Shown here piece after piece: positions 1-64,000 of a stretch of DNA of 64,000 nucleotides. Location: positions 62,001 to 126,000 of the forward strand of contig NIVC01002369.1 in NCBI GenBank assembly GCA_002269645.1, written 5' to 3'. The notes below the pieces were generated by a model. That model saw only the letters and a program-made list of their open reading frames with translations, did no database searches and had not been told where the DNA came from. Position 1 is the first letter of the stretch; each line of letters begins with the position of its first letter. Both the position numbers and the translations under genes were made by a program. This DNA is from Macrostomum lignano. Its lineage: Eukaryota.

Positions 1-15
1 GCTCGAGGTTCAAAG

Positions 16-585
16 ATGCCGCATCAAAGCACGCCTGCGTCTGCAGCCACCGCAGCACCGATATTGTCACGGCTGGGACCAAGAACATCGCCTTGGCGAA
101 GCCCAAGACGATCATCACCATGGAGCCAGGGAGCTTTGCTGCCGAGCCCAAGAGTGTCACCATGGAAGAGCCTGTCGCCAAGACAGCAGAGACGATCGCC
201 GCCAAGGGAGGCAGCCGACTTTCGTAGAATAGTACGCAGATTGATCGAAACCCACGGCGCCGACATCGAGAGGCTGCACTATAATTTTTGGCAGTACATG
301 CTTTACCAAAGCTTACCACTAGCACTAGCTTACCTTCATCTGGACATACGCCAGCGACTGCCGCAAGCCTCCAAGGTCTGGCCAAGTGTCAAAATTCTGC
401 GGGAACAGTACTCCCATCAGGAAGCAGTCGCCGTCCTCCAGGATGTGGCTGACCAGTTGCACCAGAACTTCCGCAGTGACCGTCGACCACCCAACCACCA
501 GCTGATCAACGCCGAGATCGATTGGCTTTTCGGCCAAATCAAGTGGCCGTACTACCGTGACCTACCGCATCCCTGCCAGTTTTAA
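16..585 (+). CDS. Possible 3' coding segment of an unidentified gene or retroelement, truncated by the window start
   Basis: Open frame ending TAA at 585 with a protein-like C-terminal half (RRIVRRLIETHGADIERLHYNFWQYMLYQ...WPYYRDLPHPCQF). Sequence turns sharply AT-rich after the stop. No family recognised. Confidence 0.3.
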   Translation: MPHQSTPASAATAAPILSRLGPRTSPWRSPRRSSPWSQGALLPSPRVSPWKSLSPRQQRRSPPREAADFRRIVRRLIETHGADIERLHYNFWQYMLYQSLPLALAYLHLDIRQRLPQASKVWPSVKILREQYSHQEAVAVLQDVADQLHQNFRSDRRPPNHQLINAEIDWLFGQIKWPYYRDLPHPCQF

Positions 586-1169
586 GGACTGAATGTCGAG
601 TGATCTTAACAATTTGCACTATAAACAATTTCTTTCTTATGCTGTACTCTTTATTAATGTTGTACTTTTAATTTTAGCACTATTAGTTGAAATTTTTGCA
701 CTTAAAATTCATAATATTACTTTTGCGTTTAAAAATTTCTTTCAGAGGAGGAAAGTTGTGCTAGTGTATGTTCCTGTTAATTACCTTTACTATTCTTTGT
801 GCCTGATAAAATGCCTATTACAATTCATACATATAAATTAGCCGATTTATGACCATGTTAAATTCGCATGCAAACTAGAAACTAATTTTAGCATTTGTTT
901 TATTATGCAAAATATTATCAATAAATATTTTTGTTATAATCATAGCCATCTAAAACAGTATATATAATACGAGTGATTTTGCCAAATAAAAGTAACCTTT
1001 TCTTGCTCTCGAAATATATGTGCGCTATAATATTGGTTTGTTCTATATTCTCAGATAAACCTTGAAATCTTGTTGAGTTAGTTATTTTAAGGAAAGGGGA
1101 GTGACAGTGCTCAGAAACTTACTAAGAGAAGGGATTGGGAAAATATTACAAAAGGGAAATTCAGAGAGT

Positions 1170-1620
1170 TGTGCTGTGACCCTCTAATCCCGGTGAACAC
1201 CCGACTAGGACAATCTAAAAAGTTCATGTACTAGTACTAGACCGCTCAGGCCATACAAAGATGCTACCAGACTAATACATAAGACACTACATCAGACTAA
1301 TACATAAAACGCTACCAGAATATTCAAATGAAATTCTAAGAAACAGGTAGAAACATTAAGGAAGATTTGGTTACAGGTTATAGCAGTAGGATTTTGTATC
1401 GTACGGGAACACCCCTGCGACAACTTTGGTGTCAGCAGTAGAATTAGTGAGATAGTATTTAGAAGGAAGAATAAGCCCTGTTACAACTTTGGTGGCATAA
1501 CGGTGGAATTTTATAGAGAGCCAAAAGGCCCGTAACAACTTGGTATCAGGGGTTGTGATTAAAATTGATAAAGTAGGAGGTAAAACACCTGTTACAATAT
1601 TGTGCAGTAGTAGTAGAAGC
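1170..1620 (+). repeat. Dispersed repeat (possibly LTR-derived) with internal ~55-60 bp units; diverged inverted copy at ~63100-63655
   Basis: Shared blocks with the reverse complement of 63.1-63.65 kb: GCTGTGACCCTCT, AAACGCTACCAGAATA, ACAACTTTGGTGTCAGCAGTAG, CTGTTACAACTT(T)GGTGGCA. A purine tract AAGGAAAGGGGAG followed by TG lies at ~1089-1103. Confidence 0.6.
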
Positions 1621-2298
1621 AATCAACTTGGACTGTTTCTAATGCTGTTTCCAAGCTAAAAAGTCGAAAGGCGAAGAAAAAACCGAATGACTAGTGGCAT
1701 GGACATGAAGCCCAAAGTAGTGTTAATTAACCCCTTTAAAAACCTTGATAAAGGTTAGAACGTTACGTCTAAGGGGCTAATATCTTTAGACCCTATGCAT
1801 GCTAAGTCAACGCTAAATGAATTTGATGGAAAAAAAACTTGGCACGAACAGCAAAAAGTAGCGAGGAACATTTCAACCGCCATCTTTGACCCAGCACGCC
1901 TTAGCGAGAGTACTGAACTGAAATCAATCGCTCTGTCAATTTCCCAGCCTTATGAGTAGGCTTGAGTAGTAATTCGTCTTATTGATAACACGATGGATAA
2001 TTATAATAACGTATTTTAAAGGGTTTGCTGCACGATGATTTTTATGTAGGTGCTGTTTCTAAAAAACTGTATTTTAATCCTAAAAAGTCAAAGGACTTAA
2101 AAACCATAATTTTAAATTCTTAAAAAAGCACGTCAATAAGTGAACAAAAAGGTTAACCTTTATAGCATGCGACAAATTTTAACATAAATTTTGTTTAAAC
2201 TATCACAAATGAATTTATCAATGCAAAAGTTTTAAAAAGCTATTTGCCTAAAAAAATACTATATCAGCATTGATCAGAGGATTTCTCCCGGTAATAGC

Positions 2299-2570
2299 TA
2301 GGGTTCCGGCACCGGACCCGTTTTCTAATGTCTACGGATCCGGCAGTCTTCTGCAGGCAGTTATCTACTAATGAAGTCTTGAACATTAGAAGTATCTTGA
2401 TTTGAATCTCATCGTTTCGTTTTGATCTTATCTTGAACAAAACGCAATATCAACCACCCGTTAAAAAGTAAATGTTTCTGCTATATTATACCCATAAATT
2501 GCACTATTGGAATACATACCACTGCCAGATCCATAGCCGTTAGAAAATGGGTTCCGGTGCCGGAACTCTA
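2299..2570. mobile_element. hAT-type MITE
   Basis: ~50 bp imperfect TIRs (TAGGGTTCCGGCACCGGACCCGTTTTCTAA... at left, ...TTAGAAAATGGGTTCCGGTGCCGGAACTCTA at right). Flanked by an 8-bp duplication GTAATAGC / GCAATAGC (7/8). An 8-bp TSD is typical of hAT. Confidence 0.75.
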
Positions 2571-3310
2571 GCAATAGCCATTTCTCCCTGTCCCTAATGG
2601 ATTACTTTGTGGTCTTCTTAGTTTTCTGGCCTTGGGTTATTTGAGTTGCAATTTAAGTTGCTTTTTATACCATCCTGTGGTTATTTTTTACAATGTTTTA
2701 TAGTCGAATTAGTACTGGTACTAGTAGCTTTGTATTGTATTGTAATTTGTAGCACCTTGACCTTCCAGTATTTTTTCACTTTAACTTTAAGATAAGGTTG
2801 TTAATTTTTATTTTAAAAAAGCATTATTAACATCTATTTGTTCTGTAAATTTTTATGTTCATATTCAAATTTGGTGTAAACTATAGTAAATTTTTTTTAT
2901 CACTGACCAAGAAAACAATGTTAGGCCTATGTTAATGTGGTGAATATTATTTGTAATTAAATTTGTTTTGTAATTTTTTATATATAAACCAAATAAAAAA
3001 AGCTCCATTCATAATTTTTTGTATTGGCCAAGATATCCAATTTAATAACATAATGACCAACTAAATTTTTAAAAAGCTTTTTGAAAAATGAGACAAATGA
3101 GATGCTTTTGTCTTTGGACTTAGGCATTAGAAGCCATAGTTCAAAACACTGTTTTTAACTATCCTAGAAAAAAACAACCACATTTTTCGTATGTACTAAG
3201 TAACCAATTTATATTGGATAGGCCTATATATGTTATAAGCCTATTTATTCATAGTTGATTTATCTTAGGCCCTATTATGTCACCAAGTTCTTATAGTGCA
3301 AAAAATCCTT

Positions 3311-3752
3311 TTATAAAAGGCAGTGCTTATTCCCACGGTACTGTAGGAATAATTTCTGTCTTATTCCAATGGTACCGTGCGAATAATTTTCTGCCTATCC
3401 GCATGGCACACTGATGAGATAGCTGCCCTATCTTCTACATATGCCGTGCGAATAATTTCTGCTTATCCGCACGGCACACTGAGGAGATAGCTGCCCTATC
3501 TTCTACATATGCCGTGTGGGAAGTTTAGTACATACGATTTGAGTGCAGTATAACAACATAACTTGGCTTGAACATTTGTTCTAAAGAAATAAAGATTTAA
3601 CGACTTTACTATGAGAAAGAATTTTTTTGTGTAGTAACAAATGATTTAAATTGCGTGCCGTGCGGATAAGCAGAAAATTATTCGCACGGTACTGTTGGAA
3701 TAAGATAGAAATTATTCCTATGGTACCGTGGGGATAAGCACTGCCTTTATAA
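3311..3752. mobile_element. MITE with ~95 bp TIRs and an internal ~66 bp direct duplication
   Basis: Left AAAGGCAGTGCTTATTCCCACGGTACTGTAGGAATAATTTC... matches the reverse complement of 3655-3750. Superfamily and TSD unresolved (AT-rich palindromic flanks). Confidence 0.7.
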
Positions 3753-4019
3753 AAATCTTATATCCATATTATACAATTAGATGCGAATACAATCCACTTT
3801 GATAATAGCCATTTTGGCATTCTTTCATTTTACAATCCCTGAGCAGGTCAAGTTTCGTCTTATGATCCCTATTAAAAAAAGAGTTGAAAAGACATTCTAG
3901 TTTATCAAAAAAGTATGTTTCACATTCATTTTCCAATTGCAACTCACTTTCTAGTCAACCTAATTCATCACTGCAACTCACTTTTCAGTCAACTTGAGGA
4001 TCCTCAGCGTAGCATTAGT

Positions 4020-4675
4020 TATGAAAGCATGTAGCTTATATTCACTTTTGTCATACAATCATTTAAATGGTGAAGTTATATGTAGATGATCACAAGACGA
4101 AACCGAAAGAGCTTGTAGGTTTTTAATTACAATCACTGCATTGGTAGAATTGTATTAGAGAGATCGTATAACAAAAGTGAATGGATTACACATTCATCCC
4201 TGGCAAAGTTGCACTAATTCACGGCAGCTTCTCTAATCTCTATTAACAATCTACAGGGTTCAAGAATGAAATTGTATTCATTATAAGATTCACAAGTGTC
4301 ATCCCCCCTCACTTTCATCATACGATCCCCCTAGTTTATTGGACCTATGTGTTATACCAAGTGGTGATCGTATGACAAAAGTGAGGGGGGGGGCATAAGG
4401 CGGCGTCGGCGCCCAAAAAGGCTGTGCAAAAAGAGCTGTGTAAAAAGTGGGTGGCTTTTGGTTTGTGGATATATTAGAGGCTGCAATTGATTGTTTCGTT
4501 GAAACGTCTATTATAAGACAATATTTTTTGTTAAAATAACACTTAGAAGTGGTCCCATTTTGAAGTTCAATTTTAAGAGCAATTTTCCATTTTCCCTTGG
4601 GGGGGGGAACGTATAACAAAAGTCTCGACTCCCATAGGGACAGTGCTAGGTGATCGTAAAACAAAAGAATGCTGC
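4020..4675. repeat. Cluster of GATCGTAT(A/G)ACAAAAGTG-like motifs in both orientations, including a ~25 bp inverted pair (~4302-4327 / ~4368-4392)
   Basis: Motif copies near 4025 (rc), 4162, 4310 (rc), 4368, 4610 and 4653. The layout resembles subterminal repeats of a non-autonomous DNA transposon (inference). Confidence 0.45.
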
Positions 4676-5819
4676 CATTTTGGTAACAGCCACTTCAGTA
4701 ACAAAAAATGACCACTTCAATAATAGCCATTTTGGTAATAGCCACTTTGGTAACAAAGGAGATTTATAACTGTCAACACTTTATTCTTATGATAATTAGG
4801 TTTAGCAATAACTAGTTTAATAATTAATATCTAAAATATCTTATTGCTATATATGGTTAAAGTTTATAATTCAACTAATTAAACTTGCAGGTTAACTTTG
4901 TAAAAATTTAAAGGCAAAGAAAATTAAGTTAAGTATCAAGCAAGCTTGCATACATTGAAATTAAAGCAAAATTTAAATAATTAATAAAGAAAAAGGTACA
5001 TTCTGCAATTTTAATTGCTATTCACTAACTAGATCAAAGATTCTAATGTATCCAATATACAATATTTGGTTAATTATAGGATGTCTTAGGTCCATGTATT
5101 TGACTCATTTAGAAATTATATACAATCGCATTTTCTATATAGACTAGCATAACCTAAAAATGATTGTAAAACTAAGACTTCTATTTAAAAAACACCAATC
5201 AAAGACACAGGCCTGCCCAACCACTAAAGCATGTCTTAGACTTTTAAAGATAGTGCTTTATTCAATTAAATGAATAAATGGTTTTTTAGGCTAGCAGACT
5301 GCGTGGCTAGCCCTAGATGGCATAATTAATGGATTAGTTAGATATTGACTGAGTCACTTAGGCTGAGAGCAGATTTAACTTACCATTCAAGAATAATGCC
5401 AGTGTTATCTTCTGGTTGGCAACAAAAGCAATGACTGGAATACTGATATTATGACTTGCATGGGGACAGTTTTCAATTGTAGCAGCAAAGCCTATTCTGT
5501 CCAAAAGCTTGATGAACTGAGTAATAAGTAAAAGCCTGCTTCTAATTTCTTTAAATGCCTTGCAAAGTAGCAACAATAGCTTCTATGATAGGGTGTAGAA
5601 TTTAAGCAAGTATATTATCCTTTATAGTAAGGATTTCCTTTGCAGAATCATGCTTATTATTTATATTTGATACCATAACCACATAATATACTTGTATGAC
5701 ATTACTTTACACTTGTAAAGAAATTAATGCAATGATTTTAAAGCAGTTTACATGATAAAAAATAAATATTGTTCTCTGCTTCAGATAATGTTGCGCCTTT
5801 GAAAGTCAGAAAAACCACA

Positions 5820-8101
5820 ATGTCTTTCAAATTGTTGCCCAAGTCTACAGAAGAGTTTTCTGATACCAAATTTTGGGAAGGATTTTTTAAGACACGCGGA
5901 AGCAAGGCGTTTGAATGGTATTTCTTTGATTTTGTGTTATCACGGATTTAAATAAGTGATTAATTATTGATTTAATGCTAATAAAATACTTCTAGGTATG
6001 GGGAATACCAGGACATGGTGGAGTTGTGGGCACAGTATGTGAAAACTGGCGATCGCGTACTCAACATTGGCTGCGGCAATTCCAATCTGGGCGCTGAGTT
6101 GCACGACTATCAAAACTGCGAAGTCCTGTGCATTGACACCAGCTCCACTGTGGTGCAACAGATGTCACGAAAGCACAGTAAACGACCCAAACTATCCTAT
6201 CGCGTGATGGACGCCGCCAATCTTGAAGGCCTCGATGATGGCAGCTTTGCCTGCGCTGTAGACAAAGGCACCCTTGATGCTTTGATGTCGGCCGCAGATT
6301 CCTCTATTCAAGCTGTTGTTGATGGCATGCTGGCCGAGGCGCATCGGGTACTGCGGGTTGGCGGCAGGCATCTCATTGTTAGCCTTTGTCAGAAACAAGT
6401 TGTTGATAAACTAGTGCAGCACATCTCTCTGAGGTTTGTGAATTTGTCTTATGTTCTTTTTGGAATAAAAATCCCCTTGGAAAGAAATCTTACTAATCAT
6501 GTGAAAACCTGCCACTCATTCCTTAAAAATCTCATTTGTATCCCGTGCGAAATCTTAGATTTATCCAGTGAGAAATCTCCCATTTATCCAGTGAGAAATC
6601 TCCTATTTCTATACTTATTATCTCCCATAAATTTTGCAGGCCGTGGATAGCCCGAGTCCACCAGGTCGCATCAACATCGGCCTCGGACTCTTCCGGCTTT
6701 CCTTTGCCGGTGTTTTTTATCGCCCTAACCAAACTGCGCCCAGCAGCAACGGCAACTGCAGTCTCTTCCATAGTGCAGGTGCAGGACGCCTATTCCACTG
6801 GACCGCCTGAACGACTTGATTCAGTGGCCAGCCTCACTGATTGGATTCGGCAAGTTCAACTAACAGCTTATTCCTTGTCTCGATCTTCCGGTATGGAAAT
6901 CAACAGCACTGATGCTTTCGGCGATGCCGACAGTCAATGCCGGGTGACTCAGTTCAGTTATTCTTGCGGTCGCACCGGTTTGCCAACTTTCACCTGTCAC
7001 TTGTTGACGCATGTCGCTACATCGTCTCGTCGACGTACTGGCTACGCTGTCTTTATTGAACCGTTAGGATCGTCTGCCTGTCGATTGTCGCCTAGCGATC
7101 GGCGAGATCTGCTAGAATCGCAGTCTAATTTGCGTCGATTATTATTTGTTAAATTGCATCCCTGGCTGCACTACCAGTCGGACACAGCGTTGCAAGCTTC
7201 GCTGTCTCGCCTAGTGATGGCATTTGCGCCTAAGCCTGGCATGCCAGAGTCTCAGGTGCCTTTCTTAAGCACTGGCCGGCTAGCTTATCCTTATCAGTCA
7301 GTTGCTACTCGAGTTGGGTATATTGTTGAACAATCCGAGGATGATAGTCAAACTAAAGAGCTCCGATTGCTACGCCCGGAAAGCGACCTGTCGCCGCTGC
7401 TTTGCTGCGCCAATGCCGCTCTGGTCAAGTCAGTGTCATCGACCGTCTGTTCCGACATTGTTGCTGAAGCTGGCAACAGTCCGTTGGGTCGCCTGCTAGA
7501 TCAGCTTATTGGTATTAGTAGCGACACCAACCCATGTGCTTTGATCAATTGGCCTTGCAATCTTGACTGGCTGTTGACGTACAAGCATCGTCAACCTGAG
7601 AGGCCGCCTCCGAAGCTGTACGTGTCTGCATCGTCTCCGGCTGTTAGCCTTCTTGCCGAGTATTTTAACCTCACCTGGACTGCTACTAAGCAGCCGTTTG
7701 CATTGGATTCTCGGCACCGTCTAGTGGTTCTGTTTCCTCCTGCTGACTCTCTGGCATCATATGCTGCAGCTGTGACACCCGAATCTATTGCTAGCCTAGC
7801 CAGTGCTATAGAATCGGACGGCTGCTTGCTGCTGGCTACTAGACTATTCGATTCTAAGCAACAAGTTTCGAATATTAATGCCGGAGCTGTAGATTCGCTG
7901 CGTCAGTGTAGTCAATTTGTTGACGTCATTTGCGCTGCCTTTTCTGATGAGGATGTCAACGTTGAACAGGTAGAAATTGACGAGTCCGCTGAGCATCGCT
8001 GTCGTTGGTGGATTGCCTGCGCTCTGATGTCGATTGAATCGAAGTCTTTGATTGAAGACTTTCTTGCTGGTTTGCCTGGCTGTCAACTGATTAAAGCTTG
8101 A
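5820..8101 (+). CDS. METTL13: eEF1A methyltransferase METTL13 ortholog; exons 5820-5917, 5996-6433, 6640-8101 (665 aa)
   Basis: Spliced translation MSFKLLPKSTEEFSDTKFWEGFFKTRGSKAFEW|YGEY...VLNIGCGNS...VDKGTLDALM...MLAEAHRVLRVGGRHLIVSL...R|PWIARVHQVA...LPVF...QVPFLSTG matches METTL13 motifs. GT-AG introns with consistent phase 2/2; total 1998 nt. Confidence 0.93.
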
Positions 8102-8338
8102 GCTGACTATGATGAGTTACGGCAAAAAGTAGATTTTGTGTTTTTAGAGAACATTAAAGGTCATTTTGAAGTCAGTTGTAAAATAAAATTATGAAAATTT
8201 GATACTCTATGTGAGAAGCATTTGTTGTCATTATTGACCAACAGTTCTGCCAATTCTTTTAACAACACGTCGCTTTTTGTGTCTTTTTTCAATTTTTAGC
8301 TTCTAGGTTAAAAGTTTGTGTTATTAGGTTAGGCAAAA

Positions 8339-8408
8339 GTGATGATATTACTGGTCCGTGTTTCTGAGCCACCCGTATTGCGGTGCTGCTGATAACTACC
8401 AGATCTGA
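8339..8408 (+). ncRNA. SNORD18: Box C/D snoRNA, U18/SNORD18-like, copy 1 (most diverged)
   Basis: C box GTGATGA, guide TGGTCCGTGTTT + D' box CTGA, terminal D box CTGA, closing stem GGCA/TGCC. The guide is complementary to conserved LSU rRNA AAACACGGACCA. Confidence 0.85.
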
Positions 8409-8463
8409 ATGCCTTTGAGGATGCGTCTATTTATATTAGACTTTATTAGATCCATATACAGCA

Positions 8464-8536
8464 ATGATGAGATTTCTGGTCCGTGTTTCTGATTACCCAT
8501 TCAAGCGGTAATGCTGTTACTTTTTACCAGAACTGA
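8464..8536 (+). ncRNA. SNORD18: Box C/D snoRNA, U18/SNORD18-like, copy 2
   Basis: ATGATGA...TGGTCCGTGTTTCTGA...CTGA with CAGCA/TGCTG terminal stem. Confidence 0.85.
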
Positions 8537-8576
8537 ATGCTGTTTAAATTAGTCTCAAAACCTGAAATAATCAGCA

Positions 8577-8650
8577 ATGATGAGATTTCTGGTCCGTGTT
8601 TCTGATTACCCATTTCAAGCGGTAATGCTGTTACTTTTTACCAGAACTGA
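8577..8650 (+). ncRNA. SNORD18: Box C/D snoRNA, U18/SNORD18-like, copy 3
   Basis: Same boxes and guide; CAGCA/TGCTG terminal stem. Confidence 0.85.
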
Positions 8651-8691
8651 ATGCTGTTTAAATTTAGTTTCAAAACCTGAAATAATTAACT

Positions 8692-8764
8692 ATGATGAGA
8701 TTTCTGGTCCGTGTTTCTGATTACCCATTCAAGCGGTAATGCTGTTAATCTTTACCAGAACTGA
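8692..8764 (+). ncRNA. SNORD18: Box C/D snoRNA, U18/SNORD18-like, copy 4
   Basis: Same boxes and guide; weaker AT-rich terminal stem. Confidence 0.8.
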
Positions 8765-8857
8765 AATTACTTAGTCTATGAAGGTTGGGTTTATTGATTA
8801 ATTAAGGCAGGTGTTTTTATACTGTTACTATCGTTAATTTCAGCTTAAACTGACAAC

Positions 8858-9704
8858 ATGACCAACACAAGGGTATTCGCCGCGGCACGCGTACATGTTT
8901 GCCAGGATTTCCGACGCCGCGGTGCCCTCCCGCTGTCCACCTACATGCGGGTGTTTAAACGCGGTGACATTGTCGATATTAAAGGCAACGGCAGCATACA
9001 GAGAGGTATGCCGTATAAAACCTATCACGGCAAAACTGGCCGCGTGTACAATGTCACACCACACGCTGTCGGTGTGATTGTTAATAAGCAGGTAAGTTCG
9101 CGTAAAATTTATACAGAGTCCTGAATTTTAAAACTCCTGACCACTTGTAGTCACCCTGCAATGACTGTCAGTCCTGTCACTTGTGTAACTCACCTGTCAT
9201 TTTGTGTAACTCACCTGTCATTTTGAGTGACTCACCTGTCATTTGAGTGACTCACCTGTCATCTGAGTGACTCACCTGTCATTTGAGTGACACCTGTCAT
9301 CTGAGTGACACCTGTCATCTGAGTGACACCTGTCATCTGAGTGACACCTGTCATCTGAGTGACACCTGTCATCTGAGTGACTCACCTGTCATCTTAGTGA
9401 CTCACCTGTCATCTGAATGACACATAACGATCGCCTCACCACCCCACAAATTCACCAGGTGCGCAACCGCGTGATCCCCAAACGGATCAACGTCCGCATC
9501 GAGCACGTGAATCCCAGCAAGTGCCGACTGGACTTTCTTCGCCGCGTCAAAGAGAACGACATCAAGCGACGCGAGGCCAAAGCCGCTGGCAAGAAAATCT
9601 CCCTGAAGCGTCGGCCGCAGGGTCCGAGGCGCGCCACCATTGTGAAGACTAAGAAGAACAAGCCCCAGCTGCTGGAGCCGCTGCCCTACGAGCTGATCGC
9701 TTAG
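8858..9704 (+). CDS. RPL21: 60S ribosomal protein L21 (eL21); exons 8858-9091 and 9459-9704; residues ~5-17 frameshifted as assembled
   Basis: [54 protein letters not shown]|[17 protein letters not shown]...; donor CAG|GTAAGT, acceptor CACCAG|GTG, phase 0. Confidence 0.95.
9172..9416. repeat. 18-20 bp minisatellite (GAGTGA(CT)CACCTGTCATCT) in the RPL21 intron
   Basis: About 12 tandem copies seen directly. Confidence 0.9.
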
Positions 9705-9940
9705 GCATTAAAAGGGGCCTGCGTAATTCTATACAATATTACATCTAGACTCGAGTAATGGGCAAATGAATTTTCAATTCCGAGAATTATGAAATAAAAA
9801 ACACCGGCCTGTGGTTGTGTTGTTGTTGGACAACTAAAGCTCTATTGGATGAAAGAATTGCGTTAGTGTTGTGTTGCTTCTTTTGATGATAATATAATTA
9901 GCTTTTTCTATTGACTTTCGGCTTGTTAGGCTGCAATGTA

Positions 9941-10232
9941 CAGCCTCCTAGATCCTCAGTTGCTTGGCTATTGTCACTCCCTGATCCCCAGTTGCTGGGC
10001 CATCCAGCCTCCCAGATCCTCAGTTTCTGGGTCAGCCTCCCAGATCCCCAGTTGCTGGGCCAGCCTCCCAGATCCTCAGTTGTTGGGCCACCAGCCTCCC
10101 AGATCCTCAGTTATTGGGCTACCAGCCTCCCAGATCCCCACTTGCTGGGCCAGCCTCCCAGATCCCCAGTTGCTGGGCCAGCCTCCCAGATCCTCAGTTG
10201 CTGGGGCAGCCTCCCAGATCTCCAGTTGCTAG
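9941..10232. repeat. 31/34 bp minisatellite (CAGCCTCCCAGATCC(C/T)CAGTTGCTGGGC) upstream of the C14orf93-like gene
   Basis: About 9 tandem copies, ending just before an acceptor CACCCAG at 10247. Confidence 0.9.
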
Positions 10233-10305
10233 GCCATTGTCACCCAGTACTCAGACTCAACTGCGTGTTACCATCACCATTTATGCCAATCGGACAACCA
10301 ACACA

Positions 10306-13300
10306 ATGGCAACCGCTGTGCTACCTCCGCCGCCGTCAATGCCGGATCCGAACTCCTCTGGCGGCAGCTTCAGTCCGCTAACTCTGTTCGAATGCACCAT
10401 GACCAATGCCGGCATGCTGGTGGACAGTATGCCAGTTAGGGACCTGGTCTCGGCCCTGCGCATCATTGGCACTCTGCACACTCACGTTGTCAACATCATG
10501 GACCCTGGCGTGGCCAGCGTGTGCGACCTGGCCGATCAGTTCAACTCTCACCGGATTAAATGCCCCGCTGCCGCTGCCGAGACCGCCGCCGCCTCAGCTG
10601 CCGCCGCCGCCTCAGCTGCCGCCGCCGGCGAGGCCGAGCAGTCGCCAACTGCCAACTCCTCACTAGACGGAGGCGGCAACGCTAAGAAACGCTTGAAACT
10701 GGACGATAATTCTATGGCCTCATCGTTAAACGATCAGAATTCTACGGATAACAATCAGACACTTAATAACACCGCTTCAGCTGCTGCCAATGTCAAATCC
10801 GAATCTGTTGCCGAATCTGATGATGATTGCTGTATCCTTGACGACGGCGGCTTAGGCCTGATTGGTTCCGACTTTTACACCAGCATGCAGCAGCAGCAGC
10901 AGCAACATCAGCCTCGCAATCCGCAGATATCCTCAGCAGCTTCAGCATCTGCCGCTCCACCCTATGGCGGTCCCGTGCAAGATTCGGCAGCTATGAAGCA
11001 GATTTTACGCAACACCTACAAAGCTATGCGAGCTGGCGGTCCGCACCTATACGATTTTAATAGGCCGTGAGAGATTCATCTGTGAATTTTCTATTGGGTT
11101 TGTTAAATATGACAGATTATACTACTGAATTGAGAGTAGCTTAATACTGCATGTGCCTCACAATTTATTAGCTTGAGCTTAAAAATCAAGAAATTATACT
11201 ACTTAATTGATAGTAGTTTAATTGCACATGTACAGACTTATTAATGCTTCTCAGTAATCATTACTGCGGTTTAAAAATCTCAGAAGAGACTACACTACTT
11301 AACTGAAAGTAGTTTAATAGCACATGCACGGGGTTATTTATGCTTCTCTTGAATCATTTCTACAGGTTTTAAAGAATTAAAAGAGATAGTACTACTTACT
11401 GTAATAATAAGTAGTTTAATAGCACATACGCATAGTTTTTCATTCCTAATAATCGTTTTCTCCCTACCCTCACTGCCTTGTCTGCGCCAGCTGGAACGAT
11501 CCATTGAACCAGTCCGTGACTGAACGAATTGTCAGCCAAATTGTTGCCACAACGCCTGACATTTCCGTGTCTCCAGACGACTGGCGAAGTGAGTGCAGCT
11601 CCATTTTGAATGTGTATAAAAATTATTGTGTGATTTGTATATACGTAGATATTGAAACATTGGCGCGGTAGCATTTGCAGAGGTTTACAACCCCCAGTTA
11701 CTGTTTCATTATTATTAATAATAGTATTATTATTACTATCCTCATCCTCAAAATGAGAGCCTGATGCTCTCTTGACGCACTGATGAACCATTAATTGTAT
11801 GAATTAATTAACTCATTAAAGCATTAATTGGCCTGTTAACAATGCATAGTGCCGAGTATAAACAATAATAATTCCGCTGCAAATTCTAATGACATTTAAG
11901 GTCAGTCAGTCTCTATGCAGTTCTAAAGTCTATTCGCATTTTTGCAGCCCAAATGCTCAGACTATGGGAAGAAATGCATCCAAGGCGCGATGTACAGTTG
12001 AAAAAGCTTAGAGACAGGAAATATTGTCGAGTGAAAAGAGTAAGTTAAACAGTATGAGGAAATATATATTAATTTAGCCTTAAAAACTACTGCCGTGTGC
12101 AAATGATACTACTGCCCGCGTGAATTTAAAACTCAGCCAAAACAACATTAGTTTATGCTACCTTTTAACTCTACACTGAAACACTTGGACTGTAGAACTG
12201 TGCAGTCAGTTAATCGGGCAGCTAATGAGCAATCCGTCTGGCAGAAATCTTGATTTGAAACGTCAGACCATGAGAAAGTGCGGCAGATTGCGCACCGTAA
12301 GAGACTTTTGCTACTTACAGGGGTGGGGAACTCCGGCCCCCCGGGCCCTGTGACACTTAACTCTCTTTCTCTCGCCTCTTCTCTCTCGCCTCTCCTATCC
12401 CCTTTTCTCCTCTCTCTCTCTTATCTCTTGTGTCTCTAGTAAACAAGTTTGCCGACCCCTGTGCTACTAGAAGATTCTGTAGCCGTTTGTTATTCCTGCT
12501 TTCGCAATCCTCTGCGAACTGCATTATCGTTGCGCTAATAAAAAGAATCCGAAGCAATGCTTAGTAGGATGTGTTGGGCATGGTGATGTCTCTCTATCTG
12601 ATAAATTTGCAGGCAAATGTGCCGTAGCAATATTCACCCCGCTGCATAGGGAGACGGTTGTCAAGCACGAGGATAGGAAGCGGGTTAAACGAAAATATTC
12701 CCGAGTTTCCGCTGTAAGTTGACCTTGATTTCTAAGAAATACCAAATACCAAACCCTCGCCCTCACCGTTTCCTCTGCGAAAGTCGCCGACATTTGTATA
12801 CAAAATAAATAAAGCACAGCTAATTTTGTTTTAAACTGTCAATCCTATCTGTAGTTCGATGCAATTTGACATTGTTTGACAATTCCGCGTCAATGAAAAG
12901 CGACGCCGTGTTGAAATACGAGGCCAGAAAGCGGTCAATGCGTAAATATGCCAGAGTTAGCTCTGTAAGTAGTATATGCTTGGGGGAAATTGTCCGCTAA
13001 CACTTGAACAAGATCTCTGCAAATTAAAACCACAAGTGCCCGTTAACCACCAAAGTTTCACTGTGTACTTTTTATTGGGTTGGAATGCTTATTTTACTTT
13101 AAACACTTGCAACTAATGATGTCTAGGCGGTATAGACGAATTTGTGCGCACCGTTTTGGACGAAGAGATGCGCAATATTAAATCGCGTGGTTATAAACGG
13201 CGCTATAGCCGTATTACTGCGGTAAGTCTCATTAACCCGGGGTGTGTGTGTGTGTGTGTCTGCCTGTCTGTGTATGTGTCTGTCTGTCTGTCTGTCTGTC

Positions 13301-14976
13301 TTAGTGTCTGTCTGTCTATCTGCCTGTCTGCCTCTGTCTGTCTGTCTGTCTGTGTAGTGTCTGTCTGTCTGTGTGTCTGTCTGCCTGTCTGTCTGTCTGT
13401 CTGTGTATGTGTCTGTCTATCTTGTCTGTCTGTGTGTCTGTCTGTCTGTGTGTCTGTCTGTTTTTGTCTGTCTGTCTGTGTGTCTGTCTGTTTGCCTGTC
13501 TGTCTGTCTGTCTGTCTGTTTGCCTGTCTGCCTGTTTATCTGTCTGTCTGCCTGTCTATCTGTCTGTCTGTCTTAGTGCCTGTGTGTCTGTCTGTCTTAG
13601 TGTCTGTATGTCTGCCCGCCTGTCTGTTTGCTTGTCTGTCTGTCTATTGGCGTTAACCTATGTATTAAAAATCCAAGCCCTACCTAGGCTGTCTGTATTT
13701 AGAGTATATAGAAAACTGGGCAAATTAGAAATTCATTCAAGCCACTCAGAAGTCCTTTTCTCAACCTCTGCTAGTCGCTTTCCGTTGTGTATTTAACTTT
13801 TATTTGCTGGTTTTGAGTGTTTTTACTTACTATACTCCAATATAACTATGCGGTTCTGACTAGGACTACTGTACCATATAATGTTTGACGATGGCCGCTA
13901 CACTGGTAGCGAGGGCGGTTCTTGCACCAAAAATCGACTCAAATATTGGCGTCGTTATAGGCGAATCTCTACAGTAAGTTCCCTCTGCACTTGTCATATC
14001 GGCCTAAGCAACAGTTATTATGTTGCTTGCCCTTAGCAACAAAGACTTTATATGCTGAACAATAGTACACAAATACCTTGTATTGCATACAGCTTTAATT
14101 AAGGAGATATTGTTTACAAAGCAGCAAGCTGATCTGGCCGCCGCGCGGAAACGCATGCGCGTACGCTGCGTAAGTTCAATTGGTCAGAATTTATTGATCT
14201 CGGCTTTTTTACATCATATACCTACTCAACCCGCTACTGATAGTAATATAATTGGGTCTGAGCACTTGTTTTATAGTTTCTTTTTGTCTACAGATTGGAG
14301 CTTCATTAGAAACCTGCAAAAAAATCTAAACAAGCTGCTTGGACTTTTCTATAATTGATGTACGTCTAGGTCCCGGGTTCGAATCCGCGTCGCGACTTGC
14401 ACCAATTCGGCTCTTTAGGCCCTGCCTGACCACTAATGCATAGCAACAGAAATTTGTGGAGATGCTGGGGTGAACCGCAATAAATGGAGACCTATTCTTT
14501 CCTAATAGGAGGTCTTTGACAAACTTGACTCCCACGTCTAATTAAATCCTGACTAAATATTAGAAAGTGTATGTTCTCAGGAGTCACTGCTCACCACCTC
14601 CCCCCCCCATTACTCGCATCGCCATCCAATGCAGAAGCTGTCCCGTCGTCAGAAGGCATTCGAGCAAGTCCTGCCGTCGCTGAACCCGGACGATCTAGAC
14701 AAGTATCGAGTTGTGCTATCGCGCGATTTCACTTCGTCAGACGAGGAGACTGAGGACGAATCCACTGGCGAGACGGCCCTGCGAGTTCGAGAACTTGTTT
14801 GGGAGTCGCAGGAGGTCCGCCAGGTGAAGCAGCGGCTAGATCAGACGTTTATGAATCGATTTGCCACGCAGAAGCAGCGAGCCACGCTGCAGCGCTGCAT
14901 TCGAAACGCCGGCTGCACGAGTTCGAGGACGCCACCCGCTGAAGCGCCGGACTGGGCTCTGCGAGCTCCCGAGTGA
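10306..14976 (+). CDS. C14orf93-like protein: constant exons 10306-11066, 11491-11588, 14635-14976 plus one of seven alternative exons (425-439 aa)
   Basis: Exon 1 ends AGG CC|GTGAGA. Exon 2 (GCCAG|C...CGA A|GTGAGT) gives [24 protein letters not shown]. The last exon (GCAG|AAG) gives KLSRRQKAF...FTSSDEETE...[21 protein letters not shown]...SSRTPP...PDWAL, resembling the C14orf93-family C-terminal motif order. Family call is from recalled motifs, not a search. Confidence 0.8.
11118..11432. repeat. Diverged ~95 bp tandem repeat (3-4 copies) in intron 1 of the C14orf93-like gene
   Basis: Recurrent TACTTAA(T/C)TGA..GTAGTTTAAT(T/A)GCACAT. Confidence 0.55.
11666..11685 (+). promoter_or_regulatory. 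Candidate docking site (CGGTAGCATTTGCAGAGGTT) for competing RNA pairings
   Basis: Its reverse complement AACCTCTGCAAATGCTACCG is matched over 8-18 nt upstream of each of the seven alternative exons. Confidence 0.65.
11921..12039 (+). CDS. Alternative exon A: (I)[39 protein letters not shown]
   Basis: ATGCAG| ... AGA|GTAAGT, 119 nt, phase 1 to 0, open. A second in-phase acceptor lies at 11947. Confidence 0.8.
12196..12296 (+). CDS. Alternative exon B: (K)[33 protein letters not shown]
   Basis: CTGTAG| ... ACC|GTAAGA, 101 nt, phase 1 to 0, open; weak pyrimidine tract. Confidence 0.7.
12318..12461. mobile_element. Small hAT/Charlie-like MITE inside the exon cluster
   Basis: TIRs CAGGGGTGGGGAACT / AGTTTGCCGACCCCTG; near-8-bp duplication TGCTACT(T)A / TGCTACTA; CT-rich interior. 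Confidence 0.65.
12613..12713 (+). CDS. Alternative exon C: (S)[33 protein letters not shown]
   Basis: TTTGCAG| ... GCT|GTAAGT, 101 nt, phase 1 to 0, open. Confidence 0.8.
12855..12964 (+). CDS. Alternative exon D: (I)[36 protein letters not shown]
   Basis: TCTGTAG| ... TCT|GTAAGT, 110 nt, phase 1 to 0, open. Confidence 0.8.
13127..13221 (+). CDS. Alternative exon E: (S)[31 protein letters not shown]
   Basis: GTCTAG| ... GCG|GTAAGT, 95 nt, phase 1 to 0, open. Confidence 0.8.
13241..13645. repeat. (TG)n/(TCTG)n compound microsatellite between exons E and F
   Basis: Seen directly; explains the VCLS-type ORFs. Confidence 0.95.
13864..13973 (+). CDS. Alternative exon F: (R)[36 protein letters not shown]
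   Basis: CTGACTAG| ... ACA|GTAAGT, 110 nt, phase 1 to 0, open. Confidence 0.78.
14093..14169 (+). CDS. Alternative exon G: (T)[25 protein letters not shown]
   Basis: CATACAG| ... TGC|GTAAGT, 77 nt, phase 1 to 0, open; shortest and most diverged. Confidence 0.7.
14369..14560 (+). mobile_element. Possible 5'-truncated tRNA-derived SINE
   Basis: B-box GGTTCGAATCC at 14376-14386 preceded by GGTCCCG. No A-box or cloverleaf visible. Confidence 0.35.
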
Positions 14977-15340
14977 AAATTGCATTGACTTTTATTCAAG
15001 GGCAACTTAGCTAGAAGGCAGAGAGCATATGCTTTGTTTCTTAAAAAAGCTTTGAAGGCTATTTTCTACGCAGAAATCGCTCGATGCAAGCCGGCCTTCA
15101 AATATTTTCTAAGAAACCCAAAGTTTCCCATCCTCGGACTTCTGTGCTACTGACAGTAGTTTTTTAAGTCAGCTTTTGTCTAAGACGATTTCTTGTATTT
15201 AAACCAGTGGCATCAGATTTGCAATTTGTGTTACACGAAACTTAATACATTTGACTGGCAGTTTAAATACCTGGGTGTTGCATTTTGTTGTGTAAGCTGT
15301 CGGTGAACCAGTTACAATTATCTGTAGGATTTCTGCAATC

Positions 15341-15343
<3 letters not shown>

Positions 15344-15376
<33 letters not shown>
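15344..15376. repeat. (TA)n microsatellite
   Basis: Seen directly. Confidence 0.95.
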
Positions 15377-15379
<3 letters not shown>

Positions 15380-15829
15380 CATGTTTTAATTTATAGTAAT
15401 TCTCGTCTCGCATATATTCTATTCTCTTGTTTGCACCGATTTTGTTTATAAATAATCAAACAGGTTAACTTTTTTACATTTTCTTAACAAGTTGCTACGG
15501 CTACAGATTAATGTTAGTGTAATATAAACATGCAGCGCAAAGTGACTTGTCGAAGTTGTCGTTGTCAGCATAATCCATACGCTTGTGCATCCTGTTTAAT
15601 ACCTGCCATTATCCAGCTGTACTTCGTTGAACAAAGCTTGAATACGAATACAAGTTTAGTGTTATTCTTCAACAGCAGACCAGAAATTTACTCATGAAGG
15701 CACCGTGCTTATTGTCATGCTCGCTATTCAATTGTGTCCATTGATGTGTCTTCAGGTCTTTAGCTTTTTGTTATTGATGAAAATCGACAGATAGGTAGGT
15801 AGATAAATATGTGTGTAGGTAGGTAAATA

Positions 15830-15836
15830 TAGATAA

Positions 15837-15909
<73 letters not shown>

Positions 15910-15945
15910 AAGATATATAGATATTAGATGGATAGATAGATAGAT
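15830..15945. repeat. (GATA)n microsatellite
   Basis: Seen directly. Confidence 0.95.
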
Positions 15946-16439
15946 ACATTCATAGGTAGATAGATGCGTACGTAGATAGACTATTTAGAATCTCTATAGT
16001 AATAACAGTATCGCAATATTGCAAGGAGTTGGGCGAATGTGCACTGAAATCTCTTAGCAGCCACTTTGAATATTTGTCCCAGATTCAATAGCAGATTTTT
16101 GCAGACAGTACGGGCTCTCAATAGTGAAAAGCCGAGCCCAGTTCGAGTCGCACGTGCTCTGAAAGTAGAAAATTCTCGAAATTGGGTCAGCGCGTCTGAA
16201 TTAGTGTGGGGGAGTCAAGATTTGAGACTTCAAAAGTCAGTCGCAGACATGCAGGTACCCGTATTTTAAACATTTTTGAAAGAGAGAAGTGAAATTTCCA
16301 CGCTGAGGGAACGCAAGCACGGATATGAATTCGAGTCGCTATTTTCAAGCATTCAGAATTTAACGTTTTAACTTTATCTATTCAGCAGCAGTTCTTTTGG
16401 TTGGAATTGGATAATCAGATCTTTCCGAAGCTCCATAAA

Positions 16440-17260
16440 TCGTCTAGAATTCTTGCTTGTTGCCTTCACATCCACAAGCTCGAAGCTTCACATATCGTCT
16501 AGAAGTCTTGCTTGTTGCCTTCACATTCACAAGCTCAAAGCTTCACAAATCGTCTAGAAGTCTTGCTTGTTGCCTTCACATTCACAAGCTCAAAGCTTCA
16601 CAAAACGTCTAGAAGTCTTGCTTGTTGCCTTCACATTCACAAGCTCAAAGCTTCACAAAACGTCTAGAAGTCTTGCTTGTTGCCTTCCCATTCACAAGCT
16701 CGAAGCTTCACAAATCGTCTAGAAGTCTTGCTTGTTTCCTTCACATTCACAAGCTCAAAGCTTCACAAATCGTCTAGAAGTCTTGCTTGTTGCCTTCACA
16801 TCCACAAGCTCGAAGCTTCACATATCGTCTAGAAGTCTTGCTTGTTGCCTTCACATCCACAAGCTCGAAGCTTCACATATCGTCTAGAAGTCTTGCTTGT
16901 TGCCTTCACATTCACAAGCTCAAAGCTTCACAAAACGTCTAGAAGTCTTGCTTGTTGCCTTCACATTCACAAGCTCAAAGCTTCACATATCGTCTAGAAT
17001 TCTTGCTTGTTGCCTTCACATCCACAAGCTCGAAGCTTCACAAAACGTCTAGAAGTCTTGCTTGTTGCCTTCCCATTCACAAGCTCGAAGCTTCACAAAT
17101 CGTCTAGAAGTCTTGCTTGTTGCCTTCCCATTCACAAGCTCGAAGCTTCACAAATCGTCTAGAAGTCTTGCTTGTTGCCTTCCCATTCACAAGCTCGAAG
17201 CTTCACAAATCGTCTAGAAGTCTTGCTTGTTGCCTTCACATTCACAAGCTCGAAGCTTAA
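16440..17260. repeat. 55 bp tandem repeat, ~15 copies (CGTCTAGAAGTCTTGCTTGTTGCCTTCACATTCACAAGCTCGAAGCTTCACAAAT)
   Basis: Near-identical units with no spacers. Confidence 0.95.
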
Positions 17261-19879
17261 TAATCGTACAGAATTCTTTTTTGATTAGATAAGTTCCATA
17301 ATTCTGGAGAAGTTATGCTTGTTGCTTTCACAAGCTCTGCTTTCAATTCACACTACCAGTTCTTTCTATAATCACTTCACTAGCTGACGACTAAAACCAG
17401 TTCGACCAATGTCAACTTTCGAACTAGGAAAAGCTGTCCTTGCTATTCTCTGGAATTCCCCTATTGCTTTTAACAGTCGTGACTTTTACGTGTATATCTG
17501 CAGTAGGTGCGGGTTGTCTCCATGTCTAGCCTCGGGGGTTGAATACTATTATTATATTATATAAGCCAAGACGTAATTCTTTGCTGTAGTTTCTCGTGTA
17601 TTTCAACCGACACAAGAAGCCCATTAACCTGTTATATTGGCTATAAAATTCTCCCACTGAGTGCCTCCACGGACACAGCCATATTACACGTGGAAGTCAA
17701 AAGTTAAATTACACCCATGTACGAGTAGATTTTATTTAATTTTCGCGTATTACCCAACTTCCGTTTTTAGGGAACTCCCGTCAGTCGCTATAGGAGTCCT
17801 TTGTGAACGTGCAACAGGCGTATAACACTGTAGCTACTGTTAATAGGGCCGATAAGTCTTTGTTCTTGTCACGCGCTTGAATTCGGATTCCCCGCTGGTC
17901 AGTGGTTCGCTCCGGAGGGTTGGGTTAAGTGTCGTGATGCAATCAGCATTAATTAGAGCTGTGTCCTCCACGCGTGTGTCTGCTTAGGTCCGGAGTTATC
18001 GTTATGATAATGGATGGCTGGTTGCAGGTATGAAGTTTTAACTGCAGGATTTCCGCTTCTCCTTTTAATTCTTGAGTCATCGCGCGCTGAGTTGTCTCGA
18101 AGAACTTGGAGCTAGTGGCCGCGGCCCGCACGCGAGCACATCCGAGTGTTCGGGAACAGAGCTAACAGATGGGATAATTTCATAGCTGGATTGGACTGCA
18201 GATTCTGATAGGCAGATACAAGCGGAAGATTGAGGAAGCTGAGTCTGGCTTGCCTGCATCATCATCAACCCCGTGCTGTTTCCGCTGACCAGTTCGCTAC
18301 ATTGAACAGTGTCGCCCGTCTGCGCGCCCCAGAGCACCACTTCTAACACTTAATTATATATCGAACCGCTATATTCTGGCTGCAGTTATGCAACTGGGAG
18401 AATGCTCAAAATATGAGGCTGGTGTAAAGACTATATAATCTCGTATAGAAAGAAGACCCAAAAGAAATTTGTTGCTTTTTTGAACGCCCGGCTGAGCAGA
18501 GAAACCGCGAGTTCCCCGCTGTTTGAGCGCAGGTGAAACGTAACAACAGACATCTTTTAGTATCGGCAATAATTCTCTTGAGTCGACACCTAAATCTACA
18601 AGCTTCTCCAAGGTCCCGAAGATAAGAGATTTCTGCTTTATAGTAGGCAACACAGAATTGCAGTCTGAGATAGATAAAAATGCATATATTTTAAGACAAA
18701 CTGATAAAAGAGACTTACAAAACCTAATTTTGAGCAAACAGATGCTTTGTGTAGACGCGCAAAGAAATAAGATCCAAGATAGATCATAAAATCTGTTATC
18801 AAAACGCATGTAAAGTCTCTGACTACAATCCAGATTCGTCTAGAATATGATTTTGTTCAGTGTCCGACCATCAGTTTTATCCTGTCTGCATGGAACCATG
18901 GCGGTTTCCGTGAAATTTGAAGCAACCGCCATTCCATGACGGCACGCGCCTCTCGTTTCCTGAGATTTGACCCTTCCCGCCCCCTGCCAGACTTCAGAAG
19001 CGGCTACCGTTGTTTGTTAAGGATTCCATGCCGTGTCTCCGTCCAGTCGCCTCTTGGATTTATAGTGACTCTGCCGTCAATGTGTCCCTACAAAGTTAGC
19101 AAACAGTAAGCAGAGATAGGAGGCGCGAGAAGGGAGTTGAGAACCGGTGTTTGCTCAACCACACGCTCCCTGGATGGACTCGTGTCTCATAAGACTGAGC
19201 TAGTCTCTAAGCGGAGTCAGCCTCGCTCGTTCGGTCTCTATGCAACGTCGGCACTTAAACACACAACCGCAGTCAGAAACTTTATCATCAGAGCTGTTTT
19301 CCAACTGATTTTCAATATATCCAACAGCCATCTGCATGCGCCAGCGTCCTCTGAAGGCATGCGCCTAAACAGAACAACATACATCCGTCATCATTCGTTC
19401 GCCCTTGTTTTCATTTCTCAATATTCGAAGTTTTTCGAGGTCAGATAGATGGGGGGGGAAGTAGAGGTGACCCCTGCAGTGATCCAGCTGGACAAACTTT
19501 GCGGCCGGGAGGCGGGCGATGCAAAAGTGTCCGGAAATGAGACGCTTCGAACTTAGGGAAATATTTTCTTCAGGTGCCCGGTCTGCGGTTACCAAAATAT
19601 TATTTGTTTATTAGGAATGAAATTCCACGATTTCTCTGCGCATGTCTACATTTAAAAAGCGGCGTGATGCCTGAAACTTCAATAGCAATTGACACTTGAC
19701 ATTGTGGACAAAGGAGCCAGATGGTCAAGGCTGGTAAGGGTGAGAAGGGGGAGAGAGGAGGAATGAGACAGGGGAAGAATGGCAGAGGTGAGTGAAGACT
19801 GTGATGTGACTGCAGAAGAGATGGGAGAGGTGAGAGTGAGGGAGAGAAAGTGAGATATAGGGAAAGTGGATATGAGAGG

Positions 19880-20360
19880 AATAGAGTTGAGATCGGAGGG
19901 AGAGAGTGGAGATGGGAGTGAGAGAGATGGGAGAGAGGAGATGGGAAGGAGAGGAGATTGGACGGAGTGATGGGAGAGTGGGGATGGGAGAGTGGAGATG
20001 GAAGGGAGAGTGGGGATGGGAGGGAGAGTGGAGATGGGAGAGTGGGGATGGGAGAGTGGAGATGGGAGAGTGGGGATGGGAGAGTGGGGATGGGAGAGTG
20101 GGGATGGGAGAGTGGAGATGGGAGAGTGGGGAAGGGAGAGTGGGGATGGGAGAGTGGGGATGGGAGAGTGGAGATGGGAGAGTGGGGAAGGGAGAGTGGG
20201 GATGGGAGGGAGAGTGGAGATGGGAGGGAGAGTGGGGATGGGAGGGAGAGTGGAGATGGGAGGGAGAGTGGGGATGGGAGGGAGAGTGGAAATGGGAGGG
20301 AGAGAGGAGATGGGAGGGAGAGAGTTGAGATTGGAAGGAGAGAAGAGATGAGAGGAGATG
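19880..20360. repeat. Purine-rich minisatellite (GGGAGAGTGG(G/A)GAT)n
   Basis: Seen directly; G-rich strand. Confidence 0.9.
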
Positions 20361-20989
20361 GGAGGCAGATCAATGCAGGATTCTGTTACGAGCTATACAA
20401 CCTCAACCACCGGGAAAACATTCATGCCGGAAATTCTCCATCGCCCAACCTGCCGGGGGGGGGGGGGGGGGGGGTTGGGAATGTAGGTAACTGGCTGCGC
20501 GCGTGTCTCGCTCGCCTATCTGCGAGTGGAGACTTGAGTCCGGTCGAACTTTCATTAGAATTTAATAAGCTTGAGTGTGTTTGGTCACGCCGCCGCCTTT
20601 GGTTGCGGTCTCGCTGGCCTTGGTGCGCGTGACTCCTGTTTTGGCAGGTGCGTGCCTGGGGCACTCGCTGTGACTGGCTCTATAATATATGGCTTGAAAT
20701 GAATTTCAAAATTGGATTGATTGAATCGGTGTTGCTGTCTCGGCGTAGCTGGGGTTGAGAGAGTGGTCGCGTGCTTTTATTGCTTGAATATCGGTTGAAG
20801 TGGGCCAATCTATGCATATACATAAATATATATGGCATACTTGATTGCGGTTGATACACAACTTTTCTGTAAAAAGTTTTTCTGGACTCTGTACAGAAAA
20901 TAATGGATGTTGTGGAGGTGTTAGGGGCCACTTGCTGTTTCTGAGGCGTTCTTGATGCCTCTGATGTCCTTTCACTTGCGTCCATCAGT

Positions 20990-21640
20990 TGTTTTTGGCG
21001 CCAATCGGTTGTTTTAGATAATCGGTCAATCGGTCGTTTTTGGCGCCAATCGGTCGTTTTTGGCACCAATCGGTTGTTTTAGACAATCGGTCGTTTTTGG
21101 CACCAATCGGTTGTTTTTGGCCCCAATCGGTTGTTTTTGGCGCCAATCGGTTGTTTTAGACAATCGGTCGTTTTTGGCACCAATCGGTTGTTTTAGACAA
21201 TCGGTCGTTTTTGGCACCAATCGGTTGTTTTTGGCCCCAATCGGTTGTTTTTGGCGCCAATCGGTTGTTTTAGACAATCGGTCGTTTTTGGCACCAATCG
21301 GTTGTTTTAGACAATCGGTCGTTTTTGGCACCAATCGGTTGTTTTTGGCCCCAATCGGTTGTTTTTGGCGCCAATCGGTTGTTTTAGACAATCGGTCGTT
21401 TCTGGCACCAATCGGTTGTTTTTTGGCACGAATCGGTTGTTTTTGGCACCAATAGGTTGCTTTTGGCGCCAATAGGTTACTTTTGGCACCAATCGGTTGC
21501 TTTTGGCGCCAATCGGTTGTTTTTGGCGCCAATAGGTTGTTTTTAGCGTCAATCGGTTGTTTTTAGCGTCAATCGGTTGCTTTTGGCGCCAATCGGTTGT
21601 TTTTGGTCCCAATCGGTTGCTTTTGGCGCCAATCGGTTGT
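20990..21640. repeat. ~18-21 bp minisatellite (TTTTGGC(G/A)CCAATCGGTTGTT) with higher-order units
   Basis: Seen directly. Confidence 0.9.
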
Positions 21641-22339
21641 ATGAATGGGCACCCCATTCAACTGCATTCGTTGAGAGCGACAAACAGAAAGGCAAGGAAG
21701 ATTTTCAATCAATGCAAATTGGTTGCCACCTTTTCTGTGGCCTCCCAGTTTCAAGAGGGCCGCACGGCGCGCCCAGTCTCCCTTAATTGTTGTGGCCGTG
21801 GGAAAAACCAGTTCGTTCACACCCGAGCAGCTGTGGGAGACGGCCATGCTGCGAGCGGATACTCTGACTATGAAGAGAATTAATTTTAAGGGAAATTACA
21901 GTTTAATAAAGGAAGAACCAAAATGGGTGGTGGCATTCGGAGAACAAAGGTATGAGACTAGCAAAAGAACCTGTCATCCATTGTGTTGTGTCTTGGTCAG
22001 CATTTCACTATCAATATGCTTTTTTCGCCTAAGTAGGCACGTGACCCGGGCCTTCCGAATGCAGAAATCTGTGCTCAGTGAGTTTTTATTTGCGTTTTTG
22101 TTTTATTGTCATCGAATTTATTCGAAAATTAATAGCCACCGCAGACCCGTAGTTGCAGTTGGCTTGGCAACCTAGAGAATTATGCGAAGATAAAGGCGAG
22201 ATATGAACAAGGGGAGGGGCCATCCGCAGTTTCATTCGATCACGTGACAGCTGGTAATTAAAATATATCAAATTGAGTATAAACTGATTCAAAATTTGCA
22301 ATTATTCAGATGCGAATTTTAGCATTTGAAGGGCCATTT

Positions 22340-22915
22340 CTCAAGTCAAGTGTGCCATTTCTAATAGTAAAATTTCCATTTCTCAAATTCAAAGCGCCAT
22401 TTCTCAGATCCGAAGCGCCATTTCTCAGATCCGAAGCGCCATTTCTCAGATCCGAAGCGCCATTTCTCAGATCCGAAGCGCCATTTCTCAGATCCGAAGC
22501 GCCATTTCTCAGATCCGAAGCGCCATTTCTCAGATCCGAAGCGCCATTTCTCAGATCCGAAGCGCCATTTCTCAGATCTACAGCGCCAGTTCTCAGATCC
22601 AAACCACCAGTTCTCAGATCCGAAGCGCCATTAATCAGATCTACAGCGCCATTTCTCAGATCCGAGGCGCCATTTCTTAGATTCTAAGCGCCATTTTTCA
22701 TACCCAAAGCGCCACTCCTCATACCCAAAGCGCCATTTCTCAGATCCGAGGCACCATTTCTCAGATCCTGAGCGCCATTTCTCATACCCAAAGCGCCATT
22801 TCTCAGATCCAAACCACCATTTCTCAGATCCAAACCACCAGTTCTCAGATCTACAGCGCCATTTTTCAGATCCGAGGCGCCATTTCTCAGATCCACAGCG
22901 CCATTTCTCATATTC
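22340..22915. repeat. 21 bp minisatellite (GCGCCATTTCTCAGATCCGAA)
   Basis: Seen directly. Confidence 0.95.
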
Positions 22916-23514
22916 GAGTGCCACTTTGTCCATCGAATGTGCCAAAGCAAATCATTGAGAAACCGGACCCACTGGTTAACAAAGAAATCGTTGACATGAA
23001 AAAGTTTGTCAACAGAAGGCCTCAAGCAGACTGCAGACGATACAGAACGTCTCTAATGTCTTCGATTTTTTATCTAGGAAACAAATTATAGTTCAAAACA
23101 CTTTTTTTAATATCAGAGTTTTTCATCCGCCAGATCTCTATGGGTTAAATTTGAGTCAGCATAACGGCAAATTACGAGCTACCCTGCTTCTTCTTCTGAT
23201 TTCTGAGCTCAGGTCACGCCGCGTTGCTAGGGCAAGCTTGTCTGCAATAAAACTGACTGAAGGTGTGCCGGCGAATCGAAAGGGTGTTGGGACTGAGGAT
23301 GGAGCTAGTTCGGAGTACCAGCATCTCTTATCGGGTTTCAGGTGTCTCCAGGATCCCCCCATTGTCAGGCAGAGTCCCGCGGAGTCCCGATTGCAGGACG
23401 AGTAATTGCCGGGACGCACGTGTTTCCCAAATCGCACGTTTTGCTGAAATTATCAGTTTTTATCTACTAAAGTTGCGCGTCCAGGCGAACCCGCATGGCA
23501 ACAGGGCTTAGGGA

Positions 23515-24065
23515 AACGGAGAGGAAAGTAGAGGAGCGGAGAGAGAAGTAGAGGAGGGGAAAGAAATTAGAGGGGGCGGATAAGGAAGTAGAGAGACGGA
23601 TAAGGAAGTAGAGGGGCGGATAAGAAAGTAGAGGAGCGGAGAGAGAAGTAGAGGGGCGGAAAGAGAAGTAGAGGAGCGGAGAGAGATGGAGAGAGGCGGA
23701 TAGGGAAGTAGAGAGCAGATAAGGAAGTAGAGAGACGGATAAGGAAGTAGAGAGCGGATAAGGAAGTAGAGGGGCGGATAAGGAAGTAGAGGGGCGGATA
23801 AGGAAGTAGAGGGGCGGAAAGAAAAGTAGAGGAGCGGAGAGAGATGGAGACAGGCGGATAGGGAAGTAGAGAGCGGATAAGGAAGTAGAGAGCGGATAAG
23901 GAAGTAGAGAGACGGATAAGGAAGTAGAGAGCGGATAAGGAAGTAGAGAGACGGATAAGGAAGTAGAGAGCGGATAAGGAAGTAGAGGAGCGGGGAGGGA
24001 AGTAGAGGAGCGGAGAGAGAAGTAGAGGGGCGGATAAGAAAGTAGAGGGGCGGATAAGAAAGCAG
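23515..24065. repeat. 21 bp purine-rich minisatellite (GAGCGGATAAGGAAGTAGAGA)
   Basis: Seen directly. Confidence 0.9.
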
Positions 24066-24479
24066 AAGGGGCGGAGTGGGTGAGCCAGTCGCTCCAAGGC
24101 CCCTCTCGTGAGGCCAAGGTGCTGTCCACAATTTCCGAGCGTCTCAGCAGCTGCTCCAGGCCACATCCACCAGTTTTTGATGGTGGCCGGTCACGCTCGC
24201 TCACCGAACGTTTCCGTCGTGCTCGCATAAAATTTATTGCCAGAATTTTTCTGCTCGATATGAAAGCGAACTATTGCGCAGCACAATTTAATATTCGCCC
24301 AACCAATGCCGTCAGTGGTGGCCCGTTTTCCCATCGTGCAACACCAGAAGGGATCGAGAAGAGCGAGCACGTTGGCCGCCAAATATCGGAGTGACCGAAA
24401 AATACTTTCATCTAGTGTTGTTGACTCGTGTTGTTGTGCGCATGTTCCTGCTTTCATTCGTGGTCTACCTGATCTTTCA

Positions 24480-24668
24480 TCTACCTCTCCACCTCCTTCT
24501 TAATCTCTCCCTCTACGAGCTACATCTCTCTCCCTCTACGAGCTACATCTCTCTCCCTCTTAATCTCCTTCTTAATCTCTCCCTCTCCATCTCTCCCTCC
24601 ATCTCCCTCTCTCTCTCCCTCTCCATCTCCCTCTCTCTCTCCCTCTCCATCTCCGTCTCTCTCCCCCT

Positions 24669-24735
<67 letters not shown>

Positions 24736-24770
24736 TCCCTCCCATCTCCCTCTCCCTCTCATCCCCTCCT
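24480..24770. repeat. (CT)n-rich simple repeat
   Basis: Seen directly. Confidence 0.9.
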
Positions 24771-25469
24771 TCAATATTTTTTCCTAATTTATTCGGTGCA
24801 TTTTATTCCATTTGCAATATCTGTACGAAAAAATGCGAGTTCGCTTCAATCCCTCAAACTGGTCGCTACGAGACAAGACAAAGACTCTCTACACCTGCAT
24901 TGTTATCTCGCACAAATACCCTTATATTCGTAGTAAAATACCTTCAGCTCTTAACAGCTTTTAGAGGAAGCTTGGCCCAGCCTCCGGGGTTATGAAGCAG
25001 CTCTCTGTGAGTGTCATTGAGCGGCGCTGGCCAAACAACTTCAAGAGCTGTGCCCGAAAATCACCCCCGACCCAAACCCTTAGGGAATAAAGACACGGAG
25101 AGGGGAGTCAGAGACAAAGGAAGCTGCTCAGAGGTTTCTATCCTTCCTTCATCCCCCCGCCTCAGTTTCATAAGTCTCCCGAAGCTCCAGTAGACCAGTA
25201 GCCCTGGCTGCTTATTCTCCCTCTCTCTCTCTCTCTCTCTCTCGACGCGCCGGTTGCCACCCGCCGAGCCCTCTTATTTTCCAGAAAAATGCAAGCGGCT
25301 ATGGTCGAGCGCCAGTAAATGTGGGCGCCCAGACGCAAAAAACCTCTTCAATGGGGTAATTATAAGGGATTTTCAATTTGGGCTGTTGTTTTTTGTCTTG
25401 ACGATGGCTCTGCTTTTGATTGTGGACTTGCCTGTTCGAGATTGATCATTTGGTTGCTTTGGGGACTCT

Positions 25470-26170
25470 ACCATTTCCCCTCTACTCTCTCCCATGTACT
25501 CTCTCCCCTCTCTACTGTCTCCCCTCTACTCTCTCCCCTCTACTCTCTCCCCTCTACTCTCTCCCCTCTACTCTCTCCCCTCTACTCTCTCCCCTCTACT
25601 CTCTCCCCTCTACTCTCTCCCCTCTACTCTCTCCCTCTACTCTCTCCCCTCTACTCTCTCCCTCTACTCTCTCCCCTCTACTCTCTCCCTCCTACTCTCT
25701 CCCCTCTACTCTTTCCCCTCTACTCTCTCCCCTCTACTCTCTCCCCTCTACTCTCTCCCCTCTACTCTCTCCCCTCTACTCTCTCCCTCCTACTCTCTCC
25801 CCTCTACCCTTTCCCATCTACTCTCCTATCTACTCTCTCCCATCTACTCTCTCTCATCTACTCTTCTATCTATTCTCTACCCTCTACTCTCTCACCTGTA
25901 CTCTCTCCCCTCTCTACTTTCTCCCCTCTACTCTATCCCATCTACTCTCTCCCATCTACTCTCCTATCTACTCTCTGGCATCTACTCTCTCTCATCTACT
26001 CTTCTATCTATTCTCTTCCATCTACTCTCCTATCTACTCTCTCCTCTCTACTCTCTCGCATCTCTACTTTCTCCCCTCTCTACTCTATCCCATCTACTCT
26101 CTCCTATCTACTCTCCTATCTACTCTCTCTCATCTACTCTCTCCCATCTACTATCTCCCATCTACATCTT
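25470..26170. repeat. (CTACTCTCTCCCCT)n pyrimidine-rich array bracketed by 35 bp direct repeats
   Basis: Seen directly; flanks at 25428-25462 and 26177-26211. Confidence 0.9.
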
Positions 26171-26609
26171 CCTCTATTGCCTGTTCGAGATTGACCATTT
26201 GGTTGCTTTGGTAGAAGGTATTCAGCAATAAAAAGATGAATTCTTGCTTCAATTTATTTCGAGAATATTAGAGACTGAGCTCATTGAACTCACCAGATGC
26301 TGCTTGTACAAAACTCTATGACTCGAACCCCAGCGATTTCAGTTTGCCCTTTGACTCTTAACCCCAGGATATCACGACGGTTTCACTGGATAATTCGTTA
26401 AACTGTTATTATCTTCCCTATCATGGATAATTTGGGATTTTTGTTCAGTCTGGCAAACAAATTGTTGCATGGTATGCTTAGCCTACAAGCTTTAGATAAT
26501 GGAGTTTATCAGCCTGTATATGTGAGAATGAGAACGTTTTAAAACGACTACGATTGCAGAGAGGTTAAATGTCATCAGGCGCAGTTGCTTTGATTTTTGA
26601 TAAGCTGGG

Positions 26610-27155
26610 TACACAGATGGAGGTGAAGAGATTGAGGTGCATACAAATTGAGGTTGAAAGGTTGAGGTACACAGATTGCGGTACATAGATCGAGGTACAC
26701 AGATTGAGGTACACAGATTGAGGTACACAGATTGAGGTACACAGATCGAGGTACACAGATTGAGGTACACAGATTGAGGTACACAGATTGAGGTACACAG
26801 ATTGAGGTACACAGATCGAGGTACACAGATTGAGGTACACAGATTGAGGTACACAGATTGAGGTACACAGATTGAGGTACACAGATCGAGGTACACAGAT
26901 TGAGGTACACAGATTGAGGTACACAGATTGAGGTACACAGATTGAGGTACACAGATTGAGGTACACAGATCGAGGTACACAGATTGAGGTACACAGATTG
27001 AGGTACACAGATTGAGGTACACAGATTGAGGTACACAGATTGAGGTACACAGATTGAGGTACACAGATTGAGGTACACAGATTGAGGTACACAGATTGAG
27101 GTACACAGATTGAGGTACACAGATGGAGGTACACAGATTCAGGTACACAGATTGA
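26610..27155. repeat. 14 bp minisatellite (CACAGATTGAGGTA)
   Basis: More than 30 copies seen. Confidence 0.95.
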
Positions 27156-27879
27156 GGTATTTTTTAACAAATGGGCGGAGATGGTCAAAGTCAGCATTTA
27201 AAAACCCCGCCAAGTCTTGAACAGGTACTTCAAACTGTTTTGAGAGGCCGAGAAAGGAGACGGGGGAGAGAAAGCCAGGAGCACTTGACCTTATGCCACA
27301 AAGCTCTCCATTTCACTCTAACAGATGGGTTAATAAAGATAGTTTAACAACAACACACAGCTTGGTGAATGACTTGAGCACGAGGAGGGAAGGGGGTTTT
27401 TAATCCGCCGGCCAGTCATTGCTTTGAAGTTTATTGCGCAAGTGCAACAGTGATCCTAACAGAGTGCGCAATCAGGCTCAGGCCGCCAGTGCACTGTAAA
27501 CACACCATTAAGGGTTGAATAATGGTAGAGAAGCGGAGACAATGGTCAGTTGCCTCATCCGCAATCGATTGAATTTCTTCTGAGTGACTTTCTGTGTTTT
27601 GTTTGCTTTTTAGGCTAACCCACCACACGTTGAGTGGCCCCTCCGCCCGCCCGCACGCGTTTAAAACTCTACTTAAAAATATTTTAACGGCTGCGGCTGC
27701 GGGCGGGTGCTCAGGGCCACTCAACTCTGCTGGTGGGTCACTTGACTGGCCACCCCCAGCCTCTGGAGTCCACCTGGCGTCCACTGCTACCCGCTAAACC
27801 TCATCCATGGAGTCCTTGATACAATAATCTGGACAAATGACTTTGTTATGCCATTTTTACTAAATTTATCTACACTTAT

Positions 27880-28812
27880 TCAGGAAGATTCTAGTTTGTG
27901 AAGATTCTACTTTGTGAAGATTCTATGGCTTTCTGAAGATTCTATGGTTTGTGAAGATTCTATGGCTGTTGAAGATTCTATGGTTTGTGAAGATTCTATG
28001 GTTTGTGAAGATTCTATGGTTTGTGAAGATTCTATTGTTTGTGAAGATTCTATGGTTTGTGAAGCTTCTATGGTTTTCTGAAGATTCTATGGTTTTCTGA
28101 AGATTCTATGGTTTGTGAAGATTCTATGGCTGTTGAAGATTCTATGGTTTGTGAAGATTCTATGGTTTCTGAAGATTCTATGGTTTCTGAAGATTCTATT
28201 GTTTGTGAAGATTCTATGGTTTGTGAAGCTTATATGGTTTGTGAAGATTCTATGGTTTGTGAAGATTCTATGGTTTGTGAAGCTTATATGGTTTCTGAAG
28301 ATTCTATGGTTTGTGAAGCTTATATGGTTTGTGAGGATTCTATGGTTTGTGAAGATTCTATGGTTTGTGAGGATTCTATGGTTTGTGAAGCTTCTATGGT
28401 TTGTGAAGATTCTATGGTTTGTGAAGCTTCTATGGTTTGTGAAGATTCTATGGTTTGTGAAGATTCTATGGTTTGTGAAGATTCTATGGTTTGTGAAGAT
28501 TCTATGGTTGGTGAAGATTATATTTTGTGAAGATGCTAGTTTGTGAAGATTCTATTTTGTGAAGATGCTAGTTTGTGAAGATGCTAGTTTGTGAAGATTC
28601 TATTTTGTGAAGATGCTAGTTTGTGAAGATTCTATTTTGTGAAGATGCTAGTTTGTCAAGATTCTAGTTTGTGAAGATTCTATTTTGTGAAGATGCTAGT
28701 TTGTGAAGATTCTATTTTGTGAAGATGCTAGTTTGTCAAGATTCTAGTTTGTGAATATTCTATTTTGTGAAGATGCTAGTTTGTCAAGATTCTAGTTTGT
28801 GAATATTCTAGT
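27880..28812. repeat. 17-18 bp minisatellite (TGTGAAGATTCTATGGTT, grading into TGTGAAGATGCTAGTT)
   Basis: Seen directly. Confidence 0.95.
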
Positions 28813-29259
28813 TTCAACCCCAATGTACCTATTTTGACTAAAAGTTGAAAATAAAGCTTTTGATTTGAGTAAGCAATCCAGATTCTCTTTCACGATATCC
28901 TTGGCCTACCCGCAGATTTCACACGAAGTCGATTAAAAATGGCGAATAAAAATGAAATTAACTCCAAAGAGAAGGCAGCCTGCGCACCCAAAACGCCCTC
29001 AAGGCCAGTGTTGTATTGGGTTCGAGTTTAAAATTCTTCAAGTTTTACAGCTACATGTAAATGTTAAGTTATGATACAGAATTGCGTGCGACTGGTTTTG
29101 ATTTCATTCAGTTCTGAATCAACTTTTTGCGTGCAAAGACCAACTGTGAAGTGCAGCGGGTCAGGGTCAGTGCTTCATCGCGCTTGAGCAGGACTCCAAT
29201 GGCTTGCTGTGGTCTGTCAGCTGACTTCATTGCCATGCTGTTCACGCATTTTCTGCTGC

Positions 29260-29635
29260 TCTCTACTTACTCCCATCTACTTCCTCTCCTCTACTCCCTA
29301 CTATCTACTCTCTCTCCTCTTCTCTCTCCCCTCGACTCTCTCCCATATATACTCTTTCTTCTACTCTCTCCCCTCTACTCTCTCCTACACTCTTCCCCAT
29401 CTACTCTCTATCTCTATCATCTACTCTCTCCCCTCGACTCTCTCCCATATATACTCTGTCCTCTACTCTCTCCCATCTAATCTCTCCCATCTACTCTCTC
29501 CCCTCTACTCTCTCCTACACTCTTCCCCATCTACTCTCTATCTCTATCATCTATTCTCTCCCATCTACTCTCTCTCTCTCATCTACTCTCCTATCTACTC
29601 TCTCCCCTCTACTCTACTCTACTCTACTCCCCTAC
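29260..29635. repeat. CTACTCTCTCCC-type pyrimidine-rich array, same family as 25470-26170
   Basis: Seen directly. Confidence 0.85.
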
Positions 29636-32224
29636 ATTCTCGCTCCAGTCTCCCATATGCCGCATGCCACTTGAAGCCGTCTTCAGTCTCAGTTTCAACC
29701 ACCAGCCCAGCAGCCGCACCTGCTCCCCCATGCAGCTCACACCCCACCCGCGGTGCGTGAAAATGGAAGAAAAAATTCATTGAAAACTCTTCTTAGAGAA
29801 AAACTCGAATTCGCACCTTCTTTTCCTGATTGACTTTTTCTGGCTTAACGGGGTCCTCCCCTTCAGACAAGAATGATGGAGCATTTTTATCGGACAATAA
29901 GTGGGTCCTTTCGCCCCCCCCCCCGAGTTCCATTGTCACATTTTGCCTTTTCTTAACAATATTCACAAAATTTATGACTTTTTATGCGCGAGCAGGTTGG
30001 TGGCGTTGACTTCTTTAGGAGACTTCGGGGGGGATGGGTAATTATCTTATTTTTTCAACGCCCCATTGACACCTGTGGACGCATCTGCTCAGGCATCAGA
30101 GACGATGACGAATGAATGAATAAAAGGATGCTGGAACGGTGAATATTGCTGGCTAATTTTATGCAACTTTGACAGACTGCGGATAATTTCAGTTGAAATT
30201 TTTTTTCTTATCAATAATCAGGAGGGAATTGTTCGCAAACGACTTTGGGAGAATCTAAGTTTGAGACTGGTTGGCCTTTTTCGCTCTTCCCATGGGAATT
30301 TTTATGCCGAGGCTCAAGTGGCGAGCGGGGGGGAAGGGAGAATTTGAATCGTAAAAAAGTGAGGCTGATGAGGGAATATTTGATGAAGCCAGGCAGAGGC
30401 TGGGGCACAAAGACAAGTATTGAGCATAGCCGTGATCGGGGAGAAACTGACCACAAACAACAAAGACCGCAATGTATGGAAGGGCGAGTCAGTCGATCTC
30501 AGTTGATTGATGAAGGGGGGGGCGACTCTGGGATCTCGACTCCGATCTGACTTCTACACATAGCGTGTGTCTGTCGCCAAGGCGGGTCGCGGTGAAGCTT
30601 CAGCTTGAAACTGACCCCTTAGCGACCGAGTCGGGTGTGGGTGTGTGCTCAGCCGAGCATCCTTCCCACGCTGGGTCTCGGCCTTCCAGTCTATCGCCCT
30701 CCCCGCCCGCTTCGGTTGGTCAGCTGCCTGTCAAACACTCGCTGATCTGACGTACTGATGATAAATCGATGGACCGTGAAACTGAGACTGGATTGCGGAT
30801 GAGAAGGAATCTAATGGATTTTTATGTACATTGCATGCGCTGAGTCCATATCTGACATCTGCTGGTTCTCGAGCTGGATTTAGAAAGATGCTCATCTACA
30901 AATGCGGGTGGGAACTGAGACTGAATGTTTTTGGATATCCGTCCGTTTCAAACATTGTTAAGAATTCCACCTGCCCGCCTCGGATAGCCGTCCAACAACT
31001 TGAAAAACCCGTGGATTATGAAAAAAGCACAATTTAAAGTTTTTTTTCCAGTTTCACACTTTCCTATTTATTGTATTTCAAACAATGGTATACTAGCCTT
31101 GGACTCGGCACTTGCAGCCAGCCACATGTTCGCCCCCACTCCCCGCACAATATCTCTCTCGTGTTAGGCAGTAAATTCCATAAGGATATCAGTTCTAAGA
31201 AAGTATTGCGTAACAGCCAATAAAAAGTTTAGTATATAATAAACAATATCGGCATTCGACTGGAGTTGAAACTTCGCCTGTATCTAAGGCAGGTGGGGTC
31301 AATATTAACTGGCAATAAATCTGTTCTTATTCGAAAAATTAGCACAGCTTTAAAAATTCGAATATAGTAGCTCCGGATATGGCTGCGTGATTTTGTACAA
31401 TGCACACAGATTGCACTGAGGTGTTTATTAAAACATGAAACAATGACATTACTATAGAAGCTGAACGAATCATCGTTGCGGTTGCTAGGACTACTTGGAT
31501 TTTTTCAACTGTAGCTGCCAGACCGTGTCCACTATAGTCCTAATCACAGGGTCACAATGGGTGACAGTGACTGCGGGACCGCAATGTGACTATTCAATCT
31601 ATTCAATCTTGATTTGCCTAATTATAGTGGGAAAGAAGATGGAAGGAAACAAGTCTTCTTACGCACTGTTTCCAGGGCCTGCAGTGAACCTGCAGTCAAA
31701 TTGTGCTCAAAGTTTTTTATTGCTATAGAAAAAATTTATACATACAAGATATCTATTGTTACACATTTTAGTTAAGTCTATATCTTTCTCTGACACAATC
31801 CATATTCGGTCTCGGATTTCGACCGAGCAGTTAACAAATATTACGCATCCAAACGCTCTGACGTCAATCACAAACACATTCTGCACTGGTTTAAAGCGAC
31901 TTTTTCAATTGTCCTTCTTATCTACATCGAGGGCCACTTCTAAACCGCGTATTTGACGACTTTCTGTAAGAGGGACTGCGCAATACATTTGGTAGGGATT
32001 GGTTTCTCAAAAATCGCTCTCCATTTCTCTGCCTTACTGAGATTGGGTTTCTCGCAGTTGGTGCGAAAGATTAGCGCTGACTGATAAGATTTAAATGGTT
32101 CATGAAGTTCACGATGTGGGGTGATTGTTGGCTAATTAAGGCAGAATAAGACTGCCTGCGAGATTAGATGGAGATGAGCTTTTTATTGAGACTGGAAGGA
32201 TGGCGAGTGGAGAGGGAGAAAGGA

Positions 32225-32590
32225 TACAGATGGTACAGAGGGTACAGAGGGTAGAGAGGGTACAGAGGGTACGGAGGGTACAGAGGGTACGGAGGGTACA
32301 GAGGGTAGAGAGGGTACAGAAGATAGAGAGGGTACAGAGGTTAGAGAGGGTACAGAGGTTAGAGAGGGTACAGAGGGTACAGAGGGTAGAGAGGGTACAG
32401 AGAATAGAGAAGGTACAGAGGGTACAGAGGGTACAGAGGGTACAGAGAATAGAGAGGGTACAGAGGATAGAGAGGGTACAGAGGTTAGAGAGGGTACAGA
32501 GGTTAGAGAGGGTACAGAGGGTACAGAGGGTAGAGAGGGTACAGAGAATAGAGAAGGTACAGAGGGTACAGAGGGTACAGAGGGTACAGA
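32225..32590. repeat. 9 bp repeat (GAGGGTACA) with higher-order structure
   Basis: Seen directly. Confidence 0.9.
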
Positions 32591-33027
32591 AGGGAGATAT
32601 GAGTGATAGGAGAAGCAAACTGAAAATTCGTTGCTAATTTTTGATTTTCGTAAAAACTGAATAACTGGAATCAGTGCAAGGTTATTGATTTAATTGGCCT
32701 TGAACAGCGCAGTTATTCACATTTTGTTGTCTCTGAATTTTTATTAAGAGGCTAGGAAAAATTGGAAAATTGAAGTTACAAATTTGAATAGTTGAATGCT
32801 TATATTGCATTTTTGTACATAATTATGAGCGGACAAGCTAGTTAATTAGACTAATAAAATTGACAGAGCACAGAGTTGATTTATTAAATCTATAAATAAA
32901 ACGGAGAATGCAATTTATGTACAATCAGTGCAATATGCTCTGTGGCGCGGGTATGTATTGTACATACAAAGGAATGTGGAAGAAGAGAGTAACTAAGCGC
33001 TATGTTGAACTGCATGCTACTCATTGC

Positions 33028-36000
33028 TCATGCTCGGGACTTGCCCAGCAGCAGGAGGCCCAGACGGCGCTGGATGTCGGCGGGCAACGGCGTGTCGGCC
33101 AAGGGCCGTCGCTGGCTGGACTCGAGCCGCTGTCTATGGCCGAAAGGGTCGGTGTAGTCGAGAGAGCGCAGCTGCTCGGAGCCGTCCTGTCGGATCTCCA
33201 GGAGGCTGCCGTCGCTGAACAGGACCCTGGTGTCGTTGTCGCTCAGCTGCTGCACATCCGCCACCTGCAGCAGCGGCTGAGTCGGAATTGGAACCGGTGT
33301 CGGAGTCGGGGTAGACTTCGACGATAAGGTCGCGGGTTCGAGCCCCGAATCGGCTGGCGCTCGACCGATAGTGGCGGGGAAGCAGCAGCGGCCCGGCGAG
33401 GACAGGGCGGCCAGCGCGGACTCGACTCGTTTCACCTGGTCGAAGGTCTGGAATTAGCAAACGGGTATTAGAAATAATTAGCTCCGGATTTTGGGAAGTT
33501 CTTCCCACCCCTAGCGACCAAACCGATTCCCTCATTAGCCACCGGAGGGTGAATGACTTGAGCTTGCTTCGGCGAGCAAATTTTGCTCTCCTAATCTCAA
33601 GAGGATTCTCCATTCGGCTCTCTCTTGTATCGCCTAAATCCCATGCGGAATATGCCTTGACTATATTGCCGGTCAGATATGGCACGCAGAGGAGGGGAGC
33701 TCGCCCTTAATGAGACACGCGGCCGCCTCTTCCGCCCGGGAATATTGATTAGATGAGGCGGGAATTATTTAGGAGCTGGAGAGAGGGATAAAATTTTGTG
33801 GCGCGGCTCGGGAATCTATATTGGACCAACAATGGCCACCCGCACGGCAACTAATTAAGACGCTCAGAGCTCTGGGTGTGTCCGGCGCGGGTCAGCCAGC
33901 TAGCAACAGAGCTGCCCCCTCCCCCGCCCACCTGAGGGACGGCCGTGAGCAGTCTCTCAACATCCTCTCTGTGTGAGTGTGGGAGAGCGATTGAGTAAGC
34001 GGTTTCACAACACACACAGAGTGAGGGGTGACCTATGGCTACCAGTCGATCCACCCACCAGCTGTGACGGCCTCACAAAGCTCTCTCCCATCCAGCCTCC
34101 AATCTATTCATCCATTATTAGCCCCATCAGTCCAGGGGTTTAATTAGCATTGCCGAAATTCAAAGCTATAATATACACACACAGTAACTCGGGGGTAGGG
34201 CGATTTCGGCAATCAATTTTGGCAAAATCGGGCAAGCGGATGAAGGCAAAACACTGGACGGGGGGCAGGGATTGTGCTTGATGGGCCGCTGGCTCACCTC
34301 ATTAACATAATGCAGAATCTCCGCTTCATCTGGCGACAAGCTGCGCAGCTCGACCGGCTTGCCGTCGACTGTCATTCGAAGTCCGCCATTGCGTCGACCT
34401 GCCCGACGGCCGTTGTAGAAGTACACGGCAAAGTCGGGCTCCGGGTCGCTGTTCTCGAACAGCACGCACCTGGCTCGGTCCGTGTGCAGCACAACCTTGG
34501 CGGTGTTGCTGCGCAGGATGCTGATGAAGGAGTCTGCGAGTTGGTAGAGTCGGGCAGCTCGGTCTGGCAGATCCGGGAAGATGAACTTCTCAGCTGATGA
34601 CCAGTCCAGGCTGTCTTGCTGCTGCTGTTCGCTGATCAGAGCAACGTGTCGGCCATCTGGTTCGATTCTCAGCACCCTTCTTGGTGGCGTGGACTTCCTT
34701 CCACCGACTTTGAACTGTTCGACTGTGAGGTCACCATCGGCAGTCAGGCTGAACACGGTCGGGCCCTTGACAACCCGACACGGCTCCAGGCGGGCGGTGC
34801 TCAGCGGGTTCTGCGGCAGTCGACGTCCGCGCTGAGAGCCCAGCGAGGAGGTCGGGTTGGATGAGGCGCAGGACTGCGGACCGTCTGACACGGTGTCGAG
34901 AGGCTGCTGATGCTGCTGATGCTGTTGAAGCCTTGGAGCCGCCACAGGAGCCGCCTGCGGACCCAGCGGGCTGCCCTCGGACTGGACGGCGCTTGAGTAG
35001 CCTTCGCTGTGCCTGGAGTGCCCGGTCAGAACTCCTCCTGTGGCGGCGGTGGCGGCGTTGCTGGCGGCTCCTCCGGCCTGCCGACCGTCTGAGTGGCACC
35101 GCCGCAGGCTGGCGGCCGTCTGCAGATGCGGCGTTGAAGCTGCTGCTGGCGCCGGTCGATGCTGGCGCTGCTCAACTTGATGAAGCTGAGGCCGGGACAG
35201 CGACACGGAGGCCGGAGTTGATGGCGTGGCGACCGATGAGGCGGCGGCAGGGATGGGGGTGGAGGCGGCCAGACAGTGCGAGCCGCTCTGAACCGAATCG
35301 TTGCCCGAATCGTTGCTGGCGCTTCTCTCCTAGAAGATTCGCAGAATTGGAACAATTAATAGTTATTGTTGAAGACCGAATGGAGAATGGAAAAATAAGA
35401 TTTTTTCTCCTGTGGAACAATTGTCGTTACTCCATTAAATTCTAATAATAATAACCGCCCCGTTTTGGTTGACGAAGTTCGAAAAATGGACCGGGGGACT
35501 GTGATGAGTCCGCTTTTGTTTTGTCCGAACCGAAGCTCAACAAGTGCCTTGGCAACCAGATTTTTAGAGAGAGAGATAGGGGCTACTGATGGGCACTTGA
35601 TAGGATTGAACCTCTACGAACTTTCATTTCTCACCTGCACTCAAAACTTTTCCAACGCTCGAGTATCGAGTGCTCAAAAATAGGCGAGAGTGATGCATGG
35701 GATACAATCGATCCGCTATTCCCCACCCTCTGCAGTCCATCTGGTTTCTATAGGGGATGCAACAGCGGCTCTCAAGAGCTGTGGATGGCAGAGTCACAGC
35801 ATATATAGCATCGAGGTCTACAGATTCTCAAAATATTAAAATATAGGAGTTTAATTTTCTTCCCCGCGAATCCTGTCCTCTGCAAGCAACAGCGCTTGTT
35901 GTGTCCATTTTGCTTTCATCGCAATCCCTGGTTGCTAGGGATGACCAGTTGGCCAGTTCCTCTGCCTCGCTCGGTCAAGGGAAGCTGAGCTGAGGCATTT

Positions 36001-39000
36001 CGGCTTTTTAGAATGGCTTTTGAAGGATAATAAATATTTACAATCGAGGAGGGGGGATCTGGAAGCCGGTGAGAGGAGACGGCGAGCAATCTCTCCCACA
36101 GCTCAAAGTCTTACGCAATAAGTTGGTCACTTTTTGTTATACGGCGTCATCCCCGAGACGGGAGGGCGGACAGACGGGGCTATCGCAACAGCTTAGGAAT
36201 TCCCATCCATCTCATGCCATGGATACTGGGATCAGGGGGTGTAGGGGCGTCGTCATCGAAGATAAGACGAAATCCTTCATGTGTTTGGGGGGCGGCTGGC
36301 CTCTGTGTGTGATAAAGAGATTTTGTCTACAGTAGCCACCCACCTGTCGGCAGATATCGACAAATTCCCTGACAGTGTGAGACGATGGCTTCTGCCATGG
36401 GATCTGTGATGAGTGCCATTTTCGGGATCTGTGATGAGTGCCATTTTTGGGGTCTGTGATGATGAGTGCCATTTTTGGGATCCGTGATAAGTGCCATTTT
36501 TGGGATCTGTGATAAGTGCCATTTTTGGAATCCGTGATAAGTGCCATTTTTGGGATCCGTGATAAGTGCCATTTTTGGGATCCGTGATAAGTGCCATTTT
36601 TGGGATCTGTGATAAGTGCCATTTTTGGGATCCGTGATGAGTGCCATTTTTGGTTTTTTGACCTGGCAAAGAGCACTCACATGCGCCTTGTCCCGCATGA
36701 ACGGGTGCTGCAGAACTTGAGCCAGAGTCAGTCGCTCTTTCGGTCTCTCCCGCAGCAGTTTAGCAATCAGGTCGATGGCCTCGGGGTGCAGGCTGCCCGG
36801 GATGTCGTACTTCAGCCGTCTGGCGTTGTCTATGGTCGACTTCGGGTCCTTGGTGTCGAACGGCGCCTTGCCAACCAGCATGGTGTACAACATCACGCCC
36901 AACGACCAGACGTCCACTTCTGGACCTTGCACTCCCTGACTGCTGACCTCCCTGCAGTGGCATGCAAGGTTCAATGTTTGATTGTTTGAAAATATGATAT
37001 CATAAAAATCAAATTGCGCATAGTAAAATTGAAACAATATATAGACTGTTTTTATTGCTCAAATTTCAACAACTGCTCATGTTCACTCATGCAGCGCGAT
37101 CTGTCTGGCTGATGTTGGCTGATCTGGATTTTAAGCCAAAGTGTCTACAGAACTGAACTCTGACTTTTCCCCACACTTTTTTGGAAGCGCCAGAGCGTGC
37201 CACCTAAGCTGCGGAACCACAGCAAGATTTCCTCCTTGTCCAGCTGGAGGTGCTGGGGTCTGAAGATTTCGCAACGCATCCTGAAGCCGGCGCTCAAGCC
37301 TCGGGGGCAAATTTATGGAGAGGCATGGAGTAAAAGCAGATTTGTTCTTGAATCTTATTTTGAATCAATTTGTTGGTTTGCCGTCTCGACTGACTTGAGC
37401 TGACAGACTTTGCACCTAAACTCATTGGCGGAACCTGGCAATCTCTGGCAAGACTGTTAGTCGCAATTCCCGAGGTTTTTCTGCCCGAATTCATTGCTAA
37501 CGAAAAAATCCCAATCAAGCATTGACCCAATCAGGTAGAAAACTGATCAATTAGAAATTCCAGTTGCTCAACGGGATGGTTTTAGAGAGATAGCGATGGC
37601 AAAAATAGTCAGGTTGAACAGATCAATTAGCATAAAATTAGCATTTTTACAACTCTGTGTTGTCGGTGTTTCAATCAACAGTGTAATGTCGGCTTGAGAA
37701 CTCACGGTGAGATGTAGTTTGGAGTGCCGCACATGGTCTTGTTGGTCCGGTCCTCCGACAGTTCAGCGGCTAACCCGAAGTCCGAGATCTTCTGCAGGAA
37801 AAAAGACAGAAAGAAAAAAATTGTCACTTCTTCTGAACGTTTTGGAAGCGCCGTTTAGGAAGCGCCGTTTTGGGGGCGCCGTTTTGGGGGCACCGTTTTG
37901 GGGGCGCCGTTTAGGGAGCGCCGTTTTGGGGGCGCCGTTTAGAGAGCGCCGTTTTCGGGGCGCCGTTTAGGGAGCGCCGTTTTGGGGGCGCCGTTTTGGG
38001 GGCGCCGTTTTGGGGGCGCCGTTTTGGGGGCGCCGTTCTGAGGGCGTCGTTCTGGGAGCGCCATTTTTCTGGGGTCGCGCTAATTGCAACGCTCTTTCCT
38101 ACACACCAAACACCAATTCATACCCAATGCAACTCACCACTTTGCAGTCTTCAGTGAGCAGCAGGTTTGCCAGGGTGAGGTCCCTGTGAATGATTCCGCT
38201 CCGATGTAAATAGCACAGGCCAGCAACGATCTGCTTAAGAAAGTAGCGAACTACAAAAGAATGGTTTTGGGGTGTTTTTTTCAATTATTGATTAATACTC
38301 GTAGATTCTTTGATATACGCTTCTAAACTGTTGGGACTATCGCTCGGACTAACCTTTGTCTTCGCTGAGGCAGCCATTGCGTCGTACATAGTCGTGCAGA
38401 TTTCCGCCCTGGCACAGTTCCAGCACAATGTAGACATTGGCGGTGTCCTCAAAGTATGAGTAGAGCTGCAGTGTGTGGCGCATGTGTGTGGGGTGGAGTT
38501 TTTAGTTACCGGCGATAGAGCATGTGATGAAGTATACGGGATAGCAAAACTGTCCCCACAGACTCTTTAAAAACCGCTTGACCACCCACTGGCTGATTAA
38601 AGAAGCGCCATTGTGCTCCACTTGAAGAGCATTCCAAGCAAAAGCCAACATCAACGCGCTATCTGTCTTCACTAACCAGCTGCCGAGAGTAATCGAGGTG
38701 TCACTGAACTGTTGATTAATTTAATTATTTAAAGAATTGGCTCAACACCCCTACCCCCCATACTATTCAGTCTACCTGGGTCGGCCACTTGAAAATCTCT
38801 TTTTAACGAATCGGTAGGGTAAAGACACACCTGCATAGGCCATGGGTACGAAGCGACTTGTGAGGCGGGAATGCTGCATGCATTTTTCTGTTAAAAGCTT
38901 TTGCTTACTCTATAGGTCACTTAGTGTGTACACAATCCTTCGTCTCACTCTCGTGCCATTTTCTTTCTCTCTAAATTCCTTCTCTCCAAAGTTTCACTGC

Positions 39001-40796
39001 ACTCTGGAATGTACACTTGCTGTACAGTGCCTCTCTATCTGTCTACTCACCTGCAAGCAGGCTCTCCTCTCTCTGCCTCACCCGTCCACCTCATCCCCTG
39101 CTACTGCAGGAAAGACTGCCTGTCTGTCTGACTAAGCAAGAGCGCACTGAGTTATCTTTCCTGCCTATGCTATAGTTCTATTGAAATCTAGCACAAAGCA
39201 CCGAGTTCCAGCAGTGTTTAGGATTAGTTTGAGTTCAAATTTTCCTCACCTGCAGCACAAACTGATGCCTCAGCCGTTGGTGAATGCTGATCTCGCTGAT
39301 CACGCGGCTCGTCATGTTGCGTTGGTGGACCTTCCGCTTGTCCAACTGTACAATGCAGGGGTGTTGTGAATAGGAGACGTGGCATTGTAGGTTATTGCGA
39401 GACAGAATTGGAAATCCAATTCAACTTTTGTTGAATCTAAATGTTGACTTTTTAATAATCGCCCAGTGGTCAGCGTTGCTCACGTCTGTTTTGTCACTCG
39501 TAACTTTCATATTGTCAATGCTAGAGTCGCACCATGCACACTAATATATGTTTATTCTATACCTAACTCTTTCAACTTTCAAATTATAGGCATGAAAATT
39601 TTCAATAGATATAATTTCTTAGTTTATGCATGTCACACCTTGTTGTCTCAGTGTCAAAACTTGATCGACGGTCTCTAAAAGTTTAAAATTCCAGTCAAAT
39701 TTTCAATTGTTTGCTCAACTTAAAACAAATTTCTATTTTAGGATTCGATTTTTGGAATTTGGCGAATCCCGTATATAGATTTATGAAGCTTTCTGTGGTC
39801 AGTCAGTGAGTCTGTCACTAGGCCCATCCTTGCGGGTGCCAGGTGATTAGATGGGTCGGGAGATTACAGTGTGGGTTAGGGATATACCGCAGAATCGGCC
39901 TTCCAGCCTGCACCAATACTGCAGAGTCTCCGCGATGGTCAAGGCTGTGACAGGATCTCTGGGTGGTTACCATCTTGATAAGAGTAGGACAGGGAGGTTG
40001 GGGATGCAGGGGCGGGGTCCGGTTGTTTCCCTGCACTACCATATAGGAGTTGATTGGGCTCCGCCTACATGATATTTCCAGCGTGTAATCCTGCCTCACT
40101 AATCTCTCTGACCAATCTGACTCTCCGTCTGGCTAATGTGACTCTCTTCCCGTTACTAGTCTGACTCTCTCTGATTGACCAGTCTGACTCTCTCTCCGTC
40201 TGACCAGTCTGACTCTCCGTCTGACCAGTCTGACTCTCCGCCTGACCAGTCTGACTCTCCGTCTGACCAATATGACTCTCTCTCTCTGTCTGACCAGTCT
40301 GACTCTCTCTCTCTGTCTGACCAGTCTGACTCTCTCTCTCTGTCTGACCAGTCTGACTCTCCGTCTGACCAATATGACTCTCCGTCTGACCAGGCTGACT
40401 CTCCGTCTGACCAATATGACTCTCCGTCTGACCAGGCTGACTCTCCGTCTGACCAATATGACTCTCTCTCAGTCTGACCAGTCTGACTCTCTGCGCCTGA
40501 CCAGTCTGACTCTCCGTCTGACCAATATGACTCTCTCTCTCTGTCTGACCAGTCTGACTCTCAGTCTGACCAGTCTGACTCTCAGTCTGACCAGTCTGAC
40601 TCTCTCCATATGAAAAAGTTTAAACTAAAAAAGTTCTCACCACTTTGATCGCCACAGGTTTGCCAGTCCGCTTGCAGGTGGCCTGGTAGACTCTACCGAA
40701 ACCGCCATCGCCAAGGTGACTACCGAATTCGTAGTCCTCGGCAGCCAGTCCGAGCTGGTCGCAGTTGAACTCAGACTTTTCTCCACAGTCGGACAT
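33028..40796 (-). CDS. PLK4: Polo-like kinase 4; exons 40796-40641, 39345-39250, 38465-38354, 38250-38138, 37791-37706, 36951-36681, 35329-34298, 33447-33028 (761 aa)
   Basis: Kinase motifs [52 protein letters not shown] degron-like motif after the kinase domain. Cryptic polo box (PLSTARLEP...[13 protein letters not shown]...FPATIGRAP) and PB3 ([20 protein letters not shown]). All introns GT-AG with matching phases; total 2286 nt. Confidence 0.93.
36410..36655. repeat. 25 bp minisatellite (GGGATCCGTGATAAGTGCCATTTTT) in PLK4 intron 6
   Basis: Seen directly. Confidence 0.9.
37845..38070. repeat. ~15 bp minisatellite (GGGGCGCCGTTTTGG) in PLK4 intron 4
   Basis: Seen directly. Confidence 0.9.
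40100..40610. repeat. (TCTGACCAGTCTGACTCTCCG)-type minisatellite in PLK4 intron 1
   Basis: Seen directly. Confidence 0.9.
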
Positions 40797-41384
40797 TTCA
40801 ACTCTGACGTATAATTGGATCGGGCGGGGTCAAAATAAAAGAAGGGGAATTATGAGAATTATTAAATGTAAATTGCTTGCTAAACGATGCACTGATGCAT
40901 TTGATTTTGCAGTTTCTCTTCTGCTTCTTTCGTCGCTCAAGAGGGAGTGTTGGGTATTAGATAGATGAGGGACTTAAGCCAGAAGAGTCGTTTGGCCCTG
41001 GCTTTGAAGGTTTCGGGGTGGAGGTGGGGTGGTGCGGTGAGCCCTCCCAGATCTCAAACAACCCCGCCTCGCCTTGTAATTGGGCTAACGGCTCAACCAA
41101 TGACAATCGAGCCCGCTCTCACCTGTACTCATGACCCGCGGTTGCCTTCTCTCTTCTCTCTTCTCTCCTCTTTTGCCTGCAGCCCGCCTGCTGGTTGCCA
41201 GGGGATACGTGAGAAACACGCCCGCTAGCAGGCAAGCAGTAGAAGGATTTTGAGTACAGTGCTGTACTGAATAGGAATGTGCATTCTGTTGGGCAGTGCA
41301 CTCTCGTACAGTACGTGTGAGCCGAGCAGAGTTAACCAGTGCGGGATTTACATTCAGATTGTCGAAGGATGAGATTCTGATTCG

Positions 41385-41825
41385 TAAGATTTCAAATCTC
41401 AGGTGTGAGATTATCAAAAAAGAGTCCAATCTCAGGTCGAGATTATCAAAAGAGTCCAAATCTCGGTTTTGAGATTATCAAAAGATTGAAAATCTCAGGT
41501 GTCAGATTATCAAAATAGTCCAAATGTCAGGTGTGAGATTATCAAAATAGTCCAAATCACAGGTGTGAGATTATCAAAAAGTCCCAATCTCAGGTGTGAG
41601 ATTATCATAAGATTCCTTATCTCAGGTGTGAGATTCTCAAAATAGTCCAATCTCAGGTGTGAGATATCAAAAGATTCCAAATCTCAGGTGTGAGATTATC
41701 AAAATAGTCCAAATCTGAGGTGTGAGATGATCAAAGTAGTCCAAATCTCAGGTGTGAGATAATAAAATATTTAAAATCTCAGATTTGAGATGAACAAAAG
41801 AGTCCAAATCTCAGGTGTGAGATTC
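41385..41825. repeat. ~32 bp minisatellite (ATCTCAGGTGTGAGATTATCAAAATAGTCCAA), each unit with an ATCTCA..TGAGAT palindrome
   Basis: About 13 copies seen. Confidence 0.9.
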
Positions 41826-42554
41826 TTTTTTCAAAGAATCCAACTTAGAATCGAACTGAGATATCAATAAGATTCTCAAAGCAGGCTCCCTGCTGCGCAG
41901 GTATTGGTTGGACCCCACATTATGCAGGTGTCGCTTGTTAAGCACGCGCAGGTCCGTCGGTTCCTCCATCCTGGGCTCCTTTCCGTCATCAAGTCGTCCC
42001 AGCCTCCTCAGTGGGTCTGTCACACGAGACATGGTTGGTTAAATGCATGGAATTATCAGTATTTCAGTTTGTGTAGTGTTATAATATACACAAATATATC
42101 GAAGATTGGCTAGTAAGGTTATATAAGAAGAGGGTTAATTAAACCCCTTTAATTGCTAATTATTTCAATCTTTGACCCGCGTGGCAACCGCCTTAGGTAT
42201 AGGGAAGCGATTCGAGCAAATTGAATCTATCAGAATTTGACCTGTTGTTTATAATTGCCGGTCAGGGGGATGCAACGGTTATTAAAGGCCTCATCAATAC
42301 AGCAGCGCACCTGTTAAGGTTTGGTGATGACTTTTTAAAATGCAGCCTTTCGTTGCCAGGGTGGACCATTTGTGAAGCTAATTTTCTACACCATGCTCGA
42401 AAACGATCGATCGAAAATTAAGTATAATTTATTAGTCAGAGAATAAATTGTCTCAGCATCATAAAATGCTTTCTATACAGTCAGATCGACATTGAGTCCT
42501 GCGGCACTTATTTATAATATTTTTGTATTTTTGCGTACTATACATGATCTGTTA

Positions 42555-44180
42555 GTCTATCTACCGAATCTATCAACTGTCTACCGAATCTATCAATCTG
42601 TCTACCGAATCTATACAACTGTCTACCGAATCTATACAACTGTCTACCGAATCTATCCAACTGTCTACCGAATCTATACAACTGTCTACCGAATCTATAC
42701 AACTGTCTACCGAATCTATCAAACTGTCTACCGAATCTATCAATCTGTCTACCGAATCTATACAACTGTCTACCGAATCTATACAACTGTCTACCGAATC
42801 TATACAACTGTCTACCGAATCTATCCAACTGTCTACCGAATCTATACAACTGTCTACCGAATCTATACAACTGTCTACCGAATCTATCAAACTGTCTACC
42901 GAATCTATCAATCTGTCTACCGAATCTATACAACTGTCTACCGAATCTATACAACTGTCTACCGAATCTATCAACTGTCTACCGAATCTATACAACTGTC
43001 TACCGAATCTATCAATCTGTCTACCAAATCTATCCAATTGTCTACCGAATCTATCAATCTGTCTACCGAATCTATCAAACTGTCTACCGAATCTATCAAT
43101 CTGTCTACCGAATCTATTAATCTGTCTACCGAATCTATCAAACTGTCTACCGAATCTATTAATCTGTCTACCGAATCTATCAAACTGTCTACCGAATCTA
43201 TTAATCTGTCTACCGAATCTATCAAACTGTCTACCGAATCTATCAATCTGTCTACCGAATCTATCAAACTGTCTACCGAATCTATCAATCTGTCTACCGA
43301 ATCTATCAAACTGTCTACCGAATCTATCAAACTGTCTACCGAATCTATCAATCTGTCTACCGAATCTATCAATCTGTCTACCGAATCTATCAAACTGTCT
43401 ACCGAATCTATCAATCTGTCTACCGAATCTATCAATCTGTCTACCGAATCTATCAAACTGTCTACCGAATCTATTAAACTGTCTACCGAATCTATCAATC
43501 TGTCTACCGAATCTATCAATCTGTCTACCGAATCTATCAAACTGTCTACCGAATCTATCAATCTGTCTACTGAATCTATTAATCTGTCTACCGAATCTAT
43601 CAACTGTCTACCGAATCTATCAATCTGTCTACCGAATCTATCAACTGTCTACCGAATCTATCCAACTGTCTACCGAATCTATCAATTTGTCTACCGAATC
43701 TATCAATCTGTCTACCGAATCTATCGAACTGTCTACCGAATCTATCAATCTGTCTACCGAATCTATCAATCTGTCTACCGAATCTATCAAACTGTCTACC
43801 GAATCTATCAATCTGTCTACCGAATCTATCAAACTGTCTACCGAATCTATCAAACTGTCTACCGAATCTATCAATCTGTCTACCGAATCTATCAATCTGT
43901 CTACCGAATCTATCAATCTGTCTACCGAATCTATACAACTGTCTACCGGATCTATCAACTGTCTACCGAATCTATCAATCTGTCTACCGAATCTATCAAC
44001 TGTCTACCGAATCTATCAATCTGTCTACCGAATCTATTAATCTGTCTACCGAATCTACCTAACTGTCTACCGAATCTATCAACTGTCTACCGAATCTATC
44101 AAACTGCCTACCGAATCTATCAAACTGTCTACCGAATTTATCAATTTGTCTACAGAATCTATTAATCTATCCACCGAATC
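42555..44180. repeat. 20-21 bp minisatellite (CTGTCTACCGAATCTATCAA(A/T)), ~75 copies
   Basis: Seen directly; explains the 557 aa ORF. Confidence 0.95.
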
Positions 44181-45034
44181 TAGGATTATGTCTACCAAAA
44201 CAGCTACCAAATAAATCAAAGGTTCCGAAGGTCGTATATTGAACAAACCAACTCGTTTTTTATAGAAAAAAAACGTGCGAAAAATTCAACACCTATAACT
44301 GTAAGGTGTCTCAGAGTTATTGAAAAATCAAAATTATGTTGTCCACAAGCAACAACAACAGTAATAGCAAGTCTAGGAACAAAATAGTATCAAAGAAGAA
44401 AAAAATGATGTAAAAAATGGATTTCGGTCCGGCATCCCACACTTTGTGTTGCTGTGGGCCATTGTTATATAAAATGAAAATATAATTTTGAGAACCTGCA
44501 GGGTTGCAACTCAGGGCGAACGGAGACTGACAGGGATGGGGAAAAATCACTTTCCCCCAATCGCCATCTGAAATCTCCCACAGACAATTGCCACTGCCTC
44601 TGATTCATGCTGTGTCTGTTTGAACATATTCAAATCAATAGCCAATAGGTCTCAGCCTCCCGGGCCCGCATCAACCTAAAGGTGAAGTTGAGGGTCGCCA
44701 TCGCCAGAGCGCAATTTCGCTTTAAAAAATCATTCATCTCCTCAACCTCAATAAAGAAGATATTAAAGAAACGAAAAGAAAACACGGAATCTTTTGTTAA
44801 AGTTTTGTTGCCTGGCTGGTGCTTCAATAAAGGGAAGTTTGTCAACTTTGTCTGTCTGCGAGAAATCACGTACATGATGTACCTGGGCTACTGGCTATTC
44901 TAAGAAATGAAGGCAAAGAAAGTGGGAGTGGATTTCCTACAACGAGACGGGGTGATTTACAGTGCTCCTGGCAACTGCTGTCTTCCCAGAGGATGTTATC
45001 TGTCACTCTAAAACAGGTTAACCGTTTTTTGGAT

Positions 45035-45320
45035 TGGCGCCATTAAAATAATTTTGATTTGGCGCCATTTAAACGGTTTTGGCGCCATTGAAACAGTTTT
45101 TTTGGCGCCATTTAAACATTTTTGGCTCTATTTAAACAGTTTTGGCACCATTGAAACAGTTTTGGCGCCATTGAAACAGTTTCGGCTTTGGCGCCATTTA
45201 AACAGTTTTGATTTGGCGCCATTTAAACAATTTTGGTTTTGGCGCCATTTAAACAGTTTCGGTTTTGGCGCCACTTGAACAGTTTTGGTTTTGGCGCCAT
45301 TGAGTTTTGGCGCCATTGAA
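45035..45320. repeat. ~21-27 bp minisatellite (TTTTGGCGCCATT(T/G)AAACAG)
   Basis: Seen directly. Confidence 0.85.
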
Positions 45321-45989
45321 AAATTGAAGAATTCCGACTGCGGTGCAAGAGAATTTAGCTCGTGGTTTTAAACTTTCTAGACTCCATTAAGCAACTGCTG
45401 TGTCCGCAAACATTTGGCGTAACGCAATCGATAAAAGAGCGGAAAATGATGCAATCCATCGGGCTCAAACTCACCGCTATGTAGCTCCATCTCAGTCGCA
45501 GTTTCCCTATCTCAGATCTTCAGGGGTTGCGCGAAGTGCAATTTTCTGAGATCCCATCCCTGATTTACCTGTCAGATAAAGCGGGCAGGCTGTTCAACTT
45601 TGAACTCAACAGATGGAGGGAGATGGAGGGAGACTGCACGCAGAACATGGGGGAAATGAAGTGTTTGCACCATCATACATAGCCTAAATCTGTATAGAGT
45701 CTATTGAGTTCGAGCATGGTCAATCGTTGAAATCTATTTTGATCTTTGAGAAGAGACTGTCAGGCTTGACCACAGATGTGCTCGCATGTGTCTGCTGTCT
45801 TCTTGTCCGGAGAGTCTTTGAGTCTGCAAAGACAGATTGGCTTGACTAATTGTCTAACTGACTGACCAACAGTCTGACCCAGTCTTCTACGAAATGTCAC
45901 ACTTGATATCGGATACTCGATTTCCACTCTCTACATTTCTCTTCACAAAGTACATCTTTCATTAGCTTCTCTTCCGTACAAGCTAAACT

Positions 45990-46188
45990 ATCCTCTCTAA
46001 CCCCTCCTTTCTAACCCCTCCTCTCTTACCCCTCCTTTCTAACCCCTCCTTACCCCTCCTCTCTAACCCCTCCTCTCTAACCCTCCTCTCTAACCCTCCT
46101 CTCTAACCCTCCTCTCTAACCCTCCTCTCTAACCCTCGTCTCTAACCCTCCTCTCTACCCCTCCTCTCTAACCCTCCTCTCTAACCTC
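45990..46188. repeat. 13-14 bp repeat (CTCTAACCCTCCT)
   Basis: Seen directly. Confidence 0.85.
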
Positions 46189-46724
46189 TGTGCATGAAAC
46201 TCTGATCTTTTAGCTTTTAAACGTTCTCTAGCTTATTGATTGAAATTATACCAACAATAATTTTCGATATTGTTACTGTAAGTAGTAAAATTCGACACAA
46301 GTTTTTTATCTCGAAAAAATGCATAGTTTAAGCCTGCCGAGTTTGAATGAAAATTGAATAATTTCTATAGCTCTGTACCTGTGTGTGTATTAGCAAATAT
46401 TGTACAATGGAATGAAGATATAATAGCTTCACCCACTGAGTACAGTGCTATAGCGTGAGTCTCAGCTCTATTCCAAAAATTGTACACCTCAAAAAGTATA
46501 GTGTAAAAAGTGTACTGTACCTTTTTCGGCGCTGGATGAGAGGCAATGTCATTTTTAGCTACAGACCTCATCTCAGTTTTTAAAAAGTAAACTTGCTTGT
46601 TTTTATTGTTACGAAGAAAGCTATTTGCAAGAGATAAATCTAATAAGCCTTGTTGCTTCAGCATTATTTTAAAGGACAATTAACCTTCAAGGTTCAATTC
46701 GTAAGTTATTGCTATATTGTTTAT

Positions 46725-47538
46725 CAGTATCAAACTCAGGGGTGTCGGTATCAAACTCAGGGGTGTCGGTATCAAACTCAGGGGTGTCGGTATCAAACTC
46801 AGGGGTGTCGGTATCAAACTCAGGGGTGTCGGTATCAAACTCAGGGGTTATCGGTATCAAACTCAGGGGTGTCGGCATCAAACTCAGGGGTGTCGGTATC
46901 AAACTCAGGGGTGTCGGTATCAAACTCAGGCGTGTCGGTATCAAACTCGGAGTGTCGGTATCAAACTCAGGTGTGTCGGTATCAAACTCAGGTGTGTCGG
47001 TATCAAACTCAGGGATGTCGGTATCAAACTCAGGCGTGTCGGTATCAAACTCGGAGTGTCGGTATCAAACTCAGGTGTGTCGGTATCAAACTCAGGTGTG
47101 TCGGTATCAAACTCAGGGATGTCGGTATCAAACTCAGGGATGTCGGTATCAAACTCAGGCGTGTCGGTATCAAACTCGGAGTGTCGGTGTCAAATTCAGG
47201 TGTGTCGGTATCAAACTCAGGTGTGTCGGTATCAAACTCAGGGATGTCGGTATCAAACTCAGGCGTGTCGGTATCAAACTCGGAGTGTCGGTATCAAACT
47301 CAGGTGTGTCGGTATCAAACTCAGGTGTGTCGGTATCAAACTCAGGGATGTCGGTATCAAACTCAGGCGTGTCGGTATCAAACTCGGAGTGTCGGTATCA
47401 AACTCAGGTTTGTCGGTATCAAACTCAGGTGTGTCGGTATCAAACTCAGGGGTTATCGGTATCAAACTCAGGGGTGTCGGCATCAAACTCAGGGGTGTCG
47501 GCATCAAACTCAGGGGTGTCGGTATTAAACTCAGGGGT
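46725..47538. repeat. 19-21 bp minisatellite (GTGTCGGTATCAAACTCAGGG) ending ~45 bp before the TRP start codon
   Basis: Seen directly. Confidence 0.95.
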
Positions 47539-47586
47539 GTATCCCTAAGCACCCAGTGACTCCAGCACTTTTTTTATTCTCCAGCC

Positions 47587-50500
47587 ATGGCCGAGCTCAG
47601 ACTAGTACTCGAGTACTGCCCATGCCCAGACTCAGACTACGAGCGGCTAAAACGAGCCATTGAATCGAGCGTCCAAGCTGGCCAAGAGGAAATCCTGCGG
47701 GCCTTGGTTAGCAACGATGGTCGCAACCTCAACGACTTCGGCGTGGACGTTCTTTTCGAAGCGGTGGAAGACATCTCGGATCTGTCCGTGTTGAAGTTCC
47801 TTCTGCGCAGGTTGGGCGGCGAAGCCATCGGCCAGGTGCGTAACGAGCTGAATCTGAGCGTCGTACACCTCGCCGCGCTCATCCAAGACCGCGAGCTGGC
47901 CGCGGAGACGATGCAGACGCTGCGCAACGCTCTGGGCGACGGCTGTTTCTCGGTTGTAAGCGGGCTGAACAGCACCGCGGCTCACTTTGCCGCCAAGAAC
48001 AGCAACGGTCACGAGGTGCTGATATGGATCCTCGACAATCTTGGCCAGCAGGCGCTTACAGTGAAGGACTCGTTGGGCGACACAGCTGTGCACCTGGCCG
48101 CCGAGTTCCAGACTGACGAGTGCATGCGGCTGCTCAAGGCCAAACTGCCGCAGAGAGTCTGGCAGGCGCGCGGGGCGCTGCGCCGGACCCCGGTGCACCG
48201 GGCTGCGCTTAATTGCACCGGTGAACAGAGCGGCGACACGCTCAAGTGGATGCTAGAGAATCTCGAGCTGGAGGTATTTAAGAAGCCTGACGCTGAGAAC
48301 AATACGGCTGTTCACCTGGCCGCTCGACACCAGGGATTTGAGTGTATGCAGATGCTGCAAGATTGCCTTGGCGTCAGCTGCTTCTTAAGTCCCGGCTATC
48401 AACTGCAGACGGCGGTGCACATGGCGGCCAGGAATGAGAACGGCTACGCCGCTCTTGAGTGGTTCGTGACAAACATTGGAAGCATCGATCATCTCTGAAT
48501 TAAGGACGCCAACGGAGACACGGCTGTGCATGTCGCTGCCGAATATCAGGACGACGAGTGCATGCAATTGTTTTCAACCCGGCTACCACCCGAGCACAAC
48601 GTCTGGCAGATGGAGGGAGGCTTGAAACGTACCCCGGTGCATCGGGCGGCACTCAATGAGAAGTCGGTCTTGACTCTTCACTGGATTCTGGACTATCTTG
48701 CCAAGCGGCCGGCGATTTTTCAGCTGAGGGACGCACAGGGCGACACGGCGATTCACTTGGCTGCACAGGTGCAGAGCGACGAATGCATGGAACTGCTTTC
48801 TCAGCATCTGACACTCGAAAATCCGGTGTGGAACACCGCCGGAGCGAAAGGCCGAAAACCAGTTCACTGTCTAGCGGCCAATGCAATTCAACGAGAGTTC
48901 TTGAAGGTCCTGGTTGATAAGCTTGGTTCATCAGCTCTTACTGAAGTAGATGAAGAACTGCTAACTGCTATTCACTTAGCTGCCTCCTATCAAAGCCTCG
49001 CTTTATTCCAGTCGCTGGTTAGTTGCGCAGGCAAGGACTCCATTACGCTCAGAGACAAACACGGTTGGACTCCACTGTTCATGGCCACAGGCAACGAGCG
49101 TCACGAGAAAGATGAATCTGTGTTCTTCTGGATGATGAACCAACTGAAGGGAAGTCAGGAGCAAGAACTGGCCAGCAAGGATAGCGACGGTAGGACTTGT
49201 CTGCATTTGTGCGCCCGCAACAGAGCCTTCGGGGCCCAGATGTTTGTTCAATCGGCGCCACAGCACCAGTTCGACGACCCCTCCGATGCGGTCGCGGCGT
49301 CAGTTGACAAGAACGATAGAAATCCGCTGTTTTTGGCCTGTCTGTTGAAGAACTTCAACTTTTTCAAAGCGGAATTTATCGACGTGAAACGGCATATGTG
49401 CATCGATTCGGTGGGAAACACTGCTACATGCGCTGTTCCTCACCTCTGAGTCATTCCCTAACCGGGACTTTGACGCGGACGAGTTTGTGTCAGCGGTCAA
49501 GAAGCTAATCGATGGAGGCGTTGATCCCAAGGTGGAGAACAATGTCAAGAAGAATTGTTTGATGAGCGCTGAGTTCAGTCAGCGCACGCTATACGACGTG
49601 TTGGTGAGGCTTTCCCACCTGCCGGAATTGAAAGAGGCATTCAGTAGGCTGCAGAGAAACTCCGACGGCTTGCATGTTGTTCACGTGTTTTCCGGCCGTT
49701 ACGACATCAGATTCTTAGAAGCTCCATTGAAGCAGCTTTTCACGCTGAGCTCTGACAAACTGTTAAATATTCGAGTGTCGTCGGGCTCGCTTAGCGGAGC
49801 AACTTGTCTGCACTTTGCCTGTGAAGCCGGTCACGAGGAAAACCTGAGGTTTCTAATTGGCAAAGGTCTCTGCGATGCAAGGCTTGGTTGCGAGACAGCT
49901 TCCGGTCAGACGTGCGTTGACTTTGCGTGCAACAAAGGAAAGCTGGACGTACTCAGAAGCGCCGCTGCTGATGCTGGGGTCGATCTGAGGGAGATTCTGC
50001 TGCTGGTCGATCCGGTCAAGAAGGCACTGCAGCTGCCAGACAAAACCAGTGCCAGGAATCTGCTGTCCCTATTCACTGACCCTGTCCTGAGATCCGATAT
50101 TGAGAGAGACAGAGGATTGCCCACAGCTGGGGATGAAGCTGAAGGACAGGCATCTGCTGCGGAGTCTGCCGACGTTAAGCTGCTCATCCGAGCTCTGGAA
50201 CTTGACTCTACAGAGATGCTTCGAAGCCTTGTAGTGCTGGATTACATCACTGGAGACACGGATGATCGTCTTATCAAGGCGTTGCGCAAACGATATCAGT
50301 CAAAGAATCCTAGTCAGCAAAAGTACTTTCCAAATATGGAAACACTGGATTCGATAGCTACTACTCGGACGGAATTATCGCTACTGGATTGCGTCATATT
50401 CTTTGATAAGGCAAACCTGCTATCCGACTTGATGGTTCTGCCACAGTTTGACATCATACCTCAGACACTGCGGCTGCTAATCAACATGACACCTCAAGTT

Positions 50501-53451
50501 GAGATGCGAAGAGGAAGACATGAACAATTGAGCGAAATGATGAAGCAAGCCCTGAACGTTCTCACTAATGTTCTCGAGCAGTTGTACGTCAGAGCCGATC
50601 AGAACGAGCGTGAACTTTTGTTCCGCTACTTGACTGCGGACTTCAAGAAGGATGAAGTGAGCGGTCCGAAGTTTCAGGCTCCGTTAAAAAAAATTCGTCG
50701 ATAAAAATGGCAAAGTTGTGGCTCCGTTTTCGGGCCCAGCGGAATGCTTCTCGGTCATGCAGCTGGTCGACACAGTCGATTGCGACGAGCTGTTTGCAAC
50801 CAACTGCCTCAGCAGCATGATCGACGAACAGTGGAAGAAACCGCCTCCTCTGTCGTGGCGTACAAGCAGTAGAAGTCAACCGTGCTGCCCGAGCTTCAAT
50901 AGCAGTTGCAGTCCTGGCAGCCGACCTGACGGAGTCCCTAGCTTTTTATTGTCAGTTCGATTTCGAGTCTGGATTCACATGGTCTTCTTCCTCTTCTTTC
51001 TGTGCTTCTTCTCCTGGTACGTAACGGATTTTGGCCAGTCGTTGAAGTCGCAGGCCGCGGCTGTGCACATTGTTGATGCAGTCATGTGGATGTTCGCTTT
51101 ATCATTCGCCACGCAGGAGATAAATGACATGGTTAATAGGGGAGAACTCAAAGATACCTACGCTTGGGGAAGGCATCTGAAAGTACCCAGGTACTTCACA
51201 GATTTATTTAATTATTTTGATCTGGCCGCAATCTTACTGCTGTTGGCTGGGCTCATACTCAAAATAGTGAGCACGGGAGGCGATACAACCAGCCTGCACA
51301 ATGCCCAAGTAGTACTGAGCGCGTCCTTTCTGCTCTGGGGATTTCGGTCGGTATCCCTGCTTAGCTACTTCAAGGTCACTGGACCAAAAATATCGATGCT
51401 GAAAAGCCTTCTATTCAGCGACTTGGCCCCATTCCTGATCATAATGCTTGTGCTGGTCTATTCGTTTGGCATATTCTACGTGAACTTGCTATTTCCCGTG
51501 ACCCTCTCTACTGCGAGCATTTTACGTGACTCGGAGTCCATAGCCAAGCAAGTGTTCTCCCTGCCGGTCTCGCTGGCGTTCGGCTTCTTTGAAGGCGCCG
51601 AGAGCGTAGTGTGCAACGGGTCCAGGCAGACTCTGGAGGCGTGCTCAGACCATGCCGGCTACCGGGCGTACAGCGGCCTGGTAATGTTCCTCTACTTGCT
51701 AATCGTGAACATAGTGATGTGGAACCTGCTAATTGCACTGTTTAACCTGAGAGTCACAAGGATGGACACCAAAGCAGAGGTGATTTGGCGTAAAAATCTG
51801 TACGAGATGCTGGTCGAGTTTTCCGAGGTCAGCCCGTTTCCACCGCCGTTTTCGTTTCCTCATTACATTTGCAAGCTGGGGCGGCACGCGTGTCGGCGTC
51901 TGGAGAACCGTCGTTCGGTTCAACCGGAAGAGGCAAGTACAATCAGCACTTTTATTTAGCGTTGACTTATGATTTAAAAGACCATGCAAATTTTTCTGTG
52001 GGCTGATTTTCCGCTGCAAATGCAAAGGTAAGGAAGCTTCCAGTTTTTTAGCACTAAATTCCCAATGTATCACCTTCTGGGCTTTCGAATTCCAAATGAG
52101 GCGCAAAGCTGACTACGAACATGTTTCGTTTGAGGTGCACTCATAAATTTATCAAGCCGTTTTTTCATGAAATACTACCGGGAGACCGGCAAACATGTAA
52201 AGTTCCTTTTGGCGAAGTGTCTGTTGTTCCTGTCTCTTTAACGGTAGAACTACCAAGGAGGGGACCCTTGCAAATTTTTCGACGCAACCAGGCACTGGAA
52301 TTTCAAGAAAAAGGAATAACTTTTGTTGCGCAGCTTCTCAAAAGAGTCAAGTCGCCAGTCCTCCGGATCGCATCTAAATTCATCAGCACGTCGATGCACG
52401 TCGTACCTGCATCAGCTCTGACATAGTTGGTCCCTGGCCTTCACCCAGGCGGAGCTTTCGGACCCTTAGCAGATGGCACCAGGTGGCTATGGACATCCCG
52501 GGGCAAATTTCTCTATAGTTTCGCTGATCAAGCCTCGAAAGTTGAGCAACAGAGCAAGCATCAATTGCTATAGGTATCCGCAATCACTCTCTCAAGCATT
52601 CAGTCGTCTTCCAGACGCCGTCGCCTGCTTTACCGGTCTGTACGTAGCTATCAGGCGACTATGAACACCCTTATTGTGAATTTCTTTGTTGTCTCTGGTC
52701 AAGCCCCGTTGTTCTTGAATTTCATGTGCCAGAGTGACTCCGTTCCGGCGCGCAGCAAAAAAACTGTTTCCCTTTTTTGGTCGTTCAATTAACGGGCGGA
52801 AATGGTTGTAAATTTCCTACTGTTAATGCATTTCTTTAGGATTATTAGCGCGTACTACGTTCCATAGACCTATTTAGCGCCAGGCAAAAGAAGTAAAAAT
52901 TTGTCAAATATTTGTTTAGAAAACACAACCTGTACTCTTGAGCGCTGCCATTCTCCGAATAATATTTTTCCTTAGACTTTTCTCGACGTCAACTCGACGA
53001 AGTATCGTGTTGTTAATTTTACTGTCGATTATCGATAGAAATAAGTACCTTAACAGTTTTCGACGAATCTTACACTTAAATGGTAACAGCTTTCATCTTC
53101 TCGCAATGAATTTAGAAGCAGAGTCCACCCTGGTGGCAGGAACGCAGTAGTTTTCACGACTATCCCAACGACTATCGGCAGTTTCTGGTGTACCAAGCTG
53201 AGCAGCTCCGCCAGTGCCGCCCCCGACTGCGGCAGGGCGTTGAGCGGCACAAAGACGCATTCGAGGCGCTGCGAGCGCACACGGAGAAAACTGTTGACGG
53301 AACTCGCGACGAGCTTGCCAGGATGGTGAAGCGAGAAACACTGGACATCAGAGAGCAGCTTCACAGACTGCGACGTAATCAGAAAAAGCAGCAAAAGCAG
53401 CTGTCGCAGGTGCTCGATTTGTTGAAGCATTCACAAGCGGCAGCAAAATAG
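47587..53451 (+). pseudogene. Ankyrin-repeat TRP-family cation channel, disrupted as assembled (TGA 48496-48498; frameshifts ~49424 and in the A8 run 50686-50693); probable last exon 53116-53451
   Basis: About 17-19 ankyrin repeats (DTAVHLAA, RTPVHRAA, WTPLFMA, ATCLHFAC). Six-TM module with TGPKISMLKSL, S6 VNIVMWNLLIALFN, TRP helix IWRKNLYEMLVEF and PPPF. Coiled-coil tail in 53116-53451. The four ORF pieces join seamlessly once the three lesions are corrected. Confidence 0.85.
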
Positions 53452-55139
53452 TGAACTTTTATAATTCTCTTAATAGTAATTCTTATTTTGCTGTCCACAA
53501 ATCTTCATTAAAACGTTACATATTCCCCTTGACAGTTGCAGAGGATACTTGCTTTTATATGTTACATGCATGTACTGTAGTTTGTAGACTCCCATATATC
53601 AAATTTTTATGTACAGCTTTATATGCTCAATAACTTTGCCGTAAAGGTATAGTTATATATAGCTATTAAAGTAAGTAACGACAGTAGATCAAAGCAAGCA
53701 AAAACAAAGTTATTTAGCAACTGTCACGAATCAAGTGTTCACGAATCACAAATCGCGAGTGTATGTAATAAGGTGACCTTTACGAATGCCTGGTAGCATC
53801 TATACAGTATTTAATTGATAGAGCAACAGGTGGATTACGTACCTTTTCAGACTTTTATGTATCCCGAGCATTTTTCAAAATCGGAAAATGCGAAAAAAAT
53901 TAGTATTCAGACGTTTCACTTCTCCAATTAATTTGAATAACTCTGATTGCGTACTTTACTCTTAGGGAAATTCAGTAGTTTCTATTACAGACGGCTAGCT
54001 AGAGAAATATCAAGCACTCAATCGAAGTACCTGGCGTTACATTACAATTCGGAAATCAACTTTCAATATTTTCCAATACTTTAAGTGTGTACTCACGGTG
54101 CGCTGTTACCATTAAAGCACTCTCGGAATTGAGTTTTGGCTGCTGTATTTTGGAGGTTTGCCATGGTTTTGCGAAAAGTTATCATCTTTATCAGAGATTA
54201 TAGCTACATGAAAGTATTGAGGTCGGCTGAGTGCTCTATTATAATTTATATGTAGATGTCAAGCTATTTCCAAAAGGCAAATTATAATTCAGAGGTAGAG
54301 TGGAATAAGACTAATAGACTAGTAGACTAAGTAGATAGTAAAGATCTCATCAACCAGGCCAATCTTTAACTAATCAGAATTTCAATTCAACTGATCGACG
54401 ATTGCGTTGAAAATCGAGCTCTACATTCGAAAGAGCTCTACCTCTACACCTTTTAATTTCAGTTTTGAACAATCAGCAACCAGTTTTAATTTTCTGGCAT
54501 CCAATAATTCCGACACTTTTTGGTTGTGACAGCTTCGATTTTCAAACAGTTTCGACAAACTGCGATGCAGATTCGACAGTTGACATTACATTTCCAACAA
54601 ACATTCAATCAGTTCTAACAATTGCCAACCAATTCCGTCAAATAGGGGTAGAAATTTTCCTGTTGGCGCATTATCGTTTTTTCTGGTTGAAATTTCCATT
54701 CCACAAATTCTATTTCAATCGATATTTTTCAATCGATAAAGACGAGTAAATTAGGCACTAAATATAGGCAAAGTATCTTCTCCAAACCTTTTACATTAAA
54801 ATGTATTGACTTTCTTTTACAGGTGGGCCTGAGCCCTGAGATGTATGTATACACAAGCAAATCGAAAGAGACAAAAACAAGCAACCTAATCAACCGTAAG
54901 AACATCAATGTTCTTTCTTTCAATACTGAATATCGGTATTGGCAATATGGCAATATCAATAACCAAAGATGCAAAGAAAGATAAAAAATATAAGTCTGAA
55001 TGGAAATTACAACATTACAAATGTATTTGAATTTACGGACTTCTTGAACTTTAGGTAGATACAATAGTTGCAGTTTTGATAGGATCATAATTTTGTCACT
55101 AAATGGGTTTTTATGGTGCTGATTTCAAATTTGAGCTTA

Positions 55140-55810
55140 ATTTTTTCGTAGCTTAAAGCCAACCACCGGGACATGGGAAATGGGGGGTTTTAGGGTGGGG
55201 AGAATCTTCGTGGGAATTGATTTTATCTACTTAAACTTCAATAGAGGCATGGGGATCTATTGAAGATTAGATAGGTAAATTCTGAACCCAAGGGGGGGGT
55301 CTGATGAGGGGGGTCTGACAAGGGGGGGGGGGTGGGCTGATAACTACCAACCACTGGGACATGGGGAATGGGGGGTTTTAGGGTGGGGAAAATCTTCATG
55401 GGGATTGATTTTACCTACCTAAACTTCAATAGAGGCATGGGGGTCTATTGTAGATTAGGTAGGTAAATTCTAAACCTAAGGGGGGTCTGATGAGGGGGGG
55501 GTGGGCCAATAACCACCAACCAATAGGACATAGGGAATGGGGGTTTGGGTTTAGGATAGGGAGAATCTTCATCGGGATTGATTTTACCTACCTAAACTTC
55601 AATAGAGGCATGGGGGTCTATTGTAGATTAGGTAGGTAAATTCTAAACCTAAGGGGGGTCTGATGAGGGGGGTGGGCCAATAACCACCAACCAATAGGAC
55701 ATAGGGAATGGGGATTTGGGTTTAGGATAGGGAGAATCTTCATCGGGATTGATTTTACCTACCTTAACTTTAATAGAGGCATTGGGGTCTATTGTAGATT
55801 AGGTAGATAA
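55140..55810. repeat. ~190 bp G-rich tandem repeat, ~3.5 copies
   Basis: Recurrent AAACTTCAATAGAGGCATGGGG(A/G)TCTATTG.AGATTAG and GGGGGTCTGATGAGGGGGG. Confidence 0.85.
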
Positions 55811-57390
55811 ATTCGGAGACTGAGGGTTCCAGAGTGGAAATGTAATGAAGCTTAAATAAAACATTCAGCAAGTTATCAACACCTCCATCGAGAAAAATTA
55901 TAATCTTATCAAAGTAATTGATATCAGCAGCTATATTACCTTTCAGAATAGAGAAGACAACGCAGATTAGTAGACATTAAGTATACGTAAACATTTAAAG
56001 AATGTACAGCTAGTCACAACCATGAGAGAACAATAGCGAATCAAAAGCAGGAGGCGAGGGCGGTGGCGAACCCGCTTAAAAATTGAAGCCGATCTAGGAA
56101 TGACAGTTAAGATCGCTTCCAAGTTAAACTGACGTTTAAATTCATTGCACTTCAACAATGCCTTCAGATGCGCCGCGCAATAGCTGCGGCTGAGCTGTCG
56201 GTTGCACATCGGCCGATTGGGCAGGTGTAATCAATTATTATTTTATTATTACTTTAACAAAGCACGGTCAAAAAAGTGAAAAAATGACTGTTAAACTTAG
56301 CTAACTGTAAATAAATTTTAAAGTTTAAAGTTAAAATATTAGGCTGAACTTCTGTACACACATAAATGAAACACAGCATGAAAAGTAATAGATCTGAATG
56401 TTTTCGCGCGCTGCTCAGATAGTTTTTATTTTACAAGCGCGCGCATTCACTTGTATTATGAACTGTCGAATTATTGCGCGCAATCTTTTGGGACATAACT
56501 TTCAGACCTTAATCTATAAGATTTTACTACAGCCGCATCTGGGGCATGAGTTTAAAATTTTGACGCGGCTGAGACGCGGCAGCAACATGGAAGTGCGCAT
56601 TCTCAGTTTTTGCCTCAATCTCGAAATTAGCTTTCTTTTGTTCATTTCTACTATTTAAAGGGTATTAATAACCAAAATAATTAAAGATCTAAGCGATAGG
56701 TGTGCAACTATACTACTAGTTACTGTTTAGTCCTTGGTTTGTGTTTCTTGCTATTTATAAAGAAAAGATAATTTTTATATAATATATCTTTTGAATTCTG
56801 TCTTGAAACTTTCATAGTAAAAGACACATTTGTAATGAACGTGCAACCGAGAGAAAAACGTGTATTATTCAAGAGTGCCAAAAAGCATATTATATAGAGG
56901 GGCGAGGGGGGCTGAGCAATCGATAGCAACGTACATGATTGGGGGACGGGGCGGCTGGGGCGCAGATGTGCGTACAATAAATTATAGTTACAAGTGCATC
57001 ACTGACATCTCTCTTCTAATAGCAAAAATCGAGAGGAATTAAAATCAATTATTCATAGAATTATCACTAATCACTCCTTTCTAATAGCAAAAAATCGAGA
57101 GGAATTAAAATCAATGGCTCGAAGGAATTATCGCTTCCAAAACATTTCATTATTTGCGCATTAGACATGTGCGAAAACTCAAAAAATATTTCTTTTAAAA
57201 CAAATGAAAAAAAAATACTTTTTTAAATATTTTTAGACAAAAAAAACAACAACGAAATTCGATTTAGATAAGGAATAAAAATATTTGGAATATTTTCTCA
57301 GCAACAAAGTCAGCGGATTAACCCTAATCTTTGCATAAAAAATCCATGCAACAGTCCTTGAAAACAAACAAAAGTCACTGTCCCTATCAC

Positions 57391-59160
57391 TCACACGTCA
57401 TGTCTGTAGCGGAGAGGCGGAATGCCCTTTGTGGTTCTGGCAGAGCGGCGGAGTGGCTCTTCAGGCTCCGCAAGATCTGATGCCGCCAACTCATCGCCGG
57501 CCGGAGCCGCCTGGGCCGCCAGCTGGACGTCTTCGGCTTCAGCAGTGGACTGCTGCGGCGGCACTGGTCGCAGGTCCCGGCGATTGCGAATCAGCTCCCT
57601 GCCGCTTTGAGTCAGCAGTCGGTAGTTGCGGTGCTCCGGGTTAGCTTGCGTCACAACGGCTGGCTCCCATCTGAAACCGTGCCGAAAACGAACTGCATCT
57701 CCCTGATTCAGTGTTGAGAGCGGTCGGGCTTGCTGGTCGTAGTGCCGTTTTTGAGCAGCCTGCAGCGGGGCTTTAGAGAATCCGGTTGTTCTGTCTTTGA
57801 GCAGCGCCTCCTCACCTGCTGGCAGCTTCGTACGAATCAACCGACCGAACATGAGCTCGCTGGGGCTGGTGCTCGTACCGCTAATTGGTGAAGCTCGATA
57901 TTCCATTAGCGCAATTTCAGGCTGATCAGCTTTCCTCAGGATGCTCTTTGCCACTTTGACTGCCTTTTCAGCCATCCCGTTGGACTGAGGATATCCGGGT
58001 GACGAGCGCGTGTGCACGAAACCAAACTGTGCAGCAAACTCTTGAAACTTAAACGAGCTGAATGGGGGCCCATTGTCACTGACCAGCTCTTCGACGATAC
58101 CGAACCTGGCGAACATCGACTTAATTCGAGCAATCACCAAGTCAGCTCCAGACTGTTGACCTAACTTTGCCAGTTCGATCCAGTTGCTGTAATAACAGGT
58201 AACGATTAGCCACTTGTCACCATTGAAGTCCAGCAGATCACAACCAACCTTGGTCCATGGTGCATTCGGAATCTGATGGTTCAACAGCGGTTCCTTTGGG
58301 TTGGCCGGCTGAAAAGTTTGACAAGTGCTGCAGTTCTTCACGAAGTTCTTAATGTCCGCTGACATGCCTGGCCAGTACAGAATTTGACGAGCTCGGGCCT
58401 CCGTCTTGCCCGCGCCACCATGACCTTCGTGTAAAATTTGCAGAATCTTTTGCCGCAACGATGCTGGAACAATAACGCGGTCCAACTTCATCAGCACGCC
58501 ATCATTGTAGGTCAAGTCCTCCTTGAAGCTCCAATACGGACGGACAGAGTGGCAAATGTTCCGAAAGTTGCTTGGCCAACCCGTCTGAACAAACCGGGCT
58601 ACAGAACTTAAGTCCGAATCTTTGCGGGTCTCGTCTCGGATTTCTTGCAAACGAATGGCAGAAATCGGGAGGCTCATTTGATGCACCTCCACCTCAATTT
58701 CGTCGTCTAGAGCAGCCTCGGCCTCCGGAAGGTAAGCTCTTGAAAGCGTATCGGCAATCAGCATCTTGGATCCCGGTGCCCAGGATACACGCAGATTATA
58801 TCTTTTGAGTTGGTAAAGCATTCGAGCAATGCGTGGCGGAACATGCAGCAAGTCACGCTTAAAAATAACCTCCAGGGGCTTGTGGTCTGTAGTCACTCGT
58901 ACTACTGGTAGGCCATAGATGTAGTCATGAAATTTCTTGCAAGCAATAACGACGGCCAGAGTCTCCTTCTCAATCTGAGCATAGTTCTTTTGCGTGTTGG
59001 TCAGCGCAGCCGATCCATACGCCACAGGCTGTCCATTCTGGAGCAAAACGCAACCAACTCCGACCGATGAACTGTCAACTTGAAGCTCAACTTCCATATC
59101 GGCGTCAAACAACCTTAGCACAGGAGCGTCCGACAGAACATCTTTTAGCTTCTCAAAAGC
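57391..59160 (-). mobile_element. Ty3/Gypsy pol fragment: RT-RNaseH linker, RNase H and integrase in one open frame
   Basis: AFEKLKDVLSDAPVLRLFD; RNase H D-E-D-D (VDSS, YAQIEKE, TDHKPL, ADTLSR); H2C2 finger (HEGH...CSTC); integrase GCDL, SDNGPPF, SNGMAEKAV. Gag, protease, RT and LTRs are not seen. Confidence 0.92.
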
Positions 59161-62100
59161 GAATTATGTTTGATAATTATACTAATCTATATATATTAGC
59201 AAAATTTTAATTGCATTGTTCTAATAAAAAATAATAGTTAGAAATCTATAAAAAAGCATTACTTTTTGTTCCTCTATCCTCAATTTTAGCAGCCAAAAGT
59301 TTTAAAATGTAAGAACTATTTCAGCTTTTAGGTAGCTTCATTTTAAATAGATATTTTTCATACATATTTGAAATAAACAACTAAAATGGTTCACCGTTTT
59401 ATAGTCACTCAAAATCCTGCTTATCAATGAAAGTTCCTTTCGAGGCATTTAGAATTCAGTATTGAATCATTATAAATCAATAAATAACTTTAAATCATTA
59501 AATCACAAAAATAACCTGTTTGCATGCACTTGCATTTGCACTTTGAGCTCCCATCGTTTGATTTTTATCATCAGTAGTATTTTGTCCTTGTTATTTTCAT
59601 AAAATATTTTTAATTGTGATTAGTGACTTCTAGCTTTATCATGTCAGATAAAAAGCAATGTATAAGCTGTTGGGCATGTAGAAGCCATCAAAAGCGATCA
59701 TAATTTTCTTGAATAATATAGGTATATATGTCTGGAACAAGTAGAAAGTTTAAAAAGTACTAACTGTAAAGTTGTAAAACTGCCAAAGTTGGTAGAAGAA
59801 ACACAAAAGCTAATAAAAAATGTGCTTCACAAAAATAGTGCAGTACCATCGAAAAATATGACTAATTTTATTTTCACTGTCCTTGCAGTTATTTCAGGTT
59901 GCACATGGAGCACCAATTAAACAAATGGTTTGTAGTTCGCTTTGCTCAGAATGCGATGCAAGCCGTCAATGAACAGGACTTGTGCGTCATTACTGCAGCG
60001 AGCAAAGAAGAGGCTCCTCTACGTCTATGCTACGGGAGGAAAGTACATGTAGCCGTAGCTGGACGCTCCTCGAGCAGTTTACAACCCGGGACTCTGATGG
60101 TCCCTGCTTTGCCTACCTTTGCGCTGATCAGGAACTGCCTCCCAATCATGGAATAGAGACGGTGAGAATGATATGCTGGACAGCGCCTGGCACTTATTTG
60201 TTACAGTAGGCGGCTAGCTTGCAAAACTATAGATGAGAAAATGTGGTATTAGCGGTACAGTATTTGTGTTATGTTTTGTTTTATGAATTTCCCTAACTTT
60301 TTAGGGGCACCGAAAATCGGCAACGTGCGACTGGAGCAGATGAACAAAAAGCTCGATAAGTTGATCGAATTGTGCAGGGCGCCCAGAGTCACGGTGGTAG
60401 GACGGTTGGACAGGCTTACACAAGAAAACACGCCTGAGGCTGAACCACAGGACAGGTTGATGGAGGAGCAAAATGGCATCGCGACTGGACAGGACGGCGA
60501 TGAGGCGGCATGTAACATGTAATCTGGTTGAGGAGCTCCCGGCCGTAACAATAAACAAACGGTGACTCGACATCGCCATTCAGGCTAATGCTGCTGCGCT
60601 CGATGCTACGGCAGCCACCAAGCCTGTTACTAAGGAGCTGCTACAGCTAATCGAACTAATAGGTATGGAGCCTTATCACTTTCTACGAAAAAGGCATTTT
60701 CCAGATTTTTTCAAACTTTATTCACAATGTCTGTCACTTCCTTGCAAATATAAAGAAATGATTATCATAATTTGAAGTTTTAGGTTTTGCAATTTTATAA
60801 TAATAAAAGCGCACTAAAGGTTCGCCATTTATAAAAGTTAAAGTTCAACGGCACATTTATATTTGCTGTTTATTATCATATTTCAGGTCGTGATGCTCTT
60901 ACATGCGACTCCGGGTCCTATATGCAAGGACTACTTAAGTAGAAGGACGCAAGACTCAGAATTGGTGAAAATTTCATTGGAGGCCGATTTTTCAATGTAT
61001 CTCCTGTGTACGCTATTGATCGACAATCCTCCGCACCAGTACTGAGGCCCAGCTTGAAATGGCGAAGACGCTAGCTGTCCGCGGCGACTTACTCGACGAG
61101 CTGCTCGCCCCCTAGAAGCTAAGTGTGTCAGCTAACTGCATTCATTTACAAAAAATCTTATAACATAAAAATTTGGATATAATTGCGATTCCCAAAAAAC
61201 ACAGCTTTTTATTGCTTATTTTCTTCAGTTTCTACTTATAGACATATCGTGAATACATTCACGCATTCGCTCTTTCCCACGCGCATCTCCACTGCTCACT
61301 GTTCATTTTTCTTACATTATGGTTAAAATTAAATAAAGAAATAATCGAGATTGGAGACTGTGTAAAAATTAAGAAAAAATTCTACGTTTTTGTCATTAAA
61401 CAGACTCGTATCCGTGATAAGAGTTATGTACTTTTGTTAAATTTAATAGTGTGAGAGCTAGCGTTGCTACGGTGAGCAAAATACGGCTGAGATTCGGCGT
61501 CAGGGCTTCTAAATATGAAATTCCTGATTTACTACTGCAAAAAACTTTGCGCACTACTAACCGCAGTAGATAAATTCGGACATAACTCCTAAATTTTCGC
61601 GACGCTCATTAAATTAAACAATTCTTCTGTCTTCCTACTTTAACTAGGAACGTCTTCCAACTTACCTGATTGGCTGCAGCTAACATGGAAGAATAAGTGA
61701 TTTTAAACTAGCGAATATGGATTCCATTTTCTATGCGGGAACCGTGAGTCAGCATTTTTTAAAAACACTAATTTGACGTAGCATTCTGATGCACTATAAC
61801 AAACTGAGTGAAGATAAATTAGAATAGACACTCCTTTTATTAGAGTTAAAAGTTTAACCTCCTTAATTTTTTTTACAATGAATTTATCATAAACTTACCT
61901 TTGAGAGCCATGATTCTAAAAAAGTTTAATTTTCAAACATACAATTCTCCGAAACTACTTGCATCAAATTATCATTAATTACATTGGGGATTAACAAATT
62001 GAGCTCCTGTTAACTCTGACGGTATTTTTTTGCAGTTTTCTTTGCTTTATTATCACTTTGGACAGCCTCTAAGACTCAGGCAAAAGTTTTAGAAAAATCG

Positions 62101-63099
62101 GAAAATCGGAAGTATTTTACGTACCTAAAGTTCAAGAAGTCCGAATGTACTTAAATGCCTAATTAATCTCTTTGTTTATCAGTGGCGTAGCCAGGAATTT
62201 CAATCAAGGACCACTGTAGTAGAAGGACTCGGCACTAACGAAACACGGAAAAAATTTTGAAGGCTGAAATTTCGCACGCTTTGTGTCTGACTAGGGCTAG
62301 GCCTATACTTGCTCGCCATTTGTGTGCAAATTGCAACCACATTTTTTTAATTCTCTGCTAGCTAGGCCTACTCGAATTCTTAACTAAGCCAATAATATAT
62401 GGCCATATTCAAACTTTGTATGCTTTTTGAGGGTTTAATTATGTTTCACACGCATAGCATTGTAGTAAGGTGCTTCGATTTGTCAGAATTTTTGGCTGGC
62501 TGTGTTAGCCAGATATGAACTTACTGTTACTTATACTACTCCACTAATTGACCCAGATCACTAAGAAGAAAGCTATTTTGCTTTTATAATAGAACTTGTA
62601 TTTCTTCCTTTGATTACTTATTGGAATTAATGGTTGAATTTGCTTTGATTGTAGTGATTGCAATGCATTGCATTTAGTAGTTTGTATGTAGGCCTATTCA
62701 ATAAATCAACTGAGTTGATACCTAATCATTTATGTAGAGCAAATATAAGTCCTCTGCTACCTTTACAAGTAATTTAATAGCTATTATAGTATACAGTTAT
62801 CATATTCAAGCTACATTGCCTATAGGCCTAGGCTATATTCATAATTTAAGTTTACTTATTTTTACATTTAAAAAGTTTTTTTAATTTGAGTTTAAATCAT
62901 TATAATATAATGACAATGTATTCATATCAGGCCTATATTAAATTAATGGAATAGATAAAACTATTATAAACAAAATTGAATGCAGGTATATGTTAGCAGG
63001 TTAAATAATTTTATTTAGATTTGAAATAACTTTATACATAGGCGGGGTAGGCCCTAATTTTATTTATTACTTTACTTTTCTAAACATATGTTGTAGGCG

Positions 63100-63655
63100 T
63101 GGTTGCTCTCACTGAAATTATCCCACCACCTGGCTACCAAAGTTGTTGTAGGGGTTACTTCTGTCCTCCAACTATCCCACTAAATGCCACCAAGTTGTAA
63201 CAGTGGTTATTGTTCTTTCTATTTAAATCTCTACTGCTGACACCAAAGTTGTTATAGGGCTAACTTCCTACACTAATCTTTAATTGTTCTTGTTAAGTTG
63301 GTAGCTGCCACCAGGATTATTCCATTAATAAATTATAAGTTTATCAATATTAGAATAATCCGACAAATTTTTCTTAGAATGGGTCTGAGTATTTAGTCTG
63401 TGTATTTAGTCTGAGTATTTAGTCTGTGTATTTAGTCTGAGTATTTAGTCTGAGTATTTAGTCTGAGTATTAGTCTTAGAAAACTGTTAGCCCTTAAAGA
63501 TTTTACTCCTCTGTTATTCTGGTAGCGTTTATTCTGATTCTGGTAATGTTTACTGTACTTTTGGCCTAAGTGGTCTATTGGCTATACTGGTATATGTATT
63601 CCATGTACTGTGCAAGTCCTTGGGCATTACCAAGATCAGAGGGTCACAGCCTCCA
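63100..63655 (-). repeat. Second, inverted, diverged copy of the 1170-1620 repeat; includes an expanded (AGTATTTAGTCTG)n tract at 63382-63476
   Basis: Reverse complement shares the same blocks in the same order as 1170-1620. Confidence 0.6.
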
Positions 63656-64000
63656 GTTATCTTACATGTATTACTTCAGATCTACTTTGCAACTTCTTAC
63701 TACTCAACACTTTCCTTCTCAGTAGTATGTACTGTATATGCTTCAGTCTATTTCACTCTTATTTCTACAAATGAATAACTCAGAAAATGGCTTCTCTTAT
63801 ATTTATTTTGAAAAACACTCCTTTCTTATTATTCTCACTTCTTTTGTAGGAACTGCACGAAGGCAAGATGCTCTCCTCTTGGCTCAGATTGCGTCTATTT
63901 ATACTAAAATTTGCTACAGTTTTAAACAAAAATTCATTAGCGCAAAATATTATAGAAAATACGAGTAGTAAAACAAAATATGTTTCTTAGTTTTTGGCAT

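Follow-up and report, generated by a model that had tools for sequence, protein, structure and literature searches.

A gene of the flatworm Macrostomum lignano, contained in the 64,000-nucleotide stretch of DNA that we analysed (hereafter the window), harbors a tandem array of seven short open exons, v1 to v7, between its second and last coding exons. The array probably arose when one ancestral internal exon was tandemly duplicated to yield alternative exons, of which each message would take one, so that part of a long helix (H3) of the encoded protein would be swapped. Such an arrangement, here a probable mutually exclusive exon cluster of six to seven exons, is a known way of making protein variants.

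Anatomy of the exon array

The window gene has sister copies that are annotated as BOX15_Mlig033261g1 and Mlig015124g1. Its coding exons are arranged as follows.

10306..11066, + strand: constant exon 1; ATG start; defined by ORF and splice site; ends in phase 2 before GTGAGA
11491..11588, + strand: constant exon 2; ends in phase 1 with one base carried over; donor GTGAGT
11921..12039, + strand: v1, 119 nt; open in the window, stops in both sister copies
12196..12296, + strand: v2, 101 nt; donor GTAAGA; present in UniProt models
12613..12713, + strand: v3, 101 nt; identical across the three copies (100%)
12855..12964, + strand: v4, 110 nt; splice sites retained in sister copies
13127..13221, + strand: v5, 95 nt; the exon chosen by RNA-based annotation
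13864..13973, + strand: v6, 110 nt; splice sites retained in sister copies
14093..14169, + strand: v7, 77 nt; peptide end RKRMRVRC; splice sites retained in sister copies
14635..14976, + strand: constant last coding exon; CAG acceptor, phase 0 start; SSDEE...WES...PDWALRAPE, then stop

Constant exon 1, which is 96% identical in nucleotide sequence to the sister copies L001 and L003 and also matches PAA83431, encodes a conserved helical region at the N-terminus and, after it, a stretch of low complexity. The exon 2 junction is backed by RNA-based GenBank models, and the last exon is the most conserved portion of the protein family. An earlier, sequence-only reading had given the coordinates, lengths, phases and peptide endings of the seven variable exons, all of which proved correct on re-checking. 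Each is preceded by AG and followed by GTAAG[T/A], has a length (77-119 nt) that is 2 mod 3 and is stop-free in phase 1; all seven lie on the + strand between 11588 and 14635, enter in phase 1 and leave in phase 0, and the introns that separate them measure 119-642 nt. That all seven are intact holds in the window, where every one is open, but not in the sister copies, both of which carry in-frame stops in v1.

The seven exons resemble one another only weakly in overall sequence. The variable exon contributes a hydrophobic start (C..xxF-type) along with a basic tail (R[KR]Y.R[VI]), and xxF, as read by eye, stands at residues 6-8 in five of the peptides. The motif [RK][RK][YCM].R[VIL] occurs nine times in the six frames of the 64-kb window, six of them at the 3' ends of v1-v6; v7 ends in the variant KRMRVR, and the basic C-terminal motif is thus common to all seven. 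When 11589-14634 was scanned for open frames of 50 nt or more that end at GT[AG]AG, v1-v7 came out along with one extra match, which lies at the donor of exon 2 itself (11589) and is in another frame. When each exon was left out in turn and sought with an HMM among 2503 ORF segments, v3 and v4 each ranked first and were alone in reaching significance (E = 0.003-0.007); v7, which has the weakest likeness to the other exons, ranked 530 of 2503 and was not recovered. The exon pattern as a whole is far beyond chance.

Conservation across three gene copies

Comparison of the window gene with L001 and L003, at a divergence of only 1-4%, provides a selection test for this gene that rests on 7 substitutions, with 5 synonymous and 2 non-synonymous changes in v2-v7 (dN/dS about 0.12, P = 0.008). 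There is no change in v3 across the three copies, one synonymous change in each of v2 and v6 (both 99-100% conserved), two synonymous and one non-synonymous in v4, and one non-synonymous in v7. Together, v2-v7 diverge from the sister copies by about 0.8-1.0%, compared with 1.2-3.8% (typically about 2.2-2.6%) for introns minus microsatellites, and thus evolve about 2.5 times slower than the introns. In each of the three copies their frame and phase are intact, as are the flanking AG and GTAAG. Indels are absent from the 713 nt of v1-v7, whereas about 2.3 kb of intron shows 25-28 gap events. Pooling with the paralogue arrays described below gives about 9 synonymous versus 3 non-synonymous changes (P about 2e-4). 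Judged by this pattern of substitution, v2-v7 are under purifying selection.

The first exon of the array behaves differently. Divergence in v1 is intron-like (2.5-4.2%), and every change is non-synonymous: its 6 non-synonymous events include two independent stops, ATG>TAG at codon 19 in L001 and CAA>TAA at codon 11 in L003. From these changes, v1 is probably a dying exon, decaying into a pseudo-exon. As an internal control, v1 shows how an exon free of constraint changes at this level of divergence.

Exon usage in transcript and protein models

The predicted joining of exon 2 to a variable exon, and of that exon to the last exon, is seen exactly, for v5, in the RNA-derived GenBank models PAA83431 and PAA69508 from two sister loci. 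These are the only RNA-derived models on record for this gene; both carry v5 alone, and the paralogue models likewise carry one exon each. Two candidate models in UniProt, A0A1I8HZA2 and A0A1I8HGZ8, carry v2, then read through and end 20 codons into the following intron. Database searches returned no transcript, EST-like contig or protein record for v1, v3, v4, v6 or v7. The GenBank annotation of M. lignano was built solely from RNA-seq assemblies, with the TACO setting --isoform-frac 0.75, which discards minor isoforms (PMC5730564). The sequence-only reading's count of seven isoforms is not supported, given the sister-copy stops and intron-like evolution of v1 and the five exons that lack a record. 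Its proposal of a tandem mutually exclusive array draws support from the shared position and phases, the stop produced by double inclusion, the v5 and v2 models, the purifying selection on v2-v7 and the arrays in paralogues, but one-at-a-time use is modelled for few exons.

Arrays in paralogues and the ancestral state

Four paralogues harbor arrays at the same gene position: one has two alternative exons, and the others have at least three, at least four and at least five. In Mlig022551/030333 a 95-nt and a 77-nt exon each appear in a different RNA-based model, and v7 has the length and the last array position of the RNA-supported 77-nt exon of Mlig030333. Different models of Mlig012439/030636 also take different array exons, and Mlig012439 has at least four of them, two of which are used. 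Mlig018137 contains four exons of exactly 77 nt and one other, and Mlig000065 contains at least three. The paralogue array exons are conserved between sister copies. A fifth paralogue has a single exon at this position, as do amphioxus, where the exon has the same 1-to-0 phases, and the nemertean Lineus. These comparisons suggest that other phyla have only one copy of the exon from which the array arose.

Reading frame, splice sites and RNA pairing

The spliceosome would join exon 2 to one array exon, which would in turn be joined to the last exon. With lengths of 2 mod 3, inclusion of none, two or three array exons would break the frame, and exactly one would give a readable message. Skipping all seven exons shifts the last-exon reading frame. 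Any two-exon inclusion leads to a stop inside the second exon because, read from phase 0, every array exon runs into a stop in its first six codons, a property noticed post hoc. Such a premature stop, upstream of the last junction, would probably render the message a substrate for NMD.

The array exons have conserved, perfect GTAAGT donors, while the constant exon 2 donor is GTGAG; their acceptors are weak, and many consist of TAG behind a poor pyrimidine tract. Docking/selector pairing of the Dscam type was not detected in an ungapped 14-mer scan that tolerated one mismatch as well as G-U pairs: sites in the first or last intron pair with at most two other introns, shuffled sequences perform equally, and the scan leaves room for gapped or bulged pairings. 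Unconstrained duplex energies are near shuffled values. No mechanism of exclusivity at the splicing step was found beyond frame incompatibility.

Modelled place of the variable exons in helix H3

In the AF2 model of the v5 isoform (pLDDT 89.9, pTM 0.73) the variable exon is located inside helix H3 (residues 62-113), of which v5 forms residues 67-98. A paralogue isoform with a 26-residue exon is modelled in the same fold (pLDDT 91.7); its H3 is shorter by exactly 6 residues. Across the models H3 is 46-52 residues long, and the variable 26-37 residues constitute its N-terminal two thirds. The helix belongs to a roughly 210-residue domain that is conserved across bilaterians. Foldseek searches with the two confident models found no relative in the PDB (best E 0.38 and 2.5). 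The isoforms would have one common scaffold, differing in the length and surface of the basic helix H3, and they probably differ in binding (nucleic acid or partner) or in nuclear targeting.

Alternative explanations for the array

The shortness of the exons, together with a probability of ~0.2 for an open frame of 100 nt, would suit the idea that the seven are chance ORFs within a long intron. That idea is exceedingly improbable given that two thirds of the motif occurrences in the window sit at exon ends, that the intron scan yields only these seven, barring the wrong-frame match at 11589, and that sister copies and paralogues conserve the exons while RNA-based models contain v5; we rejected it on the conservation pattern and v5 use. 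A second possibility, unlikely but with some plausibility, is that only v5, perhaps with v2, is ever used, the rest being silent relics of duplication that have yet to decay. The presence of v5 alone in the RNA-based models of this gene and the five exons without a database record would both be expected of relics, and the decay of v1 in the sister copies indicates that dead exons do exist in the array. However, the array exons are highly diverged from one another and the duplications are therefore old, yet six of the exons retain their frame, phase and splice sites in all copies. Moreover, the slow evolution of v2-v7 and its low dN/dS stand against v1 as an unconstrained contrast, the paralogues take different array exons in different RNA-based models, and the annotation pipeline dropped minor isoforms by design.

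The read-through models raise the further question of whether the array exons serve mainly as alternative last coding exons, producing shortened proteins without the C-terminal half of the domain. In addition to the v2 models that end in the intron, paralogue models P0165 (RNA-based), P0170 and P0185 read through, P0004 keeps the intron after exon 2, and stops lie 2-3 codons downstream of v1 and v3. However, every exon carries a conserved perfect donor, for which a terminal exon has no use; v5 and both paralogue exons occur in full-length spliced models; and the last exon, which such proteins would forgo, is the most conserved in the family. Read-through models also resemble unspliced pre-mRNA in short-read assemblies, and we consider terminal use of the exons quite improbable. 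We favor an array of internal exons used one at a time, in which v3, v4, v6 and v7 would presumably be used as well.

Comparison with known exon systems

Known mutually exclusive clusters include exons 4, 6 and 9 of arthropod Dscam1, insect Mhc and 14-3-3zeta, and the vertebrate SCN exon 5a/5b pair. Like these, the flatworm array consists of tandem, probably homologous exons of similar length between two constant exons, with identical splice phases and a frame that breaks upon two-exon inclusion; a corresponding segment would be replaced inside one folded domain, and the origin appears to be an exon that is single in other phyla. The likening to Dscam made from the sequence thus stands as regards architecture, but unlike in Dscam1, docking-site/selector complementarity was not detected in the ungapped scan. 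The flatworm introns, at 119-642 nt, are not obviously too short for steric exclusion. One-exon-per-transcript use is documented in the flatworm array for only one or two exons, and its host protein is uncharacterised and probably nuclear, whereas the known clusters reside in a receptor, channel or motor. Also unlike the known clusters, this exon has multiplied independently in several paralogues within a single species.

The additional analogy to lola and mod(mdg4) does not fit. Those genes employ alternative 3'-terminal exons, partly trans-spliced, each with its own stop and poly(A) site. The flatworm gene shares with them a constant 5' part joined to one of many exons that alter a putative binding module, but its variable exons are internal, with conserved donors and a common, highly conserved last exon. 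A helminth study of coq-2 (eLife 2020, PMC7434440) reportedly described a mutually exclusive pair of homologous exons; that two-exon switch affects a conserved enzyme with a known biochemical consequence, in contrast to the six to seven exons of an uncharacterised protein here.

To our knowledge, large mutually exclusive exon clusters have been described mostly in arthropods, and pairs prevail elsewhere. A six-exon flatworm cluster, paralleled in several paralogues, would be unusual and would extend both the range and the frequency with which tandem exon duplication is known to build isoform repertoires; as a case with no obvious competing RNA structures, it would also be useful for asking how exclusivity arises. 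More speculatively, the family, based on an ancient bilaterian domain, might form a Macrostomum diversification module, in which at least five paralogues with 2-7 swappable exons recode the same basic helix to give dozens of scaffold-identical proteins and a combinatorial repertoire for recognising nucleic acids or partners. Mutually exclusive splicing, here outside arthropods, would produce this repertoire, enforced by frame and NMD and not by RNA docking; we regard this as possible rather than likely. The array would mark H3 as the part whose function can be tuned in a conserved but uncharacterised bilaterian domain, which may be that of C14orf93/RTFC, and a tunable helix offers a concrete handle on what that domain binds. 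RNAi is in use in M. lignano. Transgenesis is established in this species (PMC5730564). With both tools available, the predictions are therefore directly testable.

Family identity of the host protein

The gene had been labelled C14orf93-like. We take the C14orf93 family to be Pfam DUF4616, and human C14orf93 is also called RTFC (mouse 4931414P19Rik). Database searches gave the label no support: the Pfam copy used, which may lack the family, gave no match at E<=1 for the flatworm protein or 10 distant homologues, and no database homologue was found under that name. A lead came from hhalign, in which the family profile matched an approximate sequence for the C-terminal 240 residues of human C14orf93 with 86.5% probability (E = 4.6e-6). 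The match is collinear over 174 columns and spans the N..V helix, the AC..YF motif, the basic stretch, the SDEE patch and S.R.P. As a lead, this alignment to an approximate sequence hints at distant homology. No alternative-exon array turned up in 40 papers mentioning C14orf93.

UniRef names for near-identical M. lignano entries (BEN, MADF, CUT, PDZ, ARID, Rho-GAP and others) conflict so widely that they are uninformative. A BEN or Myb/SANT/MADF DNA-binding domain, prompted by these names and a three-helix pattern, was rejected, as it had no Pfam or PDB fold match. What has been published on C14orf93 is compatible with the lead: it has no recognised domain, and it has two predicted bipartite NLS (PMC10163356). 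A point of difference is that the mouse protein is reported to be secreted (PMC10163356).

A run of seven variable exons between constant exons

A splice-site and frame check of 10306-14976 confirmed the exon coordinates, lengths, phases and stop-free frames of the sequence-only reading, which are as follows.

Exons of the gene and of its variable array
10306-11066, + strand: constant exon 1, starts at ATG, donor GTGAGA
11491-11588, + strand: constant exon 2, donor GTGAGT; its last base is the first of a codon
11921-12039, + strand: v1, 119 nt, donor GTAAGT
12196-12296, + strand: v2, 101 nt, donor GTAAGA
12613-12713, + strand: v3, 101 nt, donor GTAAGT
12855-12964, + strand: v4, 110 nt, donor GTAAGT
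13127-13221, + strand: v5, 95 nt, donor GTAAGT
13864-13973, + strand: v6, 110 nt, donor GTAAGT
14093-14169, + strand: v7, 77 nt, donor GTAAGT; its peptide ends in RKRMRVRC
14635-14976, + strand: last coding exon, begins in phase 0

An AG lies directly 5' of each variable exon (v1-v7), the lengths are all 2 mod 3, and all seven are open in phase 1; the last exon is in frame with any one array exon included and out of frame when all are skipped. Between exon 2 and the last exon, a blind scan for open frames of 50 nt or more that stop at a GT[AG]AG donor returned v1-v7 and one more match, which is exon 2's own donor in a different frame. Across the six frames of the 64-kb window there are nine occurrences of the motif [RK][RK][YCM].R[VIL], six of them at the ends of v1-v6. 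Because the blind scan returns v1-v7 and the tail motif clusters at the ends of v1-v6, the seven-exon pattern, judged at the level of sequence, is not due to chance. A profile of the family's variable segment gave weak scores against all window ORF segments (best v4, E = 0.12; v2, 1.5). A stretch encoding RRYRRI, identical to the v6 tail motif, overlaps the v5 acceptor in another frame (13125-13142), possibly as a relic of an exon since lost.

Conservation of v2-v7 and the probable loss of v1

All seven variable exons are present in two sister copies of the gene in the same assembly, L001 and L003. The sister copies are annotated as BOX15_Mlig033261g1 and Mlig015124g1, and the sister loci are NIVC01000420:591794-608537 and NIVC01001317:267142-287539. 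In the three-way alignment the variable exons are 1.3-1.4% different with no indels over 713 nt, and the introns show 25-28 gap events per ~2.3 kb and 4-6% mismatch overall; single introns without microsatellites have 1.2-3.8% mismatch, typically ~2.2-2.6%. Much of the intron divergence between the gene copies stems from the v5-v6 intron, where a (TGTC)n microsatellite of ~100 copies (13245-13645) takes up most of the length. In v2-v7 the AG and GTAAG are intact in all three copies, and the codon changes are five synonymous to two non-synonymous (dN/dS ~0.12, P = 0.008, with 22.6% synonymous sites).

Exon v1 behaves differently from v2-v7 (Fisher's test, P = 0.016). It carries a stop in both sister copies (ATG>TAG at codon 19 in L001; CAA>TAA at codon 11 in L003), its changes are non-synonymous in six of six cases, and its divergence of 2.5-4.2% is intron-like; for these reasons v1 is probably a dying exon. 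No alternative acceptor that would rescue its reading frame was found in L001. On the alignment, v1 is an internal control for unconstrained evolution at this divergence. The exon 2-v1 intron of L003 carries an insertion of ~3.7 kb (L003 7294-11302), and in the window a 96-bp tandem repeat of 2.3 copies lies in the intron that follows exon 1 (11198-11427).

Transcript support for v5

The window protein is 90-95% identical to M. lignano entries. Two of these, PAA83431 (BOX15_Mlig033261g1) and PAA69508 (Mlig015124g1), read ...SPDDWR/SGIDEF...SRITA/KLSRRQ..., which corresponds to exon 2-v5-last exon and matches the predicted boundaries exactly. The NIVC01 GenBank annotation has RNA-seq assemblies as its sole basis (StringTie, TACO, de novo assembly and TransDecoder) and was made with the TACO setting --isoform-frac 0.75, by which minor isoforms are dropped (PMC5730564). 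The same paper lists the M. lignano RNA-seq sets SRP082513 and SRR2682326. Thus, the use of v5 is RNA-supported, and the absence of the other isoforms from GenBank says little. Exon v2 is used in UniProt A0A1I8HZA2 and A0A1I8HGZ8, both of which then run into the intron, and in PAA58491 the intron that follows exon 2 is kept. A collection of 5.8 billion proteins, queried with a full isoform (a search probably swamped by low-complexity words) and with the concatenated seven exon peptides plus junction residues, yielded no transcript-derived protein with v1, v3, v4, v6 or v7. Of the seven isoforms originally proposed, then, v5 is backed by RNA and v2-v7 by conservation; the count of seven is weakened by the v1 stops and by the five exons missing from the protein collection.

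Probable selection of a single exon and comparison with known clusters

Donors are GTGAG in the constant exons, whose acceptors are strong CAG sites with pyrimidine tracts; the array exons combine consensus GTAAGT donors with, in four of seven, TAG acceptors that have weak tracts. Read in phase 0, v1-v7 meet a stop at codons 2, 6, 5, 5, 3, 6 and 2, respectively, that is, within six codons in every case. Because every exon has such an early stop, each of the 21 possible pairs, when both exons are included, terminates within the second one. The early-stop background of 0.235 per exon gives ~4e-5 jointly, for a pattern that was noticed after the fact. These stops would fit an exclusivity enforced by reading frame and NMD.

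The sequence-only reading had likened the array to Dscam1 clusters and to the variable exons of lola and mod(mdg4). In adjacency, phase and length the array agrees with mutually exclusive exon clusters formed by tandem duplication; homology among its exons can be shown only in part, and v5 is the only exon with documented one-exon-per-transcript use. The Dscam likeness extends that far and not to the RNA switch, which was not detected in the array: docking/selector pairing, sought with RNAduplex and a 14-mer complementarity scan, did not rise above shuffled controls (the array introns measure 119-642 nt). The lola/mod(mdg4) comparison fails, because the variable exons here are internal. Searches of the literature turned up no such array for M. 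lignano or C14orf93, and for flatworms only the coq-2 pair, in line with the earlier statement that none was known for this family. Few clusters as large as this one are known outside arthropods.

Parallel arrays in paralogous genes

HMMER found 283 relatives among 1.84 billion representatives, and the M. lignano paralogues among them form at least 14 distinct gene groups. The array position is occupied in several of these as follows.

Exons at the array position in M. lignano paralogues
Mlig022551/030333: alternative exons of 95 nt and 77 nt, order and sizes as v5 and v7
Mlig012439/030636: at least four candidate alternative exons, two of them used, in different models
Mlig018137: four exons, each exactly 77 nt, with a clear common pattern, plus one of 149 nt
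Mlig000065: at least three alternative exons
Mlig020631: one exon

The two Mlig022551/030333 exons are found in separate RNA-based models (PAA67809 and PAA69370 versus PAA53622). In PAA59491 the variable exon is skipped, with a resulting frameshift. Between sister copies, conservation of the paralogue array exons is 98-100%, and pooling them with the window gene gives ~9 synonymous versus ~3 non-synonymous changes (P ~2e-4). The array intron of one Mlig030333 copy (L004) contains, at L004 9283-9930 and 10858-11797, an extra copy of the preceding constant exon and a long ORF, which by eye looks like a mariner-type transposase.

The homologous segment of amphioxus LOC118403889 is one exon, likewise with phases 1-to-0 and a ...RKAQ/GTAAGT donor, and its counterpart in the nemertean Lineus is a single exon too; the flanking introns of both genes held no further exon copies. 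Within this sampling, the exon amplification appears limited to Macrostomum and to have affected an ancient discrete exon. The interest of the array lies in the size of the cluster and in the amplification of the same exon in parallel in several paralogues.

The family label "C14orf93-like" is less secure. A profile search gave only six named relatives, all "uncharacterized" (Patiria, Saccostrea, Lingula, Potamilus, Lineus and Branchiostoma), and Pfam has no family for the window protein or for ten distant relatives. In favor of the label, hhalign of the family profile against what we take to be the C-terminal region of human C14orf93 gave 86.5% probability, E = 4.6e-6 and 174 collinear columns. 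Kinship to C14orf93 is thus a lead only. The mouse C14orf93 orthologue is described as having a signal peptide, two predicted bipartite NLS and no recognisable domain (PMC10163356).

The variable exon lies within a long predicted helix

From 42 diverse domain sequences in alignment, AlphaFold confidently modelled the C-terminal part of the v5 isoform (211 residues; pLDDT 89.9, pTM 0.73) as two helices followed by a 52-residue helix, H3 (62-113), and a small alpha/beta unit. The v5 segment, residues 67-98, lies wholly within H3. The same fold is predicted for a paralogue isoform whose exon encodes 26 residues (pLDDT 91.7, pTM 0.80), and its H3 is six residues shorter, which is exactly the exon-length difference. 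Foldseek searches of the PDB with both models gave no match (best E, 0.38 and 2.5). The variable segment follows the family-wide pattern ...AC+.YF.S.+D..+R...G....H....RR..R...KL.RRQ; a hydrophobic xxF occurs at residues 6-8 in five of the seven window exons, and the basic tail occurs in all seven. The isoforms would share one common scaffold with a basic helix that varies in length and surface, and might differ in binding or targeting. The array points to the part of this conserved, unstudied domain that can be tuned.

A BEN reading, taken from the UniRef name "BEN domain-containing protein", and a Myb/MADF-like three-helix reading were both rejected by Pfam and Foldseek. The M. lignano UniRef names are unusable as functional evidence because near-identical family members bear different ones (BEN, MADF-like, FHA, CUT, PDZ and ARID among others, as well as Ras-GEF, Rho-GAP and Ribosomal_L28e). 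A second conserved region, the N-terminal ~60 residues (10306-10560, ...VVNIMDP), is common to the M. lignano paralogues, and several shorter HMMER matches cover the N-terminal region alone (profile positions ~30-165).

Surroundings of the array

Other features of the window
6015-9704, + strand: gene with a methyltransferase domain, and ribosomal protein L21e; both upstream, in the order found in L001 and L003
34166-35206, - strand: PLK4 polo-box exons
47587-51959: ankyrin-repeat and ion-transport (TRP-like) gene
57391-59121: LTR-retrotransposon RNase H/integrase ORF

The last intron of the array gene contains a tRNA T-arm-like string, GGTCCCGGGTTCGAATCCGCG (14360-14400). Because ARAGORN predicts no tRNA anywhere in the window, this string could be a SINE or a fragment derived from a tRNA.

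What the first reader, a model, noticed from the sequence alone, without database searches (positions are those of the whole stretch)
11666..13989. One docking site and seven selector sequences: competing RNA pairing like Dscam exon 6
Seen: intron sequence 11666-11685 (reverse complement AACCTCTGCAAATGCTACCG) is matched 33-104 nt upstream of every variable exon. A 11874-11888 CCGCTGCAAATTCTA (13/15). B 12098-12109 TGCAAATGATAC (11/12). C 12509-12518 CCTCTGCGAA (9 + 1 G-U). D 12772-12789 CCTCTGCGAAAGTCGCCG (13 + 3 G-U of 18). E 13015-13024 CTCTGCAAAT (10/10). F 13763-13771 AACCTCTGC (9/9). G 13982-13989 CCTCTGCA (8/8). All overlap the TGCA(G)AGG core, so only one can pair at a time, and several substitutions are G-U compatible. 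Established: docking/selector competition drives mutually exclusive splicing in arthropod Dscam1 and similar clusters. Inference: an independent origin of that mechanism here, which would be notable in a non-arthropod.
Basis: partly seen in the sequence, partly recalled or inferred. Interest (0 to 1): 0.92.

Follow-up and report, generated by a model that had tools for sequence, protein, structure and literature searches.

The report
Flatworm docking-selector RNA switch for exon choice
A flatworm (Macrostomum lignano) gene carries seven alternative exons, each preceded by a short intron sequence that can base-pair with one shared site in the first intron. This is the layout insects use in Dscam to pick one exon, and related flatworm genes repeat it with different, matching sequences.

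Summary
The window is Macrostomum lignano DNA. The + strand gene has a constitutive exon (11491-11588), seven tandem variable exons and a last exon (14635-14976). Every variable exon is 3n+2 nt long with AG/GTAAG splice sites, so only one-exon mRNAs stay in frame.

The 12-mer CATTTGCAGAGG at 11672 lies 83 nt into the first intron. It ranks first of about 128,000 window positions for summed complementarity to the 150 nt upstream of the seven exons (z 4.65). All selectors lie 59-103 nt upstream of their exon, all overlap TGCAGAGG, and none lies in the last intron.

Across three homeologous copies, docking and selector elements vary at 0.9% of columns, against 5.0% for other intron sequence (p 0.002).

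Three paralogous genes have their own exon clusters. In each, the top-ranked complementary site again lies in the first intron, with selectors 61-95 nt upstream of most exons, but the sequence differs. That is covariation between paralogs.

Exon A and its selector are weak, and exon A carries stop codons in two copies.

Function is untested. I found no report of this mechanism in flatworms.

The parts
10306..11066 (+). Exon 1 of the gene ([10 protein letters not shown]...DFNRP), ending in phase 2
   Evidence: Translation and 97-100% match to M. lignano models P0001/P0003/P0004
11491..11588 (+). Constitutive exon c2 (WNDPLNQSV...SPDDWR), donor GAA|gtgagt, ends in phase 1
   Evidence: spliced to exon E in P0001/P0004 and to exon B in P0002/P0005
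11666..11685 (+). Docking site. The core CATTTGCAGAGG is at 11672-11683. Pairing footprints extend over 11660-11689. The site starts 77 nt downstream of the c2 donor.
   Evidence: Rank 1 of about 128,000 positions. Only peak in the gene. Identical in all three homeologous copies. Pairs with selector E in the MFE and centroid folds of 11589-13088.
11874..11888 (+). Selector A (CCGCTGCAAATTCTA), 59 nt upstream of exon A. The weakest selector.
   Evidence: 13/15 match. Duplex -15.1 kcal/mol, weakest of seven. Not better than shuffles with the long docking window. G11876 is A in both other copies, at an already mismatched position.
11948..12039 (+). Variable exon A (92 nt; [31 protein letters not shown]). 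Probably a decaying exon.
   Evidence: Intact in the window. Stop codons in L001 (ATG>TAG) and L002 (CAA>TAA). 4 of 92 columns vary, an intron-like rate.
12098..12109 (+). Selector B (TGCAAATGATAC; extended 12091-12119), 86 nt upstream of exon B
   Evidence: unchanged in three copies
12196..12296 (+). Variable exon B (101 nt)
   Evidence: used in models P0002 and P0005
12509..12518 (+). Selector C (CCTCTGCGAA; extended 12508-12539), 94 nt upstream of exon C
   Evidence: (-29.4 kcal/mol with the 32-nt dock); unchanged in three copies
12613..12713 (+). Variable exon C (101 nt)
   Evidence: 0 of 101 columns vary among copies
12772..12789 (+). Selector D (CCTCTGCGAAAGTCGCCG), 65 nt upstream of exon D
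   Evidence: unchanged in three copies
12855..12964 (+). Variable exon D (110 nt)
13011..13024 (+). Selector E (AGATCTCTGCAAAT; extended 13010-13041), 102 nt upstream of exon E
   Evidence: 14 contiguous pairs including 2 G-U. Positions 13011-13022 pair with 11675-11686 in the MFE fold, by my position count on the dot-bracket string.
13127..13221 (+). Variable exon E (95 nt)
   Evidence: the only variable exon in models P0001 and P0004
13763..13771 (+). Selector F (AACCTCTGC; extended 13762-13789), 92 nt upstream of exon F
   Evidence: Unchanged in three copies, while the (TGTC)n array in the same intron varies at 21% of columns.
13864..13973 (+). Variable exon F (110 nt)
13982..13989 (+). Selector G (CCTCTGCA; extended 13974-14005, which includes the donor of exon F), 103 nt upstream of exon G
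   Evidence: (-29.7 kcal/mol)
14093..14169 (+). Variable exon G (77 nt)
14635..14976 (+). Last exon c3 ([11 protein letters not shown]...APE*), entered in phase 0. The intron before it (14170-14634) holds no element complementary to the stretches downstream of the variable exons (no second docking site).
   Evidence: No second peak in the scan against the 100 nt downstream of each exon. Best docking duplex in the last intron is -16.9 kcal/mol over 465 nt.

Best explanation
This is a docking-site/selector-sequence system that governs the choice of one of seven (effectively six) tandem alternative exons in a Macrostomum lignano gene.

Shown:
- One intronic site (11666-11685) lies 77 nt after the donor of the upstream constitutive exon. 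It is complementary to a short element 59-103 nt upstream of each variable exon.
- All selector footprints overlap the same docking core (TTTGCAGAGG), so only one duplex can form per transcript.
- The elements are conserved like exons among homeologous copies.
- Paralogous genes keep the arrangement while the paired sequences have changed together.

Inferred:
- Pairing with selector X loops out all upstream variable exons. It brings the acceptor of exon X to an effective distance of about 140-180 nt from the c2 donor, which is the size of this gene's ordinary short introns. Exon X is therefore spliced to c2.
- Every variable exon is 3n+2 nt, c2 ends in phase 1 and c3 starts in phase 0. Only mRNAs with one variable exon (or 4, or 7) keep the frame, so zero- or two-exon products meet early stop codons and would be removed.
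- How the chosen exon skips the remaining downstream exons to reach c3 is not shown. A general repressor of unselected exons, as in Dscam exon 6, is the obvious guess.

The swapped segment is predicted to be the first two thirds of a long, C-terminally basic alpha-helix in a flatworm-specific protein of unknown function.
For: - Gene structure, exon phases and in-frame isoforms.
- Gene models joining exon c2 to one variable exon: E in P0001 and P0004; B in P0002 and P0005, which then read on into the intron.
- The docking core ranks 1 of about 128,000 positions and is the only peak in the gene.
- The selector motif is the top shared k-mer of the seven upstream regions.
- Summed duplex energy has z -4.5, with 0 of 500 shuffles as low.
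- All footprints include TTTGCAGAGG.
- In the MFE and centroid folds of the 1.5-kb stretch 11589-13088, 11675-11686 pair with 13011-13022 (selector E) and enclose exons A-D.
- Homeolog conservation: 2 of 214 against 73 of 1450 variable columns, p 0.002, and both changes fall at unpaired positions.
- Paralog replicates, each the top-ranked + strand site of its locus and each in the first intron:
  - L008, GGAAACGTCGCAAGTT, 77 nt from the donor, z 5.0.
  - L007 upstream gene, AGGGCGTTGCAGGGCC, z 5.3.
  - L010, CCTTGCATTTGGTG, z 5.9, identical in homeolog L011.
- The chance that the top site falls in the first intron in all four loci is about 7e-8.
- 16 of 16 strong matches lie 61-101 nt upstream of their exon, p about 1e-7.
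- Each docking site pairs best with its own gene's upstream regions.
- Covariation count: 81% of cells paired, 10 of 14 pairs changed on both sides, score 0.518 against 0.231 in shuffles, 0 of 500 shuffles as high.
Against: - No experiment, and no RNA-seq junction counts. Mutual exclusivity rests on exon phase and on four gene models (two clusters at 90% identity).
- Selector A, and selector F with the long docking window, are no better than shuffles. Exon A is broken in two of the three copies.
- The cores are short (8-14 bp), much shorter than the Dscam exon 6 elements.
- In the paralogs, the first variable exon (L008 v1, L007u v1) and L010 v2 lack a convincing selector. The two 3-exon clusters in L004 are not better than cross-gene controls.
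- The covariation alignment was fitted by choosing the best complement in each upstream region, and it holds only three docking lineages.
- The homeologs are only about 3-7% diverged, and gene conversion between copies could mimic conservation.
- No orthologue from another species could be fetched.
Confidence: 0.78

Rival explanations
1. The pairing is real and functional, but it only bridges. It helps the c2 donor reach distal acceptors against the advantage of the nearest exon. One-exon-only mRNAs are then enforced by something else: the 3n+2 reading-frame rule plus nonsense-mediated decay, or protein repressors.
For: The first exon of the cluster has the weakest or no selector in 4 of 5 clusters: focal A, L008 v1, L007u v1 and L004u v1. 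All variable exons are 3n+2 nt. No second docking site was found in the last intron that could handle the downstream splice.
Against: This differs from the main explanation only in emphasis. All footprints overlap one core, so the pairing is intrinsically one-at-a-time. Selector G overlaps the donor region of exon F, which hints at direct masking.
Confidence: 0.3
2. The repeated intron motif CCTCTGCAAAT is a binding site for a splicing regulator protein, and its complement in the first intron is incidental.
For: The motif is pyrimidine-rich and lies at a fixed distance (59-103 nt) from each acceptor, as an intronic enhancer or silencer might.
Against: The complement is the single best site of 128,000 positions and lies exactly where a docking site is expected. 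In the paralogs the motif sequence is different in each gene, but it stays complementary to that gene's own first-intron site. A shared protein site would not do that.
Confidence: 0.06
3. This is a neutral relic. An ancestral intron hairpin had one arm copied with each exon duplication (the Ivanov-Pervouchine scenario), and the copies have not yet decayed and do nothing.
For: The exons are tandem duplicates. The model in PMC6071210 predicts exactly this pattern as a by-product of duplication.
Against: The exons have diverged so far that their peptides barely align. The rest of each upstream region shares no motif above shuffle level. The elements are as conserved as exons among homeologs, while neighbouring intron sequence changes five times faster. 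Complementarity is maintained through sequence turnover in paralogs. The one exon that is decaying (A) is the one with the weakest selector.
Confidence: 0.07
4. This is chance complementarity picked out by eye from AT-rich introns.
For: The individual cores are short, and with a long docking window A and F are within shuffle range.
Against: Rank 1 of about 128,000 positions in the window. The same result holds in three further loci, for a joint chance of about 7e-8. The positions cluster with p about 1e-7.
Confidence: 0.01

Closest known systems
Drosophila/insect Dscam1 exon 6 cluster: docking site and selector sequences (Graveley 2005; May et al. 2011; reviewed in PMC11802352, PMC7430681)
   Same: One docking site sits in the intron just downstream of the upstream constitutive exon. 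One selector lies upstream of every variable exon, and none lies after the last. All selectors compete for the same docking core. The variable exons are tandem duplicates.
   Different: The phylum differs (Platyhelminthes, not Arthropoda) and the gene is unrelated: a flatworm-specific protein, not an Ig-superfamily receptor. There are 7 exons rather than 48. The cores are 8-14 bp (up to about 24 bp with loops), whereas, from my own recollection, the Dscam docking site and selectors are much longer. The introns are very short (119-162 nt for four of them). The exons are 3n+2 nt, so the reading frame also enforces single inclusion. No repressor (hrp36 equivalent), locus control region or balancer structures are known here. 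Nothing has been tested experimentally.
Other arthropod clusters with competing pairings: Dscam1 exons 4 and 9, 14-3-3 xi, Mhc, srp, PGRP-LC (Yang et al. 2011; PMC4691838; PMC6191721)
   Same: Small clusters (2-12 exons) are controlled by intronic docking/selector pairings.
   Different: From my own recollection, several of these have the docking site downstream of the cluster or use bidirectional pairing. Here a scan for a downstream docking site found none.
Mammalian two-exon cases: ATE1 exons 7a/7b (PMC7797038) and dynamin 1 (Suyama 2013, cited in PMC11802352 and PMC3923563)
   Same: These are non-arthropod genes in which two intronic elements compete for one partner to give mutually exclusive exons.
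   Different: Those have only two exons and two competitors, with long-range structures of kilobases to 30 kb. The flatworm case is a multi-selector array repeated over a gene family.
Duplication model for the origin of competing structures (Ivanov and Pervouchine 2018, PMC6071210)
   Same: Tandem duplication of an exon together with one arm of an intron stem gives several selectors for one docking site. The constant selector-to-exon distance seen here fits that origin.
   Different: That paper analysed fly and human annotations. The present locus is a new, independent data point, with paralog-level covariation.

Membership tests
Docking-site/selector mutually exclusive splicing system (Dscam exon 6 type) | A tandem array of alternative exons of similar size, interchangeable in the reading frame | tested here: met
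   There are seven exons of 77-110 nt. All are 3n+2 nt with AG|...|GTAAG sites, and each gives an open isoform. Their peptides share a basic C-terminal end (R/K-R-Y-x-R-V/I-S/T).
Docking-site/selector mutually exclusive splicing system (Dscam exon 6 type) | Exactly one variable exon per mature mRNA | tested here: inconclusive
   Models P0001 and P0004 contain exon E only. P0002 and P0005 join c2 to exon B and then read into the intron. The phase rule allows 1, 4 or 7 exons.
Docking-site/selector mutually exclusive splicing system (Dscam exon 6 type) | A single docking site in the intron flanking the cluster | tested here: met
   11666-11685, 77 nt after the c2 donor. It is the only peak in the gene and ranks 1 of about 128,000 positions.
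Docking-site/selector mutually exclusive splicing system (Dscam exon 6 type) | A selector complementary to the docking site next to every variable exon | tested here: met
   All seven have a match 59-103 nt upstream, scoring 9.5-10.5 of 12 ungapped. A is the weakest. A and F are not above shuffles with the 32-nt docking window.
Docking-site/selector mutually exclusive splicing system (Dscam exon 6 type) | Selector footprints overlap on the docking site, so pairings exclude one another | tested here: met
   Every RNAduplex footprint contains TTTGCAGAGG.
Docking-site/selector mutually exclusive splicing system (Dscam exon 6 type) | Evolutionary conservation of the elements and compensatory change | tested here: met
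   Homeologs: 0.9% against 5.0% variable columns, p 0.002. The L010 and L011 elements are identical. Paralogs have different docking sequences with matching selectors: 10 of 14 pairs changed on both sides, and 0 of 500 shuffles reached the score. Limits: the comparison uses paralogs and homeologs of one species, not orthologues, and the alignment was fitted.
Docking-site/selector mutually exclusive splicing system (Dscam exon 6 type) | Disrupting the pairing alters exon choice, and compensatory mutation restores it | not testable with these tools
   This needs minigenes, transgenic worms or antisense blocking.
Docking-site/selector mutually exclusive splicing system (Dscam exon 6 type) | A mechanism that keeps unselected exons silent (hrp36-type repression in Dscam) | not testable with these tools
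   Nothing in the sequence identifies one.
BEN domain proteins (the name UniRef gives to isoform model P0005) | A significant match to the BEN domain profile or fold | tested here: not met
   Pfam gave no hit on any of seven isoform segments at E up to 10. A profile search of PDB sequences gave none. In Foldseek the best BEN entry (NACC1, 8yzs) was rank 29, E 9.6. I treat the protein as being of unknown function.

The most novel reading that the evidence does not exclude
A whole flatworm-specific gene family uses inherited, co-evolving docking/selector pairs as private 'addresses' for exon choice. The family has at least 15 paralogs in M. lignano, often in tandem, and at least four carry exon clusters. 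The docking site would predate the divergence of the paralogs: it lies 75-79 nt from the donor in two of them, and the docking sites share a T(T/C)GCA core. It would then have drifted together with its selectors. If so, this would be the first multi-selector docking system outside arthropods, and a natural series of compensatory variants. The swapped segment is a basic helix that could set the binding specificity of the protein.
Probability: 0.5. Interest if true: 0.85.

Novelty: new member of a known kind. Interest (0 to 1): 0.74.

Why it matters
Multi-exon docking/selector control has been established only in arthropod genes. Outside arthropods, the examples I found in the searched library are two-exon mammalian cases.

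An independent array in a flatworm, with six or seven selectors and repeated with different sequences in paralogous genes, would show that the mechanism arises readily wherever exons duplicate together with one arm of an intron stem, as the duplication model predicts.

It also offers a compact test system: a 3-kb cluster with short introns, in an animal for which (from my own knowledge) transgenesis exists. The paralogs already supply natural compensatory variants.

It also flags an unannotated protein family whose gene models are currently truncated or limited to single isoforms.

Tried and rejected
- Orthologues from other species. Three protein searches and the full HMMER scan gave names only for M. 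lignano proteins. The c3-only query found nothing, not even P0001, so that word index is sparse. Covariation therefore rests on homeologs and paralogs.
- Protein function. Pfam, a PDB sequence profile and Foldseek against PDB were all negative. The 'BEN domain' name on UniRef model P0005 could not be reproduced.
- A second docking site downstream of the cluster (Dscam exon 4/9 type): none found.
- The L004 downstream gene (P0006) and the L004 upstream gene, with 3 variable exons each. Candidate docking sites with selectors 76-97 nt upstream exist, but they are no better than equally optimised cross-gene controls. I do not count them as support.
- L005 (P0008), L007 (P0012) and L009 (P0016). 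The first two have a single variable exon and no cluster. L009 was not scanned for exons; its gene (2.27 kb for 494 aa) leaves little room for one. None adds information.
- L006 (P0007). One annotated variable exon and one further candidate were found. The docking scan was not run on it.
- Local pairing of selectors with their own acceptors. This works by eye only for A and C (acceptors TTTGCAG) and not for the other five, so I rejected it as a general explanation.
- Transposon-end origin of the complementarity. TTGCAGAGG occurs only three times in 64 kb, and selector similarity does not extend beyond about 18 nt.
- tRNA scan of the last intron: none found.

Full report
**Origin of the window.** The gene around the finding encodes a protein 97% identical to Macrostomum lignano models. 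The window from 9001 to 20000 is 100% identical to locus L003, contig NIVC01002369.1 of assembly GCA_002269645.1.

**Gene structure.**
- On the + strand, exon 1 (10306-11066) and constitutive exon c2 (11491-11588) are followed by seven candidate exons. These are A 11948-12039, B 12196-12296, C 12613-12713, D 12855-12964, E 13127-13221, F 13864-13973 and G 14093-14169.
- The last exon, c3, is 14635-14976.
- Every variable exon has an AG acceptor and a GTAAG donor and is 3n+2 nt long. c2 ends in phase 1 and c3 begins in phase 0.
- Each single-exon isoform is therefore open to the stop codon. Zero, two or three variable exons shift the frame.
- Database gene models P0001 and P0004 contain exon E alone between c2 and c3. 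P0002 and P0005 join c2 to exon B and then read into the intron.
- This is the anatomy of a mutually exclusive exon cluster. Exclusivity itself has not been measured.

**The observation.**
With the exon borders above, the selectors end 59-103 nt upstream of their exons, not 33-104.
- To remove the bias of a site chosen by eye, I scored every 10-, 12- and 14-mer of the window on both strands. The score was summed ungapped complementarity (G-U counted as half) to the 150 nt upstream of the seven exons.
- TTTGCAGAGG (11674) and CATTTGCAGAGG (11672) rank first of about 128,000 positions (z 4.7 and 4.65). The runners-up are the trivial reverse complements of the selectors.
- Between 11000 and 15000 on the + strand, nothing else reaches 3 sd. 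A scan aimed at a downstream docking site found none.
- Counting k-mers without reference to the docking site gives CCTCTGCA / CTCTGCAAAT as the most widely shared motif of the seven upstream regions.
- RNAduplex with a 32-nt docking window gives -24.8 to -29.7 kcal/mol for B-G. Against dinucleotide shuffles, B, C, D, E and G have z -1.9 to -3.2. A and F are not better than shuffles. The sum has z -4.5.
- With a 20-nt window, all seven footprints contain TTTGCAGAGG, so the pairings exclude each other.
- In the minimum-free-energy and centroid folds of the 1.5-kb stretch 11589-13088, 11675-11686 pair with 13011-13022 (selector E). Exons A-D are enclosed in the loop. I mapped these positions by counting along the MFE dot-bracket string by hand; I did not count the centroid, which shows a matching long outer stem.

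**Conservation among homeologs.**
- M. lignano carries two more copies of the locus: L001 (NIVC01000420.1) and L002 (NIVC01001317.1). They are about 93-97% identical.
- In a three-way alignment, the extended docking and selector elements vary at 2 of 214 ungapped columns. Other intron columns vary at 73 of 1450, and exons at 11 of 686 (Fisher one-sided p 0.002).
- The two changes are G11876 in selector A, at an already mismatched position, and A13026 in an internal loop next to selector E.
- Exon A carries a stop codon in L001 (ATG to TAG) and another in L002 (CAA to TAA). It varies at an intron-like rate.
- In L002, exon A is separated from its selector by a 3.67-kb transposon. Exon A is probably decaying, which fits its weak selector.

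**Paralogs.**
- A full HMMER scan found 128 relatives. All that carry names are M. lignano proteins, and several lie in tandem.
- Four further genes with three or more variable exons were fully analysed, plus L010 with four exons.
- *L008 (P0013).* Five 77-nt exons follow c2. The top + strand site of the 20-kb locus at L=14 is GGAAACGTCGCAAGTT at 8284. That is 77 nt after the donor, the same offset as in the focal gene (z 5.0). It matches 11.5 of 12 at sites 61-82 nt upstream of v2, v3 and v4, and matches v5 with a bulge. It does not match v1.
- *L007 upstream gene.* There are four exons. AGGGCGTTGCAGGGCC at 532 ranks 1 of 14,800 (z 5.3), with selectors 61-73 nt upstream of v2-v4.
- *L010 (P0021).* There are four exons. 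CCTTGCATTTGGTG at 11412 ranks 1 of 20,900 (z 5.9) and lies 108 nt from the donor. Selectors lie 81-95 nt upstream of v1, v3 and v4. The docking site and the three shorter selector footprints are identical in the homeolog L011; the long v4 footprint differs at one base outside the selector core.
- *The two 3-exon clusters in L004.* Both have position-consistent candidates, but they are no better than equally optimised cross-gene controls. I do not count them.
- The chance that the top-ranked site falls in the first intron in all four supported loci is about 7e-8.
- All 16 strong matches across genes lie 61-101 nt upstream of their exon (p about 1e-7 against a uniform position).
- Each docking site pairs best with its own gene's upstream regions. 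With equal optimisation this still holds for the focal gene, L008 and L007u.
- On an alignment of docking plus selector for these three genes, 81% of cells pair and 10 of 14 pairs have changes on both sides. The covariation score is 0.518 against 0.231 in shuffles, with 0 of 500 as high.
- That alignment was fitted by picking the best complement, and it holds only three docking lineages. It should be read as support, not as a probability.

**Mechanism.**
- The arrangement is that of Dscam exon 6: docking site after the upstream constitutive exon, one selector before each variable exon, and none after the last.
- The likeliest working is as follows. One selector pairs with the docking site. The upstream variable exons are looped out. 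The acceptor behind the chosen selector comes within about 140-180 nt of the c2 donor, and that exon is joined to c2.
- The 3n+2 exon length adds a reading-frame check on products with the wrong exon number.
- What keeps the downstream exons out is unknown.
- Selector G begins 9 nt after the donor of exon F, and its extended duplex covers that donor. This may mask it. That step is inference.
- In four of five clusters the first exon has the weakest or no selector. This suggests the pairing mainly serves distal exons.

**The protein.** An AlphaFold2 model built on the family alignment is confident for residues 223-428. It places the variable segment in the first two thirds of a long helix (279-330) that ends in basic residues. 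Pfam, a PDB sequence profile and Foldseek gave no significant match. The UniRef name 'BEN domain-containing' for one model could not be reproduced.

**Literature.** The searched library describes docking/selector control for arthropod genes (Dscam1, 14-3-3 xi, Mhc, srp, PGRP-LC) and competing pairings for mammalian ATE1 and dynamin 1. Mutually exclusive exons are known in flatworms, for example coq-2 and Mhc. I found no paper linking them to docking/selector pairing, and none on this gene family.

**Verdict.** I file it as a new, independently evolved member of a known kind of mechanism. It is notable for its phylum, for being a multi-selector array, and for being repeated with co-varying sequences across a gene family. 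It still needs RNA-seq junction counts and mutational tests.

Noticed in passing
window 11948-12039; L001 and L002 equivalents: Exon A is intact in the window copy. It has a premature stop in L001 (ATG>TAG at window 11974-5) and a different one in L002 (CAA>TAA at 11950). It varies at 4 of 92 columns, like intron sequence. It looks like a dying exon in a live cluster.
   Followed up: yes
L002 11628-15297 (insertion point equals window ~11920, between selector A and exon A): A 3.67-kb insertion is present only in this homeolog. It has terminal inverted repeats (CAGTGTTCCCAC...GTGGGAACACTG) and an 8-bp target duplication (ATGCAGTT), so it is a DNA transposon, possibly hAT-like.
   Followed up: partly
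window 13245-13645: A (TGTC)n microsatellite of about 100 units fills most of the intron between exons E and F. It is the most variable stretch among the three copies (21% of columns), while selector F just downstream is unchanged.
   Followed up: partly
window 14366-14400: The last intron holds a sequence that looks like the 3' half of a tRNA (GGTTCGAATCC...GCACCA). ARAGORN calls no tRNA there. It may be a tRNA-derived SINE fragment. The intron has large indels among the copies here.
   Followed up: partly
window 14293-14358: An AG-bounded stretch in the correct phase would encode [21 protein letters not shown] followed by a stop. It could be a poison exon or an alternative terminal exon, but its acceptor AG is AA in L001, so it is probably not an exon.
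   Followed up: partly
window 11198-11427 (intron between exon 1 and c2): A 96-nt tandem repeat of about 2.3 copies, each unit containing small hairpins of the type ACTACTTAACTnAAAGTAGT. Similar hairpins (CTCCTACTGACAGTAGGA) occur in the introns of the paralog in L004. This is an unexplained small repeated element.
   Followed up: no
window 9000-9720 and 9173-9421: A ribosomal protein L21 gene lies just upstream, as in all three homeologous loci. It contains an 18-20-nt tandem array of about 12 copies. A further 28-nt array of about 10 copies lies at 9941-10236, between RpL21 and the start codon of the gene studied.
   Followed up: no
L004, L007, L008, L010, L011 (paralogous loci): Family members lie in tandem, with two or three per 20-kb locus. 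Database gene models for them are often truncated in or after the variable exon (P0002, P0003, P0005, P0021), probably because the exon clusters confuse annotation.
   Followed up: partly
focal gene, L008, L007 upstream gene, L004 upstream gene: In four of five clusters, the first variable exon has the weakest or no match to the docking site. This would fit a default choice of the proximal exon when no pairing forms.
   Followed up: partly
window 11672-11683 against acceptors at 11937-11947 and 12603-12612: The docking core CATTTGCAG|AGG itself looks like a 3' splice site. Selectors A and C could also pair with their own exons' TTTGCAG acceptors. This does not hold for the other five exons.
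   Followed up: partly
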